A stretch of DNA of 63,983 nt, the filler included, from Licmophora abbreviata (taxonomy: Eukaryota): NCBI GenBank assembly GCA_900291995.1. It is 12 parts of 12 records of this genome, joined end to end, with 100 filler letters (N's around TTAATTAATTAA, not from the genome) between each part and the next. Parts side by side here need not be neighbours in the genome. Positions count along the whole stretch, not along the records: positions 16,154 to 19,965 come from OLMU01005104.1; positions 20,066 to 26,615 come from OLMU01005105.1; 10 more parts are not named here. One strand, given 5' to 3'. Shown here in pieces: positions 1-63,983 of the stretch. Every line of letters starts with the position of its first letter. The stretch's first letter is position 1. The notes under the pieces were generated by a model. That model worked only from the letters and a program-made list of their open reading frames with translations. It was not told the DNA's origin and did not search any database. The position numbers and the translations under genes are program-made.

Positions 1-1171
1 CGCAACGATACCACATAATCACACAAGAGCACCAGCGGGAGCAATATTCTAGCAGACGCCTTCTTTTTCTTGGAAAAATTCAGCGACAACTGATTCGCTA
101 GCACACGTCCAAAGTGCAGCACAAAAGAGTGTGCATAACGGGAGGCCGGCACGTTATTCGACTTGATAGCATTCCAGACGGAGAACCCTTCAATCGCAAT
201 CATTTTACAGATAAGAGCGTCTCCAAATGCTGATTCGCTCAGCAAAGTCCCGAAGTTCTCGGATAGTGATAATATTTTGGTTTCCAATGCCTCCATCGAG
301 GAAATCTGATCCTCCTCGGAAGTGTTGTTCGTCGAGCCAACTCCCTGAAAGAAGTCAAAGTGCAAATCTACAAATTGGGCCAAAAACACGCGACTGTCCA
401 TCTTGTTGTTCTTTTTCACTTTGGCACTGTAAGAGGACTGTTGCTTTTCAAGCTGGTCGCGATTGGTCTGAAACAAGCGAGCCAAGTTGTCGCCGGCAGT
501 GGAAAAGGGGTCTTTGCTCGCACACAGCGCACGCGCATAATAATAGAGAGAAAGACAGGACAGTGGAGCCGAGGGGTCCTTAAGCTGCGCCACGACGGCA
601 AGCTGGTTGTAAGGGTTCCCCCTGCCAGGAGAGACTTTGATGATTTCGTGTAATACAGCTCAGCTTTCTTGTAGTCGGTCAAGTACCGCTGCAAGTCGCC
701 CATGTAGAGATAAATCTTGCACAGACCACCGACTACTCCGTCGGTAGCGGTAGCCGTAGTGCATATGCTCATGTTCTCGTCGTCTTCGTCTTCCTGTGTT
801 GCAGTCGGCAACAGTTTCTTTTCATACTTGCCAATGAGGTAGTCGTACAACACCACTGCTTCCTTGAGAAAGAGCTGGAGCGAGTCCTTATACTTTTTGA
901 GATTCGGTCCCTTCTTCCTGAGTTCCTTGCTCATCCGACTGCGCAGTTCACTGATACGCGAGTAGAAGCAGTGACGCCAGAGTCGACTGAAGACATCGTG
1001 TCGGTAGGCGTACCGCGGATACGTCAAAATGACATCGCTCAAGACTTCGCAGAGCTGCATTCTGAGTCGCGATGTTTGCGTGGTTTCGCGTTGCGATGGC
1101 AATGCGGCAAGCTGACTCTCAATGTCCGCAGCTCGAGTCATCTGCTCTTGTACGTCGGAGGAAGAAGGCAT
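1..1171 (-). CDS. SMG7/SMG6/EST1-family protein (NMD/telomerase-associated TPR-like domain); 3' end outside window; apparent 1-nt frameshift near 636-638
   Basis: ORF 416..1171 has LWRHCFYSRISELR and KIYLYMGDLQRY. The shifted frame continues SPGRGNPYNQLAVVAQ...LYYYARALCASKDPFSTAGDNL (Est1 motifs) and stays open to position 1. Confidence 0.8.
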
Positions 1172-1258
1172 GATTAAGCAGCTGAAGGAGGTACGGAGGT
1201 TCGAAGAAGCTGTCTGAGGGAACTCTGGTGTCCTTAAAGTGTAGACCTAAAGTCGCAC

Positions 1259-1707
1259 TCACTGTGCCCGGCGTGTGAGCAGATTCTTCAAATTGAAAAT
1301 GTCGTCCCGCAGTACTGAAATACGTGGTATCAACGCGTCAGTCACGAGTTCAAACAAATTAGGCGTCAAACGAACGGTTTTGTCTCGAGGATCAACGTCT
1401 TCGCCTTCTTCTTTGTCAAGTATTGAAACTGAGGCATCGGGCTCAACTCTAGTCTTGTGGAAGAACAGAAAAGCACACAAGCAGAAGCACAAGGACGTGG
1501 CCGTTGCTGCCTTTTTTTGTTGAATGGTGTGCGCGGTCTGATGGTGTGGCGGGCGAGCTTTTCCGAGTAGACGAACGGCCGGCGGTCGGACGGAACCGAA
1601 CTGTCTACCGCCACAGACTGTCCACCTCTCTCTCTACTTCGTACACTCTCAACTACTGCTCCATGATATACTGGTTCACTTTGCTTTGTAGCTAGCGTCA
1701 TAACCAA
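1259..1707 (-). CDS. Small hypothetical single-TM protein, possibly frameshifted at the A7 run near 1512-1518
   Basis: Overlapping ORFs 1366..1707 and 1259..1492 join if one A is added (…FNKKKAATATSLCFCLCAFLFF…); no family recognised. Confidence 0.3.
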
Positions 1708-1760
1708 CCAGGACCAGTGGGCTCGACTTTGGCTTCCTTTTATAGATAGTGATCAACGGC

Positions 1761-2658
1761 TTACCACCACCACCACCAACTGGCTTGTATCGTCTTGGAG
1801 AACGCTTCCGTCTCGCCGCAAGTTTTCAACCACTCTTGAATCTTTCCACAACCTTGTTCTTCGAGAGGTCCAAACTCCTCATTGAGTCGCCATAGAAACG
1901 GGAACGCCGCACAATCCGCCAACGTAGGCTTGTCCCCACACAAAAATGGTCCCACCACATGCTCGTCCATGTCCCTCAACATTGACATCAGTTTCTCCTT
2001 CCTTTTCCCCAAGACCACATCCTTTCCGACCGGTAGCATATCTTTTATACGTCGACGAAATTCCTGCACTAGCTCTTCCATACCATCATTACTACTCTGC
2101 AAGACATTCCCTCCTTCCACCACTCCTCCTTGGACAAGTTGATCCAAAATCAAATCACTGTCTGGCAGAACGACGGCTCCTCCATAGCATACCAAGACGG
2201 GAACTGTGCCAGCTTCGTTGAGCTCCCAAAACCAGTCCGGTTTTCCGTTTGCTCCATAGAGACTAACTTCTTCCATTTCGTATGGAGCTTGAGCGAGTTC
2301 CAACGCGATCCAAGCTTTCTGGGCTAGTATTGTTGTTGTGTAAACATAAAAGTAGAAACATGTGAGTCCAGTCAATTCGTTTTTGCAGGTGCCACGATCA
2401 CAATGGCTTTGATTCATCTACTTTCATTGTACTTCAAAGTACGATGCAAGTCCTCTGCTTACCAAAAGGACACATCTTGTTGGTGACAAAGCGAGTTGAG
2501 GATGGACTTTGTCGGACGGCGAAATTGGCAATGTCGGCGGCGCTCTTGCTCATCATGGAGAGTGAAAACGCTTGGCAGTACAATGGCAAGAGAGCCAGTA
2601 CTAGGAAGACGGAAAGGAAGCCTGATGGTGTAATTGTGCCAGAGAGACCTTTCATCAT
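1761..2658 (-). CDS. Glutathione S-transferase (Cys-type, omega/DHAR-like), probably plastid-targeted; exons 2658-2463 and 2323-1761
   Basis: Removing GT-AG intron 2462..2324 gives NKMCPFAQKAW. Also has VPVL, DSDLI and LADCA motifs, and a signal peptide ending CQA-F. Confidence 0.85.
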
Positions 2659-2909
2659 GTTTATCAATAGCGAAGCGAAGAATGATGTAGCAGCATCAGC
2701 AGCTTCGTTGTCTTTCATTCATCAGCAGGCTGTGTGAGGTGCTTTGGGCGTCATAGAAATGTCGCTGCGACATTTCAGCTAGGTCGGTAAAATTTCGAAA
2801 ATTTCTCAAGATGCGAACCCACGTGACATCCTGTGTGACACAAAACCGTTTTCATCACAGTTCCCCAAAAAACCGTGTCATACATCGTATCATAGTCTAC
2901 AGCGAGATC

Positions 2910-3967
2910 ATGTCTGGAAAGAGAGATACGGAAGAGGGTTACGGTGCCATCCCTCAAACGAGCGATGAGGCTGCGTCTTATGACTTGGTGGAGTCAAGCA
3001 GTTTGAAGAAAGAGCTGATCGCTGAGCTTTTCGGAACGTGTACGTTGGTACAGATTGGATGTGCCGGTCTCTGTGTCAATCTTTACCTGTCCGCCTTGAG
3101 TGGCATGTGGCAGGTGGGTGTCATCTGGGCGCTCGGCGCCACTATCGCTATTCTGGCGACGGCGTCCATCTCAGGGGGTCACCTCAACCCCGCCGTCACG
3201 CTCGCCTTTGCCTTGGTGAGGCGCGAGGACTTCTCGTGGAGGCGTGTTCTCCCTTACTGGCTTGCGCAGCTTGTAGGTGCCATGCTGGCCGGTACCATCA
3301 ATCTAATACTCTTCCACGCTGCCATTCGTCAGTTTGAGAAGAAGAATGCCCTGGTGAGAGGAGACTCCCATGCCATCACGAGTGCTTCTGCATTTGGGGA
3401 TTACTGGAGGTGCGTGCGTGTGATCCGTGTAGACTAGAATCATGATGCAGCTCATCTCGTACTAGACTTACCCAACGTTCACCCCTTGTCTACTACTGCT
3501 ACTGCTCGCCTTACCAGCCTGTCCAAGAATGTTGACAGTGCCGCACATGCGTTCTTCATCGAGGCCTTTGGAACGGCATTTCTCTGCTTTGTCATTTTCA
3601 CAATGACGCACGCTCGCAACCCCCTCCCATCTACCGCCGTCCCGCCCACTGTGGGAGTCGCCATTGGCTTGATCGTGGCCTCGCTCGGGGGTCTCACTGG
3701 GTACGTATCATACAGTATGGCGCTCATCCCTGGGTGTCTTTGCAACATGCCTCACATCGAAACTTACTTGAAAAACTTCCCCCCACCCTGGTTATTATGC
3801 ATAGATCCGGGATCAATCCGGCACGTGACTTGGGGCCTAGGTTGGTGACGCTCCTAGCTGGGTGGGGAGCCCCGGCCATGACGGACTTTGGAGTTTACAT
3901 TGTAGGGCCATTGATTGGGGGTCCCGTGGGCGCGTTCCTTGCGGACCGTGTGCTCAACTTGGAGTGA
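2910..3967 (+). CDS. Major intrinsic protein (aquaporin/aquaglyceroporin); exons 2910-3409, 3518-3700, 3805-3967
   Basis: SGGHLNPAVT and INPARDLGPR (two NPA boxes; NPARD is aquaglyceroporin-like). Introns 3410-3517 and 3701-3804 restore the frame. Confidence 0.92.
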
Positions 3968-4182
3968 AAGGGAGACTTCTTTGATCGGGCTAGCTCGTCG
4001 TCTCTAGCTCGACAGGAGGATAAGACTGTTCGTGGGGAGTGAAACGTGTAGGTACCGGCAATCGAGGAAGGCCCCATTTCGATAGAACGCGCTACTACAT
4101 TTAAAACAGATCTTTTGCATTTAAGATTGATTCACTAGGTATCACAGGCTGCAAGTAGATCAGACACACTGTGGTTCACCGA

Positions 4183-7072
4183 TCAGTTGCGAAGCAGGCT
4201 CTCCAGGGCTGATTTGGCCAACAAGCCATAAGAGGCGCTTTCCGTCTTTAGACAAATCTTGCATGCATCGACGCCCTGCTTGAAGGTTAGCTCTGCCAAG
4301 AAGTCCATAGCCGTGACAGTCCTCATTGAAAAGTAGACGACTTCCTGTCCTTCGGCATTGGGAACGGGACGTCGAGCAATAAAGAAGACATTACTTGCCT
4401 TGAATTTGGCTATGATGGCATCAACATCGGCCGACGGTAGGTCCGCCACGGTTCCAAACAGTTCCTTGCGGTCGTCAATTGACTTCCACGCCTCGATAAA
4501 CGTGGAGCGTTCCAGAGCACCGTCGGGGACAAAGAGAGCTTCCAGGTTTAAGTTGGCGGCGAAGTAGAACACGTTGCTCGTCGCCATGTTTTTGATGGCT
4601 ACCTGGATTTGGGGGGATGCCGGCTGATCAGCTGGAGTGGGGGCAAGCATGTTGGGCGCGGTCGTTAGCTGTACGGAGCCACGGCCTGTTCCACCAACGG
4701 GTACGGGTGGGTTCAACACAATCTGCTGAGTGGCAGGGCTGAGGCCAAATGCGTTCTTGTTGAGCTGTACGGCCACACTAGACACCGGCACCTGCGAAGA
4801 GACATTCTTGAATTCCATTTCCATCGTTACAACTGCATTCACTTGACGGAAGGCTGCAAACACATCGATACCTCCCGACTTGTCGGCACCGCACACCTGC
4901 ACATAATTGATGTCGGACTAACATTGCAAAAGCAAGAGCAAACAGATAGCAGTGAGATCCATCATTCAGTAGAAGCAGACGGTCCCACCGCACACCATCT
5001 CTACGTACCACCTCGCCGCCGCCAAAGATATCGCCTGGCGACTCGTCTGTTACCCCGAGTCCACCAATGTCCAACAAATCCGCAGCTCCGCCTTCACCGA
5101 CATCATTCTCATCCTCGTACTCTTCCTCATCTTCCTCGTCGTACTCGTCTCCGACCGCTGCACCAGCACGACTTCCTCGCACTACAAAGGCTTCCGGTGG
5201 TTTGTGATAGACACTGCTCAAAGTGGCAATTTGTCCGATCAGAATATTGAGAAGCTGAGGCTCGAGGCGGAATGTGTCATCCTCAATGACGGGCTTGTCG
5301 CCAAGCACCACCATTTTGGCCGCTTCGGGATCCGTCGAAAGCAAACGCCAGTAGATGAAACCGCGATCACGCAAGTCTGGGTTGTCGCTCTCTTCCGTTG
5401 CCATGTCGAGGACACGCTGTACCATGTCCTGCGTGTCTTCAGGATTCTTCAAAAAGCACTTGACCGTCGCCGTCAAGAGCTGCAACTGCACGGCAGGATC
5501 TTCCTCTTCAAATGTCTCCAAGAAAGTATCAAGTAACTCATCCGCATTGTCGATGCGCTCCGCATATTCTCCAATAATCCAAATCATCGACGCCTTGGCC
5601 AACGGCTCATCAAGCGTATCGAGATTGTCACACAACGTGGCGATAATGCTTTCGTAGCGATTCGGATAACGACGGAAAATGTCCTTGATGACAATGACGG
5701 ATTCCTGCACGACATAGTTTACTTTGGTCTGAATCAACTCCAACAAAACCCCGATGCATCGTTCTGCCGCACGTTCCAACTTGACCGCGCATCGTCCAAT
5801 CGCACTGACGCTCTTTCGAACAAAGTCCACGTCGACTTCGGTAGCGTACTCCTTGAGTTCCAACAAGACTTGATCAATGTTCTTCTCGCTGACCAACTTG
5901 ATGATGATTTCCAGTTTTTCCATTTTCACATAAATGGGATCATTGTACTTGCAGAAGAAGACCTTGATTTCATTCTCGAGGATGTTGGGACGCTTCTGAA
6001 CAATCAAGTTGATGTTTCGCAAGGCAACGTACTGGATTTCAGGTTCCGAATTGAGTAGAGTAACGAGCGGCGGGGCCAATTTACGCGTCAAGTTGCGAAT
6101 GGCATCTGAGTTGGCACTTCCCATGAGTTCCATGTAACTGAGAATAACCTTGACTGCCGACATGACGACGGCCGAGTTGGCGTGCTGCAATCGCGGAGTG
6201 ACACGTTCAATAATGCCTTCCGCTTCGCGCGCATCCGTGGGCGTGTACTTGGCAAGCGAGTCGAGAATGAAGACTTGGCCCCACTCGGTGCATTCGTTCA
6301 AGGCCGCCAAGAGCTTTTGCAAAACGCTAGCGCTGATCTTCATGACATCTCGTCCAGACGTTTCAGCGATTTCGGAAAGTGCCGCGACACCATTGGCCAC
6401 GACGGACGGATTGCTGTCGCTGATCAAGTCGTGCAAGACCTCGAGGAAGCCCCGCTCTTTGACCATATCCGGAGCAATATCGTAGAGCTTAGCGACACAG
6501 ACCGCAGCCGTTTTGCGCACATACGGATCTTCGTCCCTCAAAGCACGACCTAGGGGTTCACAGAGATACTCGGTAATACGATCGACTCGAATGCAGCCCA
6601 TGGTCCGGACTGCCAGGGCTCGGATGAGTGGATTCGCATCGTTTGCGTCTTTGACAAAGCTGTCAGGGAACGAGATGAGCGAAAGGGTGAGCGACAGCGA
6701 GAAGTCGTATGCGGGTAGCAGGGCGGGTAGACTAGCGGTGGGGAATGAATGAATCACATCGTACGGGACTTACGTATTGACAGCCAGGAGGGTAAGCTCC
6801 GGCTGTGACTTGGCGTAATTGATCAAGTAGAGGTAGACCAGTTTCTTGAGTTCAATGTTTCCAGTCTGAACACAGTTAAGGACATCGGTAAAGAGCATAC
6901 TAACGTCCTTTCCGACCGTCATGGCAGCAATGACCTTCTTGACGGCGTCGACCTTGACATGACGGTCCGTGCTGTGCAGCTCCAGACGAAGCTCATTGAT
7001 CTCTCCTTTCTTCTGAGTAGTAAAGAAGCGAGAGTCACTTCCGTGGGCCTCTTTTCCGAGAATCTTTGCCAT
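4183..7072 (-). CDS. AP-1/AP-2 adaptor complex beta subunit (beta-adaptin); exons about 7072-6774, 6659-5009, 4896-4183
   Basis: [47 protein letters not shown], plus a C-terminal appendage domain; GT-AG introns. Confidence 0.95.
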
Positions 7073-7583
7073 ACTGGAGTGTCTGCCGGGTATGATGAGT
7101 ACATTGCATACATGTCATCGACAAGATGAAATTGTGAGGAGGACATACGTAGAACCAGTACGACAAGCTACGCATTCCAGGCTGTCGTCGAGCTTACACA
7201 CGACAGCGTTTCTATTTCTCGCCCGCTGAGTCTCCAACAGGTCTTACCTCTTTCCTTACAGACAAGCAGTCGAGGCAGACACAGCGTGGTTCGACAAGGA
7301 AGTCAAAGAACGACGAGACGAGGACGGCGGCAAGGAACGCAATGCTTGTTTGCTTTGTGCCCGTCGGCGGCCGCCGCTCCACGATGACTGTGTCTGTGTG
7401 TGAGTGACACAGAAGGGTGGGAGTGCACGTCTCACACAACCGCCACAGCCAGACTTTCAATTGGTCTGTGCGTACGTCAGATGACTTTCCCGCCACTCAT
7501 CACTACTCGAGTACTCCGAGTAGGCCTTTTTCCTTGCTACGAGTATCGTACTCGTAAGACTTCATATTCCATCCATCATCGCC

Positions 7584-9323
7584 ATGGTGCGCGTTTCGGC
7601 GGCTCTTTTGGCCACCCTGGTCGCTACTTCATCACAGCAGCAGCATGTGAAAGCATGGATATCTGAATCATGCCACCGATCTAGAGTCTCTAGCCACCAA
7701 AGAAAACTTGTGGTGCACACCTACCACTCCTCGTGGCAGCACAGGCACGAAGCACCCATCACGACAACGAAGACATCACTCCGCCTGTCATCATCATCAT
7801 CATCATCATCGTCGTCCACGCAGACACAACAAGACATTCACTTGTTCAATTCCAAAGCTCGCGAGAAACAAAAATTCACTACTCTCAATCCCAACATTGT
7901 GAATATGTACACGTGTGGACCCACCGTCTACGACGCTGCTCATATTGGCAATTTTAGGGCCTTCCTCACCTACGATGTCTTGAAGCGTGTCTTGGAGTAT
8001 TTTGGGTACAATGTGAAGCATGTATGCAACATTACTGACGTTGACGACAAGATTATTAACAAGTGCAAGGAACTTCAGGTGGATATCGAGTCATTGACCC
8101 ACAAGTATGAGGAGAAGTTTCGACAAGATCTCAACGCCCTCAATATAGTGCCCGCCAACCGATATCCACGTGCCACCGAACACATTCCCGAGATGGTCGA
8201 AATGATTCTGACTCTACGAGACAAAGGACTGGCTTATCAGAGTGACGTCGACGACTCGTGGTACTTCAATACAGCGAACTCTCCTTCCTATGGACAACAG
8301 CTAGTCCAAACCTCGGAAATAGAACTCCAGCAGCAGTCGACCGACCGTAATGAACTCAACGCGAAACGACACTTTCAAGATTTTTGTTTATGGAAAGCAT
8401 ACAAACCAGAGGCTGATCTTGAAGAAGCTGTCTGGGACAGCGCGGAACTTGGCAAGGGCCGTCCCGGATGGCATTTGGAGTGTTCCGCAATGGCTCGAAA
8501 ATATTTGGGCGATACCTTGGATGTCCATTGCGGTGGCATTGACCTCAAGTTTCCGCATCATGAAAATGAAATCGCGCAGAGCGAGGGAACGACTGATAAG
8601 CCTTTCTGTCAGTGTTGGATACACAATGGGTTTGTAAATATCGGGAAAGAAAAGATGAGCAAGTCCTTGGGCAACTTTGTGACGCTCCGACAGGCCTGTC
8701 CCACGCCGCAAGAGGTACGCGCGTACCGGTATTTGGTGGTAAGCTCGCAGTATCGGACCGCTTTGACCTTTACCGAACAAGCCATACAAGCAGCCAAAAA
8801 CTCTGTGAAACGGATGGACAAAGTCAAAGAGCAAGTGGAGCGGGTATTGAAAGAGGCTTGTGATGATGAAAGAATTGGAGAGTCGGAACTTGCAATGAAG
8901 GTTGTACCGCGACAGCTAGAGATATTTGAAGCTGCCCTACGCGATGATCTGAGTATGCCTCGTGCGGCGGCGGCTCTTTTTTCTCTTGTCAAAGCGGCCG
9001 AGACGGAAATAAAGCGTGTGCCCAAGGACGAAAACCGACTCCTCGATCGAGAAGGACTCAGAGCCGTTCTTGATGGCATGGAACAGATGGATAAAGTGTT
9101 TGGCATCTTTTATGATGTGCCACTTACGGGAGAAGAGCAGGCACAGCAGGCACAAGACGCGACAGTCCCCGGTGAAGTTATGGACCTAGTAGGGCGGAGA
9201 AAAGTAGCAAAGGAATCGAAGGATTGGGAGCTGGCCGATTCGCTGCGGTTGCGAATCACTGAGCTCGGATTCCGCGTCAAGGATGTCAAGGGAGGCGATC
9301 CGATTGTAAGCCGACTAGATTGA
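7584..9323 (+). CDS. cysS: Cysteinyl-tRNA synthetase, organelle-targeted
   Basis: [35 protein letters not shown] and KMSKS motifs; N-terminal signal plus Ser-rich transit-like peptide. Confidence 0.95.
7788..7810 (+). repeat. (TCA)n microsatellite encoding poly-Ser in the CysRS presequence
   Basis: tcatcatcatca… run seen directly. Confidence 0.85.
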
Positions 9324-10057
9324 GGAATGTATTCCAGTGCGTAGTGAGTGGCACCGCCATTTCTCAGAGTAGAGTGGCTGCGACAGAACATTGGGTTGAG
9401 CGAGCCCTTGCTCTGAAGAGTCAACTTGCAAAAGGATTTCGAGAGCCTCTTGTATTTCCCTGGTTCAGCTCATAGCCAAGATTCCATATGATATATTGTT
9501 TGGTACTGTGCATGCCTTCCCCTCTCTTTTGCCCTGGAATTGTGTACTGGGACAGTTATCCGGCAACACTGCTTCCACTCGTTTCCCCGACGTACCGGTC
9601 GGAACTGGTAGTTTCCGATTCCCGGACGGGTACCTATACCCTTACTTGACAGGAGCTCGCCCAGCGCTATTCAGTCGATCTTCCTGCATATCAAATTAGT
9701 TTTCATTACCTTTTGCTGTTAAATAAAAAATGTCTTTAATGTATATATACCTGATTGCTTCTATGTCTTACTGCTGACTTGACTCGCCAAACCAGAAAAT
9801 GTGGCAACTTATCTAGACTATCTCTCGCCGATTCTCACATTTTGCTCTCTGTGGGCATCAGTCGCTGCTTTCATCGAGCAGAGCGAACGAAGATAACCAA
9901 GTTCATCCTTTCAGAATTCAGCTGTTACGAAGGTAAAAGAGTACGTTCCAGTATCTACCACGCTGGTCAGGAATCCACAGTCTTCTTTTGAAAAATGGAG
10001 ATCTTTCTGCCATAACTCACCCAGCACTGTTTCTGCTGTTTTTCTCAGCGATCCACA

Positions 10058-10346
10058 ATGAAAGTGGCTAAGACAATTGGATCTTTGGGCTTGTTGGTCC
10101 TCTCTTTGGTCGTCAGAGGCAGTGGTGCTGTCGATACGAACGCCGTGAAAGAGCAAATCATGACGGGCTTAGGACTAAACGCCATGGAGTCGACCGGCGT
10201 TATCTCCAAGTGGCTTGCTGATCTGATCGCTTTCGGCACAAAAAATATGCCTTCGACAAAAAATGGTGAAGAGTCTAGCGCAGGCAGCATCGGTGACTTT
10301 TTTGAGCTGATTCGTGGGCTCGGCGCAGCAGCCAAAAGTACTGGAG
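10058..10346 (+). CDS. Secreted hypothetical protein, N-terminal fragment truncated at contig end
   Basis: ORF begins with a signal-peptide-like MKVAKTIGSLGLLVLSLVVRGSGA and runs into the gap. Confidence 0.5.
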
Positions 10347-11096
10347 NNNNNNNNNNNNNNNNNNNNNNNNNNNNNNNNNNNNNNNNNNNNTTAATTAATT
10401 AANNNNNNNNNNNNNNNNNNNNNNNNNNNNNNNNNNNNNNNNNNNNAAGCCGGACGGGTCGGAGCCATCGCTTTTGATTGGAAGCGCAGTGTTCGATGAT
10501 AGGAGCAGTAGTACATACGTGGTTCATTTGGATGCAAAGTGCAAAAACTCTTAGGAGATGATGAATGGATCTCTCCTGTTGTTCGCAGCATGTTCGTGTG
10601 CCATGTGATCCGGTTGGGTAATACATGCGGTGTCTGTCGGTCGCAAATCTCGCTTAGTACTTTCTCATGATAACCGGCCTTGTCTACTCGTATTCTAATT
10701 GATAAAAGTTGAAAACGCCTATCCCATGACCTTTGAATAATACGACTGTAGTATAACATACGCGTTGCTTACTAGCATCCACTGTCAGCTTTGATGAAAT
10801 GGAAGCTGTCCTCGTTCTCTCGGCAAAGTCTGTCGGCAGACCCCACCGGACCTAAGACACCTGAACGATTGCATGAACGCCGGATGTTAAGTACAATACG
10901 TGTTCTGCGTTGGCATCTTTCTTGAAAACTTGAAACCGTCATTCTTCTGCGTCACGATGTCGTCGACCACCACGCACGACGGCAAAACTCATCGAAGGGG
11001 GAAGAAACGATTTCAGGAATTCTCTTCGTGCTGCTCATAACTCTTCAATTCCCTTTCCCAATACCGGTATCTTACCTCTAGTGACTGAGTGAGACC

Positions 11097-13832
11097 ATGT
11101 CGGGCGATAGTTCTCAGTCCACAGTCGTCGCCGCTGGCGTCGGAGCGACCCTGCAGCTCTTTCGATTCTCATTCGATGTGATCGCTACGGCCTCCCAGCA
11201 TGCTCGAACACAGGAGATGAAAGCCGAGACGAAGAGGACGAGTAGTGACGGGAATGTGGAAGAGTCCAAAACGGGACGCCGTTCTTCTGTGGTCTTCTTC
11301 AATGGACGGTTTTCAGCCAAACGGAGCAAACTCAATCTCAGCTCCATGAATGGCACCACGACCGGTGAAGTCAAGAACGACGCTGACGATGTCGATGATG
11401 GCGTCACCACGGTTCTGACACCCCAACAACGAATATTGACTTACTGCTCGACACTGTTGAATCTTGCACTCTTTTTCTACTTCCTGGTAGCCTGCATCCT
11501 GAATGCGACTGGCAATGGTGGAAATGGAACGCTGTATGATGCAATACCGTTGGGCTGTGCCACCGTGGGATTCTTTCTGTGCTGTGTTCTCAATGTACGA
11601 GACTTTTCCAGGAAACGCTTCTCGTTCTTGCAGAGAACGCTGCATGTCATGTCCTCGCTTATCTTTCTGTTGGCAATCGTCTTCTTGTTGGCTCTCGACG
11701 ACAACACTAGCAACGACATGACCACTCTAGACATCGTCTCCTTGGTCGCATTCAGCCTGTTCACCATTATGGCTTTCTTGGAATCCAAACTCCTTCCCTA
11801 TTTCTTCGAAACCACGCACTCCCATGACAAGAAGGCCAAACTGTCCAAGCGTGCGGTCTTTACAGTCTTGAAGCCTTACTTCTGGCCGGACGCGACGTCG
11901 ACATCGGCCACGTTGAATCGTGCTCGAGCCTTGACAACATGGGTGTGTGTCGGCGCATCCAAGAGTTGCAGTTTGTTTGGCCCAATCTTTCTTGGTAAAG
12001 CGTCTACAGCATTGTCCCGCGGGGATTACGAAGAATGTATCAGAAACAGTATCTACTACGCCCTCTTGAACTTTTCGGGGTCCTTTTTCAAAGAAACGCA
12101 GTCTCTTGTCTATCTGAAAGTGGCACAAGCTGCCTTTGTTCAGCTGTCAGAAGTTGCTTTTCATCATCTGCATTCGCTTAGCCTGGACTGGCATTTGAAG
12201 AAGAAGCTTGGAGAAGTCATCCGAAGTATGGACAGAGGAATTCTGGCTTGCGATACCTTGATGAAATACATGTTTCTATGGCTGCTGTAAGTGAAAACTA
12301 TGCAAGTGCGATGGAATGGTGGTGTCTGTAGGTCACAACAGCTGATCCATCTCTTCCCTCATCTGCTCAGCCCTGCCCTTGGAGAATGTATCCTTGTTTG
12401 CATCATCTTTGCAATCTACTTTGATTACTTCCCCCTCGCTGTCTCGGTCTTCTTCTTCGTCTTTGCCTATGTTATGATGACGATTGTACTTACACTTTGG
12501 CGCAAACGTTTTCGCAAGGCGGTCGCCATCTCTGATAATGACTGGCACGACAAAGCAACCGACTCACTGGTGAACTTCGAGACTGTCAAATATTTCACAG
12601 CGGAGGAATACGAGATGAAACGATTTGGTGAGTCTGTCAAGACCTATCAGATGGGGAGTGTCAACGTGGCGGCTTCGCTGGGTTTGCTCAATATCTCTCA
12701 GCAAGTATTACTGCAATTGTGCTTGGCAACTTCTTTGACCCTGGCCACGATTTCGATTCGAGACCGCTCGAATTGTTGTATCACAAACGGGTGTGAGGAT
12801 GGCAACTCAAGCTGCTGTTCGCAGCTTGAGAGCATTTGCTCCGGAATGGAAATTGGAGACTTTGTCGCCGTCTTGACGTACACTCTCAATCTCTTCACGC
12901 CTCTCAACTTCTTGGGCTCTGTGTACAATGCTATTGTCATGGCAATGGTCGATCTAGCGAATCTCTCGGAACTGCTTGCGGAGTCACCAGATGTGACGGA
13001 CACTCCCGACGCCATTGAGTTACCACCTCGCAACAACGATGACCCAGAGACAGTTGTGGAATTCGACAATGTCATCTTTCACTATCCATCGCAACCGGAA
13101 ACGAGTGGTCTGAAAGGTGTATCCTTCAAAATGAAGAAGGGAACAGTGAATGCAGTAGTTGGTTCAACTGGGGCGGGGAAAACAACTGTTTCACGTCTCT
13201 TGTTTCGCTTCTATGATGTTGTCGGGGGTGCCGTGAAAGTGAACGGGGTGGATGTGCGAGTCATAAAACAAAAGTCTCTTCGAGACAAGATTGGAGTTGT
13301 TCCCCAGGCGACCACCATGTTTAACGATACGCTCGGCGAAAATATTCGATACGGGCGACGGGATGCTACACAGGAAGACCTCGACGAGGTCGCAAAGGCA
13401 GCGCAGCTCACGAGCTTTATCGAGTCCCTCCCGGACAAATGGAACACGACGGTAGGTGACCGTGGTCTCAAGCTCTCTGGTGGCGAAAAGCAGCGCACTG
13501 CAATTGCTAGGTGCCTTCTGAAGAATCCACCTATTGTGATTTTAGACGAAGCGACGTCAGCCCTTGATACTTTGACCGAAAACAGCGTTCAGGAAGCGTT
13601 GGATCGTCTTGGGTCTGATCGCACTGTTTTGGTGATTGCACACCGCCTGGGTACAATCAGGAACGCGGATAACATCATTGTCTTGGACGATGGACGGGTG
13701 GCAGAAGAAGGAACACACGACGAGCTACTCGAACGAGGTGGTAAATACGCTGACATGTGGAACATGCAGTTGAGTTCCACCAGGACAAGTCAAGCCAGTC
13801 TTGGTCTAGATACAGATGCTGATCCCAACTAA
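11097..13832 (+). CDS. ABCB half-transporter, HMT1/ABCB6/ATM type; intron 12287-12370
   Basis: N-terminal extra TM region, HLHSLSLDWH, DSLVNFETVKYF, Walker A GSTGAGKT, LSGGEKQR, ILDEATSALD. The splice restores the frame. Confidence 0.93.
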
Positions 13833-14273
13833 AACGGGACTTTCAAGTGCAGTACTGGTTAAATAGCTAACAGAGCCCCTTCATGATACACGTATGTACC
13901 TAGGACGATACTCGTATTGGTACCTGGGACCTCTACAAAAATGAAATATCGTCGTAACTGGTATGGTAGACTACGGTACTACTTTTCTACCTCCTAGTAG
14001 GCGCCAAAATCCATTTGAATATATTCCGTACGTACGTCCTCCCAAGTCGAAACAGGCGCGACTCGCGCGCGTTCTAGTTGATGACTTCAAGCCCTCCACA
14101 GAAAAAGCCAAGAAGACGCTGTGTGATGTTGACTGAAGCGGCGACGAGGAACACGACACTTCAAGCTCAAAAAGGATACCAGCAGTGTAGCACCCCACGG
14201 TTGGAAACCGGGCGGTGTTTCTAAATTCCCATCCCTTACCTATTTTCTATCCACTCTTGCGTCCGTAGAAAAC

Positions 14274-15748
14274 ATGTTTTTGTTTTCGAACTCTTTATCG
14301 ATCATGCTGGCGGTGGGCGTGTCGACATGCTGTTCGACGGCTGCCTTTCATCCCATGTCCCTCGTCTCGTCTCCTTTCTCCAGCGTTGCTCGGGAGAGCA
14401 CTGTCCTCATGATGAACAAAAAAGCTAAAGGGAAGAAGAAGAAGCAGGGCAGTCGTAGTAAGCCACAGGGCTTCGCAGGCGCGTTGCGAGACTTGCAGCT
14501 GGCCAGTTTCAGCTATGCGGGCGACATCCGGCCTGGGAAACAGAGTCCGCAGCGAATCGTCGTTGAAGAAGGTATCACTCTTCCAGACTACGCACTGGAT
14601 GGAACGGTACGTTTGAGGGTCCATCCAATGAATGTACAACTGAATGTCCCTAGATACTCACATGCTGTGACCTTTTGTTCAGCCCAAGAGTCGGACCAAG
14701 ATGTTGCCTTGGGTAATCGAGGTGAAGACTCCTGCAGAAATTGAAAAGATGCGGGCAGCCGGACGGGTGGCACGAGAAGTCTTAGACGCTGCCGGACGAG
14801 CTGTGCAAGTCGGTGTCAGCACCGATGAGATTGATGCTCTGGTACACGAGGAAAGCCTGAAGGTGCGTGTTGCCCGGCTGCACTTTTTCTTCTTGGCCAA
14901 CCTTGTAGGTCTACACGAGCTCACCTCCTTTCCTTCCTTTCTTAGAGAGGAGCGTATCCCTCTCCCCTAAATTACCACGGCTTTCCGAAATCGTGCTGCA
15001 CGTCTGTAAATGAGGTTATCTGCCATGGTATCCCGGACGATAGAAGGCTGCAGCCGGGAGACATAATCAATCTCGATATTACCTGCTATCTGAATGGCTA
15101 TCATGGTGATTGTTCCGAAATGTTCGTGGTGGGCGAACCGGATGCCGCTGCTAAACGCTTGATCCAGACCACGTATGACTGCTGGGTGTCAGCTATGGAT
15201 TATGTCAAGCCGGGAAGAGACTACAAGGAGATCGGCGCCATCATTGAAGACTCAATTGTGCCACTAGGCTATAGCACAGTCCGAAACTTTTGTGGACATG
15301 GCATTGGATCTGTCTTTCACACGAACCCCAACATCTACCATTACAGGAACTCGGAACCAACAGGACAGATGGCTGCTGGGCATACGTTTACGATAGAACC
15401 GATGATTTGTGAAGGCAGTGGTAAGTCGATGGAGGAAAGAGTGGCAAAAGCAGCACTGTGCACATCTCGCCTGTCATCTCACGTCATACTTGCGTTTCAG
15501 CCAAGGCACTCACCTGGCCAGATGAGTGGACGGCCACAACGGTGGATGGAAAGAGATCAGCACAGTTTGAGCACACGCTTTTAGTCACGTCAGATGGTGT
15601 CGAGGCGATGACCGGCAAGATAGAGACCTCGCCTCTGCAGTTCTGGGAGAAGGAAAGCGACGTCCACAAAGGATTCTGGCTGGGAAATACACAAGAGGCC
15701 AAAAAGCGAGCGGAGAAGCTTACTGCGGCATTTGAGAACAGCATTTAA
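14274..15748 (+). CDS. Methionine aminopeptidase type 1, probably plastid-targeted, three introns
   Basis: [55 protein letters not shown] and SAQFEHT spread over exons; signal peptide ending TAA-F. Confidence 0.93.
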
Positions 15749-16155
15749 AAAATGGTATGCAATGCAGGCTTGCTAAACAGATTTGTTATGATCAACCTTA
15801 TCGCAATCTTGCAGGAGTGGACTAACTTATGGAGTAGGGTTTCCCAGAGGTATGCGTAGTCCAAGTTTCAAACATTTGGCCCTACTTCACTGTAGCGGTA
15901 TGTCTTTCGCCATCTCCGAGATTCATCAGTGGAGCCATTTGGTTAAGGTGCCGAGTGAGAAAGGACGGACGGCAGGAGGACCAGAGTGATTTGATTCGAT
16001 TCGAGTGAGTCAGAGAAAATGTTGAAAGTTTTGTGGATGTTGATGAATGTGGTNNNNNNNNNNNNNNNNNNNNNNNNNNNNNNNNNNNNNNNNNNNNTTA
16101 ATTAATTAANNNNNNNNNNNNNNNNNNNNNNNNNNNNNNNNNNNNNNNNNNNNAT

Positions 16156-19100
16156 CAAGCCTTCTGGGATCTTATCGCCGAACGTGGATATGTCCAAGAA
16201 GTCATCGGCGTCCGTTACGGGAAGGGAGAAGTTCCATGGGATGGCAACATCGGAAATTCTTCCTTTCCGGCGTCTCCGTACGAAGGCCTCATTACCGACG
16301 GCAAAGAGCTCGAGTTCGACTGCTCGCTCTTCGGCATGTCTGTTATTGACGCCAAGCGTATGGACCCCCAGATCAAGATGATGCTCACGGTTACGTGGGA
16401 AGCTCTCCAGCGCGCAGGAATGGACCAGGCTGCGCTACACAACTCCGACACTGGCGTCTTCATTGGAAATCAGACGTCTGCCGCTGCGGGTTGGAGGGCG
16501 CCAATGGGAGCGACATCTCCCGACGTACCTGGTCGAAGTGGTGCCATGATTGCCAACCGTATCTCCTACCACTTCAACTGGATGGGCCCATCGTTCTCCG
16601 CCGCGACAGCATGCTCTTCAGGGATCACTGCGCTTGATTCAGCTGTCAAGTCGCTTCGCCTCGAAGAGTGCACCGTCGCCGCATTTGGAGCCGTGCATTA
16701 CCTGGGACACTTGCAAAGTAGTCTCGGATTCAATGCACTTGGCATCATCTCGAAGACGGGAACATCACGCTCGTTCGACAAGGATGCAAATGGCTACATG
16801 CGTTCAGAGGGTGCCTTCGTCTACATTCTCAAGCGGCTTGCCGACGCAGAGCGTGATGGCGACAAAATCTTTGGTGTCATTCGAGGCTGTGGACTTAACA
16901 CGGCTGGAGCGGAGCCTGATGCTGACGTGCTCACTCAAGGACGAATGATCCTTGCGCCTGTGGGGAACGCCCAGGCCGCTCTCATGACGAAGGTTGCGGA
17001 GGAAGCTGGCGTCAACCCTACCGACGTCGACTACGTTGAAGCCCACGCTACCGGAACCACAGTTGGCGATTCCACTGAAGGAAATGCTATCGGCTCCGTC
17101 TATGGATCTGCTGATCGAAGGACGCCGCTTCGGCTAGCAAGTACCAGAAGCAATCTCGGCCATATGGAATCCTCGAGCTTCACGTGTTCTGTCCTCAAGG
17201 TCCTCCTTATGCTTCAACGGCGACAATTTCTACCTGTCTCTTCGCACTTCAAGGAACCGAACCCGAATATTCCATTCGAGGCCAAGAAGATGCGCGTTCA
17301 GACCACTGTTGAGGACTTCCCAGATCACGATGTGATCGTCGGCATCAACTCTTTTGGATTCGGCGGTGCCAACGGTCATTGTTTGATCGAAGAGTACCGC
17401 CCAGAGACAGAGGTGTGGTCTAGTTTGCCAGGCACATTAGAAGGCAAGACCTACATGGTCCCACTCTCGGCTAAGTCAGATGAGGCGCTCGTTGAAAACG
17501 CCCGTCGTCTTGCGGAACGGCTCCCTGAGCTCGAGGGTGAGGTGGACTTCTACACTTTGGTTGCAAACCTGAGCGTTAGGATGACGCACCACAGGGTTCG
17601 TAAGGCTTTTACAGCAACATCCTTGTCGGATCTCCAGGAACAATTGGTTGCATTCACTGAATGTGCCGATCAAGACGGACATGAAGCTGCTGGAGTGACG
17701 AAGATTCAAAGCCAAGCCAAGGATTACTCGCCAACCTCCGTCATGGTGTTCCCGGGACAAGGTTCGCAGTGGCCTGGCTGCGGAAAGGAGCTTTACGAGA
17801 CGGAGCTCGTATTCCGGCGTGTAGTTGATGTGATCGATGCCGAGTGGACGAAGCTATCGGGCGGAAAATTGAGCGACGTGGCATTCGACGCTGACGACGC
17901 AGGCGAAATTCTCAACGAATGCCAGTGGGCGCAGCCCGTCACATTCCTTCTGCAAGCTGGACTCTTCGAGATGCTCAAAGCTCACGGGGTTCATCCAAGT
18001 GTTGTTGTTGGGCACTCGGCGGGCGAAGCTGCTGCGGCGTACGCAAGTGGAGCCTACTCGCTCGAAGAGGCGTGCCGCCTTGTCTACTATCGCTCGCAGC
18101 TTCAGCAGAAACTTGCCGGATCGGGCCGAATGCTAGTGTTGATGCAAGACGTGGCCTCAGTCAAGGAGACCCTCACGCGTCTTGGCTTTAGCTGCGGCGA
18201 AAGCGAAGGTGGCATTTCAAACGACGTGGAGATAGCGTGCTTGAACTCACCGACCAACACGGTCGTTTGTGGAACTGAGGAAGTGATCACGAGAGTTCGC
18301 GATCAACTTGAAGCTGACGGACAGCCAGCTGGAAAGCTCATTCCTGGAAACATTGCCTTCCACTCAAGTCACACCAAACCCATTCATCAGGACTTATTGA
18401 ATGCCCTTGCACCTCTCGATGGCGAAGAACCTCGATCCGGTACTACTCCTATGATTTCCACTGTAACTCGCACTCTGTTGAAGAACTTCGACTCCGAATA
18501 TTGGTGGGAGAATGTGCGAAAGAAGGTCGATCTTCTTGGAGCAATGGACACAATTCGCGAGCGCTTGCACCCGGACGTGCTCATTGAAGTCTCGCCTCAT
18601 ATCACCCTTCGCTCGCCAATCCGTGACTGTTTTACTGAGGACGGAGGGACGTTGCCACCCTATATCTACTCTCTGGTTCGTGGTACAGATGCAGCTGTGT
18701 GCTTTGCTCGCACTCTCGGCAGCTGTTTCGAGGCGGGTGTGCCTGTTGACTTCCAAACCGTCTACCCCCGTCCCAAGCCTATTACTCATGTTCTTCCGGC
18801 CTACGCGATGAAACGAGAGCAAGTTGTTGACAAACTGTTCGACGACTCTGCACTCCTTCGCGAAGAATATCACTGTGCTGGTCCAATGCTTGGTAAGCAT
18901 ATTCAAGGCCCTGCTATGGAGTACCAGGCGGTCTTCTCGAAGTCTATTTGCCGGTGGATTCTTGACCATGTTGTCCAAGGGAAGCCAATTTTTCCCGCAG
19001 CGGGATACATTGAGCTTCTTCTCGAGGCTTTCCACGGTGATCCGATTCGTGTGGTTAGCGCAAGAGTTCTTGCTCCTTTTGTGATTGGTGACGAAGGACG

Positions 19101-19965
19101 GTACCTTCACACGAGTCTTCGCCCGTACTCGTACGCCCCCAATCGATTTGAGTTCTCGGTGACTTCTCGTCCGCATGCTGATTTGAATACCGAAAGCATC
19201 GTGCATTGCGCGGGAATCGTGGAGAAGCTGGACAAGGAAAAAACCTCAATCTCGGTCCCGTCTGGGACGAAGTGGGTGCTGGGTGACGCTGAAAGCGAAA
19301 CCAAAGGATTCGATCTGCACTATGGAGCCAGCGAGCCTTTCTATGCATCCATGGTTGCCAAGATTGGCGAGAGCTTTGCGTACGGACCTTTCTTTCAGTC
19401 CATTCAGAAGATTCATCATAACCCCAAGACGAAGGTTCTGTATGTAGAGATTGCTATCGACCATGAACAGTGGGCACAGTGGGACCGCATGGGTTACATG
19501 TTCCACCCTACAATGCTCGATGGAGCTCTACAACTGTACCTTGTTTACCTTATGGAAGCTTCCGATAACACGGGAGTTCCTCAGATGATGAACGACTTTG
19601 TTATGTTGAGGAAACCGTCGTCGGGACGCATTGTCTGCGTGTACGAACCACCTGAGTACTTGAAGCATCAGCACCAGAAGGGTCAGCTTACATTCGGTTT
19701 AGGAGAGCGACCTGCTGGTACCATCTTCGTGTATGACGGGGAAACCCGCGAGTTAATTGCGTATCTTGGTCAGTACTCAGGGTTCGGCTCCAACAATCAC
19801 GTGCCGGATTTGAAGAGAGTCAAGCACTTTCTCTCTTGGCAGCCGAAAGACGACTGCAACGCCAAGACCGTTGCGTCCAGAGCTGCTGAGGCTCTGTCGA
19901 GCGGAAAGGGTCTCGCATGTGCGGTAGAACTGCTTGTCAAGGATCTTGTGCACAAGGCCCACCCC
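16156..19965 (+). CDS. Type I polyketide synthase, N-terminal half: KS-AT-DH (both ends truncated by gaps)
   Basis: KS: TACSS, EAHATGT, SNLGHME, NSFGFGGANGH. AT: FPGQGSQW, GHSAGE, IAFHS. DH: DHVVQGKPIFPAAGY, HPTMLDGALQ. The frame is open from the contig start (QAFWDLI…). Confidence 0.95.
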
Positions 19966-20065
19966 NNNNNNNNNNNNNNNNNNNNNNNNNNNNNNNNNNN
20001 NNNNNNNNNTTAATTAATTAANNNNNNNNNNNNNNNNNNNNNNNNNNNNNNNNNNNNNNNNNNNN

Positions 20066-23000
20066 CCGGCGAAGCTTGCCATGGAGGAGTGTATCAGCTG
20101 TTTGAACAATACCCCAGCTCAGTACACACTTCTCTCAACCGACACTGAGTATCTCGTTGCTAAGTACCAAGAGAATGGTGCAAGAAACCACGAAGCGCAC
20201 CTTCGTTTCTTCAAGAACGAGGAGTTGACTGCTGATAGTGGGTATCTCAGGCCTGCCATGTTCGAGCTGCTTATTCTGAGGGTAGCTCGATCGCAGGAGG
20301 ATGAGTCTGAGACCGCGCCAGAGGAAGAGCTGAGCAATCTTGCAAAACTCGTGTCGCCTGGCGGTCTTGTTTTGGTTGAATCAACGGGGGCCTCAGTCGA
20401 TGTGCCAGCAGATTGGTCTTGCATTTGGAGAACTCCTGACGAGTCCACTGTCTCAACTGACGAATCTGGGGCTGTGATGCCCACTATCATGCTTTTGCAG
20501 GCGGGAAGCTCGACAGTGGAGAAAACCTCTGTGTCACGCCTGGAATTAGACGCAGATGCGAAACCGTCGATTATCGTCGACGACTCTTTGGGGTATGCTC
20601 ACTACTGGCGCAAGCATGTCACGTCCAACCCTGCCGAGAACTCTGACCGCGTTGATTTCAGTCAAGCTCATCGATGGGAGCGCGTCGATTACTTCGCAAT
20701 GGATGATCAGGAATTGGAAGGCGTACTGGATCCTGACCTTTTCGTTGGGCCAGTGCAGTTGACCGAATGGGTGAAGCCGTTTGCGGCTGGACGCGCTGAT
20801 TCATCAGATCTGGCACCTTGTATTTTCACCGTCTTTACCTCCGGAGCTGTGCTTGATGTGACTTCTCCCAGTCAGACTGGAATCTGGGGTGCAGTTCGTG
20901 CCATGGCTGCCGAGCTGGCCGAATGCAAGGTCGATTTTCGTTTGATTGACATTGCGTCGAAGGAAGATCTCCGCTTCGTCAGCGGCATCGAAGTTATGCG
21001 TGAACGCGAGTTGTGCGTGCACCACGGCCGGGTTTGGACGTCAAGGCTGATTAACCATCGGGAGCTCATGCCCCTCGCCGAGCTAGCCGGCGACGACGGA
21101 ACGGCCTATCGTCTGCACACGAATAACTCTGGTCAACTCGCCGATGTCGAGTTTCGTACGTACGAGTCGCCGCCTCTTGGACCCACGGAGGTCGAGATAC
21201 TGGTAAAAGCATCTGCTTTGAACTTCCGAGATATTATGGTCGGCCTTGGAAGACTGCCGCTTCTGTCGTACGAGCGGTCAATGCTCGGAAGAACGGTGGG
21301 AATGGAGTGTGCCGGTGTAGTGTTGAGATGTGGTAGTTCCGTGACAAAGTTCAGTGTCGGAGATGAGGTGATGGCAATGCAGGGCGGTTGCATTGCCAAC
21401 CGCTTGACATGTGACTACAGGGCTGTCTCACACAAGCCGGAAAACTTGTCCTTTGAGCAGGGCTCGTCTACGCTATCTGTGTACGCAACAGCTTACTACG
21501 CCATGTGTTACTTGGCGCGAATTCGCGAAGGACAGACTATCCTCGTGCACTCGGCAATGGGTGGAGTTGGGCAGGCCGCGATTGCCCTTGCAAAAATTCG
21601 TGGTGCGCGCGTCTATGGTACTGCAGGCTCCGAAACCAAGCGGGCGAAGCTTCTCGAGATGGGTTGCGTCGATGCATTTGATTCTCACTCGACAGACTGG
21701 TACACAGACTTGATGCGAGCTACAGACGGCAAGGGAGTGGACGTTGCTCTCAACTCGCTTGCCGGTATGCACATTGACCTTTGTCTGGAGGCTCTGGCAC
21801 CGGGAGGCTGGCACTGTGAGATTGGAAAAGTTGACATTTTTGCTGACCGGCCGATGAAGATGGCGGTATTCCGAAAGAATCTCCGCTACGCCGCGATTGA
21901 CATTGACAGACTCATGTTGGATGATCCGTTCTTGGTGTCCGAGCTGACAGATGCCTGCTTGGATCTCTTGAAAGAAGAGAAAGTTCCAGCTCTGCCTTAC
22001 ACCACCTTCTCTTACGCCGACTACCAGAGTGCACTTACTTATATGGTGAATGGACGTCACCAAGGGAAGATTGTGCTGAAGCCACCGGAGGCAAACGAGA
22101 AGATTACAGTGATTGACGAGCGACCTCTTTTCGGGTTCGGTCAGGATGGTCAGCCGCGCACAGTCCTGTTAACTGGGTGCTTTGGCGGATTCGGCATTCG
22201 AGTTTTGTCGTATGTCATCGCACTCGGCGCCAAGAACATCCTGATGTTAGACCGGGATCCTTCGGGCCGCCGATCGGCTGAATGGGTATGCCAACATTCC
22301 GGTGTGGATTTCCTCTTGGAGGACAAGACTGACGGCCTCAATATTCAGATAGTTCATGCTGACGTGAGCAAGTACGACGATGTTGTCAAAGCCGTGGACG
22401 CTGTTTCTCTGCTGGGAATGCCGCCGATTGGCTCTGTGTTCCACTTGGCCGGTGTCCTGGATGACAAGCTTCTTGGAGAAATGGATGCAGAATCGTTTGC
22501 CAAAGTCTATGGTCCGAAGGCGAATGGAGCGTGGAATCTTCATCGTGCAACACTGGACTGCAAAGAGATCGAGCATTTCGTCATGCTATCGTCCACTTCT
22601 TCTGCTTTTGGAAATCCTGGGCAAACGAACTACTCGGCAGCTAACGCTTTCCAAGATGGTCTAGCTGCGCTGAGACAACAGAGTGGAAAGCCCGCCACCT
22701 CGTTCTGTATGACGGCACTTAGCGAAACCGGAATGGCGGCGAAAGATCCGCAATTGTTGCAACTCATGAAAACGAAGGGTATGCCTGCAATTTCCACGAT
22801 CTTTGCAATCGAGTCAATGGATTGGGTTCTTCGTCGCGGGGCGAACCACTCCAATGCTGTTGTAGCTCTCGTTACCGACATCGAAACTGACGTTGGCTCC
22901 TCTGATTTCTTACGATCGGTGGCTCAGCTTGCTCGGAACTCAGCGGCCTTCAAGTTTGGAGGAAGTGGTGCGCTGTCGATGGAAGAGATCATCGACCTTG

Positions 23001-26000
23001 TTGCCGCAAGGGTTGCCTCCCTTTGTGGGGTAGAGGAAGTCGACCCGGCTGAGCCCTTCTCTAGCTATGGACTCAACTCCATCTCGGTTGCTGAGTTGAT
23101 TATTTTCCTCAAACAGGAAATGTCGTTCACGATCAGTCCGATGGAGCTCATGACTTCTGCAACCTGTCAGAGTATTGCAGAAGGTATTCTCAGCGCTAAC
23201 GACGAGAAGGAGAACAAAGATAGAGCGGCGGCTGATGGAGACGAGGAAGACTCCAGCTCGGAGAATGCCGATGAAGTTGAGCCAGAAGATCTCGTCCTCC
23301 CATCGCGCCAGTTGGTCGACGTGTCGTCTCGATTCGCACCGTCTTTCAAGGAACATTTTGCAGGTACCTCGGTGGTACCTTTCAAGAAGCAAGTCCGCAA
23401 GGAGAACAGCCAACTTCATGTCTCATCAGCTGTGGAGACGACCGTCACGAGTGCGGGTCTTCAAGAGATGATGGATTCACTTCCTCCAGAGTGTAAAGAT
23501 GCCCTTAAAGAACTCGTTGCCTTCGTGCGCTCTCTGGGAGATGGAGCTATTGCGCCAGCCACGCCTGTGAGAGAGATGCGAAGCGTCATGATCACTGGTG
23601 CGACGGGATTCGTTGGTCGACATTTCATTGTCGAGCTTCTGAAGTGCTCTGATGTGCACATCGACACGATCTATTGTCCTGTGCGTGCTGGCAGCGACGA
23701 CGAGGCTCTTCAGCGTGTCGTCGATGCTGTAGGGGAAGTTGGTCTGTGGGACGACTCTTACCTCGGGCGCATTTGTGCCTTCAGTGCTGATCTGATGGAT
23801 GATACCTTCCGCACCTCTTCCGAAATGTATGACCAGCTTGCGGACAAGGTGGATGCTGTCTACCACTTTGCGTCTGACCTGAACCTCGCTGCACCTTTCA
23901 AAACGATGCGAGCAAGGAACTGTTGCTTTTTCCGGCCCGTCGCTAGGCTTTGCGTGTCAGGAAAGCGAAAGCATCTCTTCCTCGCTTCAACGCTTGGGAT
24001 GTTTCCTCAGTACTCTTGCGAGTTCGCCAAAGAGATGGCCGACAAGCCAATTGCTCAAGACGCCATCCCTGATGTTGCGTCGATGAAGCGTTTGTTCCCG
24101 CTCGGTTTGAGTGGATACCAGTGGTCCAAGCTTGTAATCGAGGTCGCCGCACGTGAGTTTTCAGAAGCCAAGAAAGTCCCACTTGCTGTCTTCAGGCTTC
24201 CCAACATCACGACCAATAGTAAGTTCTTTGTTGAGTGTCAGCTGGCTATTGAATGCCTTTGTTTGTAATTTTCCTCGACTCACGGATCACTTCATCAACT
24301 TAGGTGTCAGTGGATATTTGGCTGCAGACGACCCGCAGGCGAGGGTCTCCTTCGCTGCGATTCAGCTCCGGATGACACCCAAGCCTGATGGTTCACCGTT
24401 CAATGGAGAAGATGGCAAGGTATGCAACGAAATCATGCTCAGGGTTTCTTTGAACCCTTCGAGAAAGCATACCATCTACCATTGCTCTAGAATCTGCCCT
24501 GTGATCAGTACTGAAATACCGTTCCTCGACAAGCTGGGATTGGCGTGCGAACCCACCTCTTTCACGAACTTCAAATCCCAATGCCAGAAGCTCGGCAGTA
24601 AGTCGGCTCTCAACTCCTACTGGGCACTCGTAGATTTCTACAAAGCGTATTGGTTCGACGAGGGCGCCCGATTTGGGCCGCGTCCCATCGATATCACTTC
24701 TTTGCATGATGATTGTGTCCCGCTTCCAGATGCAACATCGATCATGACTTTGCTCTGCAACTGTGCGAAGTGGTCGTTCGGTCACCCCGAGTCGCTGCCC
24801 TTTGAGGCCAGCATCATGCACGCATCGATTGACCTGCAATCCGTCCTCCAACCGGCGCGAAAGATGTGTAGCACGTATGACATCGACTTCGACACTGTTG
24901 TGCCGCCCCATGTTCGTGAGGGCCTGCAGCGGATTTGCGAAGGGGTCGCAGAGAAGGTATCGCCAGCCATGATTCCTATGGTTTCCTTTGATCTGACATC
25001 GAAACTTGAAAGTCGCTTTCAAATGCACCGTCTGCTTGCGATGCACCCGGAGATCAAGCAAGAGCCTATTGTGAAACCAGTCTTCATACTTGGTCTCAAC
25101 CGTACCGGAACAACCTTTCTACACCGGATGCTCGAGGCGTCCGGCTGCTTCGATGTGCCCTTTCCCGAGGAGCAGTACTTTTTGCCGAAAGCAGATTCTT
25201 TCGCCAACTCTGATCCTCTGAATGATGGCGAGCGACTGTCGTTCCTTGAAAGCGGGAGGAAAGAAATCACGCAATCGTTCGAGGGAAGTCATGAGTTCGT
25301 GCTTGGAGTTGCTGAGGAGGATATGTGTGCTCACTCGCATGCCTTTGCGTCTTTGGAGTATGATGTCCTCTACGGCCTACCTGAGTATCGTGCCTGGCTT
25401 GACAGCCAAACTCTTGACGAAGTTTATGCTGAACACCGGCAGTGGATGCAGTTGATTTCTTGGGCTCGGCGGCAAGCGAACAAGAAACCAGTCGGACGGT
25501 GGTGCTTGAAAATGCCTTGGCACGCTCGATCGCTCCCGGCGCTTCTTAAGGCATATCCTGACGCGGTGCTCGTGCATACACATCGCTCCCCAGAACAGGT
25601 AGCAGGATCTTGGTGTTCACTTGTTGAGAGACAACAAAGTTATTATTGTGGGGAGACAGCTGTCAATCTTACACAACTAGGTCAAGACCAGATGGAATCT
25701 CTCAGGTTCACCCTTGATGCTGCGATGCAATTCAGAACGGAACATCCTGAACTCCAGAAGCGGTGGCTGGACCTGCAATTCGAAGACCTGATCTCGGGGC
25801 CTCTTGAGAGTGCCAAGCAAGTCTTTGCCCATGCCGACGTCCCCGTCGATGATCAAGTAGCCCAGACTGTTCATGCTTACACGTTGAAAGTATGCAGAAG
25901 CATAGTGCTGCCAATCTTCAAAAGTACGACATGCGGGATTACGGTATTGTGGAAGCTGACTTTGATGAAGATGATGTGTTCAGGAAGTACAAGACACAGT

Positions 26001-26011
26001 GGTTGAACTGA
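20066..26011 (+). CDS. Type I PKS, C-terminal half: pseudo-MT/ER/KR/ACP/thioester reductase (R)/sulfotransferase; intron 24219-24303; apparent 1-nt frameshift near 25887
   Basis: ER: LNFRD, LVHSAMGGVGQAA. KR: GCFGGFG, HLAGVLDD, YSAAN. ACP: GLNS. R: ITGATGFVG, GYQWSK. ST: PVFILGLNRTGTT, LKMPWH, HTHRSPEQVAGS. An 85-nt GTAAG…TAG intron joins ORFs 20081..24268 and 24153..26006 in frame. Confidence 0.9.
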
Positions 26012-26094
26012 AACCATAACGGTCAGAGTCGACTGGCCGGAGTGGTTGTTGTTCCCGAATACTGTCTCCCATCGTCATTATACGTTCAGTTTTA

Positions 26095-27205
26095 ACTGTA
26101 CCAGGTACCGGTACGGATATAATACGATAGTATATGTTTGTGATGTGAGAATGTTTGTGATGTTGTGATGTGAGAATTCAGTTCCCCCTACTACCTGGTA
26201 AGCGGCACGGGAGCTATAGGAGTTTAAGACTTGGTACCGGTACCAGGTACAAGTACGGGAGAACGAGTGGTTACCCGGTAGACTCTGCAAAGTATAGACG
26301 AGCACTGAGGCTTCATTCATCTTCATTTCCAATTTCAGGTTCCAGGCGTACTTCCTCTGTATGACAAGGACCAACAGACTGATACTCTGGCGGCCTTCCT
26401 ATCTTCACTCATGGTGGTACTTGCGGCACAAGAGCGTAGCCAGAGTTTTTTGGAACACCAGGACTGCACCTTCGTAGATGTCTCTAAAAATTCATTTCTT
26501 CCTGAGTATCCTTTGTTTGAGCAGCAAAACATACCGGTACCTGCTTTTGCTCGTTTCAACATACCGGTATGCCCAATAATTGATTACTTCATCCACGCTT
26601 GAAGTGACTTTGGTCNNNNNNNNNNNNNNNNNNNNNNNNNNNNNNNNNNNNNNNNNNNNTTAATTAATTAANNNNNNNNNNNNNNNNNNNNNNNNNNNNN
26701 NNNNNNNNNNNNNNNGGTACAGCAGAGGCTCTACCAGGTACCATACCCGTATCGGTACACAGGTTTCTTGTACCGGTATCGTTAGAAGTAAAATGCCGGA
26801 AAGTGGAATGCGGGACAGGAAAATTGAATGGTGCTTGGAGCGACGGTCACAAACTTGTCGCCCATGCGTGGTGGACTGCTACTATCTGGTACCAAGTACC
26901 GGTACCGGTACACGTGAGTCCTGGCATGCTTGCTTGGTTCCAGACACCTGCTCCCGGCAACGATAACGACAAAACAAACTTCCTTGTTGTTGTATACTGA
27001 AGCATAGTAGCGAATTCGAAGTGCAGGAGTTCATTGGGACATGTTCGTCGCCCTAGGAAGTTTACTCGCTACGAATGCCAGGTATCATCAGGGTACTACC
27101 ACAGGTACCTGGTACTCGTACCTACGAATGACTGCTGTGTACCTGGTACCATACACCATGGAAGTACTGTACCAGGTACACTCACTACCCTGGTACCGTC
27201 GGTAT
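26095..27205. repeat. GGTACC/TACCAGGTA/GTACCGGTAC-rich palindromic low-complexity non-coding DNA on both sides of a gap
   Basis: Many copies, e.g. 26098-26114, 26232-26250, 26730-26778, 26887-26911, 27090-27198. Confidence 0.7.
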
Positions 27206-27262
27206 CACAAATTACGGCGACACAGGACAGCCCACCACAAGAGCTTGCGTACGCCCTGACGC

Positions 27263-28210
27263 CTATTTTCTCGAGCGAAGCGTGTCATGCCGCCACTCAG
27301 GATAAGCTTCTTCTGAGACGGTACTCGAGCTAGTCGCATCAAGTTCAGAAATGATGTGCTGGCGCTGACCTTTCCGGTCGCCAATATGACGTCGGTGGGA
27401 GCCATCGATCGGGCCGGTACAAGTGCAAGCAGACATTGCCCACATGGCAAGGAAGAAAGCCGGGGCGATAAACACGTTCGATGCCACGTAAACCAGAAAG
27501 GCAATAACGGGGCGCTTCTTGGGATTGTACTGGGGATAAATGACATCGTCGTCGGCAATGTAGGGATCTACGCCGGTATGAAAGGGATTGCTGATGCTCG
27601 AGAAGTTGGCAAACAGCGTCCAGAAAAAATAAAGGTACATGACACCTGCCGGAAAGAGATAGTGTTTGATTCTGACGGGAATTCGAGAGTGCACTAGCCC
27701 TTCTAGTAGCGTAAACGTCAAGAAGACCCCGTGTTTCATCACACAGGGATAGCGCACGTGCGGCGCGATTTCGTGAAAGAAAACGTGGTGATAAAAGACC
27801 CAGAATATGAATGTCGCGATAAGCTGTATCATGACCGCAATCGAGAACATCGCCCACATGAATCTGACCGGAAAGGACGGTATGGGGTGAGCAGCAAGAG
27901 TCTTTGGCTGAGTCGCATAGTTGCCCAGAGAGACGACACAGAAGGAGAAGTAGTAAATAATTGTCAGTCCAAAGGACCATTGCGAAAGGAAGGCAAAGTA
28001 GAAGTACGGGAACTTGAATGCAAAGGTAAGATCATAGTGCAAGACTTCGAGTGACCAGAGAAGGAGGATAATGCGGATCGAGGTCGTAGGCCATCTTGGT
28101 TTCGGGGCGAAGGTGGCAGCGACGTCGAGGACCCGGCCGGTCTCGTCTTGGAGAGAAAACAGCGGGATGGAGAGCTCCGCCCTAAGCTTTCGCGCAATCG
28201 ACCTCAGCAT
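27263..28210 (-). CDS. Multi-pass membrane protein, rolling stone-like
   Basis: About 6 hydrophobic segments; FAFLSQW, FIFW, MKHG, YLYFFW and VIYP resemble the family pattern. Confidence 0.55.
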   Translation of the reverse strand: MLRSIARKLRAELSIPLFSLQDETGRVLDVAATFAPKPRWPTTSIRIILLLWSLEVLHYDLTFAFKFPYFYFAFLSQWSFGLTIIYYFSFCVVSLGNYATQPKTLAAHPIPSFPVRFMWAMFSIAVMIQLIATFIFWVFYHHVFFHEIAPHVRYPCVMKHGVFLTFTLLEGLVHSRIPVRIKHYLFPAGVMYLYFFWTLFANFSSISNPFHTGVDPYIADDDVIYPQYNPKKRPVIAFLVYVASNVFIAPAFFLAMWAMSACTCTGPIDGSHRRHIGDRKGQRQHIISELDATSSSTVSEEAYPEWRHDTLRSRK

Positions 28211-28473
28211 GGGGACACCGTAGGATGGAAAACGGGGCAGGGAAAGTACCAGGTGAATGAATGACTGCGAAAATTGATGAGATGGAATGCTCACAGTGCG
28301 TTCTGGGTTGTGCGCAAGGTACGGGCGGTACCGGTACATTTTGTGGTACGCTATATGATTCGATTCGCCTACTNNNNNNNNNNNNNNNNNNNNNNNNNNN
28401 NNNNNNNNNNNNNNNNNTTAATTAATTAANNNNNNNNNNNNNNNNNNNNNNNNNNNNNNNNNNNNNNNNNNNN

Positions 28474-30750
28474 GGGTCAGGCACAGTGCATGGTTTGCTG
28501 TTTGAGCCTTATACGCTGCGGGTATTCATGCTTTGAGTAAGCCATCATTTCGTAAGGGGGCTTGAAGGGCTTTCCCTAGCTTCTATTGCTATGGAAATTC
28601 TAGAGTGCCAAGATTGAATACAATAAGCCACAGTATATTATTATGACGAAGGATGCTACTTAATTCACATATCGATGTCTAGCTACCTTGCAAGAACTGC
28701 GTAGGGCCAAGATGCCAGGCCTTGACTTGGAGTGACTTGACTTATCATAGGCAGATGTATTATACATGCTATAGTAACCACCCCGCATCTTGGCAAGTCT
28801 ACATGAAAAGCCCCAACACACTGAACCACACCACTGAACCACCATAGTCAGTTTTAGGCAAACCTACAGCCTACGAGTACAGGTGTTGAGATCGCCCTTT
28901 CCAGCTCTTCTTGGTCTTTTGATTTGATCGAAAAGATTGATTGCAGCAAGCCTAGTAGGCGCTCATGGACTACACGTCGTTTCTTTGAGGGTAGCAACAA
29001 CGATGCCAGTATGGCGCGAGCATCAGAAGGGTACCATCAGGCAATCGTGCATCTTACAATACATATCATAGCTCCACAAATGGTAGGTGCCGGTGCCAAG
29101 CCCAGTCTGGACTAACCCATTAGCAGAAACAGAAGGATATGCAAGATGATGAGTAAGTTACGCGTGCAAAGTCCAAGGATGGACTGGAGTCTACCGAGTC
29201 CTAGCTAGTGCTCTACTCTAGAACTATTGCCTTAGATTAATCACTTCACCAATGTCTGCCACACTGGTACGTGGTACTTGGTAGCCCCCACCAAAGAAGT
29301 CCAATGCACACTGATGAATGGAATCATTCTCTTCGAAATGGTGCCATAAGTGAAGTTTGTCATTTGCTCCATGCACCATGGCTGGTGTCACGTCCCCAGG
29401 TTATTATTCGTGAGCAAGGATTTGGTTTTGATCCTCCTATGTGAAAGACCCTGGTTCCACAACAGGAACAATGAACAAAGCAAAGAGAGCTGTGAAGGCC
29501 TGTAGCAGTCGATCCTCTCTGATAGACATTTTGTTTCCCGGCTAGTAGGGCTTTCGGTCCGATTTCCCCTCTGCAATACAAGCCAGCACATGTATCCATG
29601 AAGTGGTTATGAAAGCACTGGGCATCTGCTCTCGCAAAAGACCTGCCTTGGGTCCTCCTTGTCCGGTACAGCTGCACATGATGGCCCCAAGAATCACATC
29701 ATTCTCTGTCTGATCCTTAAGCCTTGCCAGTCTCTGATCCAGCCATCTCTTTGTTAGGCCTTTTGTTCATCCATACCCTTGGAAGTCAAGAGGATGATTC
29801 GGTTTGTGTGGAGAGAGAAGGAGCAGCTCGCTCCTCTCAAAGCCATCCTCGCCGGGGGCGTTTCAAGCCCAGGAACTGTGTGACCAGGCAGGCAAAGAAA
29901 TGCATGGGGCTAACAACCTGACCAGACTTGGAATGGCGAAGAAGACGAATTTTGTGATAAGGCCTCAGGGAGTCAGCCGGCACCACCAAACATGTACTTG
30001 TCATCAACCAGAAGGTTCTAAAAGCCGTGTCTCATGGACCACCCAGGGACTAGTTTGACCTCCCTCCACTGTCAAGAAGCTCTTGACCCCTCACGGCACG
30101 ATGCTGCAGACAGGAACATCCTTGGCAAGAGCTACGCCTACTATGCCACTTTTGGTTGCTACTTTCACCCCCAAGCACTCTGACTGAGCGAAGTAGACAA
30201 ACTTGCAGATCCCTCCAAGGATCGTCACTGTTGGATAACAGGCTTGCAATTCAGATATGAAACTTGCAGCGAAGTTTGCTCCTCCGCCACACGGATAGAC
30301 GATGATTGCCTTGAACTCTTTGGAGCATTTTCTGAAGAGAGATTTACCTGTGTGAACTCGCCTCAAATGGGTCACATATGTCATTCAGGTGGATAGAGAA
30401 TGGGACAAAATGTGTCCGCTCTGGAAGAAGCCCCGCTATGATGGCAGCATCACTGGCTGCTTCTACAGTCAACCTCATTTCCAACATTTTCCTGGATTGT
30501 ACACGAGAATGCTCCAAGACATACAGCAACTAAGGGTTGCACCAGAGAGACCAAATGATTTGGTTGCACTCAAGGAGTGAGCAGAGCGTGGAATGAGGTA
30601 GTATAAGTGCTTGGAAGTTCTGGCCATGCGTGTCGAATCGACGGCATTGAGGAAGGAAATAATGGGAATCAAAAAGTCAGACGAAAAAGCAACTGGAATT
30701 CAGATGTTGGTTCTCACTTCCAGATGATCTATTGGATGATGCTGTTTCGA
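28474..30750. mobile_element. Degenerate, CpG-depleted probable transposon/retroelement relic
   Basis: No long ORF; CG is scarce and TG/CA abundant compared with flanking genes; broken minus-strand coding-like fragments (HLRRVH, YPCGG). Confidence 0.4.
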
Positions 30751-31087
30751 GTTTGAATTTGGCTTCCAGCATTTTGTTGGGAGATGGCATCACTCAGCAC
30801 TGGGCGATTCAAGATACTCCGGTCTCGCTTTCTGCCTGTGTACAACGAAGAAGGGTGTTCTGCGTGTAACAACTACGGAGGATCATCTCATCTTGCTCTC
30901 TCTTGTCGCGTTACCTGGGACATATGTGCCGGTATGTGGACATGGTGGCTAAACTTTTTTATGTATAGTACCAGGTATTTTTAAATAGAGGTATGATACG
31001 AGTAGGCTGTTCGACGTCTACCGGCAGTCTGGTCGAAGGAGTCATCAGTTCTGAACCGCGCGGCGCGCGTAACCTCTCCATCTCATC

Positions 31088-31129
31088 TCAACCGTCAACC
31101 GTCAACCGTCAACCGTCAACCGTCAACCG
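31088..31129 (+). repeat. (TCAACCG)x6 perfect tandem repeat upstream of PheRS
   Basis: Six exact 7-mers seen directly. Confidence 0.95.
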
Positions 31130-31254
31130 CCACAATTCATCCCACACGAAGAAGACTGGACACAAAATGGCGCAGTCCGACGGCGCTGCACTGTCCAGTC
31201 GTCCAATCGCCGTTGCACCGTTTCAACCCTCTTGAACGAAGCCTGGGACGCACC

Positions 31255-32592
31255 ATGTCTTATGAATGCGCCATCTTGACAGGAAGGCGACTCGGGGCTT
31301 CATTGAGAGCCAAGAATTTCCTTCCCCATCTCATCAGTAGATCCTTCGCTAGTACTACATGTCGAAGCACGGAGGCGTCGCCGTCCCTATCGTCCGCCTC
31401 CTCTTCCGAAGGGTTCTCTCTGGATCATCCCGACTGCAACGTGACTCCCAATCTAGTCGATCGCATTGGCCGAAACTTGTATCTGCAGCGAAATCACCCC
31501 CTCAATATTCTCAAACAGAAACTAGAAGGATACTTTGGAAGTGACTTCGACTCCATCGACAGTCTATCTCCCATTGTCACTGTTCATGACAATTTCGACA
31601 AGCTTCTGATCCCTAAGGATCATGTCAGTCGCAACCTTTCCGATACTTATTATTTTGATCGATCCACTGTTCTGCGAACTCATACCTCGGCACATCAGGC
31701 CATGCTTTTGAAGCAAGGACATCAACGTTTCATCGTAGCGGGCGACTGCTACCGACGCGACGAGATTGACAGTTCTCATTATCCAATCTTTCACCAAATG
31801 GAAGGAGTCAAAGTCTTCTCCAATCAGGAGCTGGGTGACACCCAGCAGGATCGAGTCCGAATAGTTGAGCAGGATCTCAAGCAGTGCTTGGAGGGCATGG
31901 CGCGATCGCTTTTTGGAGATGTGGTACGTTTCAGTAGACTATATTATAATGCCATGATCCATGATTCTCACGAGGTACCCTTAATGAACAAATTGGCCTC
32001 ACGATGCCGTTCTCTTCTCTTTCAGGAAATGAGGTGGGTCGACGAGTACTTTCCCTTTACTGATCCATCCTTCGAGCTCGAGATATACTATCAAGACGAG
32101 TGGATGGAAGTGTTGGGGTGCGGCGTGATGCAGCCGCAAATACTCGTGGATTCTGGTCGAACCGATTGCACCGCCTGGGCGTTTGGACTTGGCCTTGAGC
32201 GACTAGCCATGGTTCTTTTTTCCATACCGGATATTAGACTGTTCTGGAGCGAAGACGAACGATTTCATTCTCAGTTTCGGTCGGGTGAGATTGTCACATT
32301 TCAACCCTACTCCAAGTTTCCTCCTTGCTTCAAAGATATCGCCTTCTGGATCGACAGTAACGACTTTCATCCCAATGATCTGATGGAAGTGGTTAGGAAT
32401 GTCGCAGGTGATTTGGTTGAGCGGGTGGAGCTAGTGGATGAGTTTGTGCATCCTAAGTCTTCGCGTGTCAGCAACTGTTTTCGCATCTCCTACCGATCAA
32501 TGGATCGCTCACTGACCAACGAAGAAATCGATGCTCTCCAAGACCAAGTGCGAACATTGACTCGTGATAGTCTGAACGTGGAGTTGCGATAG
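31255..32592 (+). CDS. Monomeric organellar (mitochondrial-type) phenylalanyl-tRNA synthetase; intron 31924-32025
   Basis: VLRTHTSAHQ, YRRDEIDSSHYPIFHQMEG, FPFTDPSFE, AFGLGLERLAM, and a C-terminal FDX-ACB domain. Confidence 0.95.
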   Translation: MSYECAILTGRRLGASLRAKNFLPHLISRSFASTTCRSTEASPSLSSASSSEGFSLDHPDCNVTPNLVDRIGRNLYLQRNHPLNILKQKLEGYFGSDFDSIDSLSPIVTVHDNFDKLLIPKDHVSRNLSDTYYFDRSTVLRTHTSAHQAMLLKQGHQRFIVAGDCYRRDEIDSSHYPIFHQMEGVKVFSNQELGDTQQDRVRIVEQDLKQCLEGMARSLFGDVVRFSRLYYNAMIHDSHEVPLMNKLASRCRSLLFQEMRWVDEYFPFTDPSFELEIYYQDEWMEVLGCGVMQPQILVDSGRTDCTAWAFGLGLERLAMVLFSIPDIRLFWSEDERFHSQFRSGEIVTFQPYSKFPPCFKDIAFWIDSNDFHPNDLMEVVRNVAGDLVERVELVDEFVHPKSSRVSNCFRISYRSMDRSLTNEEIDALQDQVRTLTRDSLNVELR

Positions 32593-32597
32593 AGACC

Positions 32598-34238
32598 TTA
32601 AATGTTATCCATTGCAAGCATGATTTTGTCCACGTCAAATCGAAAGTCACCAAAGCGTTCTGTCGCAGGCGTTTGTGGGAGGTTCCGAACCCACGCCGCT
32701 TCAGCAGTGTCTGTCTCCTTTCCCCCCTCAAAAGGCTCCGTCGTCGCCGTCTTCTTTCCCTGACTTCGTGCCGTAATCTGCGAGTCTGTCAAGAAGATAC
32801 TGTCCACTGTTTCCGACGAAGCTTGTGCAACCGTCGTGTCGCTTGGCTTCTGTCCTCCTCCCTGTAGCATGGACAATAAGGCTTGGCCAGCATTGACATC
32901 TTGCTGTTTAGCTGTGCTCGTTGGCGGCGGACTCTTAGATTTCCCCTTCTTCTTTTTCGTCTTTTTGGCTGGAACCGGTTTCGCCGACAGTGCCTCGTCC
33001 ACCACGTCTCCCCATGGAGTCACTCCTTCACTAGAGAAAAATGGCGTGAGTCCATGATTCTCTGTAGATTCCTCGTTTCTATTATTGTCTCGGAACAAGG
33101 GCTGTAGTTTACTCTGCTCCGGAGCCGGAGCGAGCTTGGATATGCCACTGTTCATGAACCCACCACCGACCAGATGGAATGCATGTGGATCCATTCCGTC
33201 GAATCCCTTTTCGGCGAAATGATGAGGATTTCCATCGTATGCAATTTTCTTTCCTAGCATCTTTTCATTCACGGCAAGCATCTCTTCCTCGGACCAGCCG
33301 CTGTATTCTCCTGGAGATGCGAGGCCGGTTTCTACGACATCAGACTCATCACGGACTCTGCCGCGACTGCTGTCTCGACTGCTGTTTCGACTGTGTGACT
33401 TTTTGGCGGTCGTTCGACGTTTTCCAGAAGTTTCTTTGCGTCCTTCAGTTTTAGTGTGCTTTCGTATCCATCGTCGCAGCTGACCCATGTATGGCAAGAC
33501 GGCAAAGCTCTTTTTGGGAATGTCATTTAGGTCATGCCACGAGACGTTCGAAACTTCTTTCCTAGCAACTGGAGCAAAGGGGAAGTCTTCAGGAACACCA
33601 AGACAGACATAGCACGTTCGTCTTTTACCACCGTCCGTAAAAACCAAGCCGTCTTCTTCTTGGAGGGGCGTCTTCCACGTCACTTTTCCTGCCGCCTGAA
33701 GTTGAGCGGCAAGTCCCAACTGACAGTTGGGATCGAAACCTGTTTCTTCGTAAGTTTCCCGAGCTCCCGCATCGATTCCCGCCTCATTTTGGTTGACTTT
33801 ACCAGAAGGAAATGTCCAAGAAGGGCTGTTCCACACTTGACAGAGAACGACTTTGGTGCAGTCTTGATTGAGCAAGATTGTTCCATAAGTAGAAATCGTT
33901 CGTTTGTAGAGAGAAAAACGCTGCCAAAGTTTGTCAAAGTCCTTCGTCATGGGCTGAAGTATAGGCGAAATTTCGAACATCTTGACAGCAAAGGGTTTGA
34001 GAGTCTTAAAGCGCGGCAAGTCGATCTTGGAATGGTCGCAAATCATGTCATCGTAGAACCACCACGCCTGCTCCAACTGGAAAAAGATCCGATCGGGAGT
34101 GGCAAGTTCTTGTTCCGGAAGATTCAACAGAAAACGAGTATGCACATCATCCAACGCATCCTCGTAGGCTTGCTGGACATCCACACCTGATTCAACAGCG
34201 GACGCGTATGAAAGCGTCGAACTGTTATCTTTACTCAT
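32598..34238 (-). CDS. DCP2: mRNA-decapping enzyme DCP2 (Box A + Nudix)
   Basis: RFLLNLPEQEL…RIFFQLEQAWWFYDD (Box A); FPSGKVNQNEAGIDAGARETYEETG (Nudix box). Confidence 0.92.
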   Translation of the reverse strand: MSKDNSSTLSYASAVESGVDVQQAYEDALDDVHTRFLLNLPEQELATPDRIFFQLEQAWWFYDDMICDHSKIDLPRFKTLKPFAVKMFEISPILQPMTKDFDKLWQRFSLYKRTISTYGTILLNQDCTKVVLCQVWNSPSWTFPSGKVNQNEAGIDAGARETYEETGFDPNCQLGLAAQLQAAGKVTWKTPLQEEDGLVFTDGGKRRTCYVCLGVPEDFPFAPVARKEVSNVSWHDLNDIPKKSFAVLPYMGQLRRWIRKHTKTEGRKETSGKRRTTAKKSHSRNSSRDSSRGRVRDESDVVETGLASPGEYSGWSEEEMLAVNEKMLGKKIAYDGNPHHFAEKGFDGMDPHAFHLVGGGFMNSGISKLAPAPEQSKLQPLFRDNNRNEESTENHGLTPFFSSEGVTPWGDVVDEALSAKPVPAKKTKKKKGKSKSPPPTSTAKQQDVNAGQALLSMLQGGGQKPSDTTVAQASSETVDSIFLTDSQITARSQGKKTATTEPFEGGKETDTAEAAWVRNLPQTPATERFGDFRFDVDKIMLAMDNI

Positions 34239-34636
34239 GGTCAAACTTGAAGTGAATCGCGGCCGTTGTGGTCGTCGTTGGCGTTCGACTGGAGTGTGCA
34301 CGACCTAGCTTTTCTCGAATATCACGTACTAATCTAAATAAAAGGACATCACAACAAAGACGCTGGGGCGTCAAAGAGGATGATGCCCAAAACCACCCGA
34401 CTGACGAGGTCGTAGGTCGTTGCAAGACGACTTGACAGACTGACTTTATCACTAGTTCGTCGTATGTATCTTACCAGCCGTAGTTACTGCTCAAAGGTCC
34501 CCTTTCTTGTCGGTATCTAGGTTCTCTTAGTGTAGTCTAACAAATATTATACAGCGCAAAGAGTTGTTTGATGCACTCAGTCAACTCTTGCTTTGTAACA
34601 AGGGGTGAGGGGACCACAAGATTGCACCACCCATGG

Positions 34637-36320
34637 CTATGCTCCACAGGACTTGACATCTTCAATGCTTCCGAATTCTCGTGTTCCTACTTGTTCAATT
34701 CCACTTCTCACATTGCACTGAGCCGACTTCTGGAGGCTCGTTATATAGTGAAACCAGTGACTTGGGATGTAGAGTACTTCACCAGCCTTGAGAACCGTGT
34801 CTACAGCCTCCGACTCCCTAGCGCGTTCCAACCATGCTCGTTCCTCATCAGACATCTCCTTGCCTTTGTCATTTTCCAGGTACTGCAAATGCGCAAAGTT
34901 CAGTAAAGAGTGTCGAAAGATCGCGTTCCCTCGAGTCGTCGTAACTCCCAACTTGGAACACTCCCTCGGCGGACTCAGTACATATCGCTTCGCTCCCGTC
35001 ACCATAGCTACCATGTTCTTCCCTCCATCATAATGTGTTGCTGCTGTCACACCCCGCTCTCCAAAGCGACATTGAATACCCTTCTGTTCCTTGGCGTTAA
35101 ACTGGAAAAACGATTCACCCGGACTGCCAAAGGACGGCAAGTCACGACTGACAAAAGTCCATTTCGATCGAGGTTTGTATCTCTCGTCTCGCGGCACTCC
35201 CGCTTGCCAATAAAAGTGTGGTTTGTCCGTTGCGAGGGACACAGCATCCGCATATCGCGCATGCCTCGCCCACCGTGCAAAGGTCCAATCATTGTTTCTC
35301 ACCGGTGGCAACCCCATGGTTTCGATGCTCCAAACGGCCGGCGTATAAAAGGCAAAATAATTATTAGGTGACTCCTGGCACTGACCATCTGAGGGCGGCA
35401 TCTCTCGTTGCGAGAATATACCTCCGCCACCATGGCTGTATTGAAGGGAGACATACTCGTCGGTCCACTTGAGTCCTGCAGCAGTGACTTCTGGAACGTC
35501 GTACATCTTGAATGGCAACTCGGCATTGCGAAAGTTCAAAGCCATGTCGCGTTCGTCTGGATTGGAAAAGTTGAAATGCAAGAGTGTTTCGATGATGATT
35601 TCTGGTGGCTCGTCGAGTTCGTCCTGAGGCCACGCGGTCAGTATCTGCCCAAGGGGCTGTAGTTCGGGGTAGCCGCCCATGCTTGGCGGTTCGGAAAGGA
35701 CTTGAGGATACTGGTATGTATGCTGGGTATAATCGACCCTGCCCCCTGTGTATCATTGTATTCCTCAAGCTCCCATGCCATCTTTTCTTCTTTCTGCCGC
35801 CTTGCAAGAAAGGGTGATAGTCCATTGATCGTATAGGACTTGTAGTTTTTCTGTTTTTCGGGATGGGGCTTTGTGAGCATTTGATTCGGTGGATTGCCAG
35901 GCAAGGCGGGTAGTAAGTGCGAGGCGACCCATCGAATCCCCCCAGCGCGGTTGGTAACGATATCCCAGTTGACTTGTGCCAATTCACGTCCGAGTTTGAA
36001 AAGCGAATCGGACTGTTGCTGCTCTCCGGACGAGCCATCATTGTTCTGGTGTCGGTGTTCCCGGTCGAATGTCTTTGGATCAACGGCCGCGGCTTTTTCT
36101 TGTTCTTCTTCTTCTTGACGTTGCAACAGCTTTTTCATATGATACGCCCTGAGCAAATGCTTTTGTCGTTGGCGCTCTTGGTTGTACCGCCGTCGTCTCG
36201 AGAGAAACGTCAGTCCAATGAGGGTGCCGCAGACACATAGTACTACCCAGATATTCCGCCGAGCTGCCTGTTTCGCTTGCGAGAGTGCTTCTGATACTTT
36301 GAGTCGCTTCTGGCTTCCAT
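34637..36320 (-). CDS. Type II membrane JmjC/cupin-like 2OG-Fe(II) oxygenase; two apparent 1-nt frameshifts (near 36272 and 35744)
   Basis: AATHYD…GAKRY…LKAGEVLYIPSHWFH (HxD…H triad). An N-terminal TM lies in the overlapping ORF 35638..36537; the frames join at homopolymer runs. Confidence 0.8.
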
Positions 36321-36429
36321 GATGAGTGCGAGGAGGTGGGTGAAAGTCAGTGGCAGCTGCAGTTACAAGCGAAGCAGAGCATTGACACAACAACTGATGA
36401 ACAAGCAAGCTGAGTTTTTTGACACAACA

Positions 36430-36453
36430 TTGAAAATTGAAAATTGAAAATTG
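36430..36453 (-). promoter_or_regulatory. (TTTTCAA)x3 motif upstream of the JmjC gene
   Basis: Tandem copies; the same motif occurs upstream of two other minus-strand genes. Confidence 0.4.
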
Positions 36454-36693
36454 GCGGGTCTCTACATCCGGGTTTTCATTTTCATTGTTCACTGACGGCG
36501 GACTGACTCTATAGATCGCGCAGCCGACGGACGCCACACGAAACGGCGCGTCAAACTAACTTTGAGAAAGCGCGGGATCGCGACCATGATGAAGAGCGAC
36601 CGACGGTTCACTGTTTGCTGTTGCTCGCCACTGACCCCCTCTTGTTTCACAAAGTGAAGTGCGACTATCCTTTTTAGTCTACTGTGATTCACA

Positions 36694-38859
36694 ATGTTAA
36701 GACGAACGATTCAATGCTCTGCTCAGACTGCTAGATTTGCGGCGCAAAGTCGCACTGCTTCAGGCAGGAGAAGTAGTAGAAACACCTTCAGGACTGTGAA
36801 CCATGCAGCGATGTTCTGTTGGAGGAACAATGCAGAAACCGTGTCACCATTGTTGTTTCAGCAACGCCGCTCCTATATATTTCTTCCTTCCACTTGGTCT
36901 GAAATAAAACACTTGCTACATCAGGCCTGGAACACAGAATGCAAACAAGAGAGACAAGCCATTTTTGTCAAGCTCCTGTCCCGGCGAGCACGAACGAACA
37001 ACAACAACAACGAGACGAGTACCCACCAACCGAGCACCACTGCTTCTACTAGGACTAGGCCTCCTTCTGATGTTTCTCAGGCTCCCCAGATTCTCTCGGA
37101 GTCACAGTCCATCATTGCAGCGACACATGGAAATCAAGGAAGACGACAGAAACTCCGAAAACGACTTCGAAGGGGACTCATCGTGCAGACTGGCGCAGCC
37201 ACCACCAGAAGAAACGCTGCTACACTTGGAAGACGCGTCATGGCACGACGTGACTCATCCCCGCTCTATGTTTACTACACTGCGACCAAACAGGCCTTGC
37301 GACGAAAGTTGAAACGATTCTCAGGGTACTACGACTTCAGGCAGCAACGACTACTCCGTCGGAACGACAGCAACGCTACTACGACATCCGCAGATGCCGA
37401 CTCCTCTTCCATGTCGTCATCTCTTCGCAACTACTTTCACTCGCGTGATGGTGTACGCGCCAAATGGAAGTGGGTCACACGACGAATTTATCTACAGGAA
37501 CCGTTCGAGTCCACCTGGTTTGATCCCGACGGCTTTCCTCTGACCGCCCAGACACCCTTTGGACGATACGTCAATCCTTGGAACTCCATAAGTACCAATG
37601 GAGTGCAAAGTATCATTCTGTTTGTCAGGTGGAGAATAGAGCGTCTCTGGAAGTATCTAGGTGGGGGCAGTGGCGATAATGGCGCAGACATCAATAGAAC
37701 GGAGAGCCCAACCACGACAAGGACTGTCCCGAACAACAATTGCAGCACAGAAGTCCTGCCACCATTGACGTCCGACTCGACAGTGTCCACTTCTTCTTCT
37801 CTATGCAAGATTCGGTACACGTGGATCGGTCATTCGACGTGCTTGGTTTATCTCGACGACAAGTTCACTGTACTGACGGACCCTCACTTTTCGCCACGCG
37901 CCTCGCCCCTTCAACTCTGGCCCTTTGGCGTGAGACGCGATGTCGCACCAGCTTTGAGCATCCACGAGCTTCCAGACAAGATTGATGTGTGTGTCATATC
38001 GCATGACCATTACGATCACTTGGATCAGGAGTCGATCCTGCGGCTGAAGGACCGCGTACAGGTATTCGCGGTGCCATGTGGAATCAAAGAGTGGCTGCGA
38101 CAGCATTGTCAGGTGGAGGCATCCAGAATTATCGAAATGGCGTGGTGGGAGAGTGCGAGCGTGATGAAACGTCATGGAGGCTTTGTGGTTGTGCGCAGTG
38201 GCGGTACCACCGAAATGGACAAGCATGGTGATAATTTCGAAAATGAGAAAAGCCTGCTCACATTGACGTGTGCGCCGTCGCAACACTGGTGCGGGCGTAC
38301 CATGTTCGATCGCAATCAGCGTCTGTGGTGTTCGTGGGCTGTGTCGACGAGTGCAGGTACAAAGTTCTACTTTGGAGGCGATACCGGTCTACCGACGGAC
38401 TTTCCTTTATTTCGTCAAATCGGAGATCGGCTGGGCCCTTTTGATTTGGCGGCTCTGCCCATTGGGGCGTACTCTCCTCGTTACTTTATGCAACCGAGTC
38501 ACGTTCATCCGAGCGAAGCTGTGTTGATGCATCAGCAGCTGCGAGCGAAGAAGTCTGTGGCAATTCACCATGCGACATTTCGTTTGGCGGACGAAGCGCT
38601 GGACGAGCCAACGCGGTTGCTGGACGAAGCGGCGAGACACCAAGGCGTTGACTTTTGCACACTGGAGCATGGAGGATCATTGGAAGTAAAAAAGGAAATG
38701 ACATTGAGCAGTGACACGATGACTGGAGAAGAGGTTGTCGAGAATGCGGCTGCGATGAAGACCGAGGAATCCTTGAATGAGAAGGAGTCATGGGAGGAAC
38801 GACACCGAGAGCAAGCAGACCCTGCAACAGACCAGCGGAGAGAAGAAGCGTACGGATAG
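36694..38859 (+). CDS. NAPE-PLD-like metallo-beta-lactamase-fold hydrolase with long basic N-terminal extension
   Basis: GRYVNPW, TWIGHST, LTDPHFS, ISHDHYDH, PSQHWCGR, YFGGDTG, LPIGAY. Confidence 0.88.
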   Translation: MLRRTIQCSAQTARFAAQSRTASGRRSSRNTFRTVNHAAMFCWRNNAETVSPLLFQQRRSYIFLPSTWSEIKHLLHQAWNTECKQERQAIFVKLLSRRARTNNNNNETSTHQPSTTASTRTRPPSDVSQAPQILSESQSIIAATHGNQGRRQKLRKRLRRGLIVQTGAATTRRNAATLGRRVMARRDSSPLYVYYTATKQALRRKLKRFSGYYDFRQQRLLRRNDSNATTTSADADSSSMSSSLRNYFHSRDGVRAKWKWVTRRIYLQEPFESTWFDPDGFPLTAQTPFGRYVNPWNSISTNGVQSIILFVRWRIERLWKYLGGGSGDNGADINRTESPTTTRTVPNNNCSTEVLPPLTSDSTVSTSSSLCKIRYTWIGHSTCLVYLDDKFTVLTDPHFSPRASPLQLWPFGVRRDVAPALSIHELPDKIDVCVISHDHYDHLDQESILRLKDRVQVFAVPCGIKEWLRQHCQVEASRIIEMAWWESASVMKRHGGFVVVRSGGTTEMDKHGDNFENEKSLLTLTCAPSQHWCGRTMFDRNQRLWCSWAVSTSAGTKFYFGGDTGLPTDFPLFRQIGDRLGPFDLAALPIGAYSPRYFMQPSHVHPSEAVLMHQQLRAKKSVAIHHATFRLADEALDEPTRLLDEAARHQGVDFCTLEHGGSLEVKKEMTLSSDTMTGEEVVENAAAMKTEESLNEKESWEERHREQADPATDQRREEAYG

Positions 38860-38927
38860 AGCGGCGATACTACTGACATTGAGCAGGCTAAAATGTATAT
38901 TGCTGCATCGATTGTTCACTTGTTGCC

Positions 38928-39203
38928 CTATTGAAGATCCACTGAGGATGCGTTTTTAATTCCATCGAAGAGTCCCTTTAAAAAGACCCCAACGTAGAGC
39001 GCAGAGCCAAGCATGAATATCCACAGCAGAGCTCGTTCGTGGGGGTCGAGCATGGACAGTCCAGTCCAGAGGTGGAAGCGGTAGAGGAAGATTTTAACGT
39101 TTTTGACGACGACGTTCGTAGAGTCACTTGTGTCACTGCATAGCTCGTCCGTGTTGGTGTTGGAGAGTCTTCGTTTGGAGGGAGCGCGGGACGACGACGG
39201 CAT
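38928..39203 (-). CDS. Serine palmitoyltransferase small subunit (ssSPT-like)
   Basis: FLYRFHLWTGLSMLDPHERALL followed by one TM matches the ssSPT pattern (…T.lymLePwEk). Confidence 0.7.
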   Translation of the reverse strand: MPSSSRAPSKRRLSNTNTDELCSDTSDSTNVVVKNVKIFLYRFHLWTGLSMLDPHERALLWIFMLGSALYVGVFLKGLFDGIKNASSVDLQ

Positions 39204-39270
39204 GGTGCAGATCAGTGACGAAGACACAAGCAGAGAGACAGTCGTATCTGTGTCATGCGAGACGGCAATG

Positions 39271-39359
39271 TTGAAAATTGAAAATTGAAATGAAAATGAA
39301 CGAGACCGACAATGAGCTGCGTAAGTTGAGTCGACTGAGTCAAGTGAGTCGACTGAGTC
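39271..39359. promoter_or_regulatory. Divergent promoter region with a TTGAAAA tandem and a TGAGTCGACTGAGTC direct repeat x2
   Basis: Repeats at 39271-39300, 39327-39341 and 39345-39359, between the ssSPT and CDP-DAG synthase genes. Confidence 0.45.
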
Positions 39360-39624
39360 TGTTTCGTGTTGACGATTGCAAGTAGGAGTTTGTTTTCAGT
39401 TTGGTGTTTGTTGTTACGACGTTACGACGACACATTCATACGCCAAGCTCATCACCACCTGTCACCTTCGTCCTTATAAGCTCTTCTATTGAACCTGGTA
39501 GTCTACCTTCTAGAATTCTTTTTGGAGAACAAGAACTCAGAAAACTTACTCATCGTCATCGTCCTCATTTTCTATCGTTTTGCCAGCAGCTGTGTCCTGT
39601 CCAGTCCGATTCGTCGAACGAATC

Positions 39625-41067
39625 ATGGCGAGTATTCTCCGAAATCGAAAGCCCGAATCCTCTGCCGTTGCTATGATTCCCAACGATGAACAGATTTCTA
39701 CACCAACAACACCCAACACGCCTATTCCCTCCGCCGGACCCCGCAAGGCCATGAGCGGAGCTGCAGTCTCCAAAGATGAGAAACGATCCAAAAAGATTCT
39801 CATCCGAGTCCTATCCGGAGCCCTCATGATTGGAGTCTTCCTCACGTGCTTGTACATGGGTCACTTGTATATCTGTGCCCTCGTTGCGCTCATTGAGCTC
39901 TTGTTGTTCCGCGAACTTGTACGAGTGCGCTACAATGCTCACTATGAGACTATTCAAGACACCATTCCCTTGTTTCGGACGCTCCAGTGGATGTGGTTCT
40001 GTGTGGCTGTCTTCTACACATACTCCGACTTTGTAGAAGATACTATGAAAGCCAATCAATCCTTGCACCCGCTCCTCAGCTTCATCCGCTACCTTCCTAT
40101 ACTCTCCTTTGCACTCTACTCCGGGACATTCGTCCTTACCATTTCCACCATGCAGGTCGGCCATATCAAGTTCCAGTTGAACCAGCTCTGCTGGACCATC
40201 GTCGTGCTCTGTCTCACAGTCGGACAGCTGAAGTATATCATGCACAACATCTTCAACGGACTCTTTTGGTTTGCCTTTCCCGTACTCATGGTGGTCACCA
40301 ACGATATTATGGCGTATTTCAGTGGCATCACGTGCGGACGAAAGTTCATACAACGCGACTTTATTTCCTTCAGTCCCAACAAGACGTGGGAAGGCTTCAT
40401 TGGGGGAGGTATCTTTACACTCTTGGCAGGATGGTATCTCAGTCGATTCCTGGCCCAGTTCACGTGGATGACGTGTCCGACAAACGAGTTTCGACTCTTT
40501 CCCGGGTCACTCGACTGCGACTTGGATCCCATCTTTCAACAGGCGCAGTCGATTATTCCGTCGCAGATGTTTGAGATGGTCCCGAGAGCCTTTGTCAAGA
40601 TGGTCTTTCCCAATATCGTGGAAATTTGCAGTACTACGAAAAGTCTGGGCGACAATGACGGCGAAATTGTCTTGGAAGCATGCGTGTCGGGCGATCCTAC
40701 CCAGTCCCATCATCACTTTGAACTCATCCTGAAGAACGTCTATCCTGTTCAGATTCACGCGTTAGGTCTTGCCTTGTTCGCTTCGTTCGTCGCTCCGTTT
40801 GGTGGTTTCTTGGCAAGTGCCATTAAGAGAGCCTATAGCATCAAGGACTTTGACAGCATCATCCCGGGACATGGTGGAGTGATGGATCGGATGGACTGTC
40901 AATTTCTAATGGCGCTGTGTACGTGGGTGCACTACAATACGTTTGTGCGCATGACGACCGTGTCCGTACCCAAGATGGTGTACTACTACAACTTGCTGAA
41001 CGAGGCAGAGCAAGTGGAGTTTCTGAGTTCCATTGGAGATGCTAGTAATAGTAGGGCTGGTGGATAG
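39625..41067 (+). CDS. CDS1: Phosphatidate cytidylyltransferase (CDP-diacylglycerol synthase), eukaryotic type
   Basis: NDIMAY, SPNKTWEGFIGG, KDFDSIIPGHGGVMDRMDCQ. Confidence 0.95.
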   Translation: MASILRNRKPESSAVAMIPNDEQISTPTTPNTPIPSAGPRKAMSGAAVSKDEKRSKKILIRVLSGALMIGVFLTCLYMGHLYICALVALIELLLFRELVRVRYNAHYETIQDTIPLFRTLQWMWFCVAVFYTYSDFVEDTMKANQSLHPLLSFIRYLPILSFALYSGTFVLTISTMQVGHIKFQLNQLCWTIVVLCLTVGQLKYIMHNIFNGLFWFAFPVLMVVTNDIMAYFSGITCGRKFIQRDFISFSPNKTWEGFIGGGIFTLLAGWYLSRFLAQFTWMTCPTNEFRLFPGSLDCDLDPIFQQAQSIIPSQMFEMVPRAFVKMVFPNIVEICSTTKSLGDNDGEIVLEACVSGDPTQSHHHFELILKNVYPVQIHALGLALFASFVAPFGGFLASAIKRAYSIKDFDSIIPGHGGVMDRMDCQFLMALCTWVHYNTFVRMTTVSVPKMVYYYNLLNEAEQVEFLSSIGDASNSRAGG

Positions 41068-41224
41068 TGAATGAAGGAAAGCAGAACGGCAATATTCAAG
41101 GCAGTTAACGTGGATAGCCTTGGATACGTTGCTGTTGTGATTGAATACTGTGGGTGGGAATGAGAAGTGTTATCTTATATCATACTGGCCATTCAAAAAG
41201 TGATTCTGCCAATCAGTAAATAGT

Positions 41225-41728
41225 TTAGGTGAAACCGCTGACAATATCATCGAGCGCCCCCTCCTTCCGAAGTATTTCTTCGACGAATTCTCGAAAAGCT
41301 CCATCGCCGCCAGATTTGGAAGTGACAAAGTGCACAAGGTCTTTGACATAGGCAGCAGCGTTATCGGGAGCTGCGCTGAACCGAACCTTGCTGAGCAAGG
41401 CCATGTCGCCCAAGTCATCTCCAATGTACGCAACGTCTTCCTCCAGGGAGATACCAAGCTGACCGCACAAATCTTGAGCGACTTTGACTTTGTCTTGGAT
41501 CCCTTGAAAGACGTGTTCCACTCCAAGTTTCTGGGCTCTCCGTTTGACGATCTGAGTGTCCTCGCCGGTGATAATGGCCACGGGGATATTCAATTTGCGA
41601 AGAAAAAGGATCCCCGCGCTGTCGCTGGTGTTGAACTTCTTCCATTCGTTGCCGGTTTGGTCATAGTACATTCCGCCATCTGTCCACACACCATCAATGT
41701 CTGTCATTACAATCTTGGGGAGTCCCAT
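41225..41728 (-). CDS. KdsC-family C0 HAD phosphatase, KDN-9-phosphate phosphatase type
   Basis: DIDGVWTDGGMYYDQTGNEWKKFNTSDSAG, ITGE, YIGDDLGD, GGDGAFREFVE. Confidence 0.9.
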   Translation of the reverse strand: MGLPKIVMTDIDGVWTDGGMYYDQTGNEWKKFNTSDSAGILFLRKLNIPVAIITGEDTQIVKRRAQKLGVEHVFQGIQDKVKVAQDLCGQLGISLEEDVAYIGDDLGDMALLSKVRFSAAPDNAAAYVKDLVHFVTSKSGGDGAFREFVEEILRKEGALDDIVSGFT

Positions 41729-41729
41729 G

Positions 41730-41756
41730 GTGATGATGATGATGATGATGATGATG
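41730..41756. repeat. (GAT/ATC)n microsatellite abutting the phosphatase start codon
   Basis: About 8 gat units seen directly. Confidence 0.9.
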
Positions 41757-42298
41757 GATGTCTAGAGTAACACAGCAGTGTGAGGCAAGACAAGCCGCGA
41801 AGTCAAAATACAAAATTGAAAATAGTCAGTTCGAAGTTGTCTGCTGAGATGACTGCTTCGACTAAAACGTAAAGCCGGCAAAACGGCAAAACGAAAAAGA
41901 AAAAAGATGAAGTGACACCCATACCCATGACGGCCGTAAACCTGTAACGTCAGAAGACTAACACACACAGGGTCGATAGACGACGACGACGTGATGACTT
42001 CCACTGGCGGATTGTTGATTGTGAGTGTTGGGTTCAAAAGGTGTAGTCGCGCGCAGGGCAGTCATTGGCAGGTCACTAGCCGCTGACGTTCCTTGAGTCA
42101 CGAGTCATTCGTTCCCGCATCACTTGATGCGTGACTGTCAAACGCTAGCGTTACATCCCCTCTTGTTCTGTTGACCCTTCAACAAGCACACATACGGCNN
42201 NNNNNNNNNNNNNNNNNNNNNNNNNNNNNNNNNNNNNNNNNNTTAATTAATTAANNNNNNNNNNNNNNNNNNNNNNNNNNNNNNNNNNNNNNNNNNNN

Positions 42299-42876
42299 CG
42301 GCGCTGGCCGGTCTGCGGCGAGATGGTCACCGAAAAGCGCAGATGCCCCGCCGGATCAATGCGGAAATCCCCCGCGACCACGGCAGCGTCATCCAGCACG
42401 CGGGCCACCGCCACGCTTTCGGGCACGAACCAATCTGCGATTTCCTGACAGGTGCTCTCCTTGTCCGTCCACGGTGTGATGCGGATCAAGGCCGAGGTCA
42501 TGCGCACACCCGGCGCCTCGCCCAGCCAGTCATCGGGAAACACCTCGAAATCGCGCGGATCGAAGGGCCGCGCGCTCACACCTTCGGTGAAGGCGGTGTA
42601 GGTCACGAATTCGGTATGGCTTTCCCATTTCAGCATATGCCGGCCGATGCGCCCGAAATAATGCGTCGCACCGGGCTGCGGATGCGGTGCGCCATGCCGA
42701 TCAAGCAGCGCCAGAAGGTGCTTCATATCGGCTTCGCGGTCGCGCGCCGCCGCCCCTTCGGGACGTTTGATCGCCAGATAGGCCGCGCTCGACGGCGCCT
42801 TCATCGACGGGAAGGGCCGCGCATGAAGCTCATTGGCAAGGCGATAGCGCAGCGGGTGGTCTTCGATGGGCGACAT
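42299..42876 (-). CDS. DUF3422-family membrane-anchored protein, N-terminal part
   Basis: HPLRYRLANELHARPF and LKWESHTEFVTYT; lies downstream of pntB; truncated at gap. Confidence 0.8.
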
Positions 42877-43066
42877 GGGCCTGTCTCCGGGATGCTTCGA
42901 GCGTCAATCTAGCCTGTGCGCGGGCCGGGGAAAACCGGTTTTTCTTGACAAACCAATGATTTACCAGAGTACATCAGTATACTGCGCACGCCTTGGGCAC
43001 AGGACCCCAAAGCCTTTGCGACACAAGACCGGCGCATGACGCGCCCGCGCCGCTTGGTGATAGCAC

Positions 43067-43097
43067 GAAAAAGGGCGCCCCGCTAAGGGCGCCCCGA
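43067..43097 (-). terminator. Rho-independent terminator of pntAB
   Basis: GC stem (ggggcgccc/gggcgccc) followed by a U-tract on the minus strand (AAAAA on plus). Confidence 0.7.
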
Positions 43098-43130
43098 TCT
43101 TGTCGCGTGGCGTGCCACCTGACCCGTGGA

Positions 43131-44615
43131 TCAGTCGATCTTGGGCAGCAGGCTCGACATGCTGGCCTTGGCGTCGCCATAGAACATGCGCGTGTTTTCC
43201 TTGTAGAACAGCGGGTTCTCGATCCCGGAATAGCCTGTCCCCTGCCCGCGCTTGGACACGAAAACCTGCTTGGCCTTCCACACCTCGAGCACCGGCATCC
43301 CGGCGATCGGGCTGTTGGGATCGTCCTGTGCCGCCGGGTTCACGATGTCGTTCGAGCCGATCACGATCACCACGTCCGTATTGGGGAAATCCTCGTTGAT
43401 CTCGTCCATTTCCAGAACGATGTCATAAGGCACCTTGGCCTCGGCCAGCAGCACGTTCATGTGCCCCGGCAGACGCCCGGCGACCGGGTGAATGGCGAAA
43501 CGCACGGTCTTGCCCTTGGCGCGCAGCTTCTGGGTCAACTCGCTGACCGCCTGCTGCGCCTGCGCCACCGCCATGCCGTAGCCCGGCACGATGATCACGC
43601 TGTCGGCCTCGTTCAGGGCGCTGGCCACGCCATCGGCCTCGATGGCGATCTGTTCGCCCTCGACCTCGGCTGCCGGACCTGTGGCGCCACCGAAGCCGCC
43701 AAGGATCACGCTGACGAATTGCCGGTTCATCGCCTTGCACATGATGTAACTCAGGATCGCACCGGACGAGCCGACAAGCGCGCCCACCACGATCAGCAGG
43801 TCATTGCCGAGGCTGAAGCCGATGGCCGCCGCCGCCCAACCCGAATAGCTGTTGAGCATCGACACGACCACGGGCATGTCGGCGCCGCCGATTCCCATGA
43901 TCAGGTGATAGCCGATGAACAGCGCCAGAAGCGTCAGCACGATCAGCGTCCAGCTGCCCGCGCCGCCCAGATACATCGCCGCGAAGACCACCGACAGGAT
44001 CGCAGCACCAGCGTTGAGCATGTGACCGCCCGGCAGCTTCTTGGCAGCTGAATCGACCTTGCCGGCCAGCTTGCCATAGGCCACGACCGACCCGGTGAAA
44101 GTGACCGCACCGATCCAAATGCCCAGAACCAGCTCGACCTTGAGGATCGAGATTTCAACGGCGGTTTTCTTGGCCACGATGGCCGCGAACCCCGAGAAAG
44201 TCTTGGCGTAGGCCACCGCTTCGGCGGTGCTGTCTTCGAGACGCGGGAAGGCATGCCCCTCGCCGATAAAGGCGGCGGCCACACGGCCCATCTCGATATC
44301 GGCGTTGAAGCCCACGAACACGGCGGCCAGACCGACCAGCGAATGCATGATCGCCACCAGTTCGGGCATCTGTGTCATCTGCACCTTGGTGGCCAGCTGA
44401 TAGCCCACCGCGGCGCCCGCCGCGATCAGCACCAGCGACAGAAGCCACAGCCCCTGACCCGGTCCGATCAACGTCGCCACGATCGCGATCGCCATGCCGA
44501 CGATCCCGTACCACACCGCGCGCTTGGCGCTTTCCTGCCCGCTCAGGCCCCCGAGGCTGAAGATGAAGAGAACAGCCGCGACCACGTAGGCCGCAATGGT
44601 AAATCCGTAATCCAT
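43131..44615 (-). CDS. pntB: NAD(P) transhydrogenase beta subunit
   Basis: [46 protein letters not shown]. Confidence 0.97.
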
Positions 44616-44627
44616 TGTCGCCTCCGC

Positions 44628-45978
44628 TTAGGATTTCTGGAACATGGCGAGCATGCGCCGTGTCACGAGGAAGCCACCGAAAATATTGATCGAGGCCATG
44701 AAGACCGCCAACGCACCCAGCACGGTGATCAGCGCCGAACTGGAGCCGATCTGCATNNNNNNNNNNNNNNNNNNNNNNNNNNNNNNNNNNNNNNNNNNNN
44801 TTAATTAATTAANNNNNNNNNNNNNNNNNNNNNNNNNNNNNNNNNNNNNNNNNNNNCGGGAAGGTCACCTCTCCGGCATGCGCCACGGTGGCGCCGCGGA
44901 TCACGTCATCCTCCATGTTGTGCACGACCTGACCGTCCTTTTCGGGCGTCAGATCGGTCATCATGTGGCGAACGTTCGTGGAATAGAGGCTGGAGGACTG
45001 CGTCGCCATCCGGCTGGGGAAATCGGTATAGCCGATGATCGTCACGCCATTGTCGGTGACGATCTTCTCATCCATCACCGTCAGCTTGCAGTTGCCGCCC
45101 TTCTCCGCCGCCAGATCGACGATGACCGAGCCGCGCTTCATCGCCTTGACCATGTCCTCGGTCCACAGCTCGGGCGCTTCGCGGTTCGGGATCAGGGCGG
45201 TGGTGATGACGATATCCACCTCGGGCGCCAGCTCACGGAACTTGGCCAGCTGCGCCTCGCGGAATTCCGGCGAGGACGGAGCAGCATAGCCCCCCGTCGC
45301 GGCGCCGTCCTGGGTTTCCTCCTCGAAATCCAGATAGACGAACTCGGCGCCCATCGACTGCACCTGCTCGGCCACTTCGGGCCGCACGTCGAACGCATAG
45401 GTGATCGCGCCAAGCGAGGTCGATGTCCCGATCGCCGCAAGGCCCGCGACGCCCGCGCCGACCACCAGCACCTTGGCCGGGGGCACCTTGCCCGCAGCCG
45501 TCACCTGCCCGGTGAAGAACCGGCCGAAATTGTTGCCCGCCTCGATCACCGCGCGGTAGCCCGCGATATTGGCCATCGAGCTCAGCGCGTCCATCTTCTG
45601 TGCGCGGCTGATGCGCGGCACCATGTCCATCGCGATGACCGATGTGCCCTTGTCAGCCAGAAGCTTCATCTGCGCTTCGTTCTGGGCCGGCCAGAAGAAC
45701 GAGATCAGCAGCTGCTCGGCACGCAGGCGCTTGGCCTCGGCCTCCGTGGGCGGGCGCACCTTGGCGATGATGTCGCACGCCTTGAAGAGCGCCGCGGCGG
45801 TTTTCACCACTTCGACACCGGCCTCCTTGTAGGCGGCATCGGCAAAGCCCGCAGCCTTGCCCGCCCCCGATTCGATCGCGCAGTCATAGCCCAGTTTCTG
45901 AAGCTGGAGCGCCGAATCAGGCGTCATGGCGACCCGTGCCTCACCCTCCATCACTTCTTTTGGTGTACCGATCTTCAA
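44628..45978 (-). CDS. pntA: NAD(P) transhydrogenase alpha subunit, split by gap 44757-44856
   Basis: RISRAQKMDALSSMANIAGY and GAGVAGL in the N-terminal part; INIFGGFLVTRRMLAMF at 44628-44756. Confidence 0.96.
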
Positions 45979-46119
45979 GGTCGTTTCCCCCGTTTATCGT
46001 TCGATTTTATTGGTCTGCGCGCACAAGCGGCGCCGGCCGTTCATCCGGCTTTAAATAGTGTTGAGCCGGGTTATTCCAGATTTTTCTACCGCTTTCGTTG
46101 CAGGCATAGTCGCATCCTG

Positions 46120-46572
46120 TCAAATCCAGCGGCGTGTCTTTTCGCAATAGCGCGCGAAATCCATGCGAAACTTGCGGCGCATCCTGTCCTCTTCGGGCTC
46201 GATGAAGCGTTTCTCGATCACCCAGACGAAGATCGGCACCAGCGGCAGCGCCAGAACCGCGTCCCACCACAGGATCAGCCCCGCCAGCACCAGCGCATCG
46301 CCCAGATAGATCGGATTGCGCGTCCGGCTGAAAATCCCCGTCTGGATCAGCCGCTCGGGCGTCTCATGCGGAATGACCGTGGTGCGGTGGCGGCGGAACT
46401 CGGACAGCGCCAGCGCCATCAGCACCACCCCGCCCCCCACCAGCAGACCGCCGGCAAACTCGGACCATGCCCCGCCGAAACTCAGACCCGCGGGAAAATA
46501 CGCCGCCTGCCCCCAAGCCAGCACCAGACAGGCCAAAAGCCAGACGGGCGGCATATCGAGCCAGCGCATCAT
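46120..46572 (-). CDS. Isoprenylcysteine carboxylmethyltransferase/PEMT-family membrane protein
   Basis: GIFSRTRNPIYLG, IEPEE…F…Y…TRRWI; start overlaps the rhodanese stop (ATGA). Confidence 0.88.
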   Translation of the reverse strand: MMRWLDMPPVWLLACLVLAWGQAAYFPAGLSFGGAWSEFAGGLLVGGGVVLMALALSEFRRHRTTVIPHETPERLIQTGIFSRTRNPIYLGDALVLAGLILWWDAVLALPLVPIFVWVIEKRFIEPEEDRMRRKFRMDFARYCEKTRRWI

Positions 46573-47000
46573 TGCGGATGCCACGCCCCGTCGCGCCGCC
46601 ACCCGTCCAGCCCACCCTGAAGCATCACCACATTGTCATAGCCCATCAACCGAGCAGCAAGTGCTGCCTGCGCCGACAGGGTGCCGGTGTTGCAATAGAC
46701 CACGATCATGCCATCGGGCAGGCTTTCGACCTCACGCGGGACGGCCCTCCAGTCGATATTGACAGCACCGGGGATATGCCCCTGAGCATATTCGGACGCA
46801 TCGCGCGCGTCGACAAAGATGGCCTGTTCGAACAGCGCCCGGTCGATCTGCTGGGGCTGCAAGATGCCTTGATGATAGGTGGCGAAATCCATGTAATCCA
46901 GAATTGCATCACGCAGCGCGTCTTCTTGCGCCTGCGCCGCAGGGGGCACCAACACAAGCAGCGCCGCGGCCAACGCCAGCCGCCGCACAGAACCGCTCAT
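46569..47000 (-). CDS. Periplasmic single-domain rhodanese (sulfurtransferase)
   Basis: Signal peptide, VDAR, GHIPGAVNI, YCNTG, LQGGLDGW; ATGA overlap with the upstream MBL gene. Confidence 0.88.
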   Translation of the reverse strand: MSGSVRRLALAAALLVLVPPAAQAQEDALRDAILDYMDFATYHQGILQPQQIDRALFEQAIFVDARDASEYAQGHIPGAVNIDWRAVPREVESLPDGMIVVYCNTGTLSAQAALAARLMGYDNVVMLQGGLDGWRRDGAWHPQ

Positions 47001-48031
47001 TCCCATTCCATTTCTTCGTACACGCGGCCCGCATTCTTGGTGGCCAGCTCCTCGAACGTGTCCAGATGCGCCCATTGGGACTGATCCACGTAATAGGCCT
47101 CCGACAGATCGCCGCCATTGNNNNNNNNNNNNNNNNNNNNNNNNNNNNNNNNNNNNNNNNNNNNTTAATTAATTAANNNNNNNNNNNNNNNNNNNNNNNN
47201 NNNNNNNNNNNNNNNNNNNNCTTGGCGCGCAGATCCGTTCAGGTAATCCGAGGTATAGCGCGTCACCTGCGCCATGTTCGTCGGATGCCCGTGACCGGGG
47301 ATCACATAGGTCGCGCCCAGACCGGCGAACGGCCCGTCGAACGTGTCGATCCAGCCATCGGTATCGGTGCCCGGAAAGATCGGCGGCATTCGTTCGTGAA
47401 AGGCGATGTCCCCGGCGATCACGATGCCCCATTGCGGGATCCACACCTGCGTGTCGCCCGGCCCATGCGCAGGGCCAAGATGCAGCACATGGATGGTCAC
47501 ATCGCCCATCTCGACGATCTTCTCGTCCTCGAAACTCAGGTTCGGGACGGCGATGGTGGTGCCTTCGGCCTTGTCGCGGTTATAGCCCTGCATACCTTGC
47601 AGGATGAAATCGCCCTCGGACTCGATCTCGTGGATCGCCTCCACATGGGCGAGGATATCCACAGCCTGTTCCGCCCAATAGGAATTGCCAAGAAACGCGT
47701 GGCCCTGCCCGTTCTCGTTGATCACCAGCTTCACGGGCTGGTCGGTCACGGTCTTGATCTCGTCATGCAGCGCCTTGGCCAGACGATAGGACGCCCCGCC
47801 ATTCACCACGACCACGCCATCGCCGGTGACGACGAAACTCAGGTTGTTGTTATGGCCCGCATTCTCATAGGTGGGCGGCGCCGTGGCGCCGATCGCGGTG
47901 AACACATGCGGGATGAACTCGACCGGCTTGGAATAAAGCTCGGACTGCGGATACTGGTCTGCAATGTCCTCCGAAGCCAGCGCGGGCAAGGCAAGCCCGG
48001 CGGCCAGCAGGGCGGCGAAAATCGGTCTCAT
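46997..48031 (-). CDS. Secreted MBL-fold metallohydrolase (SoxH-like), split by gap 47121-47220
   Basis: Signal peptide; ENGQGHAFLGN, AHGPGD, AGD, IPGHG; C-terminus …LDTFEELATKNAGRVYEEMEWE at 46997-47120. Confidence 0.82.
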
Positions 48032-48171
48032 GACATCCTCCCTTGGATCGTGTCTACAATGTTACGCATTCGCGTTCGTGAATGTCTAGGGGGTGTGACG
48101 TGCGTCCCGATCCGCTTGCCTGCCCGCAGCGCGGGTGTAGGGTGGCGATATCATGGGAACGGAGGATGACA

Positions 48172-48942
48172 ATGCTCGATGGCACGCATGCATTGGTAAC
48201 GGGGGGCGGCACGGGAATCGGTCTGGCCATAGCCACGGCGCTTGCCCGGGCTGGCGCGCAAGTCACCATCACCGGCCGCCGCGCCGAGGTGCTTCAGGAC
48301 GCAGCCGCAGGCCTCGCCGCACCGGTCACGGGCGGCCTACACCCGCTGGTGATGGACGTGACCAACGAGGCGCAGGTCAGCGACGCCATCGCCCGCGCCA
48401 CAGCCGCGCGCGGCCCGCTGCAGATCTGCATCCCCAACGCCGGCATCGCCGAGGGCCGCGCGATCCACAAGACCGACACCGACACCTGGCGCCGCATCAT
48501 GGCAACCAATCTCGACGGCGCCTTCTGGACGATCCGCGAAAGCCTTGCCTCGATGAGCGACGCCGATTGGGGCCGGGTGGTGGCGATCTCATCCATTGCC
48601 GGGCTGAAGGGGCTCAAGGGCGCCGCCGCCTACAGCGCCTCGAAACACGGGCTGATCGGCCTGATCCGGGGGCTGAGCGAGGATTACATGGGCAGCCCCC
48701 TCACCTTCAACGCGATCTGTCCCGGCTATGTCGACACCGAGATCGTCAGCCGCAACGCCGACGCCATCAGCGCCCGCGCCGGCATCAGCGCCGATGCGGC
48801 GCGCGACATGATGATCGCCCAGAACCGCCATCAGCGCCTCATTGCCCCCGACGAGGTGGCGCAGGCGGTGCTGTGGCTCTGCGGTCCGGGATCGGGCAGC
48901 GTGAACGGCCAATGCATCGAAATCGCCGGGGGGCAGGTCTGA
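48172..48942 (+). CDS. Short-chain dehydrogenase/reductase
   Basis: TGGGTGIG, NAG, YSASK; GGAGG RBS at 48161. Confidence 0.93.
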   Translation: MLDGTHALVTGGGTGIGLAIATALARAGAQVTITGRRAEVLQDAAAGLAAPVTGGLHPLVMDVTNEAQVSDAIARATAARGPLQICIPNAGIAEGRAIHKTDTDTWRRIMATNLDGAFWTIRESLASMSDADWGRVVAISSIAGLKGLKGAAAYSASKHGLIGLIRGLSEDYMGSPLTFNAICPGYVDTEIVSRNADAISARAGISADAARDMMIAQNRHQRLIAPDEVAQAVLWLCGPGSGSVNGQCIEIAGGQV

Positions 48943-49003
48943 CGCAACGCTTTGAGGCGTGCGCTGCGTTAACCCCGCCGCCCGAGCGCCCGCGCACAGA
49001 CAG

Positions 49004-49047
49004 GACACCGACGCGATACCGACGTGATACCGATGCAATACCGAAGC
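49004..49047 (+). repeat. Intergenic 11-bp tandem repeat (consensus GATACCGACGC) x4
   Basis: gacaccgacgc/gataccgacgt/gataccgatgc/aataccgaagc; a second array lies at 55244. Confidence 0.85.
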
Positions 49048-49100
49048 CCTTTTTCTCATGCCTTTCAACGCATTAACCCTGATTCGCCGGAAAGCAATCC

Positions 49101-50294
49101 ATGACCGATTTCAGCGCCACCAAATCCATGTTCGATCTGCCCGAAGGGCTGGTCTATCTCGACGGCAATTCGCTTGGCCCCCTGCCCCGCGCCGCATCGG
49201 ACCGGATGGCAAAGGTGATGCAGGAGGAATGGGGCAAGCTGCTGATCTCCGGCTGGAACAAGGCCGGGTGGATGGCCCAGCCGATGCGCACGGGAGACCG
49301 CATCGCGCGGCTGATCGGCGCCGAGCCGGGCCATGTGGTGATCGGCGATACCCTGTCGATCAAGGTCTATCAGGCGCTCGCCGCCGCACTGGACATGCGC
49401 CCCGACCGGCGGGTGATTCTGTCCGACAGCGGCAATTTCCCCTCGGATCTCTATATGGCCGAGGGGCTGATCGCCGCTCTGGACCGCGGGCTGGAGTTGC
49501 GTGTCGTTGCACCCGAGGACGTGGAAAGCGCCCTCACCGACGAGGTGGCGGTGATGATGCTGACGCAGGTGGATTACCGCACGGGCCGGATGCACGACAT
49601 GGCCCGGCTGACGGAAAAAGCCCATGAAACCGGGGCTTTGGCCCTGTGGGATCTGGCCCATAGCGCGGGGGCCGTGCCGGTTGACCTGTCCGGCGCACAG
49701 GTGGATTTCGCGGTGGGCTGCACCTACAAGTTTCTCAATGGCGGCCCCGGTGCTCCGGCCTTCATCTATGTGGCGCCGCGCCATGCGGACACCGCTCGAC
49801 CAGCCCTGTCGGGCTGGCTCGGTCACGCAGCCCCTTTCGCTTTCGAGCCCGCCTACCGCCCCGGCGAGGGCATCGAGCGGATGCGCGTCGGCACCCCGCC
49901 GGTGCTGGCGCTCGCGGCACTCGAGGCGGCTTTGGATGTCTGGGACCGGGTCGACATGGCCGATCTGCGGGCCCGCACCATCACCCTTGCCGAGCGGTTC
50001 ATCGCCGCCATCGAGCCCGCCTGCCCGATGCTGACCCTCGCCTCGCCCCGCGATCCCGCGCAGCGCGGCGCCCAAGTGTCGTTCCACTTCGAGCATGGCT
50101 TTGAGGCGATGCAGGCCTGTATCGCCCACGGCGTTGTGGGGGACTTCCGCGCCCCCGACATCATGCGCTTCGGCATCACCCCGCTCTATCTGGACGAGGC
50201 CGATATCGACCGCGCCGCCCATGTGATCCGGCAGGTCATGCAGGGCCGTCTGTGGAACGATCCGGCCTATCGAATAAGGGATAAGGTGACCTGA
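49101..50294 (+). CDS. kynU: Kynureninase
   Basis: YLDGNSLG, WDLAHSAGA, GCTYKFLNGGPG (PLP lysine). Confidence 0.95.
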   Translation: MTDFSATKSMFDLPEGLVYLDGNSLGPLPRAASDRMAKVMQEEWGKLLISGWNKAGWMAQPMRTGDRIARLIGAEPGHVVIGDTLSIKVYQALAAALDMRPDRRVILSDSGNFPSDLYMAEGLIAALDRGLELRVVAPEDVESALTDEVAVMMLTQVDYRTGRMHDMARLTEKAHETGALALWDLAHSAGAVPVDLSGAQVDFAVGCTYKFLNGGPGAPAFIYVAPRHADTARPALSGWLGHAAPFAFEPAYRPGEGIERMRVGTPPVLALAALEAALDVWDRVDMADLRARTITLAERFIAAIEPACPMLTLASPRDPAQRGAQVSFHFEHGFEAMQACIAHGVVGDFRAPDIMRFGITPLYLDEADIDRAAHVIRQVMQGRLWNDPAYRIRDKVT

Positions 50295-50576
50295 TCCACC
50301 CCGCCTCAGGCGGTCCCGTTCCATGCTGAAAAGAACCGGATCGCCCCCAGTTAAACCGTTCAGCAAATGCACGGTCCGGCAGGCGTTCGTTCCGGAGATT
50401 TGTCACGGTTTCGCCACAGGCACCCCCAACTAATGCACCATTTGCAAACGATTTTATCAATCAGTGAGCACACCGGCACGCAGCCTTGTTCTTGGGGCTT
50501 GATCGTCCGGTCACGCGATCCCGACCGTGGGTTTCGGTCGGATAGTTTGGTGGAATGTGAGTGGGGTATCGGTATC

Positions 50577-51296
50577 ATGGTTTGGGAAAATAAGCATCAG
50601 GTGGCGCCTGCGGTCGATAACTGCCGCAGCCCTCACGAGGTCGCGCAAAGCGCCGCAGCCGGCCTGTCCGAATGGCACAGCACGGCACCGGGCAATGTGC
50701 CTCTGACCATATGCTTCACCCCCGGCACGATGATCCTGACCGAAACCGGCGAGCGCCCCATCGAAACCCTCAGGCCCGCAGACCGCGTCATTACACGTGA
50801 CAGCGGAGTGCAGGAGATCCGCTGGATCGGCAAGCGCCGGGTTGCGGGACATGGCGACATGGCGCCTGTCTCGATCGGGGCAAACGTGTTCGAGGGTGCG
50901 CAGGACGCGCTGCTGGTCTCACCGCATCACCGGATACTCTATACCGGCTATGTGGCCGAACTGCTCTTCGGCGAGCTCGAGGTGCTGGTCGCCGCGAAAG
51001 ACCTCATCGACGGCACCGATGTGCAGCGCCACACCTGTGATGAGGTGACCTATATCCATCTGATGTTTGACCGGCACGAGGTGATCTATGCCAATGGCAT
51101 CGCCACGGAAAGCTTTCTTGCCAGTGACCTCGCGCTGTCCGGCCTTGCAGACGTCGCGCGCGAGAACCTGTTTGCGACCCTGCCCGATCTGCGCAGCGCA
51201 AGCACCGCACATCCCGAGCCCGCACGCCCCTGCCTTGCCACGCATGAGGCGCAGCTTTTGTCGCGCACGATAGCCGCGGCGCGACGGCCCATGTGA
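50577..51296 (+). CDS. Hint-domain (bacterial intein-like, Hint_2) protein
   Basis: ICFTPGT, LLVSPHHR, EVLVAAKDL, YIHLMFDRHEVIYANG…TESF. Confidence 0.88.
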   Translation: MVWENKHQVAPAVDNCRSPHEVAQSAAAGLSEWHSTAPGNVPLTICFTPGTMILTETGERPIETLRPADRVITRDSGVQEIRWIGKRRVAGHGDMAPVSIGANVFEGAQDALLVSPHHRILYTGYVAELLFGELEVLVAAKDLIDGTDVQRHTCDEVTYIHLMFDRHEVIYANGIATESFLASDLALSGLADVARENLFATLPDLRSASTAHPEPARPCLATHEAQLLSRTIAAARRPM

Positions 51297-51484
51297 TCGG
51301 TGACGTGATCGGGTGACGCGCCTCAGCAGGCCTTGTCGACCTTGGCGGCCCAATCGCTCACCATGGCCTTGAGCGCGGTCCAGTNNNNNNNNNNNNNNNN
51401 NNNNNNNNNNNNNNNNNNNNNNNNNNNNTTAATTAATTAANNNNNNNNNNNNNNNNNNNNNNNNNNNNNNNNNNNNNNNNNNNN

Positions 51485-52648
51485 TATCGCTACCTGTGGT
51501 CCAACGGCCCCAAGGAGGGGCTGGAATTCGCCGATTACACCTTCGACGAACATTTCGGCAAGGAAATCGCCAGCTACCCGCCCCGCGAGGTGCTGTTCGA
51601 CTACATCAAGGGCCGCGTCGAAAAGGCCGGGGTCCGCGACTGGATCCGCTTCAACAACTACGTGCGCGATGTCCGCTATGACGACGCAACCGGCACATTC
51701 ACCGTCACCGCCCGCGACACGGCCCGCGACGAGGAAACAACCGAGGTCTTCGACCATGTGATCGTCGCCTCGGGCCATTTTTCCACGCCGAACGTGCCAC
51801 ATTATCCGGGCTTCGAATCCTACAATGGCCGCATCCTGCACGCCCATGACTTCCGCGACGCCCGCGAATTCGAAGGCAAGGACATCCTCATCATGGGCTC
51901 GTCCTACTCGGCCGAGGATATCGGCTCGCAATGCTGGAAATACGGCTGCAACTCCATCATCTCATCGCACCGGTCCGGCCCCATGGGCTACAAATGGCCC
52001 GACAACTGGGACGAGGCCCCCGGCCTCAGCCATGTCGAAGGCAAGACCGCCCATTTCGTCGACGGCACCAGCCGCGAGGTCGATGCCATCATCCTGTGCA
52101 CCGGCTACAAGCACCACTTCCCCTTCCTGCCCGACGCTCTGCGCCTCAAGACCGCCAACCGTCTGGCCGCGGCGGATCTCTACAAGGGCGTGGTCTTCGT
52201 GCCCAATCCCAAGCTGTTCTATCTCGGGATGCAGGACCAGTGGTTCACCTTCAACATGTTCGACGCGCAAGCTTGGTGGGCGCGTGACTGCATCATGGGC
52301 AAGATCGCCCTGCCCGACGCCGCCACCATGGAGGCCGACTGGAAACAGCGCGAAGTCGACGAGGACAAGCTCGAGGACGATTACGCCTGCATCAAGTATC
52401 AGGGCGACTATGTCGAGGAACTGATCGCCGAAACCGATTACCCTTCCTTCGATGTGGAAGCCGCCTGTCAGGCGTTCTACGAATGGAAGAAGCACAAGAA
52501 GAAAGACATCATGGCCTTCCGCAACTACGGCTATGTCTCACCGATGACCGGCAAGAAGGCACCGCCGCATCATACCTCTTGGGTCGAGGCGCTGGATGAC
52601 AGTCTCGAATCCTACCTGCAAACCGAAAAACAGGCCCAATCCGCCTGA
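51485..52648 (+). CDS. tmm: Bacterial flavin-containing monooxygenase (trimethylamine monooxygenase), N-terminus in gap
   Basis: [21 protein letters not shown] motif [22 protein letters not shown]; adjacent to tdm. Confidence 0.9.
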
Positions 52649-52718
52649 TCCGATGTCGTCCCGGCCGTGCCTTTCCCCCACGGCCGGGGCGACGAACCTT
52701 TGAGCGCGCGAACACATC

Positions 52719-55180
52719 ATGGCCATCACCCCCCTCTTCGAGACCCCCTACGAGCGGGCGGGCATCCTGTTGCCCGGCCTGCCGGTGCTGGAACCCGGCG
52801 TCGAGCGGCACCCCGTGCCCGCCGGCGGCTCCCGTGCCCTGCCGATCGAGNNNNNNNNNNNNNNNNNNNNNNNNNNNNNNNNNNNNNNNNNNNNTTAATT
52901 AATTAANNNNNNNNNNNNNNNNNNNNNNNNNNNNNNNNNNNNNNNNNNNNAATCACCCTGCTCGATCCCGAAGGCCTGCAACCCGGCGAGCTGGTTCTCT
53001 TCGGCCCTGACGGGCGCTCGGACGCGGCGATGCTGGGGGCCACCGGCTCGGGCCGCCCCGAAGGCGTGATCTCGGTGCTGGCCAATGGCTCGCCCTCGGG
53101 TGCCCGTGTGGCGCGTGCGCTCGATGCGGCGGGCTTCAAGCTGGGCAAGGCCGATGCGGTGCGCGTTTTTGCCGAAGGCTCTCGCCCCGGCGACATGGCC
53201 ACCTTTCACGCGTCCTGCGACGGCCTGCTGATCGTCGCCGCCCCCGGCGGCCCGATGCAGCCCTGCGCGCAGGACACGCCCACCGACCTGATCCTCTATA
53301 TCCGCCGTGCCAACCGCGGCAATGGCAAGGGCGGGCTTCTGCCCCCCGATCCGCTGGCCGATCCGATCCACGACATCAACATCCAACCCGGCGAGGCGCA
53401 CAGCTACGAGGTGCGCAAGGGCCAGTATATCCAGATCCTCGATGTGCAGGGCCGCGAATGCTCGGATTTTCAGGCCTTCTCGATGCGCGCGCTGGACAAG
53501 GGGCTGGAACGCGACATCGACCCCACCACGACCCGCTCGCTGATGGGGTCGCTCTATCCCCAGCCCGGCATCTTCTCGAAATACTGGAGCGTGGATCAGG
53601 AACCGCTGGTCGAGATCGTGCAGGACACATGCGGCCGGCATGACACCTTCGGGCTGGCCTGCACCGCGCGCTATTACGAGGATCTGGGCTATCCCGGTCA
53701 CGTGAACTGCTCGGACAACATGAATGCCGATCTGGCGCAATACGGCATCCGCCCGCGCGCCGGCTGGCCCGCGATCAACTTCTTCTTCAACACCATGCTG
53801 GATGAGACAAACGCCATCGGCATGGACGATCCATGGTCGCGCCCCGGCGATTTCGTGCTGCTGCGCGCGCTCAGCGACCTGATCTGCGTGTCCACTGCCT
53901 GCCCCTGCGATGTGGACCCGGCCAATGGCTGGAACCCCACCGACATTCAGGTGCGCAGCTATGGCGCGACCGAAACCTTCAGCCGTTCGATCGGCTATCG
54001 CAAATCGGCGGAGGCCCAAGTGGAAGACACCAAGGAAACCGGGTTCCATTCCCGCTTCGCGCAGCACACGCGCAATTTCATCGAATACAACGGCTACTGG
54101 CTGGCCTCGGACATGACCGGCAAGGGCGCTCTGGCCGAATACTGGGCCTGCCGCGAAAAGGCCGCCGTGATGGATCTGTCACCCTTGCGCAAATACGAGG
54201 TGACAGGCCCCGACGCCGAGGCCCTCATGCAGCTGTGCGTGACCCGCAACATGAAAAAGCTGGCCGTCGGTCAGGTGGTCTATACCGCGATGTGCTACGA
54301 TCACGGCGGCATGATCGACGACGGCACCGTGTTCCGTCTGGGTCAGGACAATTTCCGCTGGATCGGCGGCAACGACACCTCCGGCCTGTGGCTGCGCCAG
54401 CAGGCGCAGGAGCGCGGGATGAACGCTTTCGTGCGCAACTCCACCGACCAGCTGCACAATATCGCCGTGCAAGGCCCCCTCAGCCGCGAGATCCTCTCGG
54501 CCCTGATCTGGACGCCGCCGACCCAGCCCACCATCGACGAGCTTGAATGGTTCCGCTTCACCATCGCCCGGATCGGCGACTATGACGGGATCCCGCTGGT
54601 GGTCAGCCGCACCGGCTATTCCGGCGAATTGGGCTACGAGGTGTTCTGCCACCCCAAGCACGCCCCACAGGTCTTCGACGCCATCTGGGCCGAAGGCGCA
54701 CTCAAGGGCATGCTGCCCCTCGGGCTCGAAGCACTGGACATGCTGCGCATCGAATCCGGGCTGATCTTCGCCAATGCCGAATTCTGTGACCGCACCGACC
54801 CGTTCGAGGCCGGGATCGGATTTGCCGTTCCGCTCAAGAGCAAGGAGGATGATTTCATCGGCCGCACGGCGCTCGAAAACCGCAAGGCGCATCCACAGCG
54901 CAAACTGGTCGGGCTCGAGATCGAAAGCGGCATCGTGCCCTCGGGCGGCGATTGCGTGCGCATGGGCCGCGCCCAGATCGGCGAAATCACCTCGGCCATG
55001 CGCTCACCCATCCTCGGCAAGACCATCGCACTGGCGCGGCTTGACCTGCCCCATACCGAACCGGGCACCGCCGTCGAGGTGGGTCAGCTCGACGGTCAGC
55101 AAAAACGCCTCAAGGCCACCATCGTCCCCTTCCCGCATTTCGATCCGACCAAGGAACGCGTGAAGGGCAATTACGCCTGA
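52719..55180 (+). CDS. tdm: Trimethylamine N-oxide demethylase (DUF1989 + GcvT-like), split by gap 52851-52950
   Basis: DUF1989 cysteine motifs (HDTFGLAC, NCSDN, TACPCD) plus a GCV_T domain (DLSPLRK, SRTGYSGELGYE); follows tmm. Confidence 0.88.
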
Positions 55181-55243
55181 GACCGGCGCTTTCGGGCCGC
55201 ACCGCAACGCGCGGTCCGTTTACGATAGATCTGCGAGCTGGTC

Positions 55244-55276
55244 GATACCGACGCGATACCGACGTTATACCGATCG
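55244..55276 (+). repeat. Second array of the 11-bp GATACCGACGC repeat, x3
   Basis: gataccgacgc/gataccgacgt/tataccgatcg. Confidence 0.85.
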
Positions 55277-55318
55277 GGTTTTTCCCTGTTAACCAGGGGG
55301 TTGAGGGTGAGTCGCGGC

Positions 55319-56986
55319 TCAGCCGGTCCGGATCGCCGTTCCCAGCTTCGCACTCCGCCGCCCCTGCGTGCCATCCCGCCCCAAGGTCCGGCAGAGCAGC
55401 GCCACCGGGATCAACCCGAACGCCACCAGCACCAGCGACGGCACCGCCGCCTCCGACAGCCGCTCATCCGACGCCAGCCTATGCGCCTGCACCGCCAGCG
55501 TCTGGAAATTGAACGGGTGCAGGATCAGCGTGGCCGGCAATTCCTTCATCACATCGACGAACACGATCAGCAGCGCCGTCAGCACACTGGTGCGCGCCAC
55601 AGGCAGATGCACCCGCCACAAAAGCCGCGGCCCCGGCTGCCCGAGCGACCGGCCAATCGCGTCGTAATGCACTGGAACTGTTGCCATTCCGCTGTCATAG
55701 GCATTCAGCGCGGCGGCCATGAACCGCGCCATATAGGCCACGATCATCAGCCATATCGACCCGGTGATCAGCAGCCCCGTACTGATCCCGAACGTGGCCT
55801 CCATCACATCGTCGATCAGGTTGTCGAGCGCCGCCATCGGCACCATCAGCCCCACCGCGATCACGCCGCCCGGCACCGCATATCCCAGCCCCGCGCCCAC
55901 CACCATCAGCCGCGACCGGCGGTCCGGTCGGGTGCGCGCGCGAAACCCGATCAGCACCGCCCCGATCACCGTCAGCACGGCGGCAACCCCCGCCAGCAAA
56001 ACGGAATTCTGCATCAGCGACAGGTACCGGCTGTCAAACAGGTTCTGCCCCGACCCCACCGCCATGAACCCCAGCATTACAACGGGAATCAGGAAGCCAA
56101 GCGCCACCGGCGCAAGGCAGAACGCCGCCGCCATCCAGCCCGCCGCACCGGTCAACTCGGGCCGTTCCATCGTCTCGAACCGCGCGCCCTGCCCTGCAGT
56201 GCGCGCCTTGCCGCGCTGCGCCCGTTCCAGCCCCGCCAGAAGCAGCGCAAAGCTCAGCAAACAAAGGGATAATTGCGCCGCCGCCGCCCGATCCCCAAGC
56301 GAGAACCACGCCTGGTAAATCCCCGTGGCAAAGGTCTGCACATTGAAGAACGCCACGGTTCCATAATCCGCGATGGTCTCCATCACCGCCAGCAGCGCGC
56401 CCCCCGCAATCGCCGGCCGCGCCATCGGCAGCGCCACCCGCAGAAAGGCCCGGACAGGCGAGCGCCCAAGCGTCCGCGCCACCAGAAACGCGTTCGAGGA
56501 TTGCTGTTTGAAAGACGCCCGCGCCAGCAGGTAGACATAGGGATAAAGCACGATGGTCAGCATCAACGCCGCCCCGCCCAGACTGCGGATTTCTGGGAAC
56601 CAATACTCCCTCGGCCCCCAGCCCGTCACCTCGCGCAGCAAGGTCTGGACCGGTCCTGGATGATCCAGCAGCGACGTATAGGCATAGGCCAGCACATAGG
56701 CCGGAAAAGCCAGCGGCAGCGCCAGCGCCACCTCCAGCCAGCGGGAGCCGGGAAAGCGGTAGACAGTGACAAGCCAAGCCGTAACACTGCCGATCAGTGC
56801 CGTCGAAACCCCTACAATCATGACCAAAATCAGCGTCGTGCGCGCATAGCGCGGCAGGACTGAGGCGAGAATATCGCGCCACGTGTCCAGATCGCCGGTG
56901 AATGCCGCCAGCGCCGCCGCCAGGATCGGCGCGACGCAAAGGATCACGGCAATCCACGCAATTCGATGCAGCAGGCGTTCGGACAT
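55319..56986 (-). CDS. Fe(III) ABC transporter permease (FbpB/FutB-like)
   Basis: Two permease repeats; LPLAFPAYV, METIADYG, VDVMKELPATL. Confidence 0.92.
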   Translation of the reverse strand: MSERLLHRIAWIAVILCVAPILAAALAAFTGDLDTWRDILASVLPRYARTTLILVMIVGVSTALIGSVTAWLVTVYRFPGSRWLEVALALPLAFPAYVLAYAYTSLLDHPGPVQTLLREVTGWGPREYWFPEIRSLGGAALMLTIVLYPYVYLLARASFKQQSSNAFLVARTLGRSPVRAFLRVALPMARPAIAGGALLAVMETIADYGTVAFFNVQTFATGIYQAWFSLGDRAAAAQLSLCLLSFALLLAGLERAQRGKARTAGQGARFETMERPELTGAAGWMAAAFCLAPVALGFLIPVVMLGFMAVGSGQNLFDSRYLSLMQNSVLLAGVAAVLTVIGAVLIGFRARTRPDRRSRLMVVGAGLGYAVPGGVIAVGLMVPMAALDNLIDDVMEATFGISTGLLITGSIWLMIVAYMARFMAAALNAYDSGMATVPVHYDAIGRSLGQPGPRLLWRVHLPVARTSVLTALLIVFVDVMKELPATLILHPFNFQTLAVQAHRLASDERLSEAAVPSLVLVAFGLIPVALLCRTLGRDGTQGRRSAKLGTAIRTG

Positions 56987-57072
56987 ATCGGTGCTTTCGG
57001 CGGTTCAGGCGCTATGGCTGCCACAAAACGCAGCCGGGTTCCAGACATTCCCGACAAAAAAAGTGTGGGATG

Positions 57073-57101
57073 CGGTGCGGCCCAATCTTCGGGCCGCACC
57101 G
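57073..57101. terminator. Hairpin CGGTGCGGCCC-N7-GGGCCGCACCG downstream of the small secreted gene
   Basis: Perfect 11-bp stem seen directly. Confidence 0.6.
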
Positions 57102-57116
57102 GGTTGCGGCTTCGCG

Positions 57117-57494
57117 TCAGCGATCCAGCGGTCTTGCCTGCGTCAGATAGGCCTCGACAGCGGCACGCAGACGCTCGGGGTCATCGCCTTCGGATGTCTG
57201 GTGGACCTCCTCCAGAACCACAGGCAGCGCGCCCAGCTCCTCGTTGATCTTCGCAAGGGCGATTTCCAGCGTGTAGGTATATTGGTGCACCTCTTCCATA
57301 TCCGCCGTCGTCAGCGGATCGCGGTCCAGCACATCGGCCAACTTGTCGTTATATTTCGCGAAATTCTCGACTGCCTGCTCCAGCGTCTCGGATGGTTCGG
57401 GCGCATAATGCGTCACCTGCTCGGCTGTTGCAGGCACCAAATGCCCGAGCGTGATCGCCGCAGCTATGATGAGACTTCCAACGGTATGTTTCAT
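57117..57494 (-). CDS. Small secreted helical protein (DUF6746-like)
   Basis: Signal peptide; ETLEQAVENFAKYN, HQYTYTLE, LEEVHQTSE. Confidence 0.7.
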   Translation of the reverse strand: MKHTVGSLIIAAAITLGHLVPATAEQVTHYAPEPSETLEQAVENFAKYNDKLADVLDRDPLTTADMEEVHQYTYTLEIALAKINEELGALPVVLEEVHQTSEGDDPERLRAAVEAYLTQARPLDR

Positions 57495-57941
57495 CGGTCT
57501 GATCCTTTTTTGGATGTGTCATGCTGGCTGCCGCGCGGGTTGGCCGATGATCCACCGACTGCGTACCGCTCAGGTCGCTCTCGTTTCGCGAGGACAGCTC
57601 TGCACCATCACCATTCGGGTACAGACCATCCGCGCGACATCGCCGCGACGCTCGCGCAAAAGCCGGAAACCCAGGCCTCGCGCCACGCCACTCCGATGTC
57701 TTTCTCACGGCTAGGGGAGAGTGAGATTGCTGTCAATATTTCCCGATTATTTTTGTAAGTCTTTAAGTCATTCGCACGGCCTGAACCTCTCGCAATCTGG
57801 ACGATCCAGACTGCACTTGACGACACGTCATGCCCAGATGACGAATTATCTTTTGGCGTTCGCATACACCAAGGTTAATCTTGCCTATCGTTAAGGTTAC
57901 GAATTCAGAGATAAATCCAAAATATCGACAGGGAGTCCACA

Positions 57942-59519
57942 ATGAAAACGACAGCAATTCTGACCGCAGCCCTGCTGGCCAGCACATCGATCGGCGCGTC
58001 TGCCGAGACGCTGCGTTGGGCCCGCGCGGGGGATTCGCTCACGCTCGATCCGCATGCGCAGAACGAAGGGCCGACCCACACGCTGGCCCATCAGATATAT
58101 GAACCACTGATCATCCGCGACATGACCGGCGCCTTCCAGCCGGCGCTTGCGACGGACTGGGCGCCCAAGGCGGATGATCCCAACGTATGGGTTTTCAACC
58201 TGCGCCAGGGCGTCACGTACCATGACGGCTCGGATTTCACCGCCGAGGATGTCGTCTTTTCCATCACCCGCGCGAAATCCGAGAATTCCAACATGAAAGA
58301 GCTTCTGACCTCGGTGGTCGAAGTGCGCGCCGTGGACGATCATACCGTCGAATTCGTAACCGACGGACCGAACCCGATCCTGCCCTCGAACCTGACCAAC
58401 CTGTTCATGATGGACAAAGGCTGGGCCGAGGCGAACGACTCCGTCACCGTGCAAGACGTCGAAGGCGGGCAGACCACCTTCGCCTCCACCAACGCCATGG
58501 GCACCGGCGCCTACAAGCTGGTCAGCCGCGAGCCTGACGTGAAAACCGTCCTGACCCAGAACGAAACCTACTGGGGCAAGGACGATTTCCCGATGGATGT
58601 GACCGAGATCGTCTACACTCCGATCCAGAACGCCGCCACCCGCGTCGCGGCGCTTTTGTCGGGCGAAGTCGATTTCATTCAGGACGTGCCCGTGCAGGAT
58701 CTGGGCCGCGTGGGCGAGACCGAGGGTCTGGTCGTCAAGACAGCGCCTCAGAACCGGGTGATCTTCTTCGGGATGAACATGGGTGCAGACGATATCGCCA
58801 ATGACGATGTTGAAGGCAAGAACCCGCTGGCAGATGTGCGCGTGCGCAAGGCCATGTCCATGGCGATCAACCGCGACGCCATCAAGCAGGTGGTGATGCG
58901 CGGGCAATCCCAGCCCGCCGGCATGATCGCGCCCCCCTTCGTCAATGGCTGGACCGCCGAGATGGACAGCTCGGCCAAGACCGATATCGACGCCGCCAAG
59001 GCACTGATCGCGGATGCCGGATATGGTGATGGCTTCTCGATTCAGCTCGACTGCCCGAACGACCGCTACGTCAACGACGAGGCGATCTGTCAGGCCGCCG
59101 TGGGCATGCTGGCGCAGATCGGTGTCACCGTGAATCTCGACGCGAAACCCAAGGCACAGCATTTCCCACTGATCACCAATGATCAGACGGATTTCTACAT
59201 GCTGGGCTGGGGCGTTCCGACTTACGATTCCGAATATGTCTTCAACTTCCTCGTTCACACCCGTGGCGAGGATCGCGGCAGCTGGAACGGCACCGGCTTC
59301 TCGAATGCGGACGTCGACGCGATGATCGTGTCGCTGGCCTCCGAGACCGACCTTGCCAAGCGCAACGAGACTATCCAGTCGATCTGGAACGTCGTGCAGG
59401 AAGAGCAACTCTATATCCCGATCCACCATCAGGTGCTCAACTGGGGCATGACCAGCGCGGTCGGCACCGAAGTCAGCCCCGAGGATGACCCGAAGTTCAA
59501 GTTCTTCACGATGAACTGA
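57942..59519 (+). CDS. Peptide/nickel ABC transporter substrate-binding protein (family 5)
   Basis: TLDPH, IYEPL, FNLRQGVTYHDG, GTGAYKL; signal peptide and RBS. Confidence 0.95.
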   Translation: MKTTAILTAALLASTSIGASAETLRWARAGDSLTLDPHAQNEGPTHTLAHQIYEPLIIRDMTGAFQPALATDWAPKADDPNVWVFNLRQGVTYHDGSDFTAEDVVFSITRAKSENSNMKELLTSVVEVRAVDDHTVEFVTDGPNPILPSNLTNLFMMDKGWAEANDSVTVQDVEGGQTTFASTNAMGTGAYKLVSREPDVKTVLTQNETYWGKDDFPMDVTEIVYTPIQNAATRVAALLSGEVDFIQDVPVQDLGRVGETEGLVVKTAPQNRVIFFGMNMGADDIANDDVEGKNPLADVRVRKAMSMAINRDAIKQVVMRGQSQPAGMIAPPFVNGWTAEMDSSAKTDIDAAKALIADAGYGDGFSIQLDCPNDRYVNDEAICQAAVGMLAQIGVTVNLDAKPKAQHFPLITNDQTDFYMLGWGVPTYDSEYVFNFLVHTRGEDRGSWNGTGFSNADVDAMIVSLASETDLAKRNETIQSIWNVVQEEQLYIPIHHQVLNWGMTSAVGTEVSPEDDPKFKFFTMN

Positions 59520-59605
59520 CGCTTATTCGGGCGGGCCGCATGCCCGCCCGGACAGGCCGCGCCCCACCTATGGGGCGCGGTTTTCCGCATTGATCGGAGC
59601 CCCAG

Positions 59606-60589
59606 ATGCTCGCCTATATCATCCGCCGCGTATTCCAGTCCGTGCTGGTCCTGCTGATCGTGGGGCTTGTCGCGTTCTCGATGTTCGCCTTCGTGGGCGA
59701 CCCGGTCGACAACATGCTCGGTCAGGAACGCACCCAAGCCGATATCGAGCGTCTGCGCCAGCAGCTTGGCCTCGACCGGCCCTTCATCGTGCAATACTGG
59801 CTGTTTCTCGAACAGGCGGTTCAGGGCAATTTCGGTCTCAGCTACCGACAGGGCCGCCCCGTCGCCGAGATCCTCATGGAGCGCCTGCCCGCAACGCTGG
59901 AACTGGCCTTCGTATCGGGCCTTCTGGCCCTGTTTGGCGGCATCGCGCTTGGCATCTTCACGGCGATCCGCCGTCGCGGCGCTGCGGCGAATGTCATCAT
60001 GACGCTGTCGCTGATCGGCGTGTCGCTGCCCACCTTCCTGATCGGCATCCTTCTGATCTATGTCTTTGCCGTCGAACTTGGCTGGCTGCCCAGCTTCGGC
60101 CGCGGCGAGGTGACGGATCTTGGCGGCTGGACCACGGGCTTTCTGACGGCAAGCGGCCTCAAGGCGCTGATCCTGCCGGCGATCACCCTTGGGCTTTACC
60201 AGATGACGCTGATCATGCGCTTGGTGCGCACCGAGATGCTCGAAGTGCTGCGCATGGACTACATCCGCTTCGCCCGCGCCCGTGGCATCCGCGAAAAATC
60301 GGTCAATTTCCGCCATGCCCTGAAGAACACGCTGGTGCCCGTCATCACCATCACCGGCCTGCAACTGGGCAGCATCATCGCCTTCGCAATCATCACCGAG
60401 ACGGTGTTCCAATGGCCCGGCGTCGGCCTTCTTTTCATCAACGCGATCCAGTTCGTCGATATCCCGGTGATGGCCGCCTATCTGATGATGATCTCGGTGA
60501 TGTTCGTCGGCATCAACCTGATCGTGGACATGCTCTATTTCGCGATCGACCCGCGCCTGCGCGTCGACCGCACCGCAGGAGGGCACTGA
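59606..60589 (+). CDS. Peptide ABC permease (DppB/OppB-like)
   Basis: LGLDRP, ERLPATLEL, DYIRFARARG, ETVFQWPG. Confidence 0.95.
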   Translation: MLAYIIRRVFQSVLVLLIVGLVAFSMFAFVGDPVDNMLGQERTQADIERLRQQLGLDRPFIVQYWLFLEQAVQGNFGLSYRQGRPVAEILMERLPATLELAFVSGLLALFGGIALGIFTAIRRRGAAANVIMTLSLIGVSLPTFLIGILLIYVFAVELGWLPSFGRGEVTDLGGWTTGFLTASGLKALILPAITLGLYQMTLIMRLVRTEMLEVLRMDYIRFARARGIREKSVNFRHALKNTLVPVITITGLQLGSIIAFAIITETVFQWPGVGLLFINAIQFVDIPVMAAYLMMISVMFVGINLIVDMLYFAIDPRLRVDRTAGGH

Positions 60590-60590
60590 G

Positions 60591-61532
60591 ATGGCCGATA
60601 CACGCAGCGATATCCGTCCCACCCGACTGCACCGCGCCTGGAACAGCGACATCGCTTGGTCATTCCGTCATGCGCCGGTCGCCATGGTGTCGACGCTGGT
60701 GGTTGTGGTGCTGGTCCTCGGCGCAGTACTGGCGCCCCTGATCGCGCCTCATAACCCGTTCAATCCCGCGACCTTGAACCTGATGAACGGCTTCACCCCG
60801 CCGGGCGTCGCCAACCAGTTCACCGGGGATTTCTTCGTGCTCGGCACCGACGATCAGGGCCGCGACGTCTTTTCGACGATCCTCTACGGGATGCGCATCT
60901 CGCTGTTCGTGGGCTTCTCGGCGGTGCTTCTGGCAATGGTGCTCGGCGTAACCCTCGGCCTCTTGGCGGGCTACGCGGGAGGCTGGACCGAAACGATCAT
61001 CATGCGCATCGCCGATGTGCAGCTGACCTTCCCTGCGATCCTCGTGGCGATGCTGATCTTCGGAATCGCCAAGGGCATCACCCCACCCGAATACCGCGAC
61101 CAGATGGCGATCTGGGTGCTGATCCTAGCCATCGGCCTCAGCGATTGGGTGCAGTTCGCCCGGGTGGTGCGTGGCGCCACACTGGTGGAAAAGAACAAGG
61201 AATACGTGCAAGCCGCGCGCCTGATCGGGCGCACGCCCTTTGCCATCATGCTGCGCCACATCCTGCCGAATGTTCTCAACCCTGTGCTGGTGATCGCCAC
61301 CATCAGCCTTGCGCTGGCGATCATCGCCGAGGCGACACTGTCCTTCCTCGGCGTAGGCGCCCCCCCGACCAAACCCAGCCTCGGCACGCTCATACGCATC
61401 GGTCAGGAATTCATGTTCTCCGGCGAATGGTGGATCCTGTTCTTCCCCGCCGCCACGCTTCTGGCGCTGGCGCTGTCGATCAACCTGCTGGGCGACTGGC
61501 TGCGCGACGCATTGAACCCGAGGCTCAGATGA
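60591..61532 (+). CDS. Peptide ABC permease (DppC/OppC-like)
   Basis: LGTDDQGRD, EYVQAAR, EATLSFLG, GDWLRDALNP. Confidence 0.95.
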   Translation: MADTRSDIRPTRLHRAWNSDIAWSFRHAPVAMVSTLVVVVLVLGAVLAPLIAPHNPFNPATLNLMNGFTPPGVANQFTGDFFVLGTDDQGRDVFSTILYGMRISLFVGFSAVLLAMVLGVTLGLLAGYAGGWTETIIMRIADVQLTFPAILVAMLIFGIAKGITPPEYRDQMAIWVLILAIGLSDWVQFARVVRGATLVEKNKEYVQAARLIGRTPFAIMLRHILPNVLNPVLVIATISLALAIIAEATLSFLGVGAPPTKPSLGTLIRIGQEFMFSGEWWILFFPAATLLALALSINLLGDWLRDALNPRLR

Positions 61533-62221
61533 CCGCACCACCCGTCCTGTCCGTCCGTAACCTCGTTGTGGAAATTCCCACACGCCACGGCGTGCTGCGT
61601 CCCGTCGATGCCGTCAGCTATGACATCCACGCGGGCGAAATCCTTGGCGTCGTCGGCGAATCCGGCGCTGGAAAATCCATGACCGGCAATGCGGTGATCG
61701 GCCTTTTGGACCCGCCCGCGCGGATCGTCTCGGGCGAGATCCTGCTGTCGGGCCAACCGGTCCACACCCTCAGGGGTGACGCCTTGCGCCGGCTGCGCGG
61801 CAAACGGATGGGCATGATCTTTCAGGATCCGCTGACCTCGCTCAACCCGCTGCTCACCGTCGGCGACCAGCTGACCGAAACGATCCTCGAGCATCTCGAC
61901 GTCGCCCCCTCCGAGGCCCGCAAGCGCGCCATTGCAGCCCTCGAAGAGGTGGGCATCCCCGCCGCCCGCGACCGGATCGACAGCTATCCGCATGAATTTT
62001 CCGGCGGGATGCGGCAGCGCGTGGTGATCGCCCTTGCGCTCTGCGCCGAACCCGATCTCGTGATCGCGGACGAGCCTACGACCGCTCTGGATGTGTCCGT
62101 GCAAGCCCAGATCATCGCGCTCCTCAAGCGGCTTTGCCGCGACCGTGGCGTGGCGGTGATGCTGGTCACACATGACATGGGCGTCATCGCCGAGGCCGCC
62201 GACCGCGTGGCGGTCATGTAT
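61529..62221 (+). CDS. Peptide ABC ATP-binding protein (DppD-like), truncated
   Basis: GESGAGKS, FSGGMRQR, IADEPTTALD; ATGA overlap with the permease stop. Confidence 0.95.
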
Positions 62222-62321
62222 NNNNNNNNNNNNNNNNNNNNNNNNNNNNNNNNNNNNNNNNNNNNTTAATTAATTAANNNNNNNNNNNNNNNNNNNNNNN
62301 NNNNNNNNNNNNNNNNNNNNN

Positions 62322-62710
62322 TGTGTCACCGTCCGGGCCGGTGCGGTCCGCGCAGGTGCTGTGGCCGGCGCAGCCGGGGCTGTCTGAACACGGGTTGTCT
62401 GGGCGGGGGCAGCTGCTCGGGGGGCGGTCTGGGCGGGGGCGTCAGCCGTCCGGCTCAATCCCGGAAGGCTGGGCTGAAACCCGCAGACCAGTTGGCGCGA
62501 GCGTGTCACGCGCGGCACCCAGGTGGTCGCACCACCCACGCCGGCCCGGATGAACACGCAGCCGTTGCTGTCAACATATTGGCGTCCGGCAAAGGATGCT
62601 GGCGGAATTTCTGCGGGAATGGCGTTGGTTGACGATTGCTGTGCGGGCGCATTTTCGCCCAAGCCCAGAACCGCGACAGCAGCAATCGCAACGACTTTCA
62701 AAACTCTCAT
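62322..62710 (-). CDS. N-terminus of a Rhodobacteraceae SPOR-domain-type secreted protein, truncated
   Basis: Signal peptide, PPASFAGRQYVDSNGCVFIRAG…WVPRV…CG, and a Pro/Ala linker; the SPOR domain itself is not visible. Confidence 0.7.
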
Positions 62711-62775
62711 GACACACCCCGGAACAGACGGGCAAAGTCTGCCCGATTTGTTCCGGTTAGTAAACAGCGAATAGC

Positions 62776-63408
62776 TTATTTTGTGCCATACATGCGGTCA
62801 CCCGCATCACCTAGTCCCGGTAGGATATATCCTTTGTCGTTCAGCCGCTCATCCAGTGCCGCCGTGACAATCGGCACATCGGGATGCGCCTCCTTCATTC
62901 GGGCCACCCCTTCGGGCGCGGCCAGCAGGCACAAGAACCGGATATGCTTTGCCCCCGACTGCTTGAGCAGGTCCACCGCCGCCGCCGAGGAATTGCCCGT
63001 CGCCAACATCGGATCGACCACGATCACCATGCGCTCGTCCAGATAATCGGGGACCTTGAAGTAATATTGCACCGGCTTCAGCGTCTTTTCGTCCCGGTAA
63101 AGCCCGACAAAGCCCACCCTTGCAGACGGGATCAGCTCCAGCATCCCGTCCAACAGGCCATTTCCCGCCCGCAGGATCGAAATCAGCGCCAGCTTGCGGC
63201 CCGCCAGAACCGGGGCGTCCATCTCCTGCAGGGGCGTTTCGATACGCCGTGTGGTCATGTCCAGTTCATAGGTGACTTCATAGGCCAGAAGCTGACTGAT
63301 CTCGCGCAGAAGCTGCCGGAATACGGCGGTCGAGGTGCCCTTTTCCCGCATGAGCGTCAATTTGTGCTGGATAAGCGGGTGTTTGACGACGGTCAGATGC
63401 TCTTTCAT
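62776..63408 (-). CDS. upp: Uracil phosphoribosyltransferase
   Basis: [36 protein letters not shown]. Confidence 0.97.
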
Positions 63409-63493
63409 CTCGGGATCCTCGAATGTGCCGGTCTATGCGTTCACCCTGTTTTTCAGAAACCGCCGCCAAGGGCAACGGGATTGGGCACTGCGT

Positions 63494-63983
63494 CTAGGGC
63501 AGAAAACTGCGCCCCGCCCCCCGCTCAGGCAGCTTGAGATGCGCGGCAACACTGGCGGCCACATCCACGAAAGCCACTTTGCCGATCTGTCCACTCCCCC
63601 GCCCCGCCACCAGCACCGGCACCCGCTCACGGGTATGTTCGGTGCCGGGCCAAGTCGGGTCATTGCCATGATCGGCGGTCAGCACCATCAGATCGCCGGG
63701 TCGCAGGGACGGCAGGATACGCCCGAGCGCCGCATCGAACCGTTCCAGCGCTCTCGCATAGCCCTCCACATCGCGACGATGCCCATAAAGACTGTCGAAT
63801 TCCACGACATTGGCGAAGGTCAGGCTTCCCGGCTCGGCCTCATCCACGGCACGGGCCAGATGGTCCATCAGCTCGGCATCGGTGCCCTTCCGGACATCAT
63901 CGATCCCCCGCATCGAGAAGATGTCCCCGATCTTTCCAATGGCGTGCACCTTGCCCCCGCCTCCTGCACCCAATCGCACAGCG
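63494..63983 (-). CDS. deoB: Phosphopentomutase, C-terminal part
   Basis: IGKIGDIF, FDSLYGHRRD, TADHGNDPT, HTRERVP. Confidence 0.95.
   Translation of the reverse strand, partial: AVRLGAGGGGKVHAIGKIGDIFSMRGIDDVRKGTDAELMDHLARAVDEAEPGSLTFANVVEFDSLYGHRRDVEGYARALERFDAALGRILPSLRPGDLMVLTADHGNDPTWPGTEHTRERVPVLVAGRGSGQIGKVAFVDVAASVAAHLKLPERGAGRSFLP

Follow-up and report, generated by a model that had tools for sequence, protein, structure and literature searches.

The window, that is the whole stretch of 63,983 nucleotides that was analysed, contains what is probably (we put it at roughly 60%) a single gene in the nuclear genome of a diatom-like alga, encoding a reducing polyketide or fatty acid synthase (PKS/FAS) that ends in a thioester reductase (R) and a PAPS-type sulfotransferase (ST) and that would make a primary alkyl sulfate. 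That figure holds for the explanation as a whole and thus covers the reading of the core as an iterative, fully reducing, single-module type I PKS/FAS, in which we infer the iteration, a property that is not readable from sequence. The one-gene, intron-bearing algal form is a variant of systems that were already known, such as the bacterial swf gene pair and the R-ST ends of apicomplexan synthases.

Probable continuity of the gene over two contigs

Twelve contigs make up the window, with spacers of the form N44-TTAATTAATTAA-N44 between them, and the map of N-runs showed that 16156-26011 is made up of two contigs and is not continuous DNA. Contig A (16154..19965, + strand) carries the 5'-truncated start of the gene with the ketosynthase (KS), acyltransferase (AT) and dehydratase (DH), as seen from the N-run map, the ORF and Pfam; contig B (20066-26615) carries the enoylreductase (ER), ketoreductase (KR), acyl carrier protein (ACP), R and ST. 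The artificial spacer between them (19966..20065) stands where approximately 18-20 codons of the gene are absent. A gene had earlier been drawn over the full length of 16156..26011: the domains and motifs are indeed present, but the span is broken by the spacer, and because the latter separates two contigs the continuity from DH to ER has to be inferred. A change of frame at 20013-20081 that was read as an intron was rejected, as it coincides with the contig spacer.

The frame of contig A comprises 1270 codons, from 16156 to 19965, and is open at both ends. Its 5' end is cut by the contig start at 16154, and approximately 27 N-terminal residues are absent when compared to the homologs L004, L005, P0013, P0016 and P0019. 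At the break, the frame is open on the side of contig A as well as on that of contig B. Three homologs span the break: L004 (an ORF of 3,159 aa, of a gene type with an intron in the KS) and L005, both read on single DNA, and P0006, one predicted protein. Contig A ends at residue 1129 of the L004 ORF (residue 952 of P0006) and contig B starts at residue 1148 (973), so that 18-20 residues are absent between the two. The identity to L004 and L005 is 52-53% for contig A and 53% for contig B, and GC3 is 0.572 and 0.569, respectively. Because the homologs align across the break with only these 18-20 residues missing, contigs A and B very likely represent a single gene, with a predicted product of about 3,270 aa.

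Domains from ketosynthase to sulfotransferase

Domains were called by Pfam on the translations of 16156-19965, 20066-24217 and 24306-25889, and motifs were located by position; all domains and motifs listed in the earlier note were recovered. All features lie on the + strand, and the residue numbers given between brackets refer to the Pfam matches. On contig A we found: the KS (16297..17238), with its N-terminal (PF00109, 48-231, E 3e-47) and C-terminal half (PF02801, 263-361, 6e-27), the Cys in TACSS at 16606 and the His residues in EAHATGT at 17038 and GHMES at 17158; the AT (17743..18642; PF00698, 530-829, 6e-51), with GHSAGE at 18010 and IAFHS at 18352, the xAFH motif of which we take to be of the malonyl type; and the DH (18883..19611), a double hot-dog (PF21089, 910-1005; PF14765, 1057-1152) with HxxQGxxxxP at 18967 and DGALQ at 19519. 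Contig B opens with a structural region of 371 codons between DH and ER (20066..21178), which is collinear with P0006 and L004 and in which no Pfam family was found. This region is followed by an ER of the MDR type (21179..22078; ADH_N and ADH_zinc_N; PF08240, 372-452; PF00107, 500-590; PF13602, 536-671) with GGVGQ at 21560, a KR (22160..22720; PF08659, 699-885, 4e-48) with G.FGG.G at 22175, VLDD at 22454 and YSAAN at 22631, where VLDD presumably marks the domain as B-type, and an ACP (22997..23182; PF00550, 978-1039, 8e-9) with GLNSIS at 23069. The set of a reducing type I PKS is thus complete (KS Cys-His-His, AT GHSxG Ser, DH His, the nucleotide folds of ER and KR, and the ACP Ser), and the order KS-AT-DH-ER-KR-ACP, although spread over two contigs, is collinear with that of the one-gene homologs.

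The exon-1 part of the R domain (23591..24218) matches NAD_binding_4 (PF07993, 1176-1383, E 1e-35) with 123.6 bits at a cut-off of 20.1, and contains a nucleotide fold with TGATGFVG at 23594 and a Tyr/Lys pair in YQWSK at 24116; the underlying TGxxGxxG and YxxxK are, as we assume, the defining motifs of thioester reductases. The profile TIGR01746, which has an NCBI cut-off of 213 bits, scores 125 bits (E 3e-36) on the exon-1 half and 167 bits on the intact L004 homolog. The domain is interrupted by a spliceosomal intron of 85 nt (24219..24303, GTAAGT..TTAG, phase 1, with a split codon AGT for Ser), across which L004, P0006 and P0002 align without loss or gain of residues; the intron that had been proposed earlier is therefore real. 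Mapping of contig B to metagenome data yielded 22 short pieces (151-386 nt), from four of the four runs and without joints; among these 22, none crosses the 5' end of the contig and none presents the spliced-out form of the intron. One piece, guessed to be RNA, begins within 24219-24303. A search of sequencing runs gave no RNA run among those that matched, the best run containing 0.21 of the sampled words.

Exon 2 starts with the C-terminal part of R, followed by a linker and by the stretch that extends the ST at its N-terminus (24304..25076), as delimited by TIGR01746 on L004, where the match extends to profile position 318 of 371, and by the alignments with solved ST relatives, which begin at query residue 203. 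The ST itself runs from 25077 to the frame break at 25881 and matches Sulfotransfer_3 (PF13469, 258-516, E 1e-36; 127.5 bits, cut-off 27), with GLNRTGTT at 25092, KMPWH at 25509 and HTHRSP at 25575. Both GLNRTGTT and HTHRSP..S, which we take to be the PAPS-binding loops, are aligned in the solved structures 2z6v (E 1e-28) and 2zq5 (E 2e-27); these are presumably mycobacterial Stf enzymes, their entry titles reading 'Putative uncharacterized protein', and the ESM Atlas matches were limited to generic bacterial sulfotransferase clusters. At 25881..25882 the sequence is one base short: one metagenome contig (depth 2, which may derive from the source sample) has an extra C behind 25881. This 1-nt gap puts the last 42 codons (25883..26011) out of frame and is otherwise the only break; the stop codon (TGA, 26009-26011) and the C-terminal YDxxDYGI of the homologs are found in the +1 frame only. 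A short intron at 25890-25924 was considered and rejected, since the one-base difference accounts for the shift. The absence of a thioesterase (TE) domain, as claimed before, was borne out: no thioesterase family was found by Pfam at E ≤ 0.01 in the coding parts of both contigs and the stop codon directly follows the ST. The 3' flank (26012..26615, up to the contig end) contains GGTACCGGTACC-type palindromes, and no long ORF was found in it.

Relatives, host and known systems

Relatives of the exon encoding ER-KR-ACP-R are mostly bacterial proteins with the order KS-AT-DH-ER-KR-ACP, 2,330-2,420 aa long and approximately 39-45% identical (for the 120 of 207 near-length matches that were listed). 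The R-ST end groups with proteins that consist of R-ST only (771-921 aa, 27-33% identity in the didomain, of which P0011 and P0014 have the size of SwfB) and with fused bacterial proteins. A search of algal transcriptomes for the same domain order had been suggested in the earlier note; among the proteins scanned here, that order was encountered in full (KS-AT-DH-ER-KR-R-ST) in P0013, P0016 and P0019 (2,932-3,183 aa; an ACP was called in P0013 only) and in N-terminally cut form in P0006. NAD_binding_4 directly precedes Sulfotransfer_3 in eight of the nine scanned proteins of at least 2,000 aa. Fused forms were also found in Saprospiraceae MAGs, in other eukaryote-like (algal) contigs and, multimodular, in apicomplexans. 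The suggestion that the alga possesses a fused SwfA+SwfB-like enzyme therefore fits with respect to kinship, but such fusions also occur outside this alga. In the R-ST tree the didomain is kept as a unit in three clades. The R-ST and PKS trees are congruent, with the algal clade adjoining the fused P0019, its closest outgroup in both. Judging from the PKS tree, a quick one rooted on two long apicomplexan rows, the algae most likely acquired the gene in its fused state from a lineage of bacteria. For the PKS part, no Amphora entry occurred among the same 120 of 207 near-length matches listed or among 14 matches to shorter proteins (word-indexed searches).

The diatom-like host proposed earlier is supported, and with it the assignment to a nuclear gene, because of the intron, the composition and the closest relatives. 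The best R-ST match is a protein of Amphora coffeiformis (56% identity), to which the gene is sister with a support of 100/99 in the R-ST tree; for the CysRS on a neighbouring contig all eight of the organism-named matches are diatoms; and the GC3 of the PKS (0.57) matches that of the eukaryotic contigs, against 0.81-0.85 for the bacterial ones. Beyond 42299 the high-GC contigs are of bacterial origin, and the one at 52951-62221 matches the bacterial genome G001 with 96% identity; a search of that genome with the PKS contigs gave no match.

Various known systems resemble the gene in part. The operon described for sponge-associated bacteria (Della Sala et al. 2013; PMC3908369) encodes, according to the swf part of that paper, SwfA (KS-AT-DH-ER-KR-ACP, 2349/2361 aa), SwfB (R and ST, 839/832 aa) and SwfC, a radical SAM protein (encoded on only one of the two fosmids that were published); the composition given in the earlier note was thus correct. 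The domain set and order, with R and ST after the ACP, are the same as here, a likeness that rests on the size and domain order of SwfA and SwfB. The differences are that swf has PKS and R-ST as two genes in bacterial hosts, whereas here ACP, R and ST share a frame that is interrupted by the intron only, in a eukaryote, and that no SwfC-like gene is in view here on a contig that ends 604 nt past the stop. The protein of two uncultured Saprospiraceae MAGs (L001 and L002, 3,179 aa), P0016 and P0019 have the KS-AT-DH-ER-KR-R-ST order in one protein as well, but are bacterial and lack the intron (identity 39-43% for the PKS and 28-30% for R-ST); at the two Saprospiraceae loci no radical SAM gene was found beside the fused gene, a PPTase was present at one of the two, and no conserved partner was common to both. 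The type I FAS/PKS1 proteins of apicomplexans (coccidians and gregarines) are eukaryotic too and likewise end in NAD_binding_4 and Sulfotransfer_3 (P0032, P0073), but they have several modules (4,100-6,000 aa) and branch in the R-ST tree as a clade of their own with full support. R-ST ends of coccidian synthases are already in print, in a passage of PMC3908369 and in the legend of Fig. 2 of PMC3760245. CurM and the cyanobacterial olefin synthases share with our gene a PAPS-dependent sulfotransferase built into a PKS; in their ACP-ST-TE arrangement, as summarized in PMC3908369, the ST sulfates a beta-hydroxyacyl-ACP, leading to decarboxylative alkene formation. There a TE follows the ST, whereas here the TE is lacking and R precedes the ST, and the CurM ST was absent from the solved-structure matches of our ST at E ≤ 0.01. 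The closest solved relatives, MxaA (4u7w) for R and 2z6v/2zq5 for ST, are bacterial and stand-alone or NRPS/PKS-terminal, and occur in separate proteins, unlike R and ST here. Searches of the open-access literature retrieved no publication that deals with a single-module PKS of algae ending in R-ST, with the product of swf or any other R-ST terminus, or with the fused bacterial homologs.

Some alternatives concern the gene as such. An artificial junction, a contig B start that is overreached by none of the mapped metagenome pieces and an assembly that mixes a eukaryote with a bacterium would be in line with two separate PKS genes (paralogs, or from two organisms of the bin) that were put in order by accident, with no protein reaching from KS to ST. 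We give this a very slight chance, as the contigs are complementary, without overlap and without an absent domain, are co-oriented, in frame and 18-20 residues apart on three homologs, and are equal in homolog identity and GC3. The gene might also be a decaying pseudogene, with a genuine frameshift at 25881 that deprives the ST of its last 42 residues: the shift is present in the window as assembled and the extra base occurs in that single low-depth contig only. This is nevertheless very unlikely in view of an open frame of about 9.5 kb with every catalytic motif and no second break, of the conserved YDxxDYGI that is kept in the out-of-frame tail, and of the site itself, where the difference is one base in the length of a C-run. 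That the contigs would derive from a fused swf gene of the co-binned bacterium, not of the alga, is hardly credible: the closest characterised relatives come from bacteria, in which fused forms are known too, but the canonical 85-nt GT..AG intron in R, backed by collinear homologs, the GC3 far from that of the bacterial contigs, the lack of a match in G001 (which does carry the contig at 52951-62221) and a diatom protein as sister all argue for a nuclear gene of the alga.

Proposed product and its implications

The product would be a long-chain alkyl sulfate, as far as domain content can tell. The AT would load malonyl units, from which KS, KR, DH and ER would assemble an acyl-ACP that is saturated or carries few functional groups; R would then release the chain as a primary alcohol by four-electron reduction and the ST would transfer sulfate from PAPS onto that alcohol, yielding a primary alkyl sulfate. 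Beyond the enzyme only a PPTase should be required, and neither a thioesterase nor a helper gene. The same type of product, an alkyl sulphate, is suggested for SwfA and SwfB in the swf section of PMC3908369, and our search of the open-access literature retrieved no report of an alkyl sulfate from diatoms.

The same gene could, however, carry out another chemistry, with an R that forms the aldehyde only, or an ST that acts on a secondary hydroxyl left by skipped DH/ER steps; a sulfated hydroxy-alkanal or an alkane-diol mono- or disulfate would then be formed and not a simple primary alkyl sulfate. Such an outcome is rather unlikely in our estimate. The sequence of R is compatible with two-electron and four-electron reduction alike, and its solved relatives cover both kinds: carboxylic acid reductases (5msc/5mso), MxaA and 4dqv. 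In the known algal sulfolipids of chrysophytes, sulfate sits at a secondary position in addition to a primary one. Furthermore, the chain may become 'variously functionalized' when reducing domains skip cycles, as worded in the swf section of PMC3908369. On the other hand, the motifs of DH and ER are intact, the closest solved R (E 3e-20) is MxaA and not a carboxylic acid reductase, and R-ST directly follows the ACP and is kept in three clades, for which reduction followed by sulfation of the newly formed hydroxyl is the simplest explanation. MxaA is, as we assume, an alcohol-forming terminal reductase. These points favour the primary alkyl sulfate.

An alkyl sulfate of this kind would be a natural anionic surfactant, with possible roles in membranes, allelopathy and grazer signalling, and a possible precursor of the chlorosulfolipids, the marine producers of which are not yet identified. 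According to a 2026 report, marine chlorosulfolipids follow diatom blooms (PMC13413282). Besides the diatom-like alga, Amphora and several high-GC microalgae carry the family, and one may speculate that it constitutes the synthase still missing for the backbone of algal sulfolipids, the long-chain alkan-1-ol sulfate of which would subsequently be hydroxylated, sulfated again and chlorinated to give chlorosulfolipids. We regard this as doubtful; if true, it would provide a genetic source for the marine compounds and reveal the product of the bacterial swf clusters too. The latter has been unknown since 2013 because the hosts are uncultured sponge symbionts, and is still given as such in the relevant parts of a 2013 and a 2022 paper. 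A survey from 2020, covering the genomes of three diatoms, mentions no type I PKS in its section on diatoms (PMC7073580), which makes it worth noting that a diatom-like genome encodes a reducing one. A culturable diatom relative, Amphora coffeiformis, in which the R-ST part is present, offers a tractable route to the chemistry, because a single ORF can be expressed together with a PPTase or the gene can be removed in a diatom.

Probable continuity of the PKS gene across two contigs

The window (63,983 bases) is not a single molecule: it consists of 12 contigs that are separated by 11 spacers of the form N44-TTAATTAATTAA-N44 (starting at 10347, 16054, 19966, 26616, 28374, 42199, 44757, 47121, 51385, 52851 and 62222), and it represents a mixed bin, with six diatom-like contigs (GC ~0.5) and six bacterial ones (GC 0.59-0.67). 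The pieces up to 42198 have a GC content of about 0.47-0.53 and carry eukaryotic genes (adaptin, Dcp2, class II PheRS and CDP-diglyceride synthase); the pieces from 42299 onward fall in the higher range and carry bacterial genes, e.g. PntB and an ABC permease. The contig at 52951-62221 is 96% identical to a bacterial genome (G001, 3.9 Mb), in which no match to the PKS contig was found. On the contig placed directly before the PKS we observed an ABC transporter gene (ABC_membrane and ABC_tran; 11085-13832), with a single in-frame stop (12288-12290) that lies probably within a short intron, followed by a Peptidase_M24 (methionine aminopeptidase-like) gene at 14946-15584. The transporter would stand ~2-5 kb upstream of the PKS if the contig order were the scaffold order.

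The PKS gene itself is spread over contig A (16154-19965) and contig B (20066-26615), and because positions 19966-20065 are an artificial spacer the continuity between DH and ER is not shown by the window. We therefore turned to homologs. The query encoded by exon 2 (the C-terminus of the thioester reductase, R, plus the PAPS-type sulfotransferase, ST; 528 aa) was searched against 1.84 billion representative proteins and gave 4,120 matches at E ≤ 1e-3 and 55 at E ≤ 1e-30. Ten of the best 150 of these 4,120 matches were at least 2,000 aa long and aligned at their C-terminal end; NAD_binding_4 immediately precedes Sulfotransfer_3 in eight of the nine that were scanned with Pfam, protein P0047, with a TE ahead of ST, being the sole exception. 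The order KS-AT-DH-ER-KR-R-ST was recovered in P0013, P0016 and P0019 (2,932-3,183 aa; ACP called in P0013, not in P0016 and P0019, Pfam, E ≤ 1e-6) and in the N-terminally cut P0006 (2,876 aa, without an ACP call). A metagenome scan yielded eight loci with homologs, in two of which (L004 and L005) the complete gene lies on unbroken DNA, with the N-terminal half of KS in one frame and the remainder in an ORF of 3,159 aa and 3,072 aa, respectively.

The end of contig A corresponds to residue 1129 of the L004 ORF, 1042 of the L005 ORF and 952 of P0006, and the start of contig B to residues 1148, 1061 and 973, which makes the contigs consecutive with 18-20 residues missing between them. They run in the same direction, each is open in frame where it meets the break, their identity to L004/L005 is alike (52-53% for A, 53% for B) and GC3 is equal on either side (0.572 and 0.569). 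No read or contig spanning the break was found. On this alignment evidence we consider contigs A and B to be very probably (about 0.95) parts of a single gene about 3,270 codons long.

Domain content, intron and reading frame

The Pfam domains found were KS, the KS-AT linker, AT and DH on contig A, and ER, KR, ACP, NAD_binding_4 and, past a frame change, Sulfotransfer_3 on contig B; no thioesterase family was found by Pfam on either contig, and no loading domain precedes KS in the complete homologs. All motifs quoted in the earlier note were located, each at its expected place. Present are the Cys and two His of KS, GHSAGE and xAFH in AT (the latter presumably malonyl-type), HxxxGxxxxP in DH, the nucleotide folds of ER and KR, the latter also with its LDD and Tyr motifs, the serine motif of ACP, and TGxxGxxG and YxxxK in R. 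The closest solved relative of R is MxaA (E 3e-20), which we take to be a four-electron, alcohol-forming reductase, ahead of the carboxylic acid reductases and the mycobacterial Nrp R domain; the score against the NCBI thioester-reductase model lies under its cut-off. Both loops of ST align with the solved relatives 2z6v and 2zq5.

The feature described in that note is real and was well read, allowing for a short gap, an absent start and a frame problem of one base: its domains and motifs stand over the span 16156-26011, but a continuous, complete, in-frame gene does not, given the spacer, the cut 5' end and the break in frame after 25881. As compared to L004/L005 and three bacterial homologs about 27 residues are absent at the 5' end, comprising the start and the first KS strand (type M..PIAIIGYGYRLPGG). 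The intron at 24219-24303 (85 nt, GTAAGT..TTAG, phase 1, split codon AGT) rules out a bacterial gene; in L004, P0006 and P0002 the alignment runs to the final residue of exon 1 and picks up two residues further on, at residue 2 of exon 2, exactly as predicted by removing that stretch.

An extra C at 25881 is present in one marine-metagenome contig (run X1, perhaps the source sample; depth 2), and with it the frame continues for 42 codons to a TGA at 26009-26011, codons that include the YDxxDYGI block typical of homolog C-termini. The break after 25881 is therefore probably a slip of the assembly or a polymorphism within a short run of C, and a real frameshift, as the assembled sequence reads, is unlikely. 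The 3' flank (26093-26571) holds several GGTACCGGTACC-type palindromes, an 18-nt inverted repeat (26097-26114 / 26234-26251) and a tandem ATGTTTGTGATGTGAGAAT motif.

Host, relatives and origin

GC3 of the three PKS pieces is 0.57, as compared to 0.50-0.61 for the other eukaryotic ORFs and 0.81-0.85 for the bacterial ORFs. The R-ST piece has its best match in the diatom Amphora coffeiformis, a protein of 56% identity that was sister to the window sequence (support 100/99) when 27 R-ST regions were compared in a careful tree. For CysRS, encoded on the first contig, all eight organism-named rows among the 120 matches listed were diatoms (55-61% identity), which is supporting evidence only because the gene lies on another contig of a mixed bin.

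In the R-ST tree, the window, Amphora, P0002-P0006 and L004 form a fully supported clade of eight rows. The source organism of L004/L005 is eukaryote-like (GC 0.66), with ankyrin and LRR proteins encoded beside the gene and a GT..AG intron of canonical type, roughly 270 nt long, within KS (about 870-1150 in L004, about 2365-2630 in L005), at a site that is intronless in the window. Three further records (L006, L007 and L008) are 99.7-99.9% identical to one another, with the R-ST frame open to the 5' end. In two of them the sequence ends at a shared position, about 450-620 nt past the ST stop, in 8-10 consecutive A, as expected of cDNA; the records have the look of polyadenylated transcripts from a high-GC relative. 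The members of the algal clade and their introns place the family in several microalgae, with lineage-specific introns. The KS intron of the high-GC homolog contains tandem CCGAGATGCA-like units and C-rich repeats.

The fused bacterial forms and the R-ST-only proteins share one clade (99/99), which includes the fused P0013, from two uncultured Saprospiraceae MAGs, and the R-ST-only P0011 cluster with a Candidatus Palauibacter protein; the fused P0016 is sister to the unfused P0014, which implies fusion or fission more than once. The multimodular apicomplexan-type synthases (Rhytidocystis, Gregarina) cluster apart, in a clade with 100/100 support. At one locus (L001) the fused Saprospiraceae gene is followed directly downstream by a gene for a 4'-phosphopantetheinyl transferase (15585-16334, minus strand); none stands beside it at the second (L002).

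Most of the 120 near-length relatives listed for exon 1 were bacterial KS-AT-DH-ER-KR-ACP proteins (2,330-2,420 aa, about 39-45% identity), the few named ones being Gemmatimonadetes, Rhodobacteraceae and Boseongicola MAGs. A quick tree was built from 24 KS(C)-AT-DH regions, with two apicomplexan modules as its root. In it the algal trio was a clade (SH-aLRT 100) with the fused P0019 as its sister (100), and the 16 unfused bacterial proteins formed a separate clade (99). P0019 is the ORF of locus L009, whose gene-dense contig (GC 0.39, flotillin-like neighbours) looks bacterial. Both halves of the gene give the same history, and the simplest reading would be that an already fused gene passed from bacteria to algae; since the tree is a quick one with its root on long rows, we infer rather than observe this acquisition.

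Known systems and predicted product

The earlier note's account of the sponge-symbiont swf system, with separate SwfA (KS-AT-DH-ER-KR-ACP) and SwfB (R-ST), agrees with Della Sala et al. (2013, PMC3908369). The gene is a fused, intron-bearing, diatom-type member of this swf-like PKS plus R-ST kind, and as other fused forms exist in public data the fusion is not unique to the window. The same paper reports contiguous R-ST otherwise only in two coccidian type I FAS, and ST is drawn at the end of Toxoplasma and Eimeria PKS1 in a scheme of PMC3760245 (2013, mBio), so a eukaryotic synthase with a terminal ST was already in print. Neither a description of a single-module algal PKS ending in R-ST nor a proven product of any R-ST terminus turned up in the open-access literature, and the diatom section of a 2020 algal genome survey (PMC7073580) lists terpene clusters and 'Other(A)' genes for three diatoms, with no type I PKS mentioned there.

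The product chemistry is predicted only: the PKS module would be used iteratively, in an FAS-like manner, chain release by R would yield a primary alcohol, and this alcohol would be sulfated by ST using PAPS. This is the product proposed for SwfA plus SwfB in PMC3908369; the swf portion of a 2022 sponge-microbiome paper presents a conserved cluster without a named product. A 2026 paper (PMC13413282) describes marine chlorosulfolipids, the abundance of which correlates with several diatom taxa, their producers and genes not being identified, and this correlation makes the gene family worth raising as a speculative candidate for an algal sulfolipid backbone synthase.

CurM ends in ST-TE, whereas here R precedes ST and there is no TE; for these reasons, and because CurM is absent from the solved-structure matches, the CurM-type logic is inapplicable. 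Two further architectures were seen within the ST family: KS-AT-KR-DH-ACP-TE-ST in P0047 (2,511 aa) and AT-DH-KR-ACP-R-ST, without ER, in P0054 (2,530 aa).
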